The notes beneath the pieces are model-generated. The model did not search any database and was not told the origin of the DNA. It saw only the letters and a list, made by a program, of their open reading frames with translations. Positions 1 to 53,792 of a stretch of 53,792 nt of DNA are shown here, in pieces. Within the stretch, counting starts at the first letter, position 1, and each line of letters starts with the position of its first letter. Origin of the DNA: Nitrososphaeria archaeon (GTDB taxonomy: Archaea; Thermoproteota; Nitrososphaeria; Nitrososphaerales; JACAEJ01); the NCBI GenBank assembly GCA_029775875.1, contig JARVKD010000003.1:1-53792 (forward strand), written 5' to 3'. The translations under genes were made by a program, and so were the position numbers.

Positions 1-1040
1 CCAACAAACTCGGTTTGGTTTCTGGTCACATGGCTAGAGAATTGGGCATCAATATTCCCATGAATACCACAGAGGCTGCTTGTGCCTCCGGTGGCTCTGC
101 CTTTTATAACGCTTGTATCGCCATAAAGTCCGGTATGTATGATGTGGTTCTTGTAGGTGGATTTGAAAAGATGACGGACAGGTCAAGCAAGATCGTAGAT
201 GATCTTATGTTTGCTGCAGACCCCTATGAATTCGACTCAGGCTTTACCTTCCCTGGTTTATATGCATCTATGATGGCAAGATACATTCACGATTATAGTT
301 TTGGAGATCAACGGTGCATAGAAGCCTTGGCACAAATCGCATGTAAGAATCATCATCATGCTGTTAACAATGAATATGCTCAATATCGACGAGATATAAC
401 TGTACAAGATGTCCTCAAATCCACACTTATAGCAGATCCCATAAGGCTCCTTCATTGCTCGCCCGTTTCCGATGGCGCTGCCGCTGTGATTTTGACAAAG
501 CCCGAGTTGGCGAAGAAATATACAGATACGCCAATTTATGTAATTGCGAGTCAACAAGCTACTGACGATATCTCTCTTTACACAAGAGAGAGTATGACAG
601 GGATAAAAGCAACAAGGCTTGCAGTAGGTAAAGCCTTGAAGGAGGCTGGCATAAGTATAGAAGATATTGAAATCGCTGAAGTCCACGACTGCTTTACCAT
701 TGAAGAGGCCATGTTCTTAGAGGATTCTGGTTACTATGAAAATGGCAAAGCTTGGAAAGGTATATACGAGAGTTATGAATCCTTTAAAGGTTCAAAGCAT
801 ATACCATACATCAAAGATGGTAAAGAACTTATTGTGAATTCAGGTGGAGGTCTTAAGGCTGACGGTCATCCTGTAGGTGCCACAGGGATAAGACAAATTC
901 ATGAATGTTTTATTCAGTTGAGAGGAAAAGCCGGTAAGAATCAAGTGGACAAAGACCTAAACTTAGCCCTTTGTCATAACATTGGAGGGACGGGTGGAAT
1001 AGCGACTGTTCACATTCTAGCGAGGGATATTCATGAGTGA
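1..1040 (+). CDS. Acetyl-CoA acetyltransferase (archaeal thiolase), 5'-partial
   Basis: The frame stays open to the window edge (NKLG precedes the TTG at 15). It is thiolase-like throughout, with the active-site Cys region EAACASGGSAF and C-terminal HNIGGTGG. It overlaps the next gene by 8 nt (ATGAGTGA). Confidence 0.85.
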   Translation, partial: NKLGLVSGHMARELGINIPMNTTEAACASGGSAFYNACIAIKSGMYDVVLVGGFEKMTDRSSKIVDDLMFAADPYEFDSGFTFPGLYASMMARYIHDYSFGDQRCIEALAQIACKNHHHAVNNEYAQYRRDITVQDVLKSTLIADPIRLLHCSPVSDGAAAVILTKPELAKKYTDTPIYVIASQQATDDISLYTRESMTGIKATRLAVGKALKEAGISIEDIEIAEVHDCFTIEEAMFLEDSGYYENGKAWKGIYESYESFKGSKHIPYIKDGKELIVNSGGGLKADGHPVGATGIRQIHECFIQLRGKAGKNQVDKDLNLALCHNIGGTGGIATVHILARDIHE

Positions 1041-2535
1041 GCCTATTACAAGAAGAAAAATTCTTGTTAACTACAGGATTCAAGCCTCAAGATGTGCAGA
1101 TTGTGGGAGGACTTATTTTCCGCCCAAGTCTCTCTGTAATAACGAGGGCAGAAGGAGCCGAATGAATTTTGTGGACTATTTCTATGATAAGGGAACTCTT
1201 GCGAGTGGAAGTGCCATTCGTAAACCTACTAACAAGTTCCTTCATGTAGGTTCCTTCATGTCTGCCATAGTTTCCTTTGATAACGGAGAAATCAGAATCC
1301 CTGGAAGAATCACTGATTATGTTCTACCAGAAGAAGAGTTGGACGTTACTCAATTCATAGGGGAGGGTGTTATACCTAGATTTAGACGCCTTTACACAGA
1401 TGGTCCCCAAGGTTTGATCTATTACTCGAGTCTCAACTTCAGCTTTGAAGATGATTATTATCCTTATCAGAAGTATGTAAAAGTAGAAAGCTCAAACGTA
1501 AGCGAACTCCCTGGTATCATAGGTTACGGAACTTACTTGCCAAAATTTAGAATAAAAAGTGAGGACGAATCAGCCTTAGGAGTTAGAGAGAGGACCGTAC
1601 CCTTTGTTGATGAAGATGCAACAACCTTTGCAGTAGAGGCTGGAAAAAGGGCATTAATACATGCTGGCATTGATAGCAGATACGTAAAAAAATGTTTTGT
1701 TGGCTCTGAATCTGCACCTTACGCTGTTAAACCTTCTATGTCTACGGTTTGTCAAGTCTTGCAACTTGGCGAAGAGTATGATGGTGGCTTCTTTAGTGGT
1801 GGTATAGATTCCCAGTTTGCGTGTAAGGCAGCCACAGACCTCTTTATAGATGCTGCAGCCCTAGTAGCTTACCCTACTTTTGGTGGAGAGTATGTTATGG
1901 TTATAGGTTCCGATAACTCTCAAGCTGAAAGGAACGATCCATTAGACTTCACTGTTGGCGCCGGTGCTGCCGCTTTCATTTTTGGAAAAAGAGACGTCAT
2001 CGCAACCCTTGATTACTACGTACCATACACTTCAGACACCTCGGATTTTTACCGGCGAGAAGGACAAAAGTACCCAAGACATGGTGGAAGGTTTACTGGA
2101 GAACCTGCCTACTTTAAGCATGTTGTGACAGCCATGAAAACCGCCTTGAAATTAAGTGGACTAACTCCAAAGGATTTTCGTTTCGTGGTTTGCCATTCAC
2201 CTAATGCAAAATTTCCTTATCTTGCGGCTTTAGAAGCAGGCTTCCAGAAAGATCAAATTGAACCTGGACTAGTGGTCAGATATGTGGGAAACCTTTATTC
2301 TGGTTCAAGCCCTGCCGCTTTAGCAGCAGTTTTAGATATAGCTAATCCGGGAGACAGAATACTTATGACCAGTTATGGATCTGGCGCTGGCAGCGAATCT
2401 TACATATTCACAGTCAAAAAGGAAATCGAAGACAAAAGGGAAAGATCGATTCCTATAAGACAACAGATCGAAAATTCTCACAAAAAATATGTCGACTATA
2501 ACACCTATCGAAAATGGAAGGAAATAGGCGCATAA
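1033..2535 (+). CDS. DUF35 (Zn-ribbon/OB-fold) fused to HMG-CoA synthase
   Basis: The N-terminal ~140 aa has a Zn-ribbon-like RCADCGRTYFPPKSLC followed by an OB-fold-like segment. The remaining ~350 aa is HMG-CoA synthase-like (IIGYGTYLPKFRI start, catalytic Cys context DSQFACKAAT, His motif VVCHSPNAKFP, GNLYSGSSPAALA). Confidence 0.8.
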   Translation: MSEPITRRKILVNYRIQASRCADCGRTYFPPKSLCNNEGRRSRMNFVDYFYDKGTLASGSAIRKPTNKFLHVGSFMSAIVSFDNGEIRIPGRITDYVLPEEELDVTQFIGEGVIPRFRRLYTDGPQGLIYYSSLNFSFEDDYYPYQKYVKVESSNVSELPGIIGYGTYLPKFRIKSEDESALGVRERTVPFVDEDATTFAVEAGKRALIHAGIDSRYVKKCFVGSESAPYAVKPSMSTVCQVLQLGEEYDGGFFSGGIDSQFACKAATDLFIDAAALVAYPTFGGEYVMVIGSDNSQAERNDPLDFTVGAGAAAFIFGKRDVIATLDYYVPYTSDTSDFYRREGQKYPRHGGRFTGEPAYFKHVVTAMKTALKLSGLTPKDFRFVVCHSPNAKFPYLAALEAGFQKDQIEPGLVVRYVGNLYSGSSPAALAAVLDIANPGDRILMTSYGSGAGSESYIFTVKKEIEDKRERSIPIRQQIENSHKKYVDYNTYRKWKEIGA

Positions 2536-2551
2536 AAGCAACTGTTTTAAA

Positions 2552-2848
2552 TTACCCTCCACTTATGGGAGGAAGGATTACAAAAACGTCTCCATTCCTT
2601 AGCTTTTTCTCATTCAATTTTTCACTTTTGATGGCTTGACCATTTATCAAGAAGGTTAAGTTTTCTCTTGGTTCTCTCTTTTCATTGAGTATGAAATGAG
2701 ATAGTTTATCGCCGTAAATTTCCGCTAGTTTGATCAATACATCCATAACACTATCGCCTTTTCTTAATAACAATGATTCTTCCTTTTTGCCAGTAATATC
2801 TCTAATATTGGCGAAGTACTTCAAGTTTATCGAAATGTCTTCATCCAT
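2552..2848 (-). CDS. MoaD/ThiS-family beta-grasp protein (possible SAMP-type ubiquitin-like modifier)
   Basis: 98 aa with a MoaD-like length and pattern; the C-terminus ends in the diglycine ...VILPPISGG. Confidence 0.75.
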   Translation of the reverse strand: MDEDISINLKYFANIRDITGKKEESLLLRKGDSVMDVLIKLAEIYGDKLSHFILNEKREPRENLTFLINGQAIKSEKLNEKKLRNGDVFVILPPISGG

Positions 2849-3075
2849 AGGATGATATTATAAACGGTGAAAATTAAGGGTTATGCTCAACGTCATGATG
2901 CCAACAAGCCACGCTAAGGTTGTGCTAAGTATTCGTCTGCTTGCATAACTTCCCAGAAATTGGTCTTAGATTATACCGTCTGCACATTAATTCTAGCAAA
3001 TCAAGTTTGGACAATATTAAAAATTGCTTAACATAAACAGTCAGATGGTCTAATGTGTCATCATCAAAATTTTGT

Positions 3076-3426
3076 CTACCCTCTTCTCTCAACTGATATG
3101 GTGCACTTTGTAGCCAATGCTGCTATGACACCTAATGCTGCCAACCAAGGTGCCAAAATTGTTCCCACAACTCCTGCTGTGACGGGCATTTCGAGTAGAA
3201 TCCTGCCTTCTTCATTCTTAACTATGATCTTTGTGACATTACCCTCTTTGATCAAATCTTTAACCTTTTTCACTAAGTCTTCCGATGAAACCTTGAACTC
3301 TTCCTTCATTAGCTTGCCTACAGGGAATCCGCAGTTAGGACAGAACCTTGCGCCTTCAGGAAGCTCGACTCCACACTTTTCACATTTTGCCAAACTCTCA
3401 CTTCTCCGCTTTATTGATCTTATCAT
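3076..3426 (-). CDS. Zinc-ribbon protein with DUF4342-like C-terminal domain
   Basis: CEKCGVELPEGARFCPNCG zinc ribbon followed by a hydrophobic-tailed domain resembling DUF4342 (...NVTKIIVKNEEGRILLEMPVTAGVVG...). The opposite-strand ORF 3053..3433 is treated as a shadow ORF. Confidence 0.55.
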   Translation of the reverse strand: MIRSIKRRSESLAKCEKCGVELPEGARFCPNCGFPVGKLMKEEFKVSSEDLVKKVKDLIKEGNVTKIIVKNEEGRILLEMPVTAGVVGTILAPWLAALGVIAALATKCTISVERRG

Positions 3427-3470
3427 GATTTAAAAAATCTTTCTTAAAAAGTTTAAATGACGATTTATCT

Positions 3471-4802
3471 TCAACTTGGTGGTAATGGTATGACTTGGGC
3501 TTTTATCAAAGAGGATAACAACTTCCTTGATCTCTTTATTATTTCTACAGATCTTTTATAAATTTCATCCATAGAAATTCTCCTTCGGGCTAAGCCTAGC
3601 TTTACTGCTTTTTCACCAACTCTACATGCAACTCTTGGATAGACTTCCCATTCCGTCATGTTTGGAATTATGTGATCCCTACTCAATCCCTTCTCTTCTG
3701 CAAATTCCGCTAGCTCTTCTGCAGCTGATATTACCATATCATCAACAATAGCCTTTGCTCTAACATCCAATACGCCTCTAAACACTGATGGAAATATCAG
3801 ACTATTGTTCACTTGATTTGGGAAGTCTGAGCGGCCTGTAGCAACTATATAGGCACCAGCATCTTTAGCCTCCCATGGCCATATTTCAGGAATCGGGTTT
3901 GCCAATGCGAATACTATCGCCTTCTTGTTCATTCTTGATATCCACTCTTTCTTTATTACGTTGGGACCAGGCCTAGATGCAGCTATTAGAACATCAGCAC
4001 CATCAAAAGCTTTGACAAAATCTCCTGAAATTCTTTCTCTATTTGTCTTCATGGCAAGTTCATACTTCCAACGGTGTTTGACCCTTAATTCATCTATATC
4101 GTCCCGTTCTGGATGAAGAATTCCTCTTGAATCTATCAGAATCAAATCTCCTGGATCAGCTCCTGCTTTTATTGTGAGCTGAGCATTTGCTATGTTCGCT
4201 GCACCAACACCAAAAAACAGAATTTTGGTACCGCGTAACTTGCGCCCAGTAATCTTTAATGAATTTATGAGGCTTGCTAATGTAACTCCAGCTGTTCCCT
4301 GTTGATCGTCATGCCATATGGGTATCTCCATCTCTTCTCTAAGCCTGTCAGCTATGTAGAAGCACTTCGGTGAAGCTATGTCTTCAAGGTTTACGCCTCC
4401 AAGTGCTGGTTGTAGACTCTTGATCACTTCTATTATTTTATCAGGCTCATGGGCATTTATTGGCAGTGGAACAGCGTCTACACCACCTAGATATTTGTAA
4501 ATCAAAGATTTGCCTTCCATGACAGGCATGGATGCTTCAGGACCTATATCCCCCAACCCGAGTACTCTGCTCCCATCAGTTATTATCGCTATGGTATTCC
4601 ATCTAGATGTATAATCGAAAGAAAATTCCTTATCATTCTTTATGGCTTCTGAAACTGAGGCTACACCTGGTGTATACCATATCGACAAGTCGCTAAGATC
4701 TCGAACTGGAACTTTTGGAATTATCTCTACCTTACCTCCATAAAAGAGAGAGTACTCTAAGGCCAGCCTTGAAGCCTCTTTTGTAAATGATTCTTCACTC
4801 AT
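3471..4802 (-). CDS. NAD(P)-dependent malic enzyme (oxaloacetate-decarboxylating malate dehydrogenase)
   Basis: 443 aa with typical small malic-enzyme motifs (LSIWYTPGVA, GLGDIGPEASMPVMEGK, GVGAANIA Rossmann loop). Confidence 0.85.
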   Translation of the reverse strand: MSEESFTKEASRLALEYSLFYGGKVEIIPKVPVRDLSDLSIWYTPGVASVSEAIKNDKEFSFDYTSRWNTIAIITDGSRVLGLGDIGPEASMPVMEGKSLIYKYLGGVDAVPLPINAHEPDKIIEVIKSLQPALGGVNLEDIASPKCFYIADRLREEMEIPIWHDDQQGTAGVTLASLINSLKITGRKLRGTKILFFGVGAANIANAQLTIKAGADPGDLILIDSRGILHPERDDIDELRVKHRWKYELAMKTNRERISGDFVKAFDGADVLIAASRPGPNVIKKEWISRMNKKAIVFALANPIPEIWPWEAKDAGAYIVATGRSDFPNQVNNSLIFPSVFRGVLDVRAKAIVDDMVISAAEELAEFAEEKGLSRDHIIPNMTEWEVYPRVACRVGEKAVKLGLARRRISMDEIYKRSVEIIKRSRKLLSSLIKAQVIPLPPS

Positions 4803-4907
4803 AAATGAACTAGCTATAATACTTATTAAAAACTCTTAACACGCAAATCTGTATTCAATAAATTTTAAATTATACCAATCGCTACCTTAGCAAAGAGGGC
4901 ATTAAGT

Positions 4908-5276
4908 TTGGAACTTTCTTGGGAGAAACCAGTCATAGTCTTCTATAAGGAAAGAGCGGAACGTGATAGTAAGGCTTTAGCAGTAATTAAGGCTAAGAAG
5001 ATTACAATTAGCAAAGATGAAAAAAGTGGCAAATTGGAAGGTAATATACAAGATTTTTTCCCTTACATGGGAGACATTGATTACATATCATCACCCAATG
5101 GAATTTCTGATCGTTATGTCATTTGTTGGATGGACGATAGGGAGGATGATTCCATAAAAGCCTGGAGGCGATTGAATGGTGTCACCTTCCCAAAAGGTCT
5201 AGTTTTTAGGATAGACAATATAGGAAAACGTACTTACAATGCAAATTTTGAAGCCGAGCATGGAAAACTAGAGTGA
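4908..5276 (+). CDS. Hypothetical protein (122 aa)
   Basis: Clean ORF with a TTG start and no family recognised by eye. It is not archease-like. Confidence 0.4.
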   Translation: MELSWEKPVIVFYKERAERDSKALAVIKAKKITISKDEKSGKLEGNIQDFFPYMGDIDYISSPNGISDRYVICWMDDREDDSIKAWRRLNGVTFPKGLVFRIDNIGKRTYNANFEAEHGKLE

Positions 5277-5454
5277 CAAAATTAGTTTCTCCTATCTAAA
5301 GAAGGACCCGTACGGAAGAGACCGTTTTTGGTTTCCAAAACTCTGCAACCTTTATTAAAATTTAGTATTTCAACAGAATCTTGCATAGAAACACTTATAA
5401 TCTCAAGAGGATTTAAAATAATTGAGATTTCCTTTTCTTAGGTGGATAAAAACC

Positions 5455-6915
5455 ATGACCATTACATCTCGATACCCATTGAATAAGATAAGCGAAGTGG
5501 AGTATAGGATAGAGACTAACGCAAAAGAAGGGATGAAGGTACCAGTAACTATCTATGCTGATGAGAATCTACTCAGTAAGATGCTTACAGATAGAACTAT
5601 AGACCAAGCCGTAAACGTGAGTTACTTGCCAGGAGTCTACAAACATGTAATAGTGCTACCAGATGGTCATGAAGGGTATGGCTTCCCTATAGGAGGCGTT
5701 GCTGCTACTGATTTTGATACAGGAGTGATATCTCCAGGTGGTGTTGGTTATGATATAAATTGTGGAGTTCGTCTTGTTCGGACTGATCTAACCGAAAAAG
5801 AAGTTCGGCCAAAACTCAGAGAACTGTTAAGAGAACTGTTCAGAGCCATTCCTTCAGGTTTAGGGAGCAAAGGTCAGATCAAGTTGAGCATTAGCCAATT
5901 GGATCAAGTGCTTAGTAATGGTGTGAGATGGGCAATTCAAAATGGCTATGGTTGGGAAGAGGACGCTGAGTTTTGTGAGGAGAATGGCACTATGAAAGGA
6001 GCAGATCCAAGCAAAGTATCATCCACGGCAAAGTCAAGGGGAGCACCGCAACTAGGTAGCCTAGGCTCTGGAAATCATTTCCTCGAGGTAGAATTGGTTG
6101 ATAAAATATTCAATGAAGACGCAGCCAATAAATTTGGCATAACACAAAGTGGTCAAATCGTTGTCCTTATCCATACAGGCTCAAGAGGTCTAGGACATCA
6201 AGTATGTAGTGATTACTTGAGGGTTATGGAGGTCGCTGTAAGCAAGTATAATATCTATCTTCCTGATAGAGAGCTTGCTTGCGCTCCAAACAATTCGAAA
6301 GAAGCTGAGGATTATAAGAAAGCCATGGCTGCAGCTCTAAACTATGCATGGTCAAACCGCCAGATGATAACTCATTGGACTAGAAAGGCTTTCGAAAAAG
6401 TATTCAAAGCGTCAGAAAAAGACCTTAACATGAGGCTTATATACGACGTAGCCCACAACATAGCAAAGCTAGAAGAGCATTCTATAAACGGAGTTAAAAA
6501 GAAAGTAGTTGTGCATAGAAAAGGTGCAACAAGAGCTTTCCCTCCTGGAAGTTCAGCCATACCAGATACTTACAGAGATGTAGGTCAACCAGTGCTTATC
6601 CCAGGTTCGATGGGGACTGCAAGTTGGCTCCTTGTTGGTACTCCCAAGGCCATGGATTTGAGCTTTGGCTCTACGGCTCATGGTGCTGGAAGGATGTTAT
6701 CAAGGGCTGCGTCTGTAAGAGCCTACCCTGCAAGCGAGATTAAGAGGAGGCTTGAGAATCGAGGAATAATTATCGAAGCTGCCAGTTGGAAAGGAATTGC
6801 CGAGGAGGCTCCTGAAGCCTATAAAGATGTAGACTCTGTAGCGGAGGTATCCCATAAGACAGGGATAGCAACCAAAGTGGCAAGGCTTATACCAATAGGA
6901 GTTGTGAAAGGCTAA
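5455..6915 (+). CDS. rtcB: RNA-splicing ligase RtcB
   Basis: RtcB motifs are present (VLPDGHEGYGFPIGGV, GYDINCGVR, GSGNHFLE, HTGSRGLGHQV, HGAGR). The ATG at 5455 is preferred over the TTG at 5422. No intein is present. Confidence 0.9.
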   Translation: MTITSRYPLNKISEVEYRIETNAKEGMKVPVTIYADENLLSKMLTDRTIDQAVNVSYLPGVYKHVIVLPDGHEGYGFPIGGVAATDFDTGVISPGGVGYDINCGVRLVRTDLTEKEVRPKLRELLRELFRAIPSGLGSKGQIKLSISQLDQVLSNGVRWAIQNGYGWEEDAEFCEENGTMKGADPSKVSSTAKSRGAPQLGSLGSGNHFLEVELVDKIFNEDAANKFGITQSGQIVVLIHTGSRGLGHQVCSDYLRVMEVAVSKYNIYLPDRELACAPNNSKEAEDYKKAMAAALNYAWSNRQMITHWTRKAFEKVFKASEKDLNMRLIYDVAHNIAKLEEHSINGVKKKVVVHRKGATRAFPPGSSAIPDTYRDVGQPVLIPGSMGTASWLLVGTPKAMDLSFGSTAHGAGRMLSRAASVRAYPASEIKRRLENRGIIIEAASWKGIAEEAPEAYKDVDSVAEVSHKTGIATKVARLIPIGVVKG

Positions 6916-7077
6916 AGCAAGTTTTTTATTAAAAAGAATATTGAAAAACAGTTCGATAAAAGCCAAAATATGAAAAAAGAAAGCAAAAAGAATCAAATAG
7001 TTTTCAAAGCATAACGTAATTTTATATGAAAAAATATTTAAGATAGTTTATTTCTTACCTTTGAGTCAAGAACATAA

Positions 7078-8427
7078 ATGCTTGAATCTTCATCAGACTT
7101 AGATATAGAAGATAAGATACAGCTATACAAGGATGTCTTCCCTTCCGGTGACATACCAAGGATGGTTTGGGACTTCAAAACTGTTCCCATGGATTTACCT
7201 GCCGAAATTTACATAACCGATACTACTTTCAGAGACGGACAACAAGCTAGAGAACCTTATACGGTAAACCAGATGTTAACTCTTTTCGACTTTTTGCATA
7301 GACTTGGCGGTCCAAAAGCCATCATAAGATGGAGCGAATTCTTTCCCTATACGAAGAGGGATAGAGAAGCCATAAAAGAGATCAAAGAGAGGGGTTACGA
7401 ATATCCAAAGGTTACAGGATGGATGAGGGCTAAGAAGGAAGACTTACAACTTATAAAAGAGATGAAATTGGAGGAGACAGGCATACTTGCCTCCATTTCG
7501 GATTACCATATTCTCCATAAGTTCGGTCTAAGCAGAAGCCAAGTCATAGAAAAGTATCTTGAGATATGTGAGGAAACTCTCAAACTAGGTATAGCCGTAC
7601 GTTGCCACTTGGAAGATGTTACAAGAGCTGATTTTTATGGCACAGTCGTACCCTTTGTAAAGCGCCTAATTCTTCTTGAGGAGAAGTATAATCTACCCGT
7701 CAAAGTACGTCTCAGCGATACTTTAGGCGTTGGTTTACCTTACCCTGAAGCAGCATTACCAAGAAGCATACCAAAGATGGTGTATGGACTTACTCATGAA
7801 GTGGGATTGCCTCATGATAGGCTAGAGTTTCACGGTCATAACGATTTTCATAAAGGAGTAATCAATGCTATTACTGCTTGGCTTTATGGTTGCACTTTCA
7901 ACAATTGTACTTTATTGTCAATTGGCGAGAGGGCTGGAAATACACCTCTTGAAGCCATGGTTATAGAGTATATTCAATTAAAGGGCACAAATAATGGCAT
8001 GGATACAAGAGTCATAAGTGAGATAGCAGACTTTTACGAGAGCATTGGTTTTGAGATTCCCTCATACTATCCTTTGGTGGGGAAGAACTTCACCATCACA
8101 AGGGCAGGGGTTCATGCTGATGGTATACTCAAAGACCCAGAGATATACTTGCCCTTTGACACAGAGAAGATATTGGGTAAATCTCCTAAGATAGCTATTA
8201 CACCTTACTCTGGTGTTGCCGGCATAGCCTTCTGGATCAATCAATACTTTAGATTAAATGGGGACAAAAGGATAGGCAAGGACAATGAAAAGGTAAAGAA
8301 GATATATGAGTGGGTCGAAAAGCAATACTCTAAAGGTAGAATGACAGCTATCTCAGATAAAGAGATGGAAAAACAAGTCATGAAGTATTTTCCTGAGCTT
8401 ATGAACAATAAGAGATCAAATCTTTGA
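7078..8427 (+). CDS. HMGL-like synthase of the LeuA/NifV/CimA family (possible Re-citrate/homocitrate/citramalate synthase)
   Basis: DTTFRDGQQA N-terminal metal/substrate motif and HGHNDFHKG motif of DRE-TIM acyl-CoA-dependent synthases. At 449 aa it lacks a LeuA-type regulatory domain. Confidence 0.6.
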   Translation: MLESSSDLDIEDKIQLYKDVFPSGDIPRMVWDFKTVPMDLPAEIYITDTTFRDGQQAREPYTVNQMLTLFDFLHRLGGPKAIIRWSEFFPYTKRDREAIKEIKERGYEYPKVTGWMRAKKEDLQLIKEMKLEETGILASISDYHILHKFGLSRSQVIEKYLEICEETLKLGIAVRCHLEDVTRADFYGTVVPFVKRLILLEEKYNLPVKVRLSDTLGVGLPYPEAALPRSIPKMVYGLTHEVGLPHDRLEFHGHNDFHKGVINAITAWLYGCTFNNCTLLSIGERAGNTPLEAMVIEYIQLKGTNNGMDTRVISEIADFYESIGFEIPSYYPLVGKNFTITRAGVHADGILKDPEIYLPFDTEKILGKSPKIAITPYSGVAGIAFWINQYFRLNGDKRIGKDNEKVKKIYEWVEKQYSKGRMTAISDKEMEKQVMKYFPELMNNKRSNL

Positions 8428-8431
8428 GAAA

Positions 8432-8968
8432 TCATTTTGTTAACTGATCTTTGACCAATTGAACTAGCTTTTTACCTTCTTTATATATGTCTATTAGAGG
8501 AACTTCTAAATTAGAGATTTTTGGCTTAAGCTTTGCAACTCTGCCAGTAATGGCTATTATTGGATGAACCGTTCCTTCCAAAGTCCTTCTCAAATCTTCC
8601 TTATTCTCTGCTGCTATTATCTTAAAAACATCTCTTCTCTTGGCAATTAGAGAATGAAAACCCTCCAAGAATATTACATCTAGCCCTTCTTCTAGCCTTT
8701 TAATTGTTTCTTCCAGCTCTATTCGCTGATCTTCTTTCTTCTTTATTATGACAACTTCTGTTGGAGCTATAATTGCAATTTTTTTTGCTCCAGCTTGAGC
8801 GTACTTCCATGTGTCCTTGCCCTTTTTATCAATAGTAAAATCTGGTTCGTGAACGTGCTTGATGGAACCTATGCTGAATCCCTCTCTGCTTAGATTAGAT
8901 GTTAAGTACTCTATGGTGGAAGTCTTTCCAGAGCCGCTTTTTCCTACAACCGCTATTATCTTCACCAT
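8432..8968 (-). CDS. mobB: Molybdopterin-guanine dinucleotide biosynthesis adaptor MobB
   Basis: 178 aa with P-loop VVGKSGSGKTS and a MobB-like IKH...D motif. Confidence 0.75.
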   Translation of the reverse strand: MVKIIAVVGKSGSGKTSTIEYLTSNLSREGFSIGSIKHVHEPDFTIDKKGKDTWKYAQAGAKKIAIIAPTEVVIIKKKEDQRIELEETIKRLEEGLDVIFLEGFHSLIAKRRDVFKIIAAENKEDLRRTLEGTVHPIIAITGRVAKLKPKISNLEVPLIDIYKEGKKLVQLVKDQLTK

Positions 8969-9013
8969 TTAGATCATTGACTAAGAGCTTTCAGTAATGG
9001 AGTTGAATTAAAA

Positions 9014-9553
9014 CTAATCTCTATGGGGTTTCCAACCCTGAATCTTGTAGTATATGACTTCTCCCCGCCTTTCTATAACCGCCAAAACTGCTTCCTTCCC
9101 CATTCTCCCTATTTGACTGACGATTTCACTTAGCTCTTTAATGGGCGTCTTTGTGCCTTCGTTTAAGCCGCATATAACATACTTTGCCGATTTGGAGCCG
9201 TATTCACCTCTATCATATACCCTAAAATCAACACCAAATCCAAATCCTTCACGAACTACATATCCACGACTCCTTAAATCTCTATAGATTAGAAAGCGAG
9301 TCCATATGCTAGTATCTTTAGATATAGAGAAGTCTACAAGCTCGTTGACAGACATTTCTTTATTATCTTTTAACACCCTTAACTTGCCACCATACAGTAA
9401 GAAAATGGCTTCATAATCCTTCAATAAGAGCTTATCATCTAGCTCTTCTCCATAACCTCTTTTCTTCAACTCCTCTTGGGCTTTTTTATCATTTATAATG
9501 ACACCTTTTTTTGTCAAATGCCCTGTCAACACGTAAGGAATTTCCTCAGCCAT
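9014..9553 (-). CDS. endA: tRNA-splicing endonuclease subunit (EndA family)
   Basis: 179 aa with the EndA C-terminal catalytic-domain pattern YRDLRSRGYVVREGFGFGVDFRVY...KYVI...GKEAVLAV...YY. The position of the catalytic His appears substituted (see findings). Confidence 0.85.
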   Translation of the reverse strand: MAEEIPYVLTGHLTKKGVIINDKKAQEELKKRGYGEELDDKLLLKDYEAIFLLYGGKLRVLKDNKEMSVNELVDFSISKDTSIWTRFLIYRDLRSRGYVVREGFGFGVDFRVYDRGEYGSKSAKYVICGLNEGTKTPIKELSEIVSQIGRMGKEAVLAVIERRGEVIYYKIQGWKPHRD

Positions 9554-9713
9554 TGCAGATCATATGTTCATGTCCTTATTAAAGTAAAACCTTTCGTATT
9601 TCATACACCTTACATTCTGAAATATGAGTCTAATCTCTGCACAAAATTTAGATGCCAAAGAGATCTTGAGGAAAGGAATATTAGAATGTTTGAGAGAAAA
9701 AGATTAGATAGAT

Positions 9714-10791
9714 ATGATTTGGAATGGTTTCACTCAAAAAACTGTAAGCTGGGAAGACGAAGCGATTAAATTGATAGACCAAAGGAAATTGCCCAACAAA
9801 CTAGTTTTCATAAAATGCATCGATCATCATCAAGTAGTAGATGCCATCAAGAACATGAGCATAAGAGGAGCTCCTGCCATTGGAGCGATAGCAGCTATGG
9901 CCCTCGCATTAGTAGCCCATAAATCTAAGGCTGAGACAAAAGAAGACTTAATTAGAGAACTTGAATTTGTAGTAAAGGATCTAAAGGCTACACGCCCAAC
10001 AGGCGTTAACTTATTCTGGGCTATTCAAAGAGTTATGAATAGAGCGCATTCAACTGAAGGAACAATAAAGGAGATCGTTAAGGCAATTAAAACTGAAGCT
10101 CTTCTAATTGCAGAAGAGGATATAGAGACAAACCGTGCCATAGGAAAGAATGGCGCTGAGATTCTTGAAGATGGAGACACAGTGCTAACCCACTGTAAAT
10201 GATCTAGTTTTCACTGGTCAGCAGAATGCGGGGGCACTGGCAACGGTAGGCTATGGTACTGCTCTAGGGGTAGTGAGGGCAGCAATAGAGCAGAGAAAAT
10301 GCATAAGCGTAGTAGCTACAGAAACCAGACCCGCACTCCAAGGAGCAAGGCTGACATGCTTTGAACTCAAAAACGCTGGGATTCCTGTTACTTTGATAGC
10401 AGATTCTATGGTGGGTTATGTAATGCAAAAGAGATTGGTGAATAAAGTAATAGTTGGTGCAGATAGAATAACAAGGCTCGGTCATACATTCAACAAGATT
10501 GGGACTTATCAGATAGCAGTTCTAGCTCAAAGGCACAACATACCTTTCTATGTTGCTGCGCCTAGATCAACCTTCGATTTTGATACTAATTTTGAAGATA
10601 TAATAATTGAGGAAAGAAGCTTAAATGAGATGGTTATGATCAATAGAAAAAGAATAGCGCCAAAAGGAATCAATGTGCTAAATCCAGCCTTTGACATGAC
10701 TCCACCAGAGCTGATAACTGCGATTATAACTGAAAAAGGATTATTGCTACCACCGTTTGAAGAATCTATCGCCAAATTCTGTGAATTATAG
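9714..10791 (+). CDS. mtnA: Methylthioribose-1-phosphate isomerase / aIF-2B-type isomerase, interrupted by a 28-nt insert (exon 1 9714..10198, exon 2 10227..10791)
   Basis: ORFs 9714..10202 and 10273..10791 are the N and C halves of one MtnA-family protein (WEDEAIKLIDQRKLP...RGAPAIG...LTHC / NAGALATVGYGTALGVVRAA...TETRP.LQGARLT...VGADRI...FYVAAP). Removing 10199..10226 gives one 349-aa ORF. It may instead be a pseudogene or a split gene. Confidence 0.7.
10199..10226 (+). other. Candidate bulge-helix-bulge (BHB-like) intron within the mtnA mRNA
   Basis: The central 4-bp helix is 10193-10196 paired with 10221-10224. The 5' bulge is AAA at 10197-10199. The inner 5-bp helix is 10200-10204 paired with 10216-10220, with an 11-nt loop. 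The 3' unpaired AAU lies at 10225-10227. Cutting after the 2nd nucleotide of each bulge restores the frame. Confidence 0.5.
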
Positions 10792-10829
10792 TTAAGATAG
10801 TTTAAATCGAAGCCTTTCAAATTTCAATT

Positions 10830-10930
10830 GGGCCCGTGGTCTAGTATGGATAAGACGCAGAGTTTATCACGTAAGCCTTCGGTGCTCTGAAGAGAGCCTG
10901 AAATCCGGGGTTCAAATCCCTGCGGGCCCG
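10830..10930 (+). tRNA. tRNA-Arg(UCG) with two predicted short introns (10861..10874 at 29/30 and 10884..10895 at 38/39); anticodon assignment is inferred
   Basis: Acceptor stem GGGCCCG/CGGGCCC, D arm GUCU-AGUAUGGAUA-AGAC, T arm CGGGG-UUCAAAU-CCCUG, discriminator G, and no encoded CCA. The gene is 101 nt, about 26 nt too long. Removing the two segments gives a canonical 75-nt cloverleaf with anticodon stem CAGGC/GCCUG, loop CUUCGGU and variable loop AAAUC. Confidence 0.8.
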
Positions 10931-11004
10931 TATTACGAATAGAAAATTACACAGCTTTTTGCTTTGATGGGAGTTGGCTAACTTAAATAAACCCTTAACA
11001 TTGT

Positions 11005-11532
11005 TTGCTCCATAATGATCTATACTTGGAAGCAAGAAATCTAGCAGAAGCATTAGCAAAGGAATTAGATGCCTTCAAAAGGCTAGTAGTACTAGGAATA
11101 GGAAACGAACTTAGAGGAGACGATATTGCTGGAGTCTTGGTGGTTAAGAAACTTAAAAAGGCTCTAAAGGATTTGAAAAACGTCCTTATCATCAATTGCG
11201 GGACAGCTCCAGAAAACTTCCTGTCAAAGGTGAAGGCCTTTAGCCCCTCACACGTTCTAGTCATTGATGCTATAGATTTTAAGGGTGAGCCGGGCTCTGT
11301 AATATTGTATGAGGCTGGAAAGGAAATGATAGAATCTATCTCAACACATAGGCTTCCAATATCTTTAGTAAGGGCCTATCTTGAGGGATCTGGTTTGAAA
11401 ACAAAGTTTTTTTTGATAGGAATCCAACCTCAAAACATTCTATTAGATGCAAGAATAAGTCATAAAGTTAAAGAAGCAGTTGAGATGATAACAAAAATAC
11501 TTGAGAAAATCATCAAGAAAACTGCTTCTTAA
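11005..11532 (+). CDS. [NiFe]-hydrogenase maturation endopeptidase (HycI/HyaD family)
   Basis: VVLGIGNELRGDDIAG..., NCGTAPENF and HVLVIDAID motifs typical of hydrogenase C-terminal processing proteases. The start is uncertain (TTG at 11005 or 11026). Confidence 0.8.
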   Translation: MLHNDLYLEARNLAEALAKELDAFKRLVVLGIGNELRGDDIAGVLVVKKLKKALKDLKNVLIINCGTAPENFLSKVKAFSPSHVLVIDAIDFKGEPGSVILYEAGKEMIESISTHRLPISLVRAYLEGSGLKTKFFLIGIQPQNILLDARISHKVKEAVEMITKILEKIIKKTAS

Positions 11533-11607
11533 GCCATTGACTAGCTTTTTTTGGATGGATTTGACAAATTTCATATGATAAAAATTCAAAATTCATTATA
11601 AGAAAAA

Positions 11608-12012
11608 ATGTATTTATTGAAAATACTATTAGTAAAGTTTAAATTTTTTGGAATGGAAGTTTTATTAATGTTCCCTGCTAGCATCCTTGGCACACCGATA
11701 ACAGTTTTTATCATAGCACTGGCCGTCTCATTTACAATCTACCTTATAGGAGGAAAGATCGCCCCTAAGTCTAAGGGTGCAAAAGAGAAATACGAACCTT
11801 ATGCCTGTGGTCAAGAGCTTCCGGCTGAAAAGTTTTCTGTCTTAATAGGTTTGTTCAACTACGCAACGGTCTTTATGATCGTTGATGTGGTGGCTTTTGT
11901 ACTAATACTGTCTATGGGCTTTCCATTTGTAAGCCCGATTCGAGAAATCTTCCTTTTGTATTGTGTGATTCTTCTAGCATCCTTATCGATCCTTTTGAGG
12001 GGAAGAGACTAG
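11608..12012 (+). CDS. NuoA-like membrane subunit of the hydrogenase/complex-I-like module
   Basis: Three predicted TM helices with the NuoA/ND3-like loop KYEPYACGQELP...FNYATVFMIVDVVAFVL. The real start is probably internal (ATG at 11653 or 11668). Confidence 0.65.
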   Translation: MYLLKILLVKFKFFGMEVLLMFPASILGTPITVFIIALAVSFTIYLIGGKIAPKSKGAKEKYEPYACGQELPAEKFSVLIGLFNYATVFMIVDVVAFVLILSMGFPFVSPIREIFLLYCVILLASLSILLRGRD

Positions 12013-12014
12013 CG

Positions 12015-12437
12015 ATGAATCTAGTTAAGTGGGCGAGGCTAAAAAGTCCCTGGTTACTCCACTTCAATACAGGGGCATGCAATGCCTGTGACATCGAGGT
12101 TCTAGCCGCTTTAACTCCTAGGTATGATCTTGAAAGGTTTGGCGCTTTGTTAAAGGCAAGTCCTAGACATGCAGACGTGCTAGTAGTGACAGGGCCTGTT
12201 ACAAGGCAAGTTAAGGATAGGCTTCTGAGGGTCTACAACCAAATGCCAGATCCCAAGTTCGTCGTAGCAGTGGGGACTTGCTGCATAAGCGGTGGGGTCT
12301 TTAACGGTTGCTACAACGTCTATCCGGGTTTGGATTCTATCATACCTGTGGATGCTTACATCTTCGGTTGTCCGCCAAAGCCTGAAGCCATAATAAACGG
12401 CGTTGTGGCTCTTTTGAAGAAACTGGAGGCTTCTTAA
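12015..12437 (+). CDS. Group-4 [NiFe]-hydrogenase small subunit (NuoB-like)
   Basis: Four cluster cysteines in NuoB spacing (TGACNACDIE, VGTCCISGG, GCPPKPE). The ATG at 12015 is chosen because the longer ORF from 11961 overlaps the nuoA-like gene. Confidence 0.9.
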   Translation: MNLVKWARLKSPWLLHFNTGACNACDIEVLAALTPRYDLERFGALLKASPRHADVLVVTGPVTRQVKDRLLRVYNQMPDPKFVVAVGTCCISGGVFNGCYNVYPGLDSIIPVDAYIFGCPPKPEAIINGVVALLKKLEAS

Positions 12438-12438
12438 C

Positions 12439-12963
12439 ATGGAAGAAAACGAAGTCTCTGAAGCCTTAAAGAATAAGTTTGGGAAGAAGATATTGGAGAT
12501 AAAAGTCTCAAAGAAGGGCGAAAAAGTAGCGGAAGATATGCTCATTCCTGAAATAATGGAAATCAAGGTTTCCAAGAGGAGAGTTTTCGTAACGGTTCCT
12601 ATTGAGATTTACAAGGAAGTTATTCGCTATTTAGTCGAAGAGCTTGGGTTCAATCACGTCCAAGCCATGACAGGGCTAGATACGGGTAAGTTCATAGAGG
12701 TCATGCCCCACCTTGGGCGCGGGATAACAATTACTGTTAGAACAAGAATTGAGAAGGATAGGCCTGTTTTGAGCACGATAACAGATCTGGTGCCAGGGGC
12801 TTCTTTTCATGAAAGGGAAATCCACGACCTTTTGGGAGTAGTCTTCGAGGGCCATCCTAATCTAACTAGGGTGATTGTACCAGAAGGTTGGCCTGAAAAC
12901 GTTTACCCGTTGAGGAAGGAGTACCATCCGGAGCAACCCAAGCCGATAAGGGAGGTGTTTTGA
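12439..12963 (+). CDS. NuoC-like (30 kDa) hydrogenase subunit
   Basis: Contains HEREIHDLLGVVFEGHPN, the signature region of NuoC/HycE-N/EchD. Confidence 0.85.
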   Translation: MEENEVSEALKNKFGKKILEIKVSKKGEKVAEDMLIPEIMEIKVSKRRVFVTVPIEIYKEVIRYLVEELGFNHVQAMTGLDTGKFIEVMPHLGRGITITVRTRIEKDRPVLSTITDLVPGASFHEREIHDLLGVVFEGHPNLTRVIVPEGWPENVYPLRKEYHPEQPKPIREVF

Positions 12964-14189
12964 TGCAAGAGGAGGAACTTCAAAAGACGGAGAAAAAATC
13001 TGCCTATGAACTCTTCTTTGACATTCCTGTAGGACCACAGCACCCCGCTTTGAAGGAGCCTGCTTTCTTTAAGTTCAGAGTGGAAGGGGAGAGGGTTGTG
13101 GGTGTTGATGTTGATGTATCGTATAATCATAGGGGTATAGAAAGGGCCCTAGAAGATAGAAACTACATACAAAATATCTACCTTATAGAGAGAATATGTG
13201 GTATATGCAACGTAGCTCATACTCTTTGCTATGCTCAAGCAGTGGAGCAACTCCATGGAAAAGAAATACCCTCAAGAGCGAACTACATAAGGCTCATGGT
13301 GGAAGAATTGGCAAGGATTCATAGTCATACGTTGTGGCTCGGAGTTGCGGCTCATGAAATAGGATTTGACACGCTCTTCATGTATGTCTGGAGAGACAGA
13401 GAAGTTGTCATGGACCTAATCGAAATGCTAACTGGGAACAGAGTTACCACAGCCATAAACACCATAGGAGGGGTAAGAAGAGACGTAAGCGATGAAGCCA
13501 AAGACAAAGTCAAGAAAGGCATGAATATTCTTGAGGAGAGATTAAAGTACTATAGAAAGGTTGCATTGAACGATCCTACTGTAAATGCTAGATGCAGTGG
13601 TGTAGGTATTCTAAAGCCAAAGGATGCGATAAGACTCTGTGCTGTTGGACCTACCCTAAGGGCTTCTGGCGTTAAAAATGATGTTAGAAGGGATGATCCC
13701 TATACACTTCATGATGAAGTCCCCTTTAATGTTATAACCTTTGATACTATGGACGTCTTTGCAAGAGTCTTGGTTAGAATTGATGAAACTCTAGAGTCCG
13801 TTAATATGGTTAGATATTGTCTTGATCACATGCCAAATGGGGATGTAAGGATAAAGTTGCCATTGTCCCCACCAGTAGGTGAGGCTATAAGTAGAGTCGA
13901 AGCCCCTAGAGGAGAGTTAATTCATTATGCAAGGTCGAATGGGACGAAGAACCCTGAACGTTATAAAGTAAGAACACCTACCTTTGAAAACTTACCCTCT
14001 GTAAGTGAAATGCTGACTTCAAAGAGCGATTATGAAGTCAACATAGCCGATATACCAATAACCTTAGCCTCCATAGATCCTTGCTTTAGCTGCACTGCTA
14101 GGATGGAGTTTAGAGATGTATCCAAGGGTAAGACGTGGATTTGGAGCTTAAAGGAGCTAAAAGCGCACTGTAGTAAAAGTAGGAGATAG
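12963..14189 (+). CDS. Group-4 [NiFe]-hydrogenase large subunit (NuoD-like) with intact Ni-Fe ligands
   Basis: N-terminal RICGICNVAH (~13191-13220) and C-terminal DPCFSCTAR (14076-14102) supply the four metal-binding Cys. A 28-aa C-terminal extension follows the Arg, consistent with protease processing. Confidence 0.9.
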   Translation: MQEEELQKTEKKSAYELFFDIPVGPQHPALKEPAFFKFRVEGERVVGVDVDVSYNHRGIERALEDRNYIQNIYLIERICGICNVAHTLCYAQAVEQLHGKEIPSRANYIRLMVEELARIHSHTLWLGVAAHEIGFDTLFMYVWRDREVVMDLIEMLTGNRVTTAINTIGGVRRDVSDEAKDKVKKGMNILEERLKYYRKVALNDPTVNARCSGVGILKPKDAIRLCAVGPTLRASGVKNDVRRDDPYTLHDEVPFNVITFDTMDVFARVLVRIDETLESVNMVRYCLDHMPNGDVRIKLPLSPPVGEAISRVEAPRGELIHYARSNGTKNPERYKVRTPTFENLPSVSEMLTSKSDYEVNIADIPITLASIDPCFSCTARMEFRDVSKGKTWIWSLKELKAHCSKSRR

Positions 14190-14193
14190 ACAA

Positions 14194-15162
14194 ATGGATT
14201 TTCTTCTAGAATTGCTTCAAATTCTTGTTTTTCCTGGCATACTTTTTGCCATAGGACTGGCTTTTGTCTATGAATGGTTAGATAGGAAAATCTACGCCAG
14301 GCTACAAAACAGAGTTGGACCTCTATACACAGGTCCTAGTGGAATTCTGCAGCCCTTTGCCGATTTTATAAAGCTTCTTGCAAAGGAAGATGTAGTCCCT
14401 AACGAGGTAGATAAGCCTCTCTTCAACGCCCTGCCCATATTTGCGCTAACCTTATCTTTGACAGGTTTTTTGGCACTGCCGATCATGGACTTAAGAGGTG
14501 TAATCTCCTTCAATGGCGATCTGATCTTTTTGATCGCATTGATGACTCTAATCTGTATAGTGATAATGTACTCAGGCATATCCTCCGCGAACAGATTTTC
14601 CACGGTGGGCGCTGAAAGGGCTGCCCTTCAACTTTTAGGTTACGAAATACCCATGATGCTGTCTGCAATAAGCATTGGCATATTAGCAAGTTCTATGTGG
14701 GTTTACGATATAGTCAGTATTCAAGCGAATAGTCTCTGGTTCTTGATAGGTCCAGGCATCTTAGGGTTTGCTATCTTCGTTCTTTGTGGTCAAGCTGAAT
14801 TGGAGAGAATACCCTTCGATATACCCGAGGCTGAGACTGAAATCGTTGCTGGCTGGTTGACAGAGTTTTCTGGGAGAAAGCTCGCTTTGTTCAGACTGAC
14901 AAAGGACGTTGAACTCTTGTATTTATCCGGCTTAGCCGTTGCTCTCTTTCTTGGTGGTCCCTCTGGACCAGTTATACCAGGTTTAGAGTTTATATTGTAC
15001 CCTCTGTACTTCTTACTGAAGACCTTGTTCGTACTCTTTCTACTTACAACTCTTCGCGCCCTTTTCGCTAGACTCAGAATAGACCAGATGGTCAACTTCT
15101 CTTGGAAGTACCTCGTCCCTCTTGCAATATTGCAGGTTTTAATAGTCAGGGTGGTCGTTTAG
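14194..15162 (+). CDS. NuoH-like integral membrane subunit (EchB/HycD/MbhM type)
   Basis: 322 aa and polytopic, with the NuoH pattern (RKIYARLQNRVGP...QPFADFIKLL.KE, ELERIPFDIPEAETEIV.G). Confidence 0.9.
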   Translation: MDFLLELLQILVFPGILFAIGLAFVYEWLDRKIYARLQNRVGPLYTGPSGILQPFADFIKLLAKEDVVPNEVDKPLFNALPIFALTLSLTGFLALPIMDLRGVISFNGDLIFLIALMTLICIVIMYSGISSANRFSTVGAERAALQLLGYEIPMMLSAISIGILASSMWVYDIVSIQANSLWFLIGPGILGFAIFVLCGQAELERIPFDIPEAETEIVAGWLTEFSGRKLALFRLTKDVELLYLSGLAVALFLGGPSGPVIPGLEFILYPLYFLLKTLFVLFLLTTLRALFARLRIDQMVNFSWKYLVPLAILQVLIVRVVV

Positions 15163-15163
15163 A

Positions 15164-15502
15164 ATGTCCATGTTAAAAGAAATTCAAAAAAGTCTCTTTA
15201 AGAAAAAGGCTACAGTACTCTATCCCTTCAAGGAGAGGGAGAAGGTTCACATACCAGAGGGCTTCAGGGGGAAAATAGTCTTTGATAGGGATAAGTGCAC
15301 AAGTTGCCTTTTATGCGCTAGGTTTTGTCCAAGCGGGGCTTGTGAAATTGTTACAGATGAAAAGGGCAAAAGGCCCATATTTCACTTGGAGCTCTGCTTA
15401 TTCTGTTCTCAATGCCAAGAAGTCTGTCCAAAAGGTGCCATCAATCTGACGGAGGAGTTTGAGTTGGCAGCCTTCGATAGAAAGGCTTTCACTATTAGGT
15501 GA
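15164..15502 (+). CDS. NuoI-like 2x[4Fe-4S] ferredoxin subunit
   Basis: Two CxxCxxCxxxCP motifs (CTSCLLCARFCP, CLFCSQCQEVCP). Confidence 0.85.
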   Translation: MSMLKEIQKSLFKKKATVLYPFKEREKVHIPEGFRGKIVFDRDKCTSCLLCARFCPSGACEIVTDEKGKRPIFHLELCLFCSQCQEVCPKGAINLTEEFELAAFDRKAFTIR

Positions 15503-16038
15503 TCTTTTTGGTCGAATACCTGATACATTTGGCCTTTCTAACTCTTATGATCGCTCTGGCTTTTCTTGTCATAGAAGTCAAGAATTTGCTTAGGGCTCTT
15601 GCTCTCTTCATAATTATGAGCTCTGTCCTTAGCGTTATCTTCTACATTTTGGGGGCACCCTTCATAGCGGTCTTCCAATTGGCTATATACTCAGGGGCTA
15701 TAGCTGTTCTGTTCCTTGCCACTCTTCATACCACGAAAGGAAGGATTTTGAGCGAAAAGTTGAACCTAGCTATGGGTCTTTTTTTGGCGGGCATACTCTT
15801 TGTGATAGTTCTTGCCTTCTCCATCAATATTATCGATGCCCTTAGAGTCGTCACCCTACCGCAAGGCTACTCCCTTGAAGAGGCTCCATTTTTCCTGTGG
15901 ACTTATAGAGGCTTTGACATCATTATACAAGGCTTTCTTTTGCTGGCGACGGTTACGGCTGTAGTAGCAATCCTTAGGAAAAAAGAAGGCGCTAAAGTCA
16001 TCGAGGAGGCCGTAAAGGAGGATATTAAGAATGAATGA
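15499..16038 (+). CDS. NuoJ-like membrane subunit
   Basis: GAPFIAVFQLAIYSGAIAVLFLATL resembles the conserved NuoJ TM2-3 region. The GTG start overlaps the previous stop codon. Confidence 0.65.
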   Translation: MIFLVEYLIHLAFLTLMIALAFLVIEVKNLLRALALFIIMSSVLSVIFYILGAPFIAVFQLAIYSGAIAVLFLATLHTTKGRILSEKLNLAMGLFLAGILFVIVLAFSINIIDALRVVTLPQGYSLEEAPFFLWTYRGFDIIIQGFLLLATVTAVVAILRKKEGAKVIEEAVKEDIKNE

Positions 16039-16342
16039 GTTGTTTCAACTTTACATACCTGCGTCTATCCTCTTGATAGTCATGGGGCTTTACTGCATGG
16101 CTACCAAAAGAGACCTGATAAAGATCGTACTAGGGTTAGAAATAATGACCTCAGGCGTCAATCTTAACCTAATAGCCATGGGCTTGAGAAGCAATGGCGT
16201 TGACGCTCTGGCCCAGTCCATCGCCCTAATTTCTATGACTATAGGAGCTTGCGTTGCGGCTGTTGCATTAGCTATAATCATCAACGTCTTTAGGCACTAT
16301 GGAACCACCGATACTAAACAACTCAGAAGATTGAAATGGTAA
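16031..16342 (+). CDS. NuoK-like (MnhC/MbhG-like) membrane subunit
   Basis: 103 aa with 3 TM helices and the pattern GLYCM.TKRDLIKIVLGLEIMTSGVNLNLIAMG. Confidence 0.7.
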   Translation: MNELFQLYIPASILLIVMGLYCMATKRDLIKIVLGLEIMTSGVNLNLIAMGLRSNGVDALAQSIALISMTIGACVAAVALAIIINVFRHYGTTDTKQLRRLKW

Positions 16343-16439
16343 TTTATTAGAAGAATCCCTGAATTCTTTAGTAATCCAAAATCAATTGAAGGAACACGAG
16401 CCTTCATTTATGGAATTAAATTCATCAGCAAGATAATTC

Positions 16440-17618
16440 TCAGCTTTGTTCTTTTGCTTCTTTTTGTCTTTCCTTTTTGCCTTCAGAAAGCTTAAGAACA
16501 GACTTTAATCCTGGCTTGACCTCTTCTATAGATTTGAATTCTATGTAACCAGCTTCACACGCCCCTTTGAAGAGCTCCTCGCCAACCTTCGTTCGAATCA
16601 AAACCGTGGACCAACCATCAGGAGAACCTACCGATCCTACAGATATATCAGCATGCTCTGCTGTGAAGTCTCTGCATACGTGGCAACTACCTCTAACACA
16701 AGCCTTAATCTCATCCAAGGGTACGCTGAAAAGTTCCTTATCTTCTGCATACGCTATAAACTTGCCCTTTGTTATGGCAAACTTTCTGACGGTGCTTATA
16801 TCAACGCCCTTCCATTCTATGAATTTTACCAGTTCTTTATACCAGAAGCTCTCCATGCAAAAGAGTCCCACAACAAATTTCACACGACTGCCCAGCTTTG
16901 AACAGGCTTTGTAGGAATACTGCATCTTCCTGACTGTCTGTATCTCACAAGGAGTTCCAACAACTCCCACACTACTACTAGCACAGTCTTCTACTGCGTA
17001 TCTTAGCCCTACGGTTACAGGACTTGTCGAATACTTCGTCCCAGACGCTTCTATTAGTTCTTTAGAATCAAATACTACGTTGGGCCAAGGCCTCCACAAA
17101 TCTCCTTTGGTTTCATAATCTCTCTGCCAAGGCCTCCACACATCTACCTTTCTCTTGGACGCCACTACGCTATCAACGATCCTTTTGTCCAAAGAATACG
17201 CCAAAAGGGTTGTAGCTATTCCACCATCTTGAGCAACATTCAAGACATCTTTGATCTTCGATCTTGCCGCATAGGCTGCTATATATATTCCCAAGCGTTC
17301 TTCCTTATCTCGAACCCTGCCAAAGATGGCCTTGTCCATTTCATCATAATCAAAAACTGTTCTCGGACATGTATACCAGCATAATTCACATTGATAGCAA
17401 GCACCAACGAGTTTTGGGAGTTCATTCTCGAATCCTATGACGGAGAAGGGGCATGCTGCAAAACAACCGCCGCAGAAGGTGCACTTGCCTGCATCGATAA
17501 CATCGTTGAAGAGGTCTTCAAAGGTTTTGGGTTTGACTCCAAATACAGATTCATACCATTCTGCTGCCTTCATACCAGATAATAGAAAACCACGATGGGT
17601 AGTAGGTTTGGCCGACAT
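16440..17618 (-). CDS. FrhB/FdhB/FpoF-family flavo-iron-sulfur protein with N-terminal 2x[4Fe-4S] domain
   Basis: CTFCGGCFAACP and CYQCELCWYTCP ferredoxin motifs are followed by an FrhB-like N/C domain (AQDGGIATTLL...GTPCEIQ...LFCME...C..C.DFT.E.ADISVGSVGSP). Confidence 0.75.
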   Translation of the reverse strand: MSAKPTTHRGFLLSGMKAAEWYESVFGVKPKTFEDLFNDVIDAGKCTFCGGCFAACPFSVIGFENELPKLVGACYQCELCWYTCPRTVFDYDEMDKAIFGRVRDKEERLGIYIAAYAARSKIKDVLNVAQDGGIATTLLAYSLDKRIVDSVVASKRKVDVWRPWQRDYETKGDLWRPWPNVVFDSKELIEASGTKYSTSPVTVGLRYAVEDCASSSVGVVGTPCEIQTVRKMQYSYKACSKLGSRVKFVVGLFCMESFWYKELVKFIEWKGVDISTVRKFAITKGKFIAYAEDKELFSVPLDEIKACVRGSCHVCRDFTAEHADISVGSVGSPDGWSTVLIRTKVGEELFKGACEAGYIEFKSIEEVKPGLKSVLKLSEGKKERQKEAKEQS

Positions 17619-17746
17619 CAGTTATCCCTGCAGAGTTTCAATACTCGATTATTTAAATGATTCATAATATTTAAGCGTTGTCAGAGCTGGTTCTGTCAAG
17701 ATATAGGTTCATGATTCTCACCGCAAATCTTTCTGATAAGTCTAAG

Positions 17747-18436
17747 TTATTCGATAGCTAAAGGTTCTGCTAACTCTCTTATTTTCCGTTTCCATGAACT
17801 AGATTTCACAATGCTACTGGCAACGAGAATCCCGACAGAGCCAAGCTTAAGGGCGGTAGCAACATCCTCACCTGATGTGATCCCTGCTCCACAGACAAGC
17901 TTGACAGAATCGCTGACTTCTTTTACAACTTCTTTAGACTTTAAAATGACTTCAGGCTTGACTTTGGATACTGCTCTACCTGAGCCTATGAGCTCGGGAG
18001 GTTCAACCGCCACATAATTAGGAAGAAGCAAGGCTCTATCTCTCACTTCTTTTGGGGTCTTGGCGCATACTACAGAATAAAGTCCCAAATCCTTCAGCTT
18101 TGGTATTATCTCCTTTATCACTTTGATAGGCACTCTCTTTTCACTGTGGTTCAAAAGAGTGCCATAACCACCAGACGCTTTAATTATCTCTGGGACTATT
18201 GAGCCTGTTGTACTTCCAGGCTCAGCCAAATCGACATGCTGAGCAAAGACTGGTATACTGACAGATTTAGCCACAATCGATAGATCAGGAATAGGTGGGG
18301 CAACAACTATCTCAACATCAAGCTCTTTAGCTACACCCTCTGCGACCGTTGCTAATCTTATGGCTCCTTCACCTGAAGCTTCCAGATAATTCTTGAAATT
18401 TATTATCATAATTCTTTCTTTCAACTTTATGTTCAT
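17747..18436 (-). CDS. tpiA: Triosephosphate isomerase (archaeal short type)
   Basis: Contains IINFKNYLEASG, LLNHSEKR, VAVEPPELIGSG and CGAGI motifs. The start may instead be the internal Met (MIINFKNY). Confidence 0.9.
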   Translation of the reverse strand: MNIKLKERIMIINFKNYLEASGEGAIRLATVAEGVAKELDVEIVVAPPIPDLSIVAKSVSIPVFAQHVDLAEPGSTTGSIVPEIIKASGGYGTLLNHSEKRVPIKVIKEIIPKLKDLGLYSVVCAKTPKEVRDRALLLPNYVAVEPPELIGSGRAVSKVKPEVILKSKEVVKEVSDSVKLVCGAGITSGEDVATALKLGSVGILVASSIVKSSSWKRKIRELAEPLAIE

Positions 18437-18615
18437 CTTGCTTCCTAATCCTATCGAACGATAAGATGAAATAAATCTAGCGATACAAAATTAAGTTTGA
18501 GCAGCCTCTGTAACCTTTTTACCCAATTCAATGCACTTCTTAAGCTCCTCTTGTACATCGACCCAATGAATACCTTTTACTAACTCTATATGTCACACTG
18601 ACCTAAATCTTAAAA

Positions 18616-19731
18616 TTATCGAGCCTTTCCTGCTGGTCTAAACCTTGCTTCCAGCTTCTTTAAAACGGCTGCAAGAGTTGTATACTCCATCTCTTCCGGG
18701 CCCAGTCTTGCTGGCATGAAGGGACCGTGCAACCTTAAGTAATCAGCTACTCTATTAGTCATGTCTCTAGCTCTATCAAAGGCTGGGTCGTCAAACATAT
18801 CTTCAGGACCTATAAGCTTACCTTCGTTGAGTTGAAATCCAAGGGCTGCAACTCTAGGTGGGCCATCGAATCTTGTGCACTTCGCATTCTTCATCGAGAC
18901 AGGCATCAAGGGTCCATGATGTGATCCCCTCATCCATCCTGCCACAAGATGTGGGAAAGCGAAAGGTTCTAGAATTTCTCCTACTGCAGGCAGACCATGC
19001 TGAGCCCTCACGAACATGACAGGATCGTCCTTGCCAACGTATCTTCCTGCTATTAGGGATAATCTTGCAGTACTTGCTACAGCTGCCAAAAGATTATCTT
19101 TGTGCCTAAGAATAGAATGGATTATGTATCTAGCTGGGGTTCCTATCAAAGCCAGTATGTCATAAATCTCTTCAGGAGCTTTAAGATCAACTACTTTATC
19201 TTCATAAACGTCCATAACTCTAAAGATAAAGCCTTCGTGTAAACTTTCATCTATCACTAAACCTGCAGTATTAAAAGGATCAGCAAAGATCTTATAGAGA
19301 GGAAGGTTCCAAGCTCCAGGCTCTGTTTTATCAGCCATGAATATTATTATAGGTTCGCTTATACGCTCCTCGAACTCACCCTCAGCAACGCCTGGCCCCA
19401 TTCCTTTAACGTTACCAGAGAAGGCGGTTCCAAGCAAATCTTGACCAGCAGCGTATAGTTTTAACTTTTTTGAGACTTTCTCCGTCACTTCACTGAAAGT
19501 ATCCCAAGCCAGTTTGTGAACTTCTTCACTATCCACGCCTTTGCTATGAGTCATTATCAGCTGAAGATCGTCTCCAGCGTTTGTGACGTAATAATCTATG
19601 AGCAGACCTGAGTCTTTTGCCTCTTTCAACTTCTCAGACGCCACTCTTATCTGATCTGGATGAACTACGTGATGACCTACCAAGCTTCCTACATCTGCTT
19701 TAATTACAGAAAGGGTAACTTTCATTTCCAT
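18616..19731 (-). CDS. fbp: Fructose-1,6-bisphosphate aldolase/phosphatase (class V FBPase)
   Basis: 371 aa with the N-terminal TLSVIKADVGSLVGHH signature and full-length similarity to the archaeal bifunctional FBP aldolase/phosphatase. Confidence 0.92.
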   Translation of the reverse strand: MEMKVTLSVIKADVGSLVGHHVVHPDQIRVASEKLKEAKDSGLLIDYYVTNAGDDLQLIMTHSKGVDSEEVHKLAWDTFSEVTEKVSKKLKLYAAGQDLLGTAFSGNVKGMGPGVAEGEFEERISEPIIIFMADKTEPGAWNLPLYKIFADPFNTAGLVIDESLHEGFIFRVMDVYEDKVVDLKAPEEIYDILALIGTPARYIIHSILRHKDNLLAAVASTARLSLIAGRYVGKDDPVMFVRAQHGLPAVGEILEPFAFPHLVAGWMRGSHHGPLMPVSMKNAKCTRFDGPPRVAALGFQLNEGKLIGPEDMFDDPAFDRARDMTNRVADYLRLHGPFMPARLGPEEMEYTTLAAVLKKLEARFRPAGKAR

Positions 19732-19874
19732 CCCAGAAGTATTTTCGTTGCATCGTGATAAACCTTTTGTAGAGTTTCTTGAAGCCTTATCATAATCAAA
19801 TACCCATCCAATTTATAGATTCAGGGACCACACTAGGAACAGCTATGGTTGTCCACAGCGATCCGTTATACTGT

Positions 19875-20402
19875 TTAGGTTACCCAGCGGACTATTTCAT
19901 GCAGGGGTTTCCGGTTAGTTACAGGGCCTTTCTTTTCCATAGGATAACCTATGGGCATTAAAGCTATTACGCGTTCTTCCGGCCTAATTGCCAATGCTTT
20001 CTTAACTTCCTCTTCCCTGAAGGCAACAATCATACAACTAGCCAATCCTTCATTCACAGCAGCTAGAGACATATTCTGCATAGCAATACCTACGTCCGTC
20101 TTCCAGAATTCTTCTCCATCAATCCTAACCCAACCCTCTCCAGGATGGGCGCACACCACAATCACTACAGGAGGGGACACACCATGAGCAGTCGTAATAA
20201 AGAAGTCCTGCTCACAAGCAGCGCTTAGCTTTTCCTTGACTCTAGGATCAGTTACAACGATGAAACTCCACGGTTGCTTGTTGTGTGCTGAAGGTGCTAG
20301 CCTGCCTGCTTCAAGAATATTCAAAAGTTTCCATTCTTCAACAGGCGTGTCTTCAAACCTTCTTATACTTCGTCTATTTCTAATGGCCTCAAGAAGTTCC
20401 AT
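19875..20402 (-). CDS. Nitroreductase-family flavoprotein
   Basis: Contains LEAIRNRRSIRRF and APSAHNKQPW motifs. The start is set at MELLEAI (20402); the longer ORF to 20540 adds an implausible low-complexity leader. Confidence 0.8.
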   Translation of the reverse strand: MELLEAIRNRRSIRRFEDTPVEEWKLLNILEAGRLAPSAHNKQPWSFIVVTDPRVKEKLSAACEQDFFITTAHGVSPPVVIVVCAHPGEGWVRIDGEEFWKTDVGIAMQNMSLAAVNEGLASCMIVAFREEEVKKALAIRPEERVIALMPIGYPMEKKGPVTNRKPLHEIVRWVT

Positions 20403-20548
20403 TCTAGACCACTTGCCTCCTTTAAAATAAAGTGTCTTATGATAATTAAGGGTTATCACTATAATACTTATACAATATATAAATTCAAAAAGTTTCGGAT
20501 TAGTAAGTGAGGATGTTGTAAGGCTATTGAGAGGTTGCATTATTATTT

Positions 20549-22321
20549 TTACGTAATTTTATTTATAACCTGCCTCAAGAATTCAGCCAGAACCAAAAGC
20601 ACCAAGAAAACCACAATGATCAGTATGCTAGATTGTACGACCCCTATAAAGGTTCCTGCAGGAATCAACTCATTTACGACTTTTAAAAAGGCTCCATAAA
20701 TGGCCGCTGTTGTAAAGATGAAAACTGGCCAAAAGGTTACGAGCCCATAGATCGGTCTAACTCGCCTCATTACAAAGGATGTTCCTATGATCAATCCTAT
20801 GGAGGCAAGTAGTATGTTGCATATCCCGAAAATTGGCCAGATGGCTCCTATCTCTCCGGTGTAGAGTAAGTATGTCCAGAGGAGGACACTAATACCGCCT
20901 GCAAAAACTGCACTTGGTATATGCTTGGTTAGATTCGATGATTTGTGAACCCAGCCAAAGACTTCTTGAAAGAAGAACCTTGACATGCGAGTACCATGGT
21001 CCATGATGGCCATTGTGAAGATTGCTAAGAAAAGTATTGAAAACTGATACCATAGAGCCATAGCCTCCTTGCCCCCTAATATCTTTGAAAAAACTTCAGT
21101 CATACCTACCGCAAAAGATACAGTGCCACCAGTTCTGGCCTGCAGATTCAGTCCTATACTCTCAGATATTTCTGGTAAAAGTACGGGCGTAAGACCCGTT
21201 TGGGCATAAGCCGTTGGTGATGAATTGATGGCAAAGTAGTCACCAGGTATCATAGTGGCTGCTAATGAGAGGGCTACGACTGCGCATAGGCTCTCCAGAA
21301 GCCAACCTCCATATGCAACAGATCTTATATCTTGCTCGTTTCTGACCAATTTGGGGGTCACGCCAGAGCAACAGAGACTATGCCAGCCAGATATAGCGCC
21401 ACAGGTTATGACTATGAATAAAAAAGGCCAAAGTGCACCAGGTATTACGGGTCCTCCACCTTGGATGTATTGAGTAACAGGAGGCATGTTAAAATCAGGG
21501 TGAACCAGGAAGACCCCAACCACGAGTAAAGCGATAACACCTGCTTTTATATAGGCGCTCAGATAATCCCGTGGAACAAGGAGTAAGTCTGTGGGTAGGA
21601 TCGCTGCGATAAAGGCGTATAAGCCTATAATTATAGTGAGTTGCCCCTTGCTAAGTGTAAAGTAGATCGCAAAGCTTGAATAAGGTATCAAAGAGCCTAA
21701 AAAGAAAAATGTTAGAATAAATCCTACGCCTAAGAGAGATGCCTCGGCAATCTTTCCTGGACGAATACGACGCATATACACGCCTATAAACAAAGCAACT
21801 GGAATGGTCATGATGGCGCTGAAAGCTCCCCAAGGGTTATTCTCTAATGCAGTAACTACACCAAGCCCGAGACCAGCAATGCACGTTGCAGCAAGGAAAA
21901 GTATTCCTATCATCACAGCGCTTCCTCCTATCTTTCCAAGCTCTTTTCGTGCTATTTCTCCTATAGATTTGCCACCGTGCCTCACAGAGGCAAGCATAAT
22001 TACTAAATCATGAACTCCACCCGCAAGACAAGTGGCTGCGAGTATCCATATGATGCATGGCAACCATCCATACTCAACTGCCAATGTCGGACCAATAAGA
22101 ACGCCAGCCCCAGCAATAGTAGCGTAATGATAAAAGAATACGACGCTTCTTTTTGTGGGTATGTAGTCTTTACCATCATTCAATTGAACTGCAGGAGTGA
22201 CTCGACCTGGATCAATACATAAAATCCTATTCGCTATGAACTTTGAATAGAATCGATAGCCAAGGAAGAAAATACATATGCTCAAAGCTAGGATAATGGC
22301 TGCATTCATACTATTCACCAA
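20549..22321 (-). CDS. cstA: Carbon starvation protein A family transporter (CstA/BtsT-like)
   Basis: 590 aa and polytopic, with the CstA N-terminal pattern (P..QLNDGKDY.PT....VFFYHYATIAGAGVLIGP). Confidence 0.85.
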   Translation of the reverse strand: MVNSMNAAIILALSICIFFLGYRFYSKFIANRILCIDPGRVTPAVQLNDGKDYIPTKRSVVFFYHYATIAGAGVLIGPTLAVEYGWLPCIIWILAATCLAGGVHDLVIMLASVRHGGKSIGEIARKELGKIGGSAVMIGILFLAATCIAGLGLGVVTALENNPWGAFSAIMTIPVALFIGVYMRRIRPGKIAEASLLGVGFILTFFFLGSLIPYSSFAIYFTLSKGQLTIIIGLYAFIAAILPTDLLLVPRDYLSAYIKAGVIALLVVGVFLVHPDFNMPPVTQYIQGGGPVIPGALWPFLFIVITCGAISGWHSLCCSGVTPKLVRNEQDIRSVAYGGWLLESLCAVVALSLAATMIPGDYFAINSSPTAYAQTGLTPVLLPEISESIGLNLQARTGGTVSFAVGMTEVFSKILGGKEAMALWYQFSILFLAIFTMAIMDHGTRMSRFFFQEVFGWVHKSSNLTKHIPSAVFAGGISVLLWTYLLYTGEIGAIWPIFGICNILLASIGLIIGTSFVMRRVRPIYGLVTFWPVFIFTTAAIYGAFLKVVNELIPAGTFIGVVQSSILIIVVFLVLLVLAEFLRQVINKIT

Positions 22322-23425
22322 TTAAGTCTTATATAAACGGTAGTAGGGTTTTGGAAAGGGAGGCCTGAAGCTCTTTGCAAACCAATCAGAGTATTCAACT
22401 TTATGCTTCAATGCTACAGTTTTGAGAGTTTCAAGAACACATTCCGTGATGCCATCAGGATCAAGTTTAGCCCTTACGTTCATTATAATGTCCATAGCCT
22501 TTGAAGGAGAAGATAATGTATTTGTGAAGCCAACGCCTTGCTCAAGATTTATTAGACTAGCCTTGGCAGACCCTTCCATAGTCGAGAAGTTAAGTTTCAA
22601 GTGTATTACTTGACCGCCTTTGCTCTCTATTCTTCTTGCTGTCTCTGTCATCATTTCTATAACAAACTCTTCTGGTCTGATGTTATTTTCACATGTTACT
22701 TTCCAAGAACCATTGAACCAGCCGAGCTCAATTTCGGCGGTGCCATACATATCATAATCAACATCAACGGAAGAGCGAGTATGATGCTCTCTTTCCATCA
22801 ATATCTTTGCCAATTCATCCAGGTTGTAACCAGTTTTTGCTGAAAGAAGGAACAATTCTGCCTCTTGATTAATATCACTTAAAAGATTCTTTACTTCTGC
22901 AAGTTGTGAGTCTCCCACCAAATCCAACTTGTTGATTCCAATTATGTCTGCCTCCTTGATCTGCCAAGAAATAAGAAATCCTAATGGGGCCCTTGGGAGT
23001 ATGAGATTGAACTTTTGATTATAATTTAAAATGGTGGACGCGTCTACAAGTACAAGAAAGGGCGATAGGCTAATCTCATCCCTATAATACTTTCTTAAAG
23101 GAGCATAGATTGTTGCAAGGAGGTCTGTGCAACTTCCAACTGGCTCTGCAAGTACAACATTGGGTTTAATCTTGGCAAGAATTTCATGAAGAGAATCTAT
23201 AAAGTCTGGAAATTTGCAGCAAAAACATCCTTTCAAAACCTCTGCGCAAGGAAATCCGAAATCTTTTATTGTCTTGGTATCTACAAGAACCTCGCCTTGA
23301 TCGTTGGTAATAAGGGCTACTCTCCTACCGGATAAGGTCAATCTTTTCCCAAGTTCTATCATCAGGCTGGTTTTACCTGCACCGAGAAATCCACCTATGA
23401 AGGCCAGCTTTACCTTCTCTGTCAT
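22322..23425 (-). CDS. COG0523-type G3E metallochaperone GTPase (CobW/YjiA/ZNG1-like)
   Basis: P-loop GGFLGAGKTS, the CxCC motif GCFCCKF, NKLDL and a C-terminal CobW_C-like domain. Its stop codon abuts the cstA start (22322/22321). Confidence 0.8.
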   Translation of the reverse strand: MTEKVKLAFIGGFLGAGKTSLMIELGKRLTLSGRRVALITNDQGEVLVDTKTIKDFGFPCAEVLKGCFCCKFPDFIDSLHEILAKIKPNVVLAEPVGSCTDLLATIYAPLRKYYRDEISLSPFLVLVDASTILNYNQKFNLILPRAPLGFLISWQIKEADIIGINKLDLVGDSQLAEVKNLLSDINQEAELFLLSAKTGYNLDELAKILMEREHHTRSSVDVDYDMYGTAEIELGWFNGSWKVTCENNIRPEEFVIEMMTETARRIESKGGQVIHLKLNFSTMEGSAKASLINLEQGVGFTNTLSSPSKAMDIIMNVRAKLDPDGITECVLETLKTVALKHKVEYSDWFAKSFRPPFPKPYYRLYKT

Positions 23426-23447
23426 TAGGATTCTTTTTGAAGGGGTA

Positions 23448-23461
23448 TTAAATCTTTTTAA
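23448..23461. promoter_or_regulatory. Candidate LysR-type T-N11-A palindrome in the divergent lysR / COG0523-cstA promoter region
   Basis: TTAAATCTTTTTAA (TTAAA-N4-TTTAA) lies in the 62-nt intergenic region. AT-rich palindromes like this also arise by chance or may simply be a TATA box. Confidence 0.2.
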
Positions 23462-23487
23462 ACATTGTCTTAAGTATTCATTAATAT

Positions 23488-24441
23488 ATGAAGGAGCCGA
23501 AGATATCTGATTTTCGAACCCTGCTTGAAGTGGTTAATACGAAGAGCTTCACAAAGGCAGCCCAGAACCTTAAAACAACGACGGTCACAGTAATGAATCA
23601 GATGGACAAGTTGGAAGATTACTTTACGGTCAAAATCTTCGAAAGGAATGTCAAAGGAGTTACTCTCACCGATGAAGGCAGACAGGTGGTAAACGTAGCT
23701 AGGAAGATCTTAGAAATTCTGAACAGCCCTAGAATTATTACTTCCCCCAGAACAGAGACAAAGGGGCACATAAGGATCGCAGCGAACGAAGTGCCTGGCG
23801 AGCATATTTTACCATGCCTAGTTAGTAATTTCAAAACCATGAACCCTCACATCGAATTTTCACTCGAAATTTTGAACGAGTTTTTATCTTTAGAAATGTT
23901 AGAGAGTAAACGCGTCGATCTAGTATCGATACAGCTAACTAGAGAATTTTTGAAGGAAAGGATACAAGGTTTTGATAGTGTAGAGATCGCTAGGGATAGA
24001 TTTTTTGTCATATCTGCGCCAAGCCACGAGTTATCCTTAAAAGAGAGAATCGAAATTAATGAATTGATCAATTATCCATTAATACTAGGAGAGGAAAATT
24101 CTGACTTGAATTTTATGATTGAAGATCTATTTAGTTCCCATGAGATTGACCCTAAAAAGCTAAACATAAAACTTCGCTTAGGTAAGTCTACAGCCATAAC
24201 TATGGGAGTTTCTCAAGGTCTAGGGGTGAGCATCGTCCCAGGAATCGTTGCAATGAAGGCTGAAAGAGCAGGATTGATAAAAGCCATCCCTTTGAATACC
24301 TCCCGCGATGAAGTGCCGATATATATAATTAGAAGAAAAGAGAAAAGTAGCCAAGCCTTGGACTACTTTTGGAAGTATGTCTGCCTTGTTAAAGAGAAAT
24401 TTAGAGGGAACCTGCCTTGCATCCTAAGATTGATGATCTAG
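23488..24441 (+). CDS. LysR-family transcriptional regulator
   Basis: N-terminal wHTH (FRTLLEVVNTKSFTKAAQNLKTTTVTVMNQMDKLEDYF) plus a ~200-aa LysR substrate-binding-like domain. Confidence 0.8.
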   Translation: MKEPKISDFRTLLEVVNTKSFTKAAQNLKTTTVTVMNQMDKLEDYFTVKIFERNVKGVTLTDEGRQVVNVARKILEILNSPRIITSPRTETKGHIRIAANEVPGEHILPCLVSNFKTMNPHIEFSLEILNEFLSLEMLESKRVDLVSIQLTREFLKERIQGFDSVEIARDRFFVISAPSHELSLKERIEINELINYPLILGEENSDLNFMIEDLFSSHEIDPKKLNIKLRLGKSTAITMGVSQGLGVSIVPGIVAMKAERAGLIKAIPLNTSRDEVPIYIIRRKEKSSQALDYFWKYVCLVKEKFRGNLPCILRLMI

Positions 24442-24546
24442 AAGTTTGCTATATGGGTAGAGATAAGTCAGAGGACTAGACTTTTATACTTGGAGTTTGA
24501 GGGTTAAAATACCATTCAAATGGAACGTTGAAATTTGGTGTCATAG

Positions 24547-24819
24547 ATGAAGATTACGTCCACTACGATCAAGTTCCATGAATTGATAGGGCTAGAGGCC
24601 CGTATTGTCGAGAGTAGTGATCCTAATATAAAGAATCTCTCAGGCAAAGTTGTTGGTGAAACTAAGAACACATTAAAACTTTATGTGAAAGATAACATAA
24701 AGATAATACCAAAAGCTTGCTCTGCTTTTATCTTCAATTTGCCAGACGACATAAAAGTGAAGATTCATGGTTCTTTACTCATAGGAAGGCCTGAGGACCG
24801 ATTGGAAAAGTTTAGGTGA
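24547..24819 (+). CDS. rnp1: RNase P protein component 1 (Rpp29/Pop4)
   Basis: HELIGLEARIVESSDPNIKNLSGKVVGETKNTLKL is the typical Rpp29 Sm-like core, and the gene sits directly upstream of S17. Confidence 0.8.
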   Translation: MKITSTTIKFHELIGLEARIVESSDPNIKNLSGKVVGETKNTLKLYVKDNIKIIPKACSAFIFNLPDDIKVKIHGSLLIGRPEDRLEKFR

Positions 24820-24823
24820 TGAT

Positions 24824-25147
24824 ATGAGGAATGTAGGTATAGATGTTAAACCGCCTACAAAATCTTGTAATGACAAATTTTGCCCTTTCCACGGTTCATT
24901 AAGTGTGAGGGGCAGGATCTTAGAAGGTAAGGCTGTAAGTATAAAAGCCAGAGATATGGCGATAATTGAGAGAGAATATTTGCAATACATAAAGAAGTAT
25001 ATGAGGTATGAAAAGCGCAGAAGTAAGATTCATGCCCATCTACCACCATGCCTTGGAGTAAAGGAAGGAGACTCTGTGAAGATAGCGGAGTGTAGAGCCT
25101 TGGCAAAGACGATATCTTTTGTAGTTGTTGAAAAGTTAGGTGGATAA
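24824..25147 (+). CDS. rps17: 30S ribosomal protein uS17
   Basis: CNDKFCPFHGSLSVRGRILEGK...IAECRALAKTISFVV matches the archaeal S17 pattern. Confidence 0.92.
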   Translation: MRNVGIDVKPPTKSCNDKFCPFHGSLSVRGRILEGKAVSIKARDMAIIEREYLQYIKKYMRYEKRRSKIHAHLPPCLGVKEGDSVKIAECRALAKTISFVVVEKLGG

Positions 25148-25148
25148 A

Positions 25149-25583
25149 ATGTCCAAAAAATCTCGTGCTGTCTCAGCGAAGGGTGTAGAAGAGTTCAAAC
25201 TCTATGTAACTAGAGCCATACCTGTAAATTCTGTAATAACTTGTGCAGACAATACTGGGGCAAAGACTTTGAGGGTGGTACAAGTAACAGGGTATAAGGG
25301 CAGGTTAAGGCGCATCCCAACAGCCTCTGTTGGGGATTACATTATAACCGTAGTAAAAAAGGGTCCTCCTGAATTAAAGAAGCAGACTTTCGGGGCAGTG
25401 ATAATAAGACAGAGGTACCCTATTAGAAGGATAAGTGGTGTGAGAGTCATGTTCGAAGATAACGCTGCTGTGATAGTCACTCCTGAAGGCGAATTAAAGG
25501 GTACGGACATAAAGGGGCCTGCAGCAGCAGAAGCCGCAGAGCGTTGGCCAAGGATAGCGAACTTGGCCAGCATAATAGTCTAA
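25149..25583 (+). CDS. rpl14: 50S ribosomal protein uL14
   Basis: CADNTGAK...V.V.GYKGR.RR......GD...V.VKKG pattern. The ATG at 25149 is preferred to the GTG at 25140. Confidence 0.92.
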   Translation: MSKKSRAVSAKGVEEFKLYVTRAIPVNSVITCADNTGAKTLRVVQVTGYKGRLRRIPTASVGDYIITVVKKGPPELKKQTFGAVIIRQRYPIRRISGVRVMFEDNAAVIVTPEGELKGTDIKGPAAAEAAERWPRIANLASIIV

Positions 25584-25595
25584 AGGGAGACTAAA

Positions 25596-25958
25596 ATGTC
25601 ATCAAAACCATCTAAAATAAGAAAAAAACTCTTTGAAGCTCCAATACATGCCAAGTCAAAAAGACTTTCTTCACGTCTCTCTAATGAATTAGTTTCTAGA
25701 TATGGAGTACGATCCATACGAGTTAGAAAGGACGATACTGTAAGGATAATGAGAGGAGAGTATAAGGGGATAGAAGGCAAAGTTACCGGAGTGGATGTGA
25801 AGACCGGAAGAATAACAATAGAGGGTGTCACTCGTGAAAAGATAGCAGGTGGAACTATACCAGTAAAGATTCACTCATCGAAAGTCATGATTATGAGTTT
25901 GAACCTTGATGACAAGTGGAGAAAAGATAAGTTAGAAGCACGTCAAAAGGGGGCTTAA
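25596..25958 (+). CDS. rpl24: 50S ribosomal protein uL24
   Basis: KOW motif region VRKDDTVRIMRGEYKGIEGKVTGVD in the conserved operon position. Confidence 0.9.
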   Translation: MSSKPSKIRKKLFEAPIHAKSKRLSSRLSNELVSRYGVRSIRVRKDDTVRIMRGEYKGIEGKVTGVDVKTGRITIEGVTREKIAGGTIPVKIHSSKVMIMSLNLDDKWRKDKLEARQKGA

Positions 25959-25961
25959 TGA

Positions 25962-26693
25962 ATGACAAAGATGGGTGGAGATAAGAGGACTAAGAGATCA
26001 AAGGCACCAGCCTTCTGGAAGATTCCTAGAAAGAGAAATCAGTTCACTGTGACAGTAGCTCTGGGTCCACACCCCAAACAAGAAAGCTATCCTATATCTG
26101 TGCTAATTCGAGATATACTGGGCTTGGTTAGGACTTATAGAGAAGCAAAAACAGTCATTTATGAGGGAAAGATATTAGTTGATGGTATTGCTAGAAGAGT
26201 GCCAGATTTTCCTGTTGGCTTGATGGACGTCGTCGAAATCCCCTCTATTGGCAAAACCTTTAGGCTGGTTCCGGTTCAAGGTAACCCCCTCTATCCTATA
26301 GTGATTAATGATTCTGAGAAATCTCTAAAGTTATGTAAAGTCAAGGTGAAGAAGACCATTAAGGGAGGGCTAATTCAATATGGCTTCCATGATGGTAGGT
26401 CTATTCTTACTGATAATGGGATAAAGCTGAATATAGGGGACGTTTGTTTGTTGGAGATACCTTCTCAAAAAATCATAAAATCTGTGAAGTTAGAGAAAGA
26501 CAACCTGGCTATTATAACCAAAGGGAAGAAAGTTGGCCAGCTTGGCAGGATAGAACAATTAAAACAAGGTTCCTTCTCTCGTCCTAAAATGGTTTCACTA
26601 TCTGTCGAAGGCAAATTAACCGAACTACCATCAGATATCGTCTTTGTGGTTGGTGAGAAAAATCCTCTGATCACTATTAGCGAGGGAGTTTAA
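25962..26693 (+). CDS. rps4e: 30S ribosomal protein eS4
   Basis: 243 aa with archaeal/eukaryal S4e features (GPH...SYPISVLIRDILG..., KOW-like C-terminal part). Confidence 0.92.
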   Translation: MTKMGGDKRTKRSKAPAFWKIPRKRNQFTVTVALGPHPKQESYPISVLIRDILGLVRTYREAKTVIYEGKILVDGIARRVPDFPVGLMDVVEIPSIGKTFRLVPVQGNPLYPIVINDSEKSLKLCKVKVKKTIKGGLIQYGFHDGRSILTDNGIKLNIGDVCLLEIPSQKIIKSVKLEKDNLAIITKGKKVGQLGRIEQLKQGSFSRPKMVSLSVEGKLTELPSDIVFVVGEKNPLITISEGV

Positions 26694-26696
26694 TTT

Positions 26697-27233
26697 TTGT
26701 CAAATCCTCAGACAATAAAGACGGGTGAGAATGTAATGCGAGAGATTAAGATAGGCAAAGTAGTACTCAATATAGGAGTTGGCAGATCAGGCGATATACT
26801 TGAAAAGGCGAAGAAGATTCTTGAAGATTTATCAAATCAAAAACCTTGCCCTAGAAAGGCAAAGAGAACTGTGCGTGACTTTGGCATTCATAAAGGAGAA
26901 TCCATAGCCACCGCGGTCACTCTTAGGGGCGATAATGCTTTGAGGACTCTTAAACGCCTTTTGCTTGCAAAAGGGATGAGGCTTCCCGTTTCATCCTTCG
27001 ATGAGAGAGGAAGTTGTTCCTTTGGTATAAGAGAGCATATAGAAATACCAGGCACAAAATACGATCCTGAAACAGGAATATTTGGCTTAAACGTATCTGT
27101 CTTGTTAGAGCGACCTGGTTATCGAGTATCTAGGCGGAGAAGAGCAAGATCAGTAATAGGTAAGAATCATGTTGTTAATCGGGAAGAGGCAATAAAATTT
27201 TTCAAAGAAGCACTGGGGGTCGAAGTTTACTAA
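26697..27233 (+). CDS. rpl5: 50S ribosomal protein uL5
   Basis: Contains NPM.-like [15 protein letters not shown] and [14 protein letters not shown]. The start codon is uncertain. Confidence 0.9.
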
Positions 27234-27397
27234 TGGTCAAGATTAGGCACGGCAAGCCAAAGAAGTTTGGTAAAGGTTCCAGGTACTGTAAAAGGTGTGG
27301 CCAGTACGGACCTGTCATACAAAAGTATAATATAATGCTATGTAGGCAATGTTTTAGAGAAGTTGCTGAAAAGCTTGGCTTCAGAAAGTTTGAGTGA
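27233..27397 (+). CDS. rps14: 30S ribosomal protein uS14 (zinc-binding type); not in the supplied ORF track
   Basis: Hand translation gives [54 protein letters not shown] (54 aa) with CxxC...CxxC. Its ATG overlaps the L5 stop (TAATG) and its stop overlaps the S8 start (TGATG). Confidence 0.9.
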
Positions 27398-27795
27398 TGT
27401 TCATGCCTGCTAAGAATGTTTTGGCTAACTTATTCTCAACAATTTATAATAACGAAATCAGGAAGAAAAAAGAGTGCCTTGTTATACCTGCCTCTAAACT
27501 TGCCAGTGAAGTCTTAAAGACTATGCAAAAATACAAATACATTGGAGAATTTGAGTATATTGATGATGGATTGTCTGGTAAATTGAGGATTCAGCTTTTA
27601 GGAAGGGTTAACAGATGTGGTGTCGTTTCTCCTAGATTCGCCGTTAAGAAAGACCATTATAGCGATTGGGAGCGTAGATTTTTACCAGCCATAGGTAGCG
27701 GAATATTGATAGTATCCACCCCAAAGGGTATCATGTCCCATGTTGAAGCTTTGAACCTTGGTTTAGGTGGAAGACTAATAGGATATGTGTATTAG
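27397..27795 (+). CDS. rps8: 30S ribosomal protein uS8
   Basis: LANLFSTIYNNE...GEFEYIDDG..GK..I.L.GR.N.CG..SPR...LIVST..GIMSH.EA...GLGG..IGYVY. Confidence 0.92.
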   Translation: MFMPAKNVLANLFSTIYNNEIRKKKECLVIPASKLASEVLKTMQKYKYIGEFEYIDDGLSGKLRIQLLGRVNRCGVVSPRFAVKKDHYSDWERRFLPAIGSGILIVSTPKGIMSHVEALNLGLGGRLIGYVY

Positions 27796-27841
27796 TCAGC
27801 TTAATTTTAAAACGATATATCTTTGATTAGATGAAATAATT

Positions 27842-28846
27842 ATGTTGGATGCCATTATTGCTAACAATCTGACAAAGATCTTCTTAACTAAGAAGAGAAG
27901 AGGTAGACTACCCTTTACAGGAGAGAAGATAGAAATAAAAGCCTTGGATGGATTAAGCTTAAGAGTCAAAGAAGGAGAAATAGTAGGGCTACTGGGTCCA
28001 AACGGAGCTGGCAAGACTACTCTAATCAAGGTCTTGAGCACTCTCATAATACCAGATAGTGGAACTGCGAAGGTGAATGGCTATGATATTCTAAAGGAAC
28101 CAGTTAGGGTTAGAGAAAGCGTAGGTGTCATGCTGACAGGTGAGAGGGCTCTTTACTGGAAGCTAACAGGTAGAGAGAACTTGCTTTACTTCTCAAAACT
28201 TTACCACGTGCCCAAAGATTTGGCAAGGCAAAGAATAGATGAGCTTTTAGCTTTAGTTGGGCTTGAAGAAAAGGCTGATGAACTTGTCGAGAATTACTCA
28301 TCGGGGCAAAGGGTAAGGCTAAGTTTTTCAAAAGCCTTGATCAACGATGCACCAATATTGTTCCTCGATGAACCTACGATGAGCTTAGACCCTCAATTCT
28401 CAAGGCGTATACGTAATACGATTAGATGGCTTAACGAGGAAAAAGGTAAGACTATTCTCTTGGCAACTCAAAATATGTTCGAGGCAGATGAACTATGCCA
28501 TAATGTTTCCATAATCAATCAAGGGAAGATAATTGTCACAGGATCGCCAAGTGAACTGAAGGCTAAGCTTTCGGAGAAAAAGAGCATAAGAGTGATAACT
28601 CGAGACCTATCTCTAAGAGAGATTTATAATGAGAACCTTTTGAACAGTGTAAAATGGACCGTAAAAGAAATCGATAACGGGCAATATGTTGTGTTACAAG
28701 TAATAGCTGAAGACGAGAAAAGTACTCTCCCTGAACTGATGGATATGATTGCAAGGCATCATGGGAAAGTAGTAAATGTGACTGTGAGTGAGCCCAGTTT
28801 AGAGGACGTATTCCTTAAGTTCACAGGGAAGGGTCTTGCTGGTTAG
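27842..28846 (+). CDS. ABC transporter ATP-binding protein (ABC-2/DrrA-like exporter type)
   Basis: Walker A GPNGAGKTT, signature SSGQRVRLS and Walker B ILFLDEPT, plus a C-terminal extension domain. Confidence 0.9.
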   Translation: MLDAIIANNLTKIFLTKKRRGRLPFTGEKIEIKALDGLSLRVKEGEIVGLLGPNGAGKTTLIKVLSTLIIPDSGTAKVNGYDILKEPVRVRESVGVMLTGERALYWKLTGRENLLYFSKLYHVPKDLARQRIDELLALVGLEEKADELVENYSSGQRVRLSFSKALINDAPILFLDEPTMSLDPQFSRRIRNTIRWLNEEKGKTILLATQNMFEADELCHNVSIINQGKIIVTGSPSELKAKLSEKKSIRVITRDLSLREIYNENLLNSVKWTVKEIDNGQYVVLQVIAEDEKSTLPELMDMIARHHGKVVNVTVSEPSLEDVFLKFTGKGLAG

Positions 28847-29672
28847 ATCATTAAATTATTTCCTTGATGGAGTTGTAGCCACAGCGTATAAAGAACTAAA
28901 GATATCCCTAAGATATTCAACATGGGTTCTGACGATGTTTGCAGCCCCCTACGTGCTATCAATTCTAATGCAAAATATTGGAGGCTTTGCTGGAGGTTCC
29001 CAAGCTTACGTTCGCTTTTCGGCTTATACGGGAACGGAGAACGCTTTTGTATACTTAGTCTTGGGAAGCCTCCTTTGGATGATGGCTGCTGTAGTCATGT
29101 GGGACATAGGCCTCTTGCTGAACAATGAAAGATGGAGAGGAACCTTAGAACAAAACGCCATGGCTCCCGTGCCTTTCGTTTCCTTAGCAATAGGCTTCAC
29201 TATAGCAGACATTTTGTTCACATCACCGGTATTCATAATCGGAGTTGCTTCAGCCCTTTTGATGGGAGGGGCTTTTCATCCAATTTCTTTCTTACAGATT
29301 TCCTTACTTTTCATAATAGGACTCCTTCCACTTTATGGCATGGGTTTGCTATTTGGAGCCATATCCTTCAAAAGCAGAAGGAGTTATTCAGTAGTGAATA
29401 CGCTCAATACCACCTTAGCCATAATCTCTGGTTCTCTTTATCCTATAACTATATTGCCATTATGGTTGCAATCTGTTTCGAACTTAATTCCATTAACCCA
29501 TGCAACAATCCTTGTTAGGACTTTTTCTCTTTTACCTCAGTTCTTTTTAAGCGAATCATGGCGTCTCTTAGTACTAGCATTCATGATGATCATCTATCCC
29601 TTAATAGGAATTTTTGCATTCAACATGGCTGATAAGCAAGCCCGAAGGAAGGGAGACTTTGCTAAGTATTAA
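28836..29672 (+). CDS. ABC-2 type transporter permease
   Basis: 278 aa with ~6 TM helices; translationally overlaps the ATPase gene. Confidence 0.75.
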   Translation: MLVRSLNYFLDGVVATAYKELKISLRYSTWVLTMFAAPYVLSILMQNIGGFAGGSQAYVRFSAYTGTENAFVYLVLGSLLWMMAAVVMWDIGLLLNNERWRGTLEQNAMAPVPFVSLAIGFTIADILFTSPVFIIGVASALLMGGAFHPISFLQISLLFIIGLLPLYGMGLLFGAISFKSRRSYSVVNTLNTTLAIISGSLYPITILPLWLQSVSNLIPLTHATILVRTFSLLPQFFLSESWRLLVLAFMMIIYPLIGIFAFNMADKQARRKGDFAKY

Positions 29673-29700
29673 ATCATTAATAAACTTGAGTTCAGATTTG

Positions 29701-30483
29701 ATGGCCGCGGCTTGGAAGAATTGGAAGATAAGAATCAGATATCCCGAATGGCTAATATCAGAGCTCATAGACTCGACCCTTTATCTTATCATGTTTTCAG
29801 TCGGGGCGTTGATATTTTTGCCAAGTTTTTCAAGCATCCAAGGATCTTTAGTAGTGAATTCTTTGGTTTGGGGGTTTGTGTTCATGGTGAATTTTGGCTA
29901 CGCTATCTGGAGCTTAGGTTTCTCGTTACAGGCAGAGAATAGGGCTGGCACTCTTGAACACGTATTTCTGGCGCCTGCATCAAGGCTTGCTTTCATAGTT
30001 GGGAGTGGATCTCAAAGTTTTGCAACTGGGGCTCTTTTGATAGTGATATTGTTACCGATGATAAATTTACTCCTAGGTATACCTATAATTATCCAAGATG
30101 CCGTTCTATTGACGGTCTCTTACGCAGTAATGATAGTTATGATGCTTGGGTTCGGCATAATCTTTGCTTCCTTAATTTGGCTTTTAAGAACTCCCGAAGG
30201 CATAGGAAGTTTGACTTATTTTCTTGTGATGATTTTTGCAAGTGTGTTTGTGCCTGCCACTACTCTTCAAGAGCCTCTAAGGATCGTAGTATCACTCTTC
30301 CCATTAACGTATCCTATAGATATGTTAAGGTACTCTGCCATAGGTACACCTACTCTATTTGAACCGATGCTAGAGCTTTTCTTCACCAGCGTATTATCTC
30401 TAGTCATGTTTTTCTTTGGTCTTTTGACATTTCGAATCATTGAGAGGAGGTTAAAGCGCGGGGGTACTTTGATATCCTTCTAG
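29701..30483 (+). CDS. ABC-2 type transporter permease (second)
   Basis: ~260 aa with ~6 TM helices. The ATG at 29701 is preferred over the longer ORF from 29614, which overlaps the previous gene. Confidence 0.7.
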   Translation: MAAAWKNWKIRIRYPEWLISELIDSTLYLIMFSVGALIFLPSFSSIQGSLVVNSLVWGFVFMVNFGYAIWSLGFSLQAENRAGTLEHVFLAPASRLAFIVGSGSQSFATGALLIVILLPMINLLLGIPIIIQDAVLLTVSYAVMIVMMLGFGIIFASLIWLLRTPEGIGSLTYFLVMIFASVFVPATTLQEPLRIVVSLFPLTYPIDMLRYSAIGTPTLFEPMLELFFTSVLSLVMFFFGLLTFRIIERRLKRGGTLISF

Positions 30484-30570
30484 TTTGGCATATGTTAGAC
30501 TTTTTTCCCATTAAACAAGTTTTTGCCCTGAAATTAACGTTTTTATAAACGATCTTTTTCAATCTTTGTT

Positions 30571-31077
30571 ATGAACGTGGCACCATTTGTTGAGTCTCCA
30601 CAAGATGTAGTAAAGAAGATGTTGCAACTAGTTCAGCCAAAGCCTGACGAGATTCTTTATGATATGGGTTCAGGAGATGGTAGGATAATCATTATGGCGG
30701 CGAAGGATTTCGGATTGCGTTGCGTAGGAATAGAGATTCGAGAAGATTTGGTCAGAAGAGCTATGGCGGAGATAAAAAGGTTCAACTTGGATAGCAGAAT
30801 TAAGGTGATGAACGAAGATTTTTTCAATGTGGACATATCTAATGCCGATATAATTACGCTATATCTTACAACTTCGGCAAATGAAAAGTTAAGACCGAAA
30901 CTTGAGAAGGAACTCAGGAGCGGTGTTCGTGTTGTATCTCATGATTATGAGATAAGAGGCTGGAGGCCGACAAGGATCTCTAGAGACGATCCACCAGGAC
31001 ATACAATATATCTCTACGTCTTCGATCCTGCAACAACTCCCACGAAAAATGAAGTTAAGTTCCCTTTCTTCCGATAG
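30571..31077 (+). CDS. Small class I SAM-dependent methyltransferase, aKMT-like (candidate protein lysine methyltransferase)
   Basis: SAM motif I ILYDMGSGDGRIII. The overall ~165-aa architecture and blocks (...NEDFFNVDISNADIITLYL...KLRPKLEKEL..G.RVVSHDYEIRGW...HTIYLY) match my recollection of crenarchaeal aKMT. Confidence 0.55.
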   Translation: MNVAPFVESPQDVVKKMLQLVQPKPDEILYDMGSGDGRIIIMAAKDFGLRCVGIEIREDLVRRAMAEIKRFNLDSRIKVMNEDFFNVDISNADIITLYLTTSANEKLRPKLEKELRSGVRVVSHDYEIRGWRPTRISRDDPPGHTIYLYVFDPATTPTKNEVKFPFFR

Positions 31078-31092
31078 ACATTTTCCTCGTTT

Positions 31093-31554
31093 TCACTTTG
31101 TAAAATTTTTCAATCTTTTCAACAAGAGCTCTATCTCTTACTCAGTATTGATGAGGAAATAACAATTCTCAATTCTAGACCTTTCTCTCTATTTATCTTT
31201 AGCTAAGGTAAGAAGTTGCTATGATGTTCTATGGCTGTAGTCACTATGTTCTGTCCTTTTTTTGAACTTTAGGTTGCTTGCTACAAAATTTAATCCTTCG
31301 CTAGTATTTCTCACAAAAGTTACCTCATCTTCTCTTGCATCTCTGAGCTTAGCTACGCTTTTCCTCGCTTCCTCTAATTCGCTTGTAGTTCTATCAGTTA
31401 TTCTGTAAACGCCTCTACCAGCATTGGCTCTATATTCTCGGTAGTATTCTAACATCTTCTCTAAGACTTGCTCAGGAGTCAAAGAACTAGCAGCACTATT
31501 TAGGTATATGAGTCCAGATTTAAAAATGGGAAAATCCTCTCTGTATCCATTCAA
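31093..31554 (-). pseudogene. Remnant of a SufS/CsdA-type cysteine desulfurase (class V aminotransferase) with large internal deletion
   Basis: The 111-aa ORF covers only the N-terminal ~100 aa of a ~400-aa family (FPIF...IYLNSAASSLTPEQVLE...YRANAGRGVY...EEARKSVAKL...EVTFVRNTSEGLN). Downstream at ~31093-31160 (minus strand) lies a C-terminal-like YFLINTE*EIELLLKRLKNFTK* with an in-frame stop. Confidence 0.7.
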
Positions 31555-31668
31555 CTCTAAAATAAATTCTATAAACGAATAATTAAAGGTTGAGCATTTT
31601 TGTTACATGATTTCTTGACAAGGAACGTTAAAAAACAAAGCTAAATTAAAAACTGTAGGTCGTTTGGT

Positions 31669-32970
31669 GTGCAAAAAGAGAAGTTCGATGCTATAGTGGT
31701 TGGAGCGGGTCCTGCTGGAACTACTTCTGCATTGATAATGGCAAAGGCAGGGCTTAGCGTCGCTTTACTAGAAAGAGGAGACTATCCAGGAGCGAAGAAT
31801 ATGTATGGTGGAGCTATATACAGATGGCCTTTAGAGTTAATAGTACCTGACTTTGCAGAAAAAGCTCCTATTGAAAGAAGAATAGTTGATCATAGGTTTA
31901 TGATCTTATCGAAGAGCTCAGGATTTAATTTCAGCTTTAAGAACCTAAGCTTTGCTCAGCCTCCTTACAACGCCTTTACAACTCTTAGGGCTAAGTTTGA
32001 TCTTTGGTACGCCAAATTGGCAGAAGAGGCAGGAGCCTTGCTTGCAACTTCAGTAAGTGTTACTGACCTTATCTGGGATGGCAAGAAGATTGTAGGTGTG
32101 AGGGCTGGAAAAGGCTCTGAAAACGAACTTTATGGTAATATAGTGATAGCTGCTGATGGGGCAAACTCCAAATTAGCCATACAAGCAGGTTTACGTCATC
32201 CATTAAGACCTGAAGAAGTCGCTCTGGGGGTAAAAGAAATTCTTGAACTTGATCGTAAAATCATCGAATCTAGGTTCAATTTAGGAGAAAATGAAGGTGT
32301 AGCCATCCAAGCGCTTGGAGTAACTCATGGAATGATGGGTGGCGGCTTCATTTACACCAATAAGAACAGTCTGAGCATAGGCTTAGTAGTGCTACTGGAG
32401 CATTTAATCAAATCAAAGATAAGGCCCTACGATCTATTAGACGAATTTAAGAGACACCCGCTCATAGAGCCTTTGATAGAAGGAGGAGAGCCAAAGGAGT
32501 ATAGCGCCCATTTAGTTCCTGAGTCAGGATATTACGGCATTCCAAAGCTATACACTGATGGATTGATGGTAGTTGGCGATGCTGCATCTCTAACCAGTAG
32601 CATATACCAAGAAGGAGTGAACATGGCCATAGAATCAGGCATTTATGCTGCTAAAGCAGCGATAAAAGCAAAAGAGTTAGGGGATTATTCATCCAACACT
32701 TTATCATATTACGAAAAACTCCTAAAATCGAGTTATGTAATGAAAGAATTGTATCAATTAAAAGACTTGCCAAAAATTTTCAGAGATAATCCTCGTCTTT
32801 TTAGTATTTACCCTGATCTGATAAATTACGTAATGAAAGAATTATTTAGCATGGATGGAGAGTTAAGAAGAGTTAAAAGCAAAAAGATAATTAAAATGAT
32901 AAGACAGAGAGTTGGCTTTTCTAAACTTTTGCTTGATTTAATAAAGGCTAGAAAAATTTTTTCATATTGA
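31669..32970 (+). CDS. fixC: FixC-type FAD-dependent ETF:quinone/ferredoxin oxidoreductase
   Basis: DAIVVGAGPAGTTSA dinucleotide fold and full-length FixC-like sequence, followed by fixX. Confidence 0.85.
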   Translation: MQKEKFDAIVVGAGPAGTTSALIMAKAGLSVALLERGDYPGAKNMYGGAIYRWPLELIVPDFAEKAPIERRIVDHRFMILSKSSGFNFSFKNLSFAQPPYNAFTTLRAKFDLWYAKLAEEAGALLATSVSVTDLIWDGKKIVGVRAGKGSENELYGNIVIAADGANSKLAIQAGLRHPLRPEEVALGVKEILELDRKIIESRFNLGENEGVAIQALGVTHGMMGGGFIYTNKNSLSIGLVVLLEHLIKSKIRPYDLLDEFKRHPLIEPLIEGGEPKEYSAHLVPESGYYGIPKLYTDGLMVVGDAASLTSSIYQEGVNMAIESGIYAAKAAIKAKELGDYSSNTLSYYEKLLKSSYVMKELYQLKDLPKIFRDNPRLFSIYPDLINYVMKELFSMDGELRRVKSKKIIKMIRQRVGFSKLLLDLIKARKIFSY

Positions 32971-33145
32971 AAATTGCTCATGAAGTGAGCATCAAAATTT
33001 TAATGATTTATATATGAAAATTCTTACTTTTTGAGTAAACCTATCATGCTTTAATTTTATCTGCTATCTTTATTTATTACTTCATCAGGGTTTATCCTCA
33101 TAGTTCTTGCCCTGAATATCTTTTTATCTTTGTAGGTTCAAAAAT

Positions 33146-33424
33146 ATGATAACTATGAGCATAGATGAAAAACTATCGCTTAATACCTATAAGGTCTATA
33201 AGGAAAATCACATAATAGTTGATAAGGAAAAGTGCATCACATGCATTGACAAGCCTTGTATATACTGCTGCCCTACTAATACTTATAGTTGGGAAAACGA
33301 TGATTTGATAATATCGTTTGAAGGTTGTGTCGAGTGCGGGACTTGTGAGATAGTATGTCCTTACAAAAAGATTCGCCTTACTTACCCTCCTTTAGGTCAT
33401 GGTATAATCTATCGCTATGGATGA
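33146..33424 (+). CDS. fixX: FixX ferredoxin-like protein
   Basis: 92 aa with C..C...C...CP plus EGCVECGTCEIVCP and a ...YPPLGHGIIYRYG terminus typical of FixX. Confidence 0.85.
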   Translation: MITMSIDEKLSLNTYKVYKENHIIVDKEKCITCIDKPCIYCCPTNTYSWENDDLIISFEGCVECGTCEIVCPYKKIRLTYPPLGHGIIYRYG

Positions 33425-33547
33425 TAAAGCTATGTTCAGAATTGTAAACAGTTGCCTTTTTATGTGCAATAATCATCAAAATAGTCAAACTTTTATAAGC
33501 CTTTGCTAAGTTATTGAGTTTAAAGGATAATCATGGAGTGAAATATT

Positions 33548-34360
33548 GTGTCTAAAGCCGGTCTAAAGATCATAGTCTGCATAAAGCAAGTCCCTGCTGT
33601 TCAAGACATTAAGATAGACCCTATTACACATACCCTTATACGTGAAAGCATGCCTAGCATGCTGAACCCTTGGGACGAGATTGGGGTCGAAGAAGGCATA
33701 AGACTTCGTGAGAAATATGGAGGAGAAGTAACAGTCATAACTATGGGTCCGATGCAGGCAAAAGAGGCTATTTTAAGATGTTTAGCCATGGGGGCTGATA
33801 GAGGAATTATAATCAGTGATAAAGCCCTTGCTGGTTCAGATACAATAGCCACAGCTTATGCTTTGTATATGCAGATAAAGAAGATGGAATATGATTTAAT
33901 TATTTGTGGAAAGATTTCAACAGACTCTGAGACAGGGCACATAGGACCTCATCTAGCAGAGTTATTGAATATACCTCAAATCTGCTATGTGAAGAAGGTT
34001 GATCTTGATATAGAGAAAAGGAGAATTATCGCTCATAAGGAAGCCGATGGAGGTATTGAAATCGTAGAAGCGCCTTTACCAGCTTTAATGACTACGACTA
34101 TAGGCTTAAATGAGCCACGCCTTCCAACTCTTAAAGGAATAATATCTTCAAAAAGAAAAGAGGTCAAAGTGGTAACTGCAAAAGATTTGGGCGGGAGTTT
34201 AAGCAATTATGGATTGAGAGGTTCTCCTACTTTTGTAGATGAAGTCTTTGAACCACCTTCTCGCAAACCCGAAATGATATTCCAAGGCGATCCAAAAGAA
34301 GCAGTTGAGAAAATAGTCCAAGTTCTTTTGAATAAGAAGCTAATCAGTTCAAGGAGTTAA
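33548..34360 (+). CDS. etfB: Electron transfer flavoprotein beta subunit (FixA/EtfB)
   Basis: KIIVCIKQVP start, DRGI.ISD, and an ETF-beta recognition-loop-like region. Confidence 0.9.
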   Translation: MSKAGLKIIVCIKQVPAVQDIKIDPITHTLIRESMPSMLNPWDEIGVEEGIRLREKYGGEVTVITMGPMQAKEAILRCLAMGADRGIIISDKALAGSDTIATAYALYMQIKKMEYDLIICGKISTDSETGHIGPHLAELLNIPQICYVKKVDLDIEKRRIIAHKEADGGIEIVEAPLPALMTTTIGLNEPRLPTLKGIISSKRKEVKVVTAKDLGGSLSNYGLRGSPTFVDEVFEPPSRKPEMIFQGDPKEAVEKIVQVLLNKKLISSRS

Positions 34361-34365
34361 TCAGC

Positions 34366-35424
34366 ATGCTAGAAAGATCTGAAGAAATTCCAAATCACAA
34401 AGGTATATGGGTATTCACAGAGCAAATCGATGGTAAGCTAAAGAATGTTGGTCTTGAACTGCTAGGTGCAGGTAGAAAAATTGCTGATAAGCTTGGCGAG
34501 GAACTCGTTGCAGTCTTGTTAGGACATGATGTTAATGGATTAGTAAAAGATTTAGGAGCCTATGGTGCTGATAAAGTAATTCTTGTCGAGCATGAATTAT
34601 TAAAGCAGTTTACAGTCGATGCCTACACAAAAGTTCTGGCTGAGCTTTCTATTAAGCATAAACCATCTGTATTTTTCATAGGAGGGACTTTGAATGGGCG
34701 TGAACTTGCTCCTAGGCTTGCAGCCCGTCTTAATACTGGTATAACCTCTGATTGCGTAGATTTTGATATAAATAGCGATGGTCATCTCATTCATGTAAAG
34801 CCTTTTGGTAAGCTCATGGCGAAGATAATTTGCAAAACTAGACCTCAGATGGCTACAGCCAAGCCTAACGTATTCAAAAAATTGGAACCTAATTGGGATA
34901 GAAGGGCAAAAATTGTTCGTGAAGAGGTCAAAATTAATCCTGAAGATATACGCACTAAGATTCTCGGAAGAGTAGAGGCAAATAAGAATCCTTATGGAAG
35001 TATTGAAGATGCTGATGTAATAGTCGCTGTTGGTAAAGGTCTATGCTCAAAGGAAAACCTCAAGTTAATCCAAGAATTGGCAGATTTGTTAGGAGCATCT
35101 GTAGCCTGTACTCGTCCAACAGTGGATAGGGGATGGCTTCCTTCCAGTCAGCAAGTGGGGCAGAGTGGTAAAACGGTTTCTCCAAAACTCTATATTGCTA
35201 TAGGCATATCAGGAGCCATGTATCATACAGTTGGTATGAAAAACTCTGATATTATAATAGCTATTAATAAAGACCCTAAAGCGCCTATATTCCAGATAGC
35301 TACCTATGGCGTTGTAGGAGACTTATTCAAGATTTTACCTCTTTTGATAGATAGGTTGAAGAAAGAAGTTAAAGAAGTGAAGTTGAGAATTACTGCTAAG
35401 GATACCCAAAAAAGAATAAACTAA
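34366..35424 (+). CDS. etfA: Electron transfer flavoprotein alpha subunit (FixB/EtfA)
   Basis: C-terminal FAD-binding signature ...QVGQSGKTVSPKLYIAIGISGAMYHTVGM..SD.IIAINKDP.APIF. Confidence 0.9.
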   Translation: MLERSEEIPNHKGIWVFTEQIDGKLKNVGLELLGAGRKIADKLGEELVAVLLGHDVNGLVKDLGAYGADKVILVEHELLKQFTVDAYTKVLAELSIKHKPSVFFIGGTLNGRELAPRLAARLNTGITSDCVDFDINSDGHLIHVKPFGKLMAKIICKTRPQMATAKPNVFKKLEPNWDRRAKIVREEVKINPEDIRTKILGRVEANKNPYGSIEDADVIVAVGKGLCSKENLKLIQELADLLGASVACTRPTVDRGWLPSSQQVGQSGKTVSPKLYIAIGISGAMYHTVGMKNSDIIIAINKDPKAPIFQIATYGVVGDLFKILPLLIDRLKKEVKEVKLRITAKDTQKRIN

Positions 35425-35444
35425 TCCTATATAGTGAAATTGTA

Positions 35445-35780
35445 TTAATCCTTCTTCAATTCTTTATGAAAACAAGTCTCATTTCCAGTATGGCAGGCTG
35501 GACCTTTCTGATCGACTAGCAATAGTATAGCATCATTATCACAATCTATCATTATGTCTATTACTCTTTGAGTATTTCCTGAAGTTTCTCCCTTCATCCA
35601 TAATTTATTTCTTGATCTGCTCCAATAATGGGCATAACCCGTCTCTATAGTCTTAATCAAGGATTCCTCATTCATATAAGCCAGCATTAGAATCTTCTTA
35701 GTCTTATGATCTTGAGCCACTGCTGGTATGAGGCCTGTGGCTTTATCGAACTTTAATTGTTTTATCTCAATCTTATTCAT
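35445..35780 (-). CDS. hisI: Phosphoribosyl-AMP cyclohydrolase (monofunctional HisI)
   Basis: 111 aa containing GLIPAVAQD....[11 protein letters not shown]...T......WSRSR..LW.KGETSGN.Q.....DCD.D..L..V...GPACHTG. No HisE domain is attached. Confidence 0.9.
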
Positions 35781-36583
35781 GGTCTTATATCGATTCCTCT
35801 CTCTATAAGAAATCTCTTGATGACAGGTATGGGGAATTTATCGTAATGAAATACTGAGGCTGCCAACGCTGCATCTGCCTTGCCTATGGTAAAAGCTTCT
35901 AAGAAATGTTCGGGCTTGCCAGCACCTCCACTGGCTATAACTGGTATATTCACTTTTTCAGATACGGCTCTAGTAAGTTCTAGATCATAACCTATCTCAG
36001 TTCCATCTCTATCCATGGATGTGAGCAGAATCTCACCAGCACCCAATTTAGCAACTTTTTCAGCCCATTCGATCGCATCTATATTGGTTGGTTTCCTCCC
36101 TCCATAAGTGTATACTTCGAACCAGCATTCTCCCTCAGTTGTTCTTGTTATAAAATGACCTTCTCTATCATATCGGCGCTTTGCATCTATGGCTACTACT
36201 ACACATTGAGTACCAAAGACCTTTGCAAGCCTTGAGACTAATTCAGGATTTTCAACAGCAGCAGTGTTTATCGAGACTTTATCTGCTCCACTACATAATA
36301 TCAACCTTGCATCTTCCTCGCTTCTTATTCCTCCTCCAACAGTAAAAGGTATGTTAAGATTTGCTGCAACATCTCTAACCACTTTTTCCAATATCTTTCT
36401 CTTCTCTGGGGATGCAGTTATATCTAAAAATACTAATTCATCAGCCCTTGCTTCACAGTATCTTTGAGCAAGTTCAACAGGGTCGCCAGCATCCCTCAAG
36501 TTTATGAAGTTGATGCCTTTTACTACCCTCCCATGATCCACATCTAAGCATGGTACTATTCTTTTAGACAATGGCATTATCAT
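35777..36583 (-). CDS. hisF: Imidazole glycerol phosphate synthase cyclase subunit HisF
   Basis: [26 protein letters not shown] and the full-length HisF pattern. Confidence 0.93.
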
Positions 36584-37305
36584 CTCTCCTTCTCTATTCT
36601 TATAGCATCTTTTAAAGTGAACTTATTCTCATATAATGCTTTCCCTATCACAACACCATAAACTCCCATATTCTTTAGCATGGATAGATGCTCGAGTTTG
36701 CTAATACCTCCAGCAGCCATTATTTTCGCCTCTTTTATCTTACACATCTCTCTCAATATCTTAAAATCAGGACTGGTCAAAGTTCCATCTCTCTTTATAG
36801 ATGTGATCAAGAAGATCCTTACTCCAAGATCAAGGAAATTCATAATAGCATCACGAATATCAAAATTTGAGGATACTTTCCAACCTCTCAACATGACTTC
36901 TCTCCCATAATGGTCAAGAGATACAACTATTCTCTCATTGCCATATTCTTCTAGAAGCTTTGTTAAAGCTTTTCTATTCTCAAAAGCCATGGTTCCAACT
37001 ATTATCCTTTTTACGCCTATGCTGAACAACTTTTGGGCTATGTCTAAGCTTCTTATACCACCACCAACTTGAAAATTCACATTAAGACTCTTTACCATCT
37101 CTTCTACTATTGACATATTGTCACTAGAGCCTAACGCTGCATCCAAATCTACAATATGAATCATCTTCGCTCCATTTTCTATCCAGATCTTAGCCACACC
37201 AAAAGGATCGCCTAAAGATGAATAGGATTTTGATAGTCTTGGATCTCCTCTTACTAACCTCACAACTTGCCCATCTTTTAAATCGATGGCTGGTATTACT
37301 TCCAA
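36580..37305 (-). CDS. hisA: ProFAR isomerase HisA
   Basis: [19 protein letters not shown] ... GGGIRS ... typical of HisA; overlaps hisF by 4 nt. Confidence 0.92.
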
Positions 37306-37311
37306 TTTAGG

Positions 37312-37914
37312 TCACCTTTTAACCAGTTTCACAAAATTCTCCAAAATAATCTGACCCGCTTCACCAGACTTTTCAGGATGGAACTGTGTGCCATAAAGGT
37401 TCTCATCAGCTACCATGGATGGAAATTTTAATCCATAATCCGTCTCAGTAACTATTACATCTTTTCTTGAAGGTAAAGGATGATATGAGTGCACAAAATA
37501 GGCATAAGAGTTATCGGCTAAGCCTTCTATGATCTCATTATTCTTGACTATCCTTAGATTGTTCCAGCCCATGTGAGGGATTTTAACTTGCTTTGGCAAC
37601 CTTACTACTCTGCCTGGCATCAGATCCAAGCCTTCTCCCTTTCCTTCTTCACTCTTTTTGAAAAAAATTTGCATGCCCAAGCATATGCCCAGTATAGGTA
37701 CGCCTGAATCAGCTATGCTCAAAATCTTTTTCTTGAGTGATCCTATATTCTCCATTGCTTCTGTAAAGCTTCCAACGCCTGGCAAGATCAAACCATCTAT
37801 ATCATTTTGTAAGTCATTTATCGTTGCTATCGTGGGGTTGGCTCCCATTCTTTGCAACGCGCATTTTAAACTGTAAAGGTTTCCTACACCATAGTCCAAG
37901 ATCTTGATATTCAC
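37312..37914 (-). CDS. hisH: Imidazole glycerol phosphate synthase glutaminase subunit HisH
   Basis: Class I amidotransferase with GICLGMQ (catalytic Cys) and the FHPEKSG motif. Confidence 0.92.
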   Translation of the reverse strand: MNIKILDYGVGNLYSLKCALQRMGANPTIATINDLQNDIDGLILPGVGSFTEAMENIGSLKKKILSIADSGVPILGICLGMQIFFKKSEEGKGEGLDLMPGRVVRLPKQVKIPHMGWNNLRIVKNNEIIEGLADNSYAYFVHSYHPLPSRKDVIVTETDYGLKFPSMVADENLYGTQFHPEKSGEAGQIILENFVKLVKR

Positions 37915-38490
37915 TCATATGGCACCTTTCGAACTTGGAATGCCTTTTCTTCTTGGGTCTAGAGATGCTGCCTGCCTGAGAGATAAAGCCAGAGCCTTGA
38001 AGGCTGCCTCTATCTTATGATGATCATTCAATCCATATTGGACTTGCAAATGCAGGTTTGCTTCTAAAGATGAAGATAAAGATTTCAGAAAATGGTAGAT
38101 ATCCTCAGTTTTCATATCCTCTACTGCTTTGCCTTCTAACTTCAGATCGATCACACTGTAAGGTCTTTTCACAAGGTCTATAGCGGCTATTGCAAGAGAG
38201 CAGTCCATAGGTACTATGCTCGATCCGAAGCGATTGATCCCTCCACGATTCCCCAAAGCATTCTTTAAAGCTTCTCCCAATCCTATGGCTATATCTTCTA
38301 TTAAGTGATGCCTCAAATCTCCTTTTGCAATGATGTTGATATCGATCAAGCTATGGGTGGACAGTGTTTTTATCATATGGTTCAGAAATTTTAATCCAGT
38401 CTTTACGCTACTTTTACCTTCCCCATTCAAGTTTACCTTTATATTGACTTCTGTCTCGCTTGTCTTTCTCTCAAATTGAGCCTTACGCAA
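37915..38490 (-). CDS. hisB: Imidazoleglycerol-phosphate dehydratase (monofunctional HisB)
   Basis: RKTSETEV.I...L.G, DLRHHLIEDIAI.LG and NDHHKIEA.FKAL motifs. Confidence 0.92.
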   Translation of the reverse strand: MRKAQFERKTSETEVNIKVNLNGEGKSSVKTGLKFLNHMIKTLSTHSLIDINIIAKGDLRHHLIEDIAIGLGEALKNALGNRGGINRFGSSIVPMDCSLAIAAIDLVKRPYSVIDLKLEGKAVEDMKTEDIYHFLKSLSSSLEANLHLQVQYGLNDHHKIEAAFKALALSLRQAASLDPRRKGIPSSKGAI

Positions 38491-39694
38491 AACCTCTTCC
38501 CTCCTTTATGCATTTTAGAATGAATGGTAATTCCCTTACTGAGGGTATGATCAAATCCGCTCCTTTTTTAATGAAATCTATCTTTTGTTCATCCTTCATG
38601 ATGGAGTGAGCATAAACTCCTCCAAATAAATAGCATGCTTTAGTTTTATTGGCAAGCTCTACCATCATAAGATCTTCCATAGAATCGCCAAGATACAATG
38701 CGAAATTAAAGGGCATAAGACCCTTTGCACAATTTATCAAAGAGTAAGGATTTGGCTTGCTCAAATCAATAATATCTCCTTTCTGCCTTGCTCTTCTCTC
38801 AGCTTCATCTATATCCTCAAGGAATACTTTGGCCTCTGGTCTAAACTCATCTAACAAATCTTTCATAGTGTATTTTGTGGCAGCAAAAGGCCTTCCTGAT
38901 GCTATTCCAAAGTTTGATCTGCCAACCAAAGATGAAATCTCTTTCAGAATTTCTCTATCGATCATGATATTCTCGTTCTCTATCAATCCCTTGCCTTTAT
39001 GAAATTTACAATCTATGCCATAAATTTCTTTAAAGAGATTACATCCTAAGAATTTCTCCTCAAAGATAGTTGTTATAAGGCTCTCTCCAACATTTCCATA
39101 TCGGGAGAGTATATCCTTACCATAGCGTAAAATTTCAAGATCATCTTTTAATGCTAAAGAATTTGAGAAAATATCTCTCTCGAAGAATTTGAAGCCAGAT
39201 GAACTTGCTCTTTCTGCTAAATCGATTAATCTCTTTGACGATTCTTCTGAAATTTTAAAATCAATGTTTTTAGTCTTCTCTTTCAGACAATTTTCGATTA
39301 TAGTTAATCTGTCTAAAGGCTCATCAGCGAATTTGAAAAGCTCTGAATCGATAGTTCTTTTCAATCCTTCTTTTACCTCCTTTGGCATAACAGTAAGAGC
39401 GAGCAAAGATATAGTGTAAGATACTGCCCAGTCGTTGTTGAATCTTCCACCTTTCTTCAGTTGGTAGATCAAATTGTCCAATAACTTTTCTTCGATTCTT
39501 GATCCTGTTAGCCTATTGAATATGTAGTTTACAGTTTCTTTTACAGCCATCAAATAAGATTTCTTTGCATCTATGAGCACTCCATCACAGTCAAAGATTA
39601 CTGCATCAACCTTTGCCAGCTTTTCAATGCTATCCTTTTTTACAAAAGCATCATCACCCTTTAATTTAATGATGGTATAATTCTCTTTCCGCAT
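38483..39694 (-). CDS. HAD-superfamily phosphatase with very large cap insertion (candidate histidinol-phosphate phosphatase)
   Basis: HAD motif I VIFDCDGVLIDA, motif II FGIASGR, motif III LSKPNPY and motif IV YLGDSMEDL, with ~240 aa between motifs I and II. It overlaps hisB by 8 nt and lies 3 nt from hisC. Confidence 0.6.
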   Translation of the reverse strand: MRKENYTIIKLKGDDAFVKKDSIEKLAKVDAVIFDCDGVLIDAKKSYLMAVKETVNYIFNRLTGSRIEEKLLDNLIYQLKKGGRFNNDWAVSYTISLLALTVMPKEVKEGLKRTIDSELFKFADEPLDRLTIIENCLKEKTKNIDFKISEESSKRLIDLAERASSSGFKFFERDIFSNSLALKDDLEILRYGKDILSRYGNVGESLITTIFEEKFLGCNLFKEIYGIDCKFHKGKGLIENENIMIDREILKEISSLVGRSNFGIASGRPFAATKYTMKDLLDEFRPEAKVFLEDIDEAERRARQKGDIIDLSKPNPYSLINCAKGLMPFNFALYLGDSMEDLMMVELANKTKACYLFGGVYAHSIMKDEQKIDFIKKGADLIIPSVRELPFILKCIKEGRGFA

Positions 39695-39697
39695 ACA

Positions 39698-40813
39698 CTA
39701 TTCACTTATCGATGTAAGAGCCTCTATGAAACGATCGTTCATGTATGGCAAGCCTACAGTTACTCTCAAGCAATCCTCTAGGTTCAGTACTTTCCCTATC
39801 TTTCTTACCAATACGCCTTTATCAAAAAGCTCGTTGAAGACTTTCTCATAAGGTCTCATTACTTGAAATAGAATGAAGTTAGCATCGGACTTGAAAGCCC
39901 TTACGCCTTTTATACTGTTCATCCTTTTCATCAATTTTTCTCTTTCTTCCTTCAATTCATCTATGCTCTTCTTGAATCTATCCACCATCTCAAGGACTTT
40001 TAAAGCCAGTCTTAAACCAATGCAATTTAAAGAGTAAGGTAATTGCGCATATTCGAAGATGGCAGTCGAGATTTCACTATTAGATAGAGCGTATCCTATC
40101 CTTACACCAGCAAGACCAAAAGCCTTTGAGAAGGTCCTAGTTACTATGAGGTTCTCATACTTCTTTACTAACTTTACCAGTGAATTCTTTGCAAATTCAA
40201 CATAAGCTTCATCCACTAAAACTAAGCCAGGAAAGTTTTCGATGATAGCTTTCACATCTTCTAACTCGAATTGATTACCCGTTGGATTATTTGGAGAACA
40301 AATAAAGCATATGCCTTTATTACCTTTTGATGATTCTAGAATGCCCTCAACGTCTAGAGAAAAATTTTCCTTCAATGGTATTTCAAAGTATTTAACTCCT
40401 AGATGATTTACAGACCATTTATACATAGAATAAGTAGGCTTGATCGAGATGGCAACGCTATCTTTTCCTAAGAAAGTTCTGATGATAAGGTCTATGATTT
40501 GATCACTTCCATTGCCCAACATTACATAATCAGAAGGCAGACCAACATACTTTCCTATAGCCTTCTTCAGTTCTACCTCTCCTTCCTTTGAATAAAGCCT
40601 TAAATCGATCTCGTTAATTACATCATTTAGAAGAGAGCAAAGAAAATCTTTCGGCAAGAAAAGGTTCTCGTTTTGATTTAATTTGATTACCTTCTCAGCC
40701 TCGATTCCAACTTCTAATGCTACATCTAAAACTGACTCTGGCTTCACATATTTATTAAAGGACTTAATTTCTTTCAATTTGCTTTTAAGCCATTCTTCTG
40801 AATTCTTGTCCAT
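39698..40813 (-). CDS. hisC: Histidinol-phosphate aminotransferase HisC
   Basis: Class II aminotransferase with NPNNPTG-like SPNNPTGN, and TFSKAFGLAGVRIGY carrying the PLP lysine. Confidence 0.9.
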   Translation of the reverse strand: MDKNSEEWLKSKLKEIKSFNKYVKPESVLDVALEVGIEAEKVIKLNQNENLFLPKDFLCSLLNDVINEIDLRLYSKEGEVELKKAIGKYVGLPSDYVMLGNGSDQIIDLIIRTFLGKDSVAISIKPTYSMYKWSVNHLGVKYFEIPLKENFSLDVEGILESSKGNKGICFICSPNNPTGNQFELEDVKAIIENFPGLVLVDEAYVEFAKNSLVKLVKKYENLIVTRTFSKAFGLAGVRIGYALSNSEISTAIFEYAQLPYSLNCIGLRLALKVLEMVDRFKKSIDELKEEREKLMKRMNSIKGVRAFKSDANFILFQVMRPYEKVFNELFDKGVLVRKIGKVLNLEDCLRVTVGLPYMNDRFIEALTSISE

Positions 40814-40817
40814 ATTA

Positions 40818-42113
40818 TCACTTTAAATAAGATTTTGAAGAACTATCTTTGACTCTCTCCTCTATGGCTATGGCATGGTTTATCAAGCCTTCTTTACGGG
40901 CTAAGGTGCTGATAGGCTTCATCATTTTAAGCAAACCTTCCTTTGAGCATTTCACCACACTAACTCTCTTCACAAAGTCCATTACGGAAAGGTTAGAGTA
41001 GACTTTGGCAGAGCCTCCTGTAGGCAATATGTGATTAGTACCGATACAATAATCTCCAGCAGGTACAGGACTGTAAGGACCTAAGAAGATCATCCCAGAA
41101 GATCTTATCTGCTTAGCAATTTTATCAGATTGCTTTGTTACTATCTCTAAATGCTCAGGAGCAAAATCATTCACAAATTCTACTGCTTCATTCATCTCAT
41201 CACAAATTACAATAAAGCCATTTTGAGTAAGAGCCTTTTTAATTATCTCTACTCTCTCTAGATTTACCATAATTCTTTCCAACTCTGCTATGACTTTACT
41301 TGCTAATTCTTTTGATGTAGTGACCAATCCACAAATGCTATCTGGGGAGTGCTCAGCTTGTGAAATCATATCAAGGGCAATGAAGTATGGATTTGCTGAA
41401 TCATCGGCAATTATCAGTATTTCGCTAGGACCTGCTGGCATATCTATGGCTACATCTTTTGATACTAATATCTTGGCAGTAGTTACATATCTATTTCCAG
41501 GTCCTACTATCTTTTTAACAGGCTTTACACTCTCAGTACCGTAGGCTAAAGCTGCTATGGCATGAGCCCCTCCTATTTTGTATATTTCATCTACACCACA
41601 AATATCTGCAGCAACGAGAAGAATTGGATTGAGATTGCCATCACTCATAGGTGGTGAACAAATAGCTATGCGTGGCACTTTTGCAACCTTTGCTGGAACT
41701 ACTGCCATGAGAAGGCTACTTGGATAAGGTGAATAACCTCCTGGGACATAGCAACCTACGCTCTCAATAGGCAATGCTAGATTGATTACCTGAACATTCT
41801 TTTCTTCATCATACCATTTGAATTTCAACTTTTTGAGGATAGTATTTTGAAAACCTTCAATTCTTTTTTTTGTGAATTTTAAGGCAGAGATTTCATCTTC
41901 ATTGATACTCTCATAAGCTTTATCAATTTCTTCTCTCCCGACTATGAATTTATCAACATCAGCCTTCACTCCATCATATTTTTTGATAAAATTGGCTAAG
42001 GCTTTATCGCCATTCTTTTTAACTTCATTTATTATCTCTTTGACATAGTTCTCTAATTCGCTAAACCACTTAAGTGAATAATATGATCTTTCTTCAAGAA
42101 GTTGGCGGGGCAC
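40818..42113 (-). CDS. hisD: Histidinol dehydrogenase HisD
   Basis: VGCYVPGG...YPSS, QAEH and APEHLE motifs. Confidence 0.93.
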   Translation of the reverse strand: MPRQLLEERSYYSLKWFSELENYVKEIINEVKKNGDKALANFIKKYDGVKADVDKFIVGREEIDKAYESINEDEISALKFTKKRIEGFQNTILKKLKFKWYDEEKNVQVINLALPIESVGCYVPGGYSPYPSSLLMAVVPAKVAKVPRIAICSPPMSDGNLNPILLVAADICGVDEIYKIGGAHAIAALAYGTESVKPVKKIVGPGNRYVTTAKILVSKDVAIDMPAGPSEILIIADDSANPYFIALDMISQAEHSPDSICGLVTTSKELASKVIAELERIMVNLERVEIIKKALTQNGFIVICDEMNEAVEFVNDFAPEHLEIVTKQSDKIAKQIRSSGMIFLGPYSPVPAGDYCIGTNHILPTGGSAKVYSNLSVMDFVKRVSVVKCSKEGLLKMMKPISTLARKEGLINHAIAIEERVKDSSSKSYLK

Positions 42114-42142
42114 ATCTGAAACCTTCCACGATCTTATTATGG

Positions 42143-43123
42143 CTAATCACCTTTCTTCTTGTTAAAAATCTCATCAAGAGATAGAACTTGTCTTGGTTCA
42201 TAGACTACAAGACCTTGGGCTAACTTCCTCAACTTCGGCAAAAGCTCGATGAAGATCTTTCTATCTATGACTGTATTCACAGAGTACCAGCCCTTCTCTG
42301 AGAGGGGAGATATAGTAGGTCTTTTTAGAGCTGGTAATTGCCTCAAAAGTTTCTGAAGATTAGCCTCACTTACATTTACGAATATGTGCAATCTTTTTCT
42401 TCCATCGACCACTCCTTTGAGCAATGTGAATATATCGTAGATCTTTTCTCTCTTCTCTGAGTCTTTCAAAGAATTCTTGTTTGCAATTAAATAGGCTGTA
42501 GACTCACATATAGTTTCGATAATCTTTAGATTGTTTTGCTCAAGGGTTGTGCCAGTCTCTGTAACATCGACTATAGCATCTGCATTTTCTGGTGGCTTTG
42601 CTTCTGTCGCTCCAAAAGACAGGAATACACTCACACTAGGATTGTTGCCTATTCTCCACCATGGAGTTATGACCAAGGGATCAAGATCGCCATAGTGGTT
42701 TTTATATGCTGGATTAGACTTGAGGTATGAAACAGTGGTGTTAAGGTATTCTGTCGAAATTCTTAATTCTTTCTTCTCCTTCCAAAATTTCTCAATGAGC
42801 TGAGAAAGCGAATCTATCGTCCAAGGCTTAGGAACTGCCAATACAAGCTTAATTGTACCATACTCTAAATTCAGAAGGACTTCTACATCAGAATTTGTCT
42901 CTTTTATCCAATCCAATCCAGTTATTCCTATATCCTGAAGACCTTCTGCTACATAGATAGGTATCTCTTGTGGTCTTAATATTCTAGGCTCTATCTCAGG
43001 ATCATTTATAGATGGGCGATATGTGCGCTCCTGCCCTGATAACTTGTATCCAGCTTTGCCAAGGATCTCAAAAGTAGCATTTTCAAGAGAGCCTTTAGGA
43101 AGGGCAAACCTCACTTTAGTCAA
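42143..43123 (-). CDS. hisG: ATP phosphoribosyltransferase, long form (HisG with C-terminal regulatory domain)
   Basis: FALPKGSL start, DIGITG and TGTTL motifs, and a HisG_C-like tail (...PTISPLSEKGWYSVNTVI...). Uses a TTG start. Confidence 0.88.
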   Translation of the reverse strand: MTKVRFALPKGSLENATFEILGKAGYKLSGQERTYRPSINDPEIEPRILRPQEIPIYVAEGLQDIGITGLDWIKETNSDVEVLLNLEYGTIKLVLAVPKPWTIDSLSQLIEKFWKEKKELRISTEYLNTTVSYLKSNPAYKNHYGDLDPLVITPWWRIGNNPSVSVFLSFGATEAKPPENADAIVDVTETGTTLEQNNLKIIETICESTAYLIANKNSLKDSEKREKIYDIFTLLKGVVDGRKRLHIFVNVSEANLQKLLRQLPALKRPTISPLSEKGWYSVNTVIDRKIFIELLPKLRKLAQGLVVYEPRQVLSLDEIFNKKKGD

Positions 43124-43324
43124 TTCTTATCATCTCTTCAAATTTGAATTCTTTGGGGGCTTTTTATAAAGAGTGCTAATTATAGGATTATTCCTAATAG
43201 GAGAGCGCTTCAGGGTATAGAGATAGTCTCTTATGAACTGAATCCCCCACTTCTATCACTTAGAACCATGGGGTGTTATCTTTCTATATAAAGATATTGT
43301 AAGACGATTTTGTTTTCGGCAAAT

Positions 43325-43519
43325 TTAATCATTAGTCTCTAAAGCTATTGGGCCATGATAGCCACAAGCTTTACACTTATATTCTTGTGGTATAAGCCAT
43401 CCCCCAAAAGGCGAGGCTATCTCAAGATCACTTAAGCATTTAGGACAGAGTTTTCTTCTCTTTATCGAAGTACGGCGGAATCTTATTTTCAAATTTTCGT
43501 TAGAACCATCTTCTTGCAA
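43325..43519 (-). CDS. Small zinc-ribbon protein (64 aa)
   Basis: CPKCLSDL ... CKACGY (CxxC-N21-CxxC). The function is unknown. Confidence 0.45.
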   Translation of the reverse strand: MQEDGSNENLKIRFRRTSIKRRKLCPKCLSDLEIASPFGGWLIPQEYKCKACGYHGPIALETND

Positions 43520-43533
43520 GAAATTCCTTCACT

Positions 43534-43842
43534 TTATTGGACTTCTATCGAAGACTCGTTAAAGCCTAACCAAACTAATTCTTCTTTGACGTTATCTCTA
43601 TGATCCCCTTGTAAGAGTACGTAACCATCCTTCACAGTTCCACCACAAGCCAGTTTCGTTTTCAGCTTCTGCACTATCTTATTCAGATCGGTTCGCTTTG
43701 GGTTAAGCCCCTCAATTATAGTAGTAGGTTTAGAGAATCTCCTCATCTCAAGACGGACGACAACTCTTGTTTCGCCTTTTTCTAACTCTTCACAAACACA
43801 AAGATCGGTAGGTAACCCGCATTTTTTACATACGCTTGTCAT
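43534..43842 (-). CDS. sui1: Translation initiation factor aSUI1 (aIF1)
   Basis: N-terminal CKKCGLPTDLCVCE Zn knuckle plus the SUI1 core (VT.IEGL......L..KLK..LACGGTVKDG.V.LQGDHR..V...L...GF). The start is taken at the second Met (43842). Confidence 0.88.
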   Translation of the reverse strand: MTSVCKKCGLPTDLCVCEELEKGETRVVVRLEMRRFSKPTTIIEGLNPKRTDLNKIVQKLKTKLACGGTVKDGYVLLQGDHRDNVKEELVWLGFNESSIEVQ

Positions 43843-44073
43843 GCATCGGCCTCCGCACATCTGCTAAACAATTTTGCAGTATGGGCTGATACTTCTATAA
43901 GGAGACAGTCTTTACATATTGGTGTGAATTCTTGTGTTCTCATAGATATTCTAATTTGATTTCTACAGCGGACTTTCAACATCTGATTAATGATGAGTAC
44001 AGAGGTTATTTAAATATTTAGGCTCAACGTTTACTTAATAAGGAATCCATCTTGGAAGGAAGGGAATTGAATC

Positions 44074-44670
44074 ATGAATTTGGATGAAGAGCAATTAAAG
44101 AGAGATATCCTTGAAGGTATGAGGGCTCTTTACTTAAGGAAACTTGTGACGAGTACGAGTGGCAACATAAGCGCAAGAATTCCAGATTCAAAATTCGTTT
44201 GGATCACTCCTACAGACTCGAAAAAGACTAAGCTAAAGGAAGAAGACCTTGTCAAGATAGACCTTGATGGAAAAATCGTGGAAGGAACTAACATGCCATC
44301 TAAGGAATGGCGTCTTCATATAGGGATTCTAAAAGCAAGAAAAGATGTAAATGCAGTAGTCCATGCTCACAACCCTTTTACTGTCGGTATTACTATGATT
44401 GGTAAGAAGTTTAAGCCTATAACTGCAGAAGCATCGATGATGTTGAAAGAAGTTGTAATACTGCCTTTTAAAAGACCTGGCTCTGAAGAACTAAGTGAGA
44501 TAGTAAGCAAGAACATTGCCAGCAGAAATGCTCTGATACTTAGAAGGCACGGTGTTATAGGCGTAGGGTCAGATATAGATGAGGCAAGGACTATAGTTGA
44601 GGTTATCGAGGAAGATGCCATTGTTCAGACAGTGATGAGAATCTTTCATAAGAGCATATCAAGGCAATGA
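44074..44670 (+). CDS. Class II aldolase/adducin-family protein (FucA/MtnB-like)
   Basis: SGNISARI, VVHAHNPF and LRRHGVIGVG motifs with metal-binding His residues. Confidence 0.75.
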   Translation: MNLDEEQLKRDILEGMRALYLRKLVTSTSGNISARIPDSKFVWITPTDSKKTKLKEEDLVKIDLDGKIVEGTNMPSKEWRLHIGILKARKDVNAVVHAHNPFTVGITMIGKKFKPITAEASMMLKEVVILPFKRPGSEELSEIVSKNIASRNALILRRHGVIGVGSDIDEARTIVEVIEEDAIVQTVMRIFHKSISRQ

Positions 44671-44698
44671 ATCCTCACAAACTTGCAGTCGCTAGGAG

Positions 44699-46306
44699 CT
44701 ATCTCAAATCATAGTCTTCTCTTAGGTCATTTTGCAATTTCAACCAATAGTTCCTGTTTATTATGCAACCTGGATCTGGTGCAAAGATATTCTTGTAGTA
44801 ATTGTATGCTCTAGCCCTACATCCCCCACAAGTGTAAAGATATTTGCAACCTTTGCAGTTGGGCTCAAGGAAATCCTTATTTCTGGTCATCCATAACAAC
44901 TTTGAATTTTTCCATAAATGCATAAAATCATCTTCAAGGATATTCCCTACTTTTACGTCCTTCTCATGAGGGAAAAAGACACATGGGTATATGTCTCCAT
45001 TAGGTTCTATTGCCAAGTAGAAGCGACCACACCCACAACCACCTATAAAATCGGCTAACCTCTTCAAATCGCCAGATAGCTCAGGGTTATAAAAGTGTGT
45101 AGGGACAATAGCACCATTACATTCATAGGTCTCATCACACAACCCTTCTTCTATCAGTTCAGTCAATATCTGCTGTTTCGAGCCATGCGCATGCTCCATT
45201 ACCCTTGCGATCTTATTCTCCACTTCTTGTGCTATTCTAGCAAACTGAGGAGCGGTTGAAAGCACCTCTATATTCTTACTCTTCATCTTTTTCCAGAGTA
45301 TTTTCAGCAGTTTCTCCCTCTCCTCTGGTGTGAGATCCTCATCAATCAGAGATGCACCTCTCCCTGTAGGAATAAAATTGTAGAGCATGAACCAGTTTAC
45401 TCCCAATTCATCTGCAAAATCTACAATTTCTGGGATTTCTTCATAGTTAAAGCGAGTGGCTGTTGTAGCAATTTCTACGAATAGTTTTTCAGAAACGCAG
45501 TTTCTAATTCCTTGAATAGTCTTTTTAAAGGCACCAGGTACGCCTCTGAACGAATCATGAGTATTAGGGTCTATTCCATCTAGGCTAATTTGAACGAATT
45601 GAAGCCCAGCGTTCTTTAACTCTCTAACTCTATCGATGGATGCCAAAGCAATCCCATTAGTAGCCATCGCTACATACATTCCCCTCGTTGAAGCATGTTT
45701 TATCAGCTTTAGTATATCATGCCTAACTGTTGGCTCACCACCAGAGAAAGCTAGTATCAATACTCCAGCATCTGCAAGAATATCTATGACTCTTATTGCA
45801 TCTTCAGTATTCAATTCGTTCTTATCGGGCTTCCCTGCACTCTCGTAGCAATGCCTACACTTCAGATTGCATGCTCTAGTTATGTTCCAGACAACTTGAA
45901 ATGGTGCCCCTGGTACAAAGGGTCTCGTCACACCAAACCATGCTATGCCTTTTATTACACTTGCTAGTCCTCTGCGCCAGTAAGGGTCCTTGAAAGTTTT
46001 TTTGATTTGAGCATCATTAGTACCAAAGGATTTGGAGGCAACTCTAATTATTGGCGTCAAAAATTGCTTGGCAAAGACACATCTTATGCAAGCTTTCTTC
46101 CTTACTCCAACGTATAATTCTAGAGCTATCTCTAACCTATTGCCTTTATCTTTTTCACAATGACGACATAAGCTTTGAAGTAATCTTCTCATCAGAGAAT
46201 TATCGCTAATGCTCTTAAAGATTTGAATCGTGCCTACTGTACTCACAATAGACCCTAAATCTTCTAAATTGTGAAAATTTCTATATATGTTTTTTCTTAT
46301 CATCAA
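44699..46306 (-). CDS. Radical SAM / SPASM-domain protein with Cys-containing N-terminal extension
   Basis: NITRACNLKCRHCYE (CxxxCxxC), GGEPT and a C-terminal SPASM-like Cys cluster (GGCGCGRFYLAIEPNGDIYPCVF ... CKGCKYLYTCGGCRARA). About 140 aa precede the radical SAM core. Confidence 0.8.
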   Translation of the reverse strand: MMIRKNIYRNFHNLEDLGSIVSTVGTIQIFKSISDNSLMRRLLQSLCRHCEKDKGNRLEIALELYVGVRKKACIRCVFAKQFLTPIIRVASKSFGTNDAQIKKTFKDPYWRRGLASVIKGIAWFGVTRPFVPGAPFQVVWNITRACNLKCRHCYESAGKPDKNELNTEDAIRVIDILADAGVLILAFSGGEPTVRHDILKLIKHASTRGMYVAMATNGIALASIDRVRELKNAGLQFVQISLDGIDPNTHDSFRGVPGAFKKTIQGIRNCVSEKLFVEIATTATRFNYEEIPEIVDFADELGVNWFMLYNFIPTGRGASLIDEDLTPEEREKLLKILWKKMKSKNIEVLSTAPQFARIAQEVENKIARVMEHAHGSKQQILTELIEEGLCDETYECNGAIVPTHFYNPELSGDLKRLADFIGGCGCGRFYLAIEPNGDIYPCVFFPHEKDVKVGNILEDDFMHLWKNSKLLWMTRNKDFLEPNCKGCKYLYTCGGCRARAYNYYKNIFAPDPGCIINRNYWLKLQNDLREDYDLR

Positions 46307-46420
46307 GTTTTCACATAGGCTTTAACCGCTCTTCTCATCTTCAAAGTCAAAATTGGATGAATTAATCTCGAAAACATCTAAATACAATAATATTGATAGG
46401 ATATTTTAGAAGGTGAGAGA

Positions 46421-46666
46421 TTGCGATCAAGCCTTCCACCTGAAGCCTATCAATCCTTGACAATACTGGGTATATTGCTCATCTTAATTGGTGTTATCTT
46501 GGTGCTATTACCTATAATTGCAAACTATCTGCCATCTTTAGAGAAGCTTGAGAAGCTGCCACCTATTCTTGTCTATGTGTATAGAAGCGATAACTTTTAC
46601 TTTGTGACTTCTCCCTTATTGATCTTGATAAGCTTAATATTATTGATCTTATATATCATGAAGTGA
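46421..46666 (+). CDS. Small membrane protein (2 TM, 81 aa)
   Basis: Two strongly hydrophobic helices and a TTG start; no recognisable family. Confidence 0.35.
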   Translation: MRSSLPPEAYQSLTILGILLILIGVILVLLPIIANYLPSLEKLEKLPPILVYVYRSDNFYFVTSPLLILISLILLILYIMK

Positions 46667-46696
46667 AAACCTTACTGATCCAGCAAATGAGTAAAG

Positions 46697-47953
46697 ATGA
46701 CTATGGGCTACAGATTTCTGAAAAAGCTGACAAAGGTTGATGATGCTATAGCCCTTACCTTAAAGAAATTATCGATAAGACTAGGCGTAGAAGATGTTAA
46801 CTTTGATGAGAGCTTAGGCAGGGTATTGGCTGAGGATATAGTATCAGATTTTGATGAGCCTTTAGTGGATAAATCTGCTTTTGAAGGCTACGCTATTAGA
46901 GGAGCAGATACTCTATCGGCTTCTCAGTATTCTCCAATAAGATTGAAAGTAATAGGAGAGGTTAGGATAGGAGAAAATCCAATGGTAAAAGGGACTCAAG
47001 GAAAAGCTGTAAAGATAGCTACTGGGGCGGCTTTACCCGATGGCTTTGACACAGTAGTTCCAGTTGAGTATGTAAAGGTTTTAGATGATGAGATTGAACT
47101 ATCAAAGAGCTTTCCTATAGGTGATAACGTCATAAAAAGGGGAGAGGATTTTAAGAAAGGTCAAATAATGATGAGAAAAGGCAAGATAATAGACCCTTTT
47201 GATATATCTATGCTTGCTCAACTAAGAAAGCTCAAGGTTAAAGTTCTTGAAAAGCTGAGAATAGCGATAATCCCTACAGGAAACGAATTAATAGAGCCTG
47301 GCGAATTAGGGGATGTTTACAAGACTGTTAACACAAATTCTTACGCTTTATCTGCTTTCTGCAAAGAGCCATGGATGGAACCTCATCGCCTTAAAATTGT
47401 CAAAGACGATCTTGAAAGCCTTACGAAAGCAATTAAATCATCCATTGAGAATCATCATGCTCTTATAATCACAGGAGGGACTTCAGTAGGCGAGTTGGAT
47501 CTTGTCCCTGAGGCAGTTCAAAGGGCTGGAAAGGTTGATTTGATGATAAGAGGTATAGGAATTCAGCCTGGAAGGGCTACTGGAGTAGCATTGGTAAATG
47601 GTAAACCTGTCTTCATGCTCTCTGGTTTTCCTGTTGCCTGTATTACAGGATTCATAGCTATTGTTAGACCTTTGCTATACAAGATGGTCAATGCTTTGGA
47701 ACCTCCAAGACCTGTTGTGAAAGCCATACTTAAGTCTAAAGTTTCTTCTGGTCTTGGTGTAGCTAAATATGTAAGAGTAAAAGTGAAAAGGATAGGCAAA
47801 AAACTCTTCACTGAACCAATAAGAGTTATGGGCTCTAGCGCATTATCCTCTCTTACAGAAGCCAATGGTTTCCTTATAGTACCATCAGAATCGGAAGGCT
47901 TTGATAGCAATTCAGAGGTAGAAGTGTTTCTTTATAGTTCAATACAAGAGTAA
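46697..47953 (+). CDS. moeA: Molybdopterin molybdenum/tungsten transferase MoeA
   Basis: MoeA N-domain (S.FEGYA.R..D), MoCF-binding domain (IPTGNEL..PG ... ITGGTSVGE.D) and C-terminal beta-barrel. Confidence 0.88.
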   Translation: MTMGYRFLKKLTKVDDAIALTLKKLSIRLGVEDVNFDESLGRVLAEDIVSDFDEPLVDKSAFEGYAIRGADTLSASQYSPIRLKVIGEVRIGENPMVKGTQGKAVKIATGAALPDGFDTVVPVEYVKVLDDEIELSKSFPIGDNVIKRGEDFKKGQIMMRKGKIIDPFDISMLAQLRKLKVKVLEKLRIAIIPTGNELIEPGELGDVYKTVNTNSYALSAFCKEPWMEPHRLKIVKDDLESLTKAIKSSIENHHALIITGGTSVGELDLVPEAVQRAGKVDLMIRGIGIQPGRATGVALVNGKPVFMLSGFPVACITGFIAIVRPLLYKMVNALEPPRPVVKAILKSKVSSGLGVAKYVRVKVKRIGKKLFTEPIRVMGSSALSSLTEANGFLIVPSESEGFDSNSEVEVFLYSSIQE

Positions 47954-47961
47954 AGATAGAA

Positions 47962-49812
47962 ATGAGAGTAGTCTTCAAAAAATTAGTTACAGTTGAAGAA
48001 GCTCTTAAAGCTCTGAATAAGCATGTAAAGCCCCATCATTTAGGAATTGAGGAAGTTAAGATTACTGAGGCTCATGGGAGAGTATTAGGCGAGGATGTAA
48101 TAGCAAGAATCAATCTCCCTCCTTTCTCAAGGGCTATAGTCGATGGCTATGCTGTTAGAGCAGTAGATACATCTTTTGCATCTGAAGTTAATCCTGTAAG
48201 GCTTAAGGTTATTGGCAGATTACATGCTGGCGAAGATTCTTCATTAGAGATTAAGGAGAAAGAATGTATTGAGATAGATACAGGAGCATTAATCCCAAAA
48301 GATGCAGATGCTGTAGTTCGTGTCGAAGATACTTCAATAGATGGAGATTACGTTATCATTGACAATTCTGTTGGCAAGGGCTCAGGTTTAGCAAGTTTAG
48401 GTTCAGATGTCTATCATGGTCAATTCGTTATTAGCAAGGGTGAGGAGCTTACAGCAGAAAAGATAGGTGTACTGGCAGGTTTAGGTTACGATAAGGTCAA
48501 GGTATTCTCAAAGCCTAAAGTTGCCATATTTTCTACAGGGAACGAGCTTATAGAGCCAGGCTTGGAATTAAAAGCATCGAAGATATATGATGTCAATCAA
48601 TACTCTATAGGAGCTTTAGTTCAAAAGTCTGGTTGTACACCAATATACCTTGGCATCAAGAAGGATAATCTTGAGGAGATTCGTGAAGCTGTAATAGAGG
48701 GATTAAAACTTGCTGATGCCATCATAATGTCAGGAAGCACTTCAGCAGGAGTTAGTGATTTAGCCTACAAAGTATTTGATGGACTTGGAAGTCCAGGTCT
48801 CATAGTTCATGGAATTGCAGCAAAGCCAGGAAAGCCTACGATAATAGCAGCCATAAATGATAAGCCCGTATTTGGATTGCCAGGCTTTCCAGTTTCAGCC
48901 TTGATAATTTATGGTTTGATCGTCGATCCATTTTTGAGAGCCATGTCAGGAAAGAAGCTTGAAGAAAAGAAAAAAATAGGAGCAATTTTGGCAATAAGGT
49001 ATTTATCAGAGAGGGGAAGAAGGGAGTATCTTCCAGTATTCTTAAAAAACAGCAAAAAGGGTTTGATGGCAATCCCTATCCTTGGAGGCTCTGGCGCAAT
49101 AGCATCTTTAAGCTCTGCAGACGGAATTTTAGAGATTCCAGAAAACTTGGAGTTGATAGAGAAGGATGAAAGAATTGACATAGAACTCTTTTCAGATGCA
49201 AAGATATCTGATATCGTTGCTGTTGGAGACTTTAGCCCTATATCACAAGTCATCTTAAGTGAATTGAGAAAAAAAGCAATTAAGGTGAGAGAGGAGTTTA
49301 GAGGGCTTGAGCATGGCTTAGCATGGATGAGGGATGAGATTGCAGATTTGTTAGTATCATGCACACCAAAGAGTGAAAAGGCTCCAATATCAAAGATTTC
49401 TCCCAAAATTAAAAAAATCAGAAGTTATACGATGGATATGGTCTGGGCTTTCTATGGCGATGGGATTAGTTCAGGTTCAACTTTTATTTTGCCTAAAATT
49501 GGTTCAGGCTTAAGAAATTACGCTGAAGATAAGATCAAGAGCATGGTGAAGGATTTTGATTTAATTGAAACATGGTCATACGATTCTGCAATAGATTTAA
49601 TTTCAAAAAGAAGAAATATGATTGCGCTATTGCCTTTGTGTATTGCAGTGAAGCATGAATTTAATTTCATAGACGCGTTTCCTGCAAAAGTGAGTTATTT
49701 TATTCATGAGGACTTTCTCGCTACTGAAATAGGGAAAAAGTTAAAGAAAATAATGAAAAGCAGAGAAACAGCTCAAGCCTTAAGCTCTATGCTAGGAATA
49801 TCTATGAAATGA
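47962..49812 (+). CDS. moeA: MoeA fused to a C-terminal periplasmic-binding-protein-like domain
   Basis: Residues 1-~400 are MoeA (VDGYAVRA.D, FSTGNELIEPG, MSGSTSAGVSD, LPGFPVSA). The extra ~210 aa tail (IVAVGDFS...GSGLRNY...) resembles the PBP-like oxyanion-binding domain found on some archaeal MoeA paralogues. Confidence 0.75.
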   Translation: MRVVFKKLVTVEEALKALNKHVKPHHLGIEEVKITEAHGRVLGEDVIARINLPPFSRAIVDGYAVRAVDTSFASEVNPVRLKVIGRLHAGEDSSLEIKEKECIEIDTGALIPKDADAVVRVEDTSIDGDYVIIDNSVGKGSGLASLGSDVYHGQFVISKGEELTAEKIGVLAGLGYDKVKVFSKPKVAIFSTGNELIEPGLELKASKIYDVNQYSIGALVQKSGCTPIYLGIKKDNLEEIREAVIEGLKLADAIIMSGSTSAGVSDLAYKVFDGLGSPGLIVHGIAAKPGKPTIIAAINDKPVFGLPGFPVSALIIYGLIVDPFLRAMSGKKLEEKKKIGAILAIRYLSERGRREYLPVFLKNSKKGLMAIPILGGSGAIASLSSADGILEIPENLELIEKDERIDIELFSDAKISDIVAVGDFSPISQVILSELRKKAIKVREEFRGLEHGLAWMRDEIADLLVSCTPKSEKAPISKISPKIKKIRSYTMDMVWAFYGDGISSGSTFILPKIGSGLRNYAEDKIKSMVKDFDLIETWSYDSAIDLISKRRNMIALLPLCIAVKHEFNFIDAFPAKVSYFIHEDFLATEIGKKLKKIMKSRETAQALSSMLGISMK

Positions 49813-49819
49813 ACAAAGA

Positions 49820-50500
49820 TTAAATTCTTTTCAACAAATCTGGCTTGTTCGTGACAATTCCATCAACGCCCATTTCTATCAATTGATTTGCTCTATTAGG
49901 ATCGTCGATAGTCCAAGGGTAAATTTTCAAATCGTTTTCATGGGCTTCCTTTACCATTTCTTCTGACAAATACTTATGCTCGGGAAATAATGAATCTGAA
50001 TTTGCATTTAATGCAAGGTCTACTGGTTTTACTGGATGACACTTAAAAATAACTCCTGTCTTTATTGTTGGATTAAGCTCTTTTATTTTTCTTAAAATAG
50101 GATGGTAAAATGAAGTTATAACAACTTCTTTTTCTATACCTTCTTTTTCGATGATTTTAACTAAAGAATCCTCGATTTTTAGAACCTTTATCTCGATTAT
50201 TAGTATCGCTTTATTCCTTACAGCGTTTATCACTTCTTGAAGGGTTGGTATTCTTTCACCCTTACCAGCATCTAGCTTCTTCAGCTCTTCTAACTTCAAA
50301 TTTTCAACGTATCCTTTTCCGTTAGTAGTTCTATCTACACTATCATCATGGATTACTACTATTTGCCTATCTTTGCTTAATCGAACATCCACTTCTATCA
50401 TCTTAGCATTAAGCTCTAAAGCTCTTTTTATCGCTCTTAACGTATTCTCTGGCTCGTAGGCGGATGCTCCTCTATGGGCTATGATATTTGTCATGACCAA
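49820..50500 (-). CDS. Glycerophosphodiester phosphodiesterase (GDPD family)
   Basis: IIAHRGAS.YEPENTL.A...A......IEVDVRLSKD...VVIHD..VDRTTNG.G. Confidence 0.88.
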   Translation of the reverse strand: MVMTNIIAHRGASAYEPENTLRAIKRALELNAKMIEVDVRLSKDRQIVVIHDDSVDRTTNGKGYVENLKLEELKKLDAGKGERIPTLQEVINAVRNKAILIIEIKVLKIEDSLVKIIEKEGIEKEVVITSFYHPILRKIKELNPTIKTGVIFKCHPVKPVDLALNANSDSLFPEHKYLSEEMVKEAHENDLKIYPWTIDDPNRANQLIEMGVDGIVTNKPDLLKRI

Positions 50501-50548
50501 TTACTTACTATAAGAGGTAACCTTTTAAAATTAAACTCTTATTCTTTT

Positions 50549-50893
50549 ATGATCACGATGGGAGAAGACATCGGGATTAGCACAATAGATAAACTGTTGA
50601 AGATGATTGAAGAGAAGAAGCTTGGTCTTGACCCTGAGGTTCTAGCATATTGGTTTAAGATAATAGAGTCTGATGCCAAAGCTTTATGTCCTCAAGAGCT
50701 ACGTGATAGCATATCCATAAAGCAAGATCCTGTTCTATGGATGAAGTTTCAGCTTAAGGCATCGAAGAGAGCAGTTCCATTCTTGATTCAGGCTATAGAG
50801 AAGAATCTACCATCCATGCCCTATGCTACAAGGCTTTACTTTATGAAGGTCGGTGAGATTGTAGAGGAGGAAGCCAACCGATTATACGTATGA
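50549..50893 (+). CDS. Hypothetical protein (~115 aa)
   Basis: ORF with no recognisable family. An internal ATG is preferred because the ORF start at 50474 overlaps the divergent GDPD gene. Confidence 0.35.
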   Translation: MITMGEDIGISTIDKLLKMIEEKKLGLDPEVLAYWFKIIESDAKALCPQELRDSISIKQDPVLWMKFQLKASKRAVPFLIQAIEKNLPSMPYATRLYFMKVGEIVEEEANRLYV

Positions 50894-51036
50894 ATTGTGT
50901 ATATAGAAATCGAACCATCTATTAATCATTATAGATTACATCCCCCGATCTTTGTTGACTTTACTAGTCTGATAAAAATTTAAAAAAAACAAAGATTTAT
51001 AATAACTAAATACGTATTAGATGACGGCGTAATAAG

Positions 51037-51879
51037 ATGCAAACGTTATTCATAGAGGCGTTTAACAAATTACTTGAAGACATCATCGCCTTTCTGCCAT
51101 TACTTATAGCAGCAATAGTCGTCATCATAATCGGATATTTTGTTGGATCTATGGTCGGGAGAGCTGTAAATATACTAATCGAGAAAACGGGCATAGAGAA
51201 GGGCTTCGACAAAAGCGAAACAGGAAAGGCCTTTAGGTCTGCTGGATTGGATCTTTCGTCTTTCGTTGGAGGAATTACCAAAGCTTTCATCATAATCCTA
51301 TCTGTCATACTTGCAATACAAATTCTAAACGTAGGGGGAACGCTGGGTGATTACTTGGTAATCATAGCAAGCTACTTGCCTAGACTTCTAGGAGGAATTG
51401 TGATAATCGTTCTAGGCTTCGTTTTAGTGGAGTTCCTTGCATCCCTAGTGGGCATGATGTTGAAACCTGTGATCCCTGAAGCTAAGTCCGAGATAGCTGA
51501 CATGCTAAAGAATCTTCTTAAGATAGGTTTGATAGCAGTAATACTTCTGATTGCCCTTAATCTTATGTTGCTGGCAGGCGATTTGGTCTATCCTTTGATC
51601 CTTGGCTTCGTGATAATAGGTGTAGGAATATCTTTGACCGACGGTCTGATCAAGTCCATCACAGACGACCATACAGAGTTCAGATCGGTTGCAGGATACG
51701 CAAAGTTCGTACTTTACAGCATTTTCCTCGTCATTGGCGCAGGAGCCATCTTTGCTACATTTGAAGGTGTCACAAATGTAGTAGCAAACATCTCATGGGC
51801 TTTCGCGATCGCTCTTGCAATAATGCTGATACCTGTGGTATATAGCATGGCTAGGAAGATATCAAAAGAAGTCGCCTGA
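51037..51879 (+). CDS. Integral membrane protein with repeated TM-helix modules (mechanosensitive-channel-associated 'conserved TM helix'-like)
   Basis: 280 aa with ~6-7 TM helices and a repeated pattern of the form ...LP.LL.A..VIIIGY.VG.... Confidence 0.5.
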   Translation: MQTLFIEAFNKLLEDIIAFLPLLIAAIVVIIIGYFVGSMVGRAVNILIEKTGIEKGFDKSETGKAFRSAGLDLSSFVGGITKAFIIILSVILAIQILNVGGTLGDYLVIIASYLPRLLGGIVIIVLGFVLVEFLASLVGMMLKPVIPEAKSEIADMLKNLLKIGLIAVILLIALNLMLLAGDLVYPLILGFVIIGVGISLTDGLIKSITDDHTEFRSVAGYAKFVLYSIFLVIGAGAIFATFEGVTNVVANISWAFAIALAIMLIPVVYSMARKISKEVA

Positions 51880-52081
51880 CATTCAATGCAGAAGAGAGAG
51901 GAGAGGCTTGCCTCGATGATTCTCACACATTTTTGTTGCTTCATAATATCGGTTTTTCAAATCGATCTGAAATTAGTGGAAATAAATGCCAATTGAAAGG
52001 TTTATGTTTTTCCGTTTATTCTTATATAATTCTCTTTCAGCACGATATAGGCGAAGTAAGGGTATAAGGAGAAAATGAAAT

Positions 52082-53278
52082 TTGGTAGGCATGATAAAAT
52101 TAAGTTTGGGCAAAAGATCGTTTCTTCCTCTAGCTACATTGATGGGCTTTATCGGAATTGCAGATACTGCTTTCATGCTTCCGGTGATATCTGCTTATGC
52201 TAAATTTCTTGGAGCCAATGAAGCCTTAGCAGGCTTGATAGCAGGGCTTTACTCAATAGTTGCCATTCCTGCTAGCTTCACGATGGGAGTTTCTGTGGAC
52301 ATTCTTGGAAGGAGAAGAGCGTTGTTACTTGCTTTTCTTTCAGATAGCATTATAGTCTATGCTTATTCTCTAGTCACAAACCCAACTCAGCTCTTTATCG
52401 TTAGAGCTCTTCATGCAATAGGAGGATCGTTAACATTCCCAGCTATTATTGCCTTTGTAGGCGATATCAAGACGAATTCTCTAGGAAGGAGTTTTGCCTT
52501 GTATTGGATGGGTGTAGGTTCATCTATAGCCATAGGTTCCATGATTTCTGGAACAATAACCTCTACACTAGGTTTCAAGGCGGTATTCCAAGTACTTTCT
52601 ATTATAATGGTAATCGGACTTTTTCTATCTTTTTTCATACCTGAAACCCTTACAAAGAGTTCTAAACCGAAGAAAATCTTCATAGAAATGAAAAAGTCAA
52701 TAGGCTGGCTTTTGTCCTCTTATGTATCCATATATGCTCTTTACTACTCCTTTGGAGTTATTACTGGAATACTATCACTTACTCTGATAGATGTGCTAGG
52801 AATTGTGAAGGAGGAGGCTGTAAAGATTACTGGATTTTACATAGGTTTTTCTACCATAATATCTATAGCACTTTTCTATCTCTTTGGTGCAATCACAGAC
52901 AAAAAGGGTCTTAGAATTCCTGCAATAGTAGGGTTCATCAGTTTGATGTTCTCCCAGATTATCTTAGCCTTTAATTTAGCTTGGAATTATCTTTTACTCA
53001 GTTCAATAGCCTTAGGAATTGCTATGAGCGCCATACTCACTTTGTCTACTGTAGTAGCAAGTTCTACATCCCAGAGTAGCAGAGGGACTTCTATAGGCTT
53101 TCAGCAGATGATGAACATCCTTGGAGTAGCTACAGCAGCCCCTATTTCAGGATTGATTCTTGAGACAATTGGTCCACAAATGCCCTATCTCATAGGAGCC
53201 TTAGTACAAGTTTTAGCCCTAATAATAGTCCTTTTGAGCCTAAGAAATTATGTGAAATTACCTGAGCAGACTATTTGA
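52082..53278 (+). CDS. MFS transporter
   Basis: 12-TM pattern with an MFS loop 2-3 motif (DILGRRRALL). The start is either the TTG at 52082 or the ATG at 52091. Confidence 0.8.
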   Translation: MVGMIKLSLGKRSFLPLATLMGFIGIADTAFMLPVISAYAKFLGANEALAGLIAGLYSIVAIPASFTMGVSVDILGRRRALLLAFLSDSIIVYAYSLVTNPTQLFIVRALHAIGGSLTFPAIIAFVGDIKTNSLGRSFALYWMGVGSSIAIGSMISGTITSTLGFKAVFQVLSIIMVIGLFLSFFIPETLTKSSKPKKIFIEMKKSIGWLLSSYVSIYALYYSFGVITGILSLTLIDVLGIVKEEAVKITGFYIGFSTIISIALFYLFGAITDKKGLRIPAIVGFISLMFSQIILAFNLAWNYLLLSSIALGIAMSAILTLSTVVASSTSQSSRGTSIGFQQMMNILGVATAAPISGLILETIGPQMPYLIGALVQVLALIIVLLSLRNYVKLPEQTI

Positions 53279-53792
53279 AAATCAACTCTACTTTGTCCAA
53301 TAATTCTATTGATTTCTCATCAAAATGAGAGCGATAGGCATAGATTTCTACGCCATGATTTAGCGCTTCTCTTAACACTTCTCCAAACTTAGGATCGAGT
53401 TCATCGTTCGGAGAGAAAGAATTGGCATCTGGTCTCTGTATCAAGAATAAAATACAAGCTCTATAACCTTCTTCTTTTGCTTTGATCAACTCTAAAACAT
53501 GGCTCCTACCTCTCTCTGTTGGGGCATCAGGGAACAATGCTTTACCATTCTTCACTAAGGTGCAAGACTTTGCCTCGATTATACATCTCCCAATGCTATT
53601 GGTTAGTAAAAAATCAAATTTGCTATGACCAAACTTGAACTCAGGTTTTATTTCATCATACATAGAGAATTCTTTAATTCTATGTTTCTTAAGGGCTTCT
53701 AACAAAAGCCTATTTGGCATCCTTGAATCTATGAATACCAATACACTATCATTCTTAATGGCTATAATATCGTAGTTGGTTGTCCTAACTCT
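53271..53792 (-). CDS. sfsA: SfsA-family (sugar fermentation stimulation / nuclease-fold) protein, 5'-partial
   Basis: The frame stays open to the right window edge. It shows an SfsA-like C-terminal PD-(D/E)xK-type region (...FDFLL....C.IEAKSCTLV..G.A.FPDAPTERG.SH..EL). Confidence 0.7.
   Translation of the reverse strand, partial: RVRTTNYDIIAIKNDSVLVFIDSRMPNRLLLEALKKHRIKEFSMYDEIKPEFKFGHSKFDFLLTNSIGRCIIEAKSCTLVKNGKALFPDAPTERGRSHVLELIKAKEEGYRACILFLIQRPDANSFSPNDELDPKFGEVLREALNHGVEIYAYRSHFDEKSIELLDKVELIFK

Follow-up and report, generated by a model that had tools for sequence, protein, structure and literature searches.

The 403-residue HAD-superfamily protein encoded between hisC and hisB in the histidine operon of an uncultured Nitrososphaeria archaeon (hereinafter X) is very probably a histidinol-phosphate phosphatase (HolPase; EC 3.1.3.15, catalyzing step 8, the second-to-last in histidine synthesis) of the archaeal nmHisN/toHisN/Tt82 HAD family, an activity that we infer from the combined weight of nmHisN biochemistry, homology, retained fingerprint residues, synteny, phyletic pattern, the lack of an alternative phosphatase in the genome, and structure. 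Rather than a discovery, it adds a divergent member to an established family: an enzyme related to it and encoded at the equivalent place in the operon was shown in 2024 to catalyze this step. The gene lies in a window of 53,792 nucleotides (the whole stretch of DNA analyzed; contig JARVKD010000003.1), where ORF calls and Pfam searches delineated the following operon:

35445..43123, minus strand: whole his operon, hisG-D-C-X-B-H-A-F-I, with gaps of -8 to +29 nt between genes (ORF calls and Pfam)
42143-43123, minus strand: hisG (Pfam)
40818-42113, minus strand: hisD (Pfam)
39698..40813, minus strand: hisC, histidinol-phosphate aminotransferase (PF00155, E 5e-55)
38483..39694, minus strand: X, 403-aa HAD-superfamily phosphatase, homologue of the nmHisN-type histidinol-phosphate phosphatase (ORF with ATG start; PF00702; BLASTP)
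37915..38490, minus strand: hisB, IGP dehydratase only, without a fused phosphatase (PF00475, E 3.5e-50)
between hisB and hisI, minus strand: hisH, hisA, and hisF (Pfam)
35445-35780, minus strand: hisI, cyclohydrolase only (Pfam)

The plus strand across 38483-39694 gives a translation riddled with stops, and the minus strand yields the 403-residue ORF starting at an ATG; as 1653 homologues were recovered (best E 1e-243), this ORF is not a product of chance. Pfam assigns it to PF00702 (29 bits). The ORF and its Pfam-defined neighbors agree with the original prediction of a compact operon in which a 403-aa HAD gene separates hisC from hisB, and both junctions read in the sequence as it had described them: the TAG of hisC is followed by TGT and then by the ATG of X, leaving a 3-nt gap, and the stop of X overlaps the TTG start of hisB by 8 nt (TTGCGTAA). 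This TTG, which is preceded by a GGAGG at a distance of about 9 nt, is the choice of the ORF caller; the next in-frame Met would truncate the IGPD domain. No hisE was found in the operon or the window, where the ORF upstream of hisG codes for a SUI1 protein. The product of HisC is L-histidinol phosphate, the substrate of step 8.

The functional precedent is nmHisN, the product of the HAD gene Nmar_1556 that separates hisC from hisB in Nitrosopumilus maritimus (Kinateder, Mayer, Nazet, and Sterner, 2024, Protein Sci 33:e4899; PMC10804674). In vitro, purified nmHisN hydrolyzed histidinol phosphate with a kcat of 0.79 s-1 and a KM of 73 μM and had no activity on nine other phosphoesters, ATP and PRPP being among the substrates tested; its annotation was extended to homologues from Thaumarchaeota and Bathyarchaeota (PMC10804674). 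As related by Kinateder et al., Fondi et al., 2009, had already drawn attention to a hydrolase gene in the hisC-hisB interval of Thaumarchaeota (PMC10804674). The proposal that X is the missing archaeal histidinol-phosphate phosphatase is supported as to function, every in silico check suggested with it having favored it, among them the his linkage of orthologues and the lack of an alternative phosphatase type in the genome, but its premise of a "missing" enzyme was outdated by nmHisN in 2024 (PMC10804674). In BLASTP searches X aligns end to end with the operon homologue of a Nitrosopumilus sp. (27% identity over 377 aa, E 4e-29). Like nmHisN, to which it shows full-length homology, X is a HAD protein whose motif I is followed by one large cap made up of helices only, and it occupies the same hisC-hisB slot in a hisG-D-C-X-B-H-A-F-I operon. 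However, X is just 25-30% identical to the assayed nmHisN and about 100 residues longer, with a 23-aa N-terminal β-hairpin extension, a 45-aa three-helix insert in the cap, and a 12-aa insert before motif III.

A second relevant branch is formed by toHisN of Thermococcus onnurineus (Lee et al., 2008, cited in PMC10804674) together with its relative Tt82 from Thermococcus thioreducens; both belong to the same HAD lineage as X. The family profile of X matches the Tt82 structure (6IAH; E 5e-15), and the model of X superimposes on it with Z 18.4 and an rmsd of 3.4 Å over 239 residues; in comparison with X, Tt82 is only 240 aa long and has a much smaller cap. A bacterial origin is assumed for the his genes of Thermococcales (PMC10804674).

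Translation, alignment, and modeling of X located the following elements:

39569..39595, minus strand: HAD motif I, FDCDGVLID, residues 34-42, with nucleophile D35 and acid/base D37 (translation)
38891..38902, minus strand: HAD motif II, ASGR, residues 265-268, with S266 (translation, alignment)
38744..38758, minus strand: HAD motif III, KPNPY, residues 313-317, with K313 (translation, alignment)
38669..38689, minus strand: HAD motif IV, GDSMEDL, residues 336-342, with D337 and D341 (translation, alignment)
38996..39568, minus strand: all-helical C1-type cap, residues 43-233, ten helices (AlphaFold2 model)
39260..39394, minus strand: insertion of 45 residues in the cap (101-145), adding three helices that the characterized Nitrosopumilus-type enzyme lacks (BLASTP gap, alignment, and comparison of two models)

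The presence of four intact HAD motifs, as originally proposed, was confirmed by the translation and by conservation across 143 homologues, in which D35, D37, S266, K313, D337, and D341 vary little or not at all (D35 and D37 are kept in 142/143). The AlphaFold2 model (pLDDT 91.5, pTM 0.90) displays one large helical cap after motif I and no second cap. The large cap inferred earlier is therefore real, but smaller than the claimed ~240 residues: the helical cap spans ~190 residues and the distance between motifs I and II is 229. The equivalent cap in the model of the 306-aa AOA form has seven long helices, three fewer than X. Among solved structures the best match to the model is 1QYI, a large-cap HAD (Z 23.9, 332 residues aligned; Q8NW41, structural-genomics target ZR25), a 380-aa protein without an assigned function that is ~18-20% identical to X and has in common with it a FEE..G..LF segment leading from the cap to the core and an insert before KPNPF.

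Based on general HAD chemistry and the work on nmHisN, the reaction catalyzed by X may be envisaged as follows. D35, D337, and D341 would hold the Mg2+ ion, S266 and K313 would bind the phosphate, and D35 would attack the phosphate of the L-histidinol phosphate delivered by the upstream HisC, with D37 acting as the predicted general acid/base. The helical cap would close over the site, with the histidinol part probably read via Y47, K80, and D88 along with the hydrophobic V51 and I76; the pocket would then have to work without an Asp25 equivalent (L48 in X). The histidinol released would pass to HisD.

The residues invoked here in substrate reading derive from the published nmHisN fingerprint. 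A 306-aa Nitrosopumilaceae homologue (L023) fits the published nmHisN numbering at 7/7 scanned positions, which fixes the register between X and nmHisN and gives the following correspondences:

39551..39556, minus strand: Y47-L48, equivalent to fingerprint Y24-D25 of nmHisN; ungapped register ten residues after motif I, with Tyr kept and Asp replaced by Leu
39455..39457, minus strand: K80, equivalent to nmHisN K56 (alignments; column K 90/143, R 53/143)
39431..39433, minus strand: D88, corresponding to nmHisN E64; toHisN and Tt82 likewise have Asp (alignments; column D 123/143, E 20/143)

X thus retains the equivalents of Y24, K56, and E64 (as Asp), and those of the accessory I28 and I52, which are V51 and I76 in X and preserve the hydrophobic character. 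K56 gave the strongest effect in the alanine scan of nmHisN (PMC10804674). At the position of Asp25, one of the four fingerprint residues, however, X has Leu (L48), and because the alignment is ungapped from motif I, the register there is unambiguous; the fingerprint of X hence reads Y-L-K-D as against the toHisN-type Y-D-R-D of Tt82. Every relative sharing ≥45% identity carries L, F, or I at this position, and the X clade has also lost two further acidic cap residues that are otherwise conserved in the family (Asp replaced by Ala at 90 and by Ser at 164). A search for a conserved acidic gain in the X clade that might replace Asp25 found none, the sole changes being Phe to Tyr at 317 and 355. 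In nmHisN the D25A mutation lowers kcat/KM ~220-fold, and the HolPase status of D25N variants was left undecided by Kinateder et al. (PMC10804674). Nevertheless, position 48 is highly variable among operon-embedded homologues (D, N, G, S, Y, E, L, and F), and an Asp there is therefore no universal requirement of the family. The Leu48 substitution, the losses at A90 and S164, the 25-30% identity, and the three extra cap helices are points that weigh against the main reading; given the Asp25 change, the two further acidic losses, and the longer cap, we word the activity of X as inferred.

Gene neighborhoods supply a further line of evidence. In the orthologue survey for his linkage that had been suggested as a check, a homologue lies directly upstream of hisB in a his operon in 23/25 archaeal loci (from Nitrosopumilaceae, Bathyarchaeia, and Odinarchaeia); two distant homologues (L012 and L014) lie outside his clusters. 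The same arrangement was seen in 18/18 same-order genomes examined, six of which belong to the family of X itself and share the Leu/Phe variant. Within the order the X family tracks hisB: it is present in 27/31 genomes and hisB in 28/31, and the three without hisB are also without X. The long-cap form (~400 aa) is the more widespread one in the Bathyarchaeia and non-AOA Nitrososphaerota sampled. In a midpoint-rooted FastTree phylogeny, the root of which is unreliable, the AOA short forms constitute one clade and X falls among the long forms; the analysis shows the assayed 306-aa AOA enzyme to be a shortened form, with no ancestral cap length assigned given the unreliable root.

No other HolPase type was recovered from the 94%-complete genome. 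The phosphatase domain HisB-N of E. coli and Salmonella (a DDDD-type HAD; TIGR01656/TIGR01261) shares with X the HAD chemistry, the reaction, and a gene-order position between hisC and the dehydratase, but differs in its HAD subfamily, tiny loop caps, Zn site, and fusion to the dehydratase. Against TIGR01656, X reaches no more than 12 bits (cut-off 84.15), in line with the earlier assertion that it is a HAD type other than enterobacterial HisB-N; recruitment independent of HisB-N was argued by Kinateder et al. (PMC10804674). Searches of X against the models for paHisN (NF052360, the Pseudomonas-type HolPase), IMPase-type HisN (TIGR02067), and PHP-type HisJ/K (PF02811) gave no match at E up to 1. 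Its best NCBIfam model is TIGR01548 (HAD-SF-IA-hyp1, a hypothetical equivalog), with 60.4 bits against a cut-off of 140.2; the Nitrosopumilus and Bathyarchaeia forms likewise score below the cut-off of 140 (76 and 63 bits, respectively), and the 197 positions of this model do not cover the large cap. A PHP, HisN, or HisB-N phosphatase elsewhere in the genome had been named as a finding that would speak against X, and none was found in the genome of the organism (1.23 Mb, 94% complete). No PHP domain (PF02811) was detected in this 94%-complete assembly. Its single IMPase (PF00459) is of the archaeal FBPase/IMPase type (258 bits, versus 86 bits to HisN with a cut-off of 275); its SerB-like protein is a true ACT-SerB (265 bits, versus 36 bits to the Pseudomonas-type HolPase model with a cut-off of 280); and its matches to TIGR01656 are all below the cut-off and to generic HAD-IA genes. 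The genome also codes for three small HAD-IA paralogues, which could be promiscuous, a point against the main reading of X.

These paralogues figure in one alternative, namely that X has drifted away from histidinol phosphate or become broad in specificity, with its operon place being historical or reflecting a related role, and that a promiscuous small HAD-IA protein performs step 8. The loss of three conserved acidic cap residues, the Asp25 equivalent included, the availability of three other HAD-IA genes, and the location of L012 and L014 outside his clusters are compatible with such a drift; we nonetheless consider it unlikely, as the slot immediately upstream of hisB is kept in 6/6 genomes of its own family with the same substitutions, the gene tracks hisB across the order, Y47, K80, and D88 are kept, and X overlaps or abuts both neighbors. 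The same pocket changes admit a wider reading, which we regard as very unlikely, in which the pocket of the X clade (Y-[L/F/I]-K-D, three conserved carboxylates missing from the cap and three helices added to it) has been re-wired for a changed or a further substrate, possibly phosphoribosyl-ATP.

The specific form of this, a second activity of X in phosphoribosyl-ATP hydrolysis (the HisE step) through its enlarged and less acidic cap, draws on the failure to detect a HisE/MazG-type gene in the organism's own genome or in 27/31 genomes of the same order, which include several closed ones; the literature on hisE in Nitrosopumilus yielded nothing useful. HAD-family pyrophosphatases are known, one of them (BT2127) being a fold match of X, and the nmHisN substrate panel contained ATP and PRPP but no phosphoribosyl-ATP (PMC10804674). 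However, nmHisN leaves ATP and PRPP untouched (PMC10804674), and the nucleotide is a much larger substrate than histidinol phosphate. Moreover, HisE absence is equally frequent among the AOA short-cap forms, and the enlarged cap is therefore uncorrelated with it. We accordingly deem this second activity extremely unlikely; were it real, the X clade would fill the HisE gap across most genomes of the order. A milder version, that X binds histidinol phosphate without the Asp worth ~220-fold in nmHisN, is close to implied if X is a HolPase, and would mean that the published fingerprint under-calls true HolPases.

With X read as a HolPase, naming it closes step 8 for the lineage, and the practical value lies in annotation. 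Histidinol-phosphate phosphatase is still the commonest remaining gap reported by pathway tools (PMC13759103), and NCBIfam release 20 contains no dedicated model for the nmHisN type, as a result of which public records still list these genes as "hypothetical protein," "HAD family hydrolase," or "phosphoglycolate phosphatase-like HAD hydrolase." The finding neither opens nor settles a major question. The clade with Leu in place of Asp25 can serve as a natural experiment on how reliable the published fingerprint residues are.

The 403-aa HAD-superfamily gene (hereinafter X) belongs to a nine-gene minus-strand his operon, in which the genes are unambiguously named by Pfam and X is an ATG-initiated ORF:

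42143-43123, minus strand, hisG
40818-42113, minus strand, hisD
39698-40813, minus strand, hisC
38483-39694, minus strand, X (403 aa)
37915-38490, minus strand, hisB (IGP dehydratase only)
37312-37914, minus strand, hisH
36580-37305, minus strand, hisA
35777-36583, minus strand, hisF
35445-35780, minus strand, hisI (cyclohydrolase only)

Intergenic spacing across the operon ranges from -8 to +29 nt. The hisC stop (TAG) is followed by TGT and then the ATG of X, and the stop of X is overlapped by the TTG start of hisB (TTGCGTAA), with a GGAGG ~9 nt upstream of the TTG; in translation, the plus strand of 38483-39694 is interrupted by many stops. Upstream of hisG, a 108-aa ORF (43534-43860, minus strand) codes for the translation factor SUI1/aSUI1 (PF01253) rather than a his gene.

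The four HAD motifs listed in the original prediction were recovered in X (FDCDGVLID, residues 34-42; ASGR, 265-268; KPNPY, 313-317; GDSMEDL, 336-342). Gene and motifs thus stand as claimed, but the cap had been overestimated at ~240 residues (the helical cap proper has ~190, with motifs I and II 229 residues apart), and the gene lies on the minus strand. The Pfam match of X is confined to the N-terminal HAD motif (PF00702, 29 bits), and its top NCBIfam model is TIGR01548, a HAD subfamily IA 'hypothetical equivalog' (60 bits, cut-off 140). That X is of a HAD type other than the enterobacterial HisB N-terminal phosphatase domain (HisB-N) is borne out by a score of 12 bits on the model of that domain (cut-off 84). 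Homologues in the protein database number 1653; nearly all are ~400 aa and most are labeled hypothetical or 'phosphoglycolate phosphatase-like', with 60-93% identity to X in Nitrososphaerales and 'Methylarchaceae' MAGs and ~40% in Bathyarchaeia.

In Thaumarchaeota, Fondi et al., 2009, had noted that hisC and hisB flank an uncharacterized hydrolase gene, and this note was the starting point of the work of Kinateder, Mayer, Nazet and Sterner (Protein Sci 2024; PMC10804674). They purified the Nitrosopumilus maritimus product Nmar_1556 (nmHisN), which acts on histidinol phosphate with a kcat of 0.79 s-1 and a KM of 73 uM and hydrolyzed none of nine other phosphoesters; an alanine scan yielded the fingerprint Y24-D25-K56-E64 with accessory I28 and I52. 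In their sequence-similarity network, thaumarchaeal and bathyarchaeal homologues fall together in a single cluster. The authors accepted YDKE, YDRD and YDKD sequences as histidinol-phosphate phosphatases (HolPases) and reached no decision on D25N variants (PMC10804674). Our literature search found no mention of nmHisN in further papers. Accordingly, the functional idea behind the proposal of X as the 'missing' archaeal phosphatase holds, but for the family the question had already been answered (Kinateder et al., 2024; PMC10804674).

The his linkage anticipated for orthologues was recovered almost throughout the family. Species-representative genomes yielded 28 loci when scanned. Among 25 archaeal loci from the genome collection, 23, Bathyarchaeia and one Odinarchaeia contig included, place the homologue immediately upstream of hisB in a his operon. 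Nitrosopumilus, Nitrosarchaeum, Nitrosotenuis, Nitrosotalea and Cenarchaeum share the order hisG-D-C-X-B-H-A-F-I, with a 306-328-aa homologue between hisC and hisB. The two exceptions, in a Nitrososphaerota MAG (L012:4995-6137) and a Caldarchaeum MAG (L014:4965-6125), are divergent copies outside any his cluster. Both carry Asn in place of the first motif IV Asp, as well as a Thr in motif II, and may be paralogues that serve another function. One Bathyarchaeia contig has, besides the hisC/hisB copy, a second HAD paralogue of 372 aa just downstream of hisI (L010:6504-7622). A 324-kb contig binned as a Blastocatellia bacterium (CALHAI010000004.1) carries a complete archaeal-style hisG-D-C-X-B-H-A-F-I with a 415-aa homologue, reflecting either horizontal transfer or mis-binning. 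In an Asgard Odinarchaeia MAG (JAHQXC010000031.1), an X homologue begins after hisG-D-C and is cut off by the contig end, which takes this gene order beyond Nitrososphaerota and Bathyarchaeia.

In separately fetched genomes of the same order, the homologue is upstream of hisB in 18/18 operons, eight of which (L054-L061) lack hisC and place the HAD gene directly after hisD (hisG-D-X-B-H-A-F-I); hence, hisB and not hisC is the constant neighbor. Among 31 same-order genomes, the X family occurs in 27 and hisB in 28, and the three without hisB are also without X (the counts are descriptive, with no statistical test, as the genomes are related). An apparent separation of X from hisB in G029 is a contig break between them. 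In one genome, G015 (C86:1500-10500), the operon runs hisG-D-C-B-H-A-F-I, hisC and hisB are not separated by a HAD gene, and the whole assembly gives no X-family match at E<=1e-10; it may use a different phosphatase.

A rival PHP, HisN or HisB-N phosphatase elsewhere in the genome would have weakened the assignment, but none was found in the organism's own assembly (1.23 Mb, 54 contigs, 94% complete): there is no PHP domain and no HisB-N-type gene above the model cut-off. The single IMPase-family gene scores 258 bits on the archaeal FBPase/IMPase model and 86 bits on that of HisN (cut-off 275), and a SerB-like gene scores 36 bits as a Pseudomonas-type HolPase (cut-off 280) and is a genuine ACT-SerB. 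Three generic small HAD-IA paralogues are left. The same genome yields no match to PF01503, TIGR03188 or MazG (PF03819) for HisE (phosphoribosyl-ATP pyrophosphatase), and PF01503 went undetected in 27/31 same-order genomes, closed ones at 99-100% completeness included; across the order, the HisE step is apparently a gap with no assigned gene.

An AlphaFold2 model of X built on 20 homologues (pLDDT 91.5, pTM 0.90) displays a Rossmann-like core, an N-terminal beta-hairpin and a ten-helix cap at residues 43-233. Its top solved match is 1QYI, a 380-aa HAD of unknown function (Z 23.9, 332 residues); Tt82 of Thermococcus thioreducens (6IAH; Z 18.4, 239 residues) also matches, and ordinary small-cap HAD-IA phosphatases rank after both (Z 16-17). 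Sequence-profile searches recovered the same pair (6IAH, E 5e-15; 1QYI, E 4e-7). Unlike the short AOA enzyme of the Nitrosopumilus type, X is extended by 23 residues at the N-terminus and carries inserts of 45 residues (101-145) and of 12 residues (before motif III), plus a short one near residue 195. The modeled 306-aa form (pLDDT 93.6) has seven long cap helices; comparison of the two models places the three additional helices of X in insert 101-145. In a midpoint-rooted tree, whose root is insecure, short forms form one clade and X falls among the widespread long forms.

X aligns end-to-end with a Nitrosopumilus sp. protein (27% identity over 377 aa, E 4e-29). Using as ruler a 306-aa Nitrosopumilaceae protein (L023) with I20, Y24, D25, I28, I52, K56 and E64 at the published numbers, the alignments show that X retains three of the four fingerprint residues, namely Y24 (Y47), K56 (K80) and E64 (as Asp, D88, like Tt82 and its Thermococcus onnurineus relative toHisN), and both accessory residues, I28 (as hydrophobic V51) and I52 (I76). 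The equivalent of D25 is lost to L48, a register that is certain because motif I to position 48 is ungapped in both proteins. Leu, Phe or Ile occupies this position in every sequence at least 45% identical to X, and in 6/6 examined genomes of its taxonomic family, each with the gene in an intact his operon. Two more acidic residues, conserved in the remaining long forms and the short forms, are replaced in this clade: an Asp shortly after the FNNDW motif by A90, and another by S164. A search of the alignment for a conserved acidic gain in the clade found none. Because position 48 varies among operon-embedded members (D, N, G, S, Y, E, L, F), the alignment argues that Asp25 matters in nmHisN, yet would not be required by the family as a whole.

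The reasoning of the original prediction was sound, and every computational check it proposed came out favorably: X is very probably the histidinol-phosphate phosphatase of its his operon. Since the family and operon position were experimentally established in 2024, it would add a new, divergent representative to an already known type of enzyme. The Leu48 clade would then retain this activity without the Asp25 carboxylate; a shifted or added specificity of the clade is unlikely, with nothing positive in its favor.
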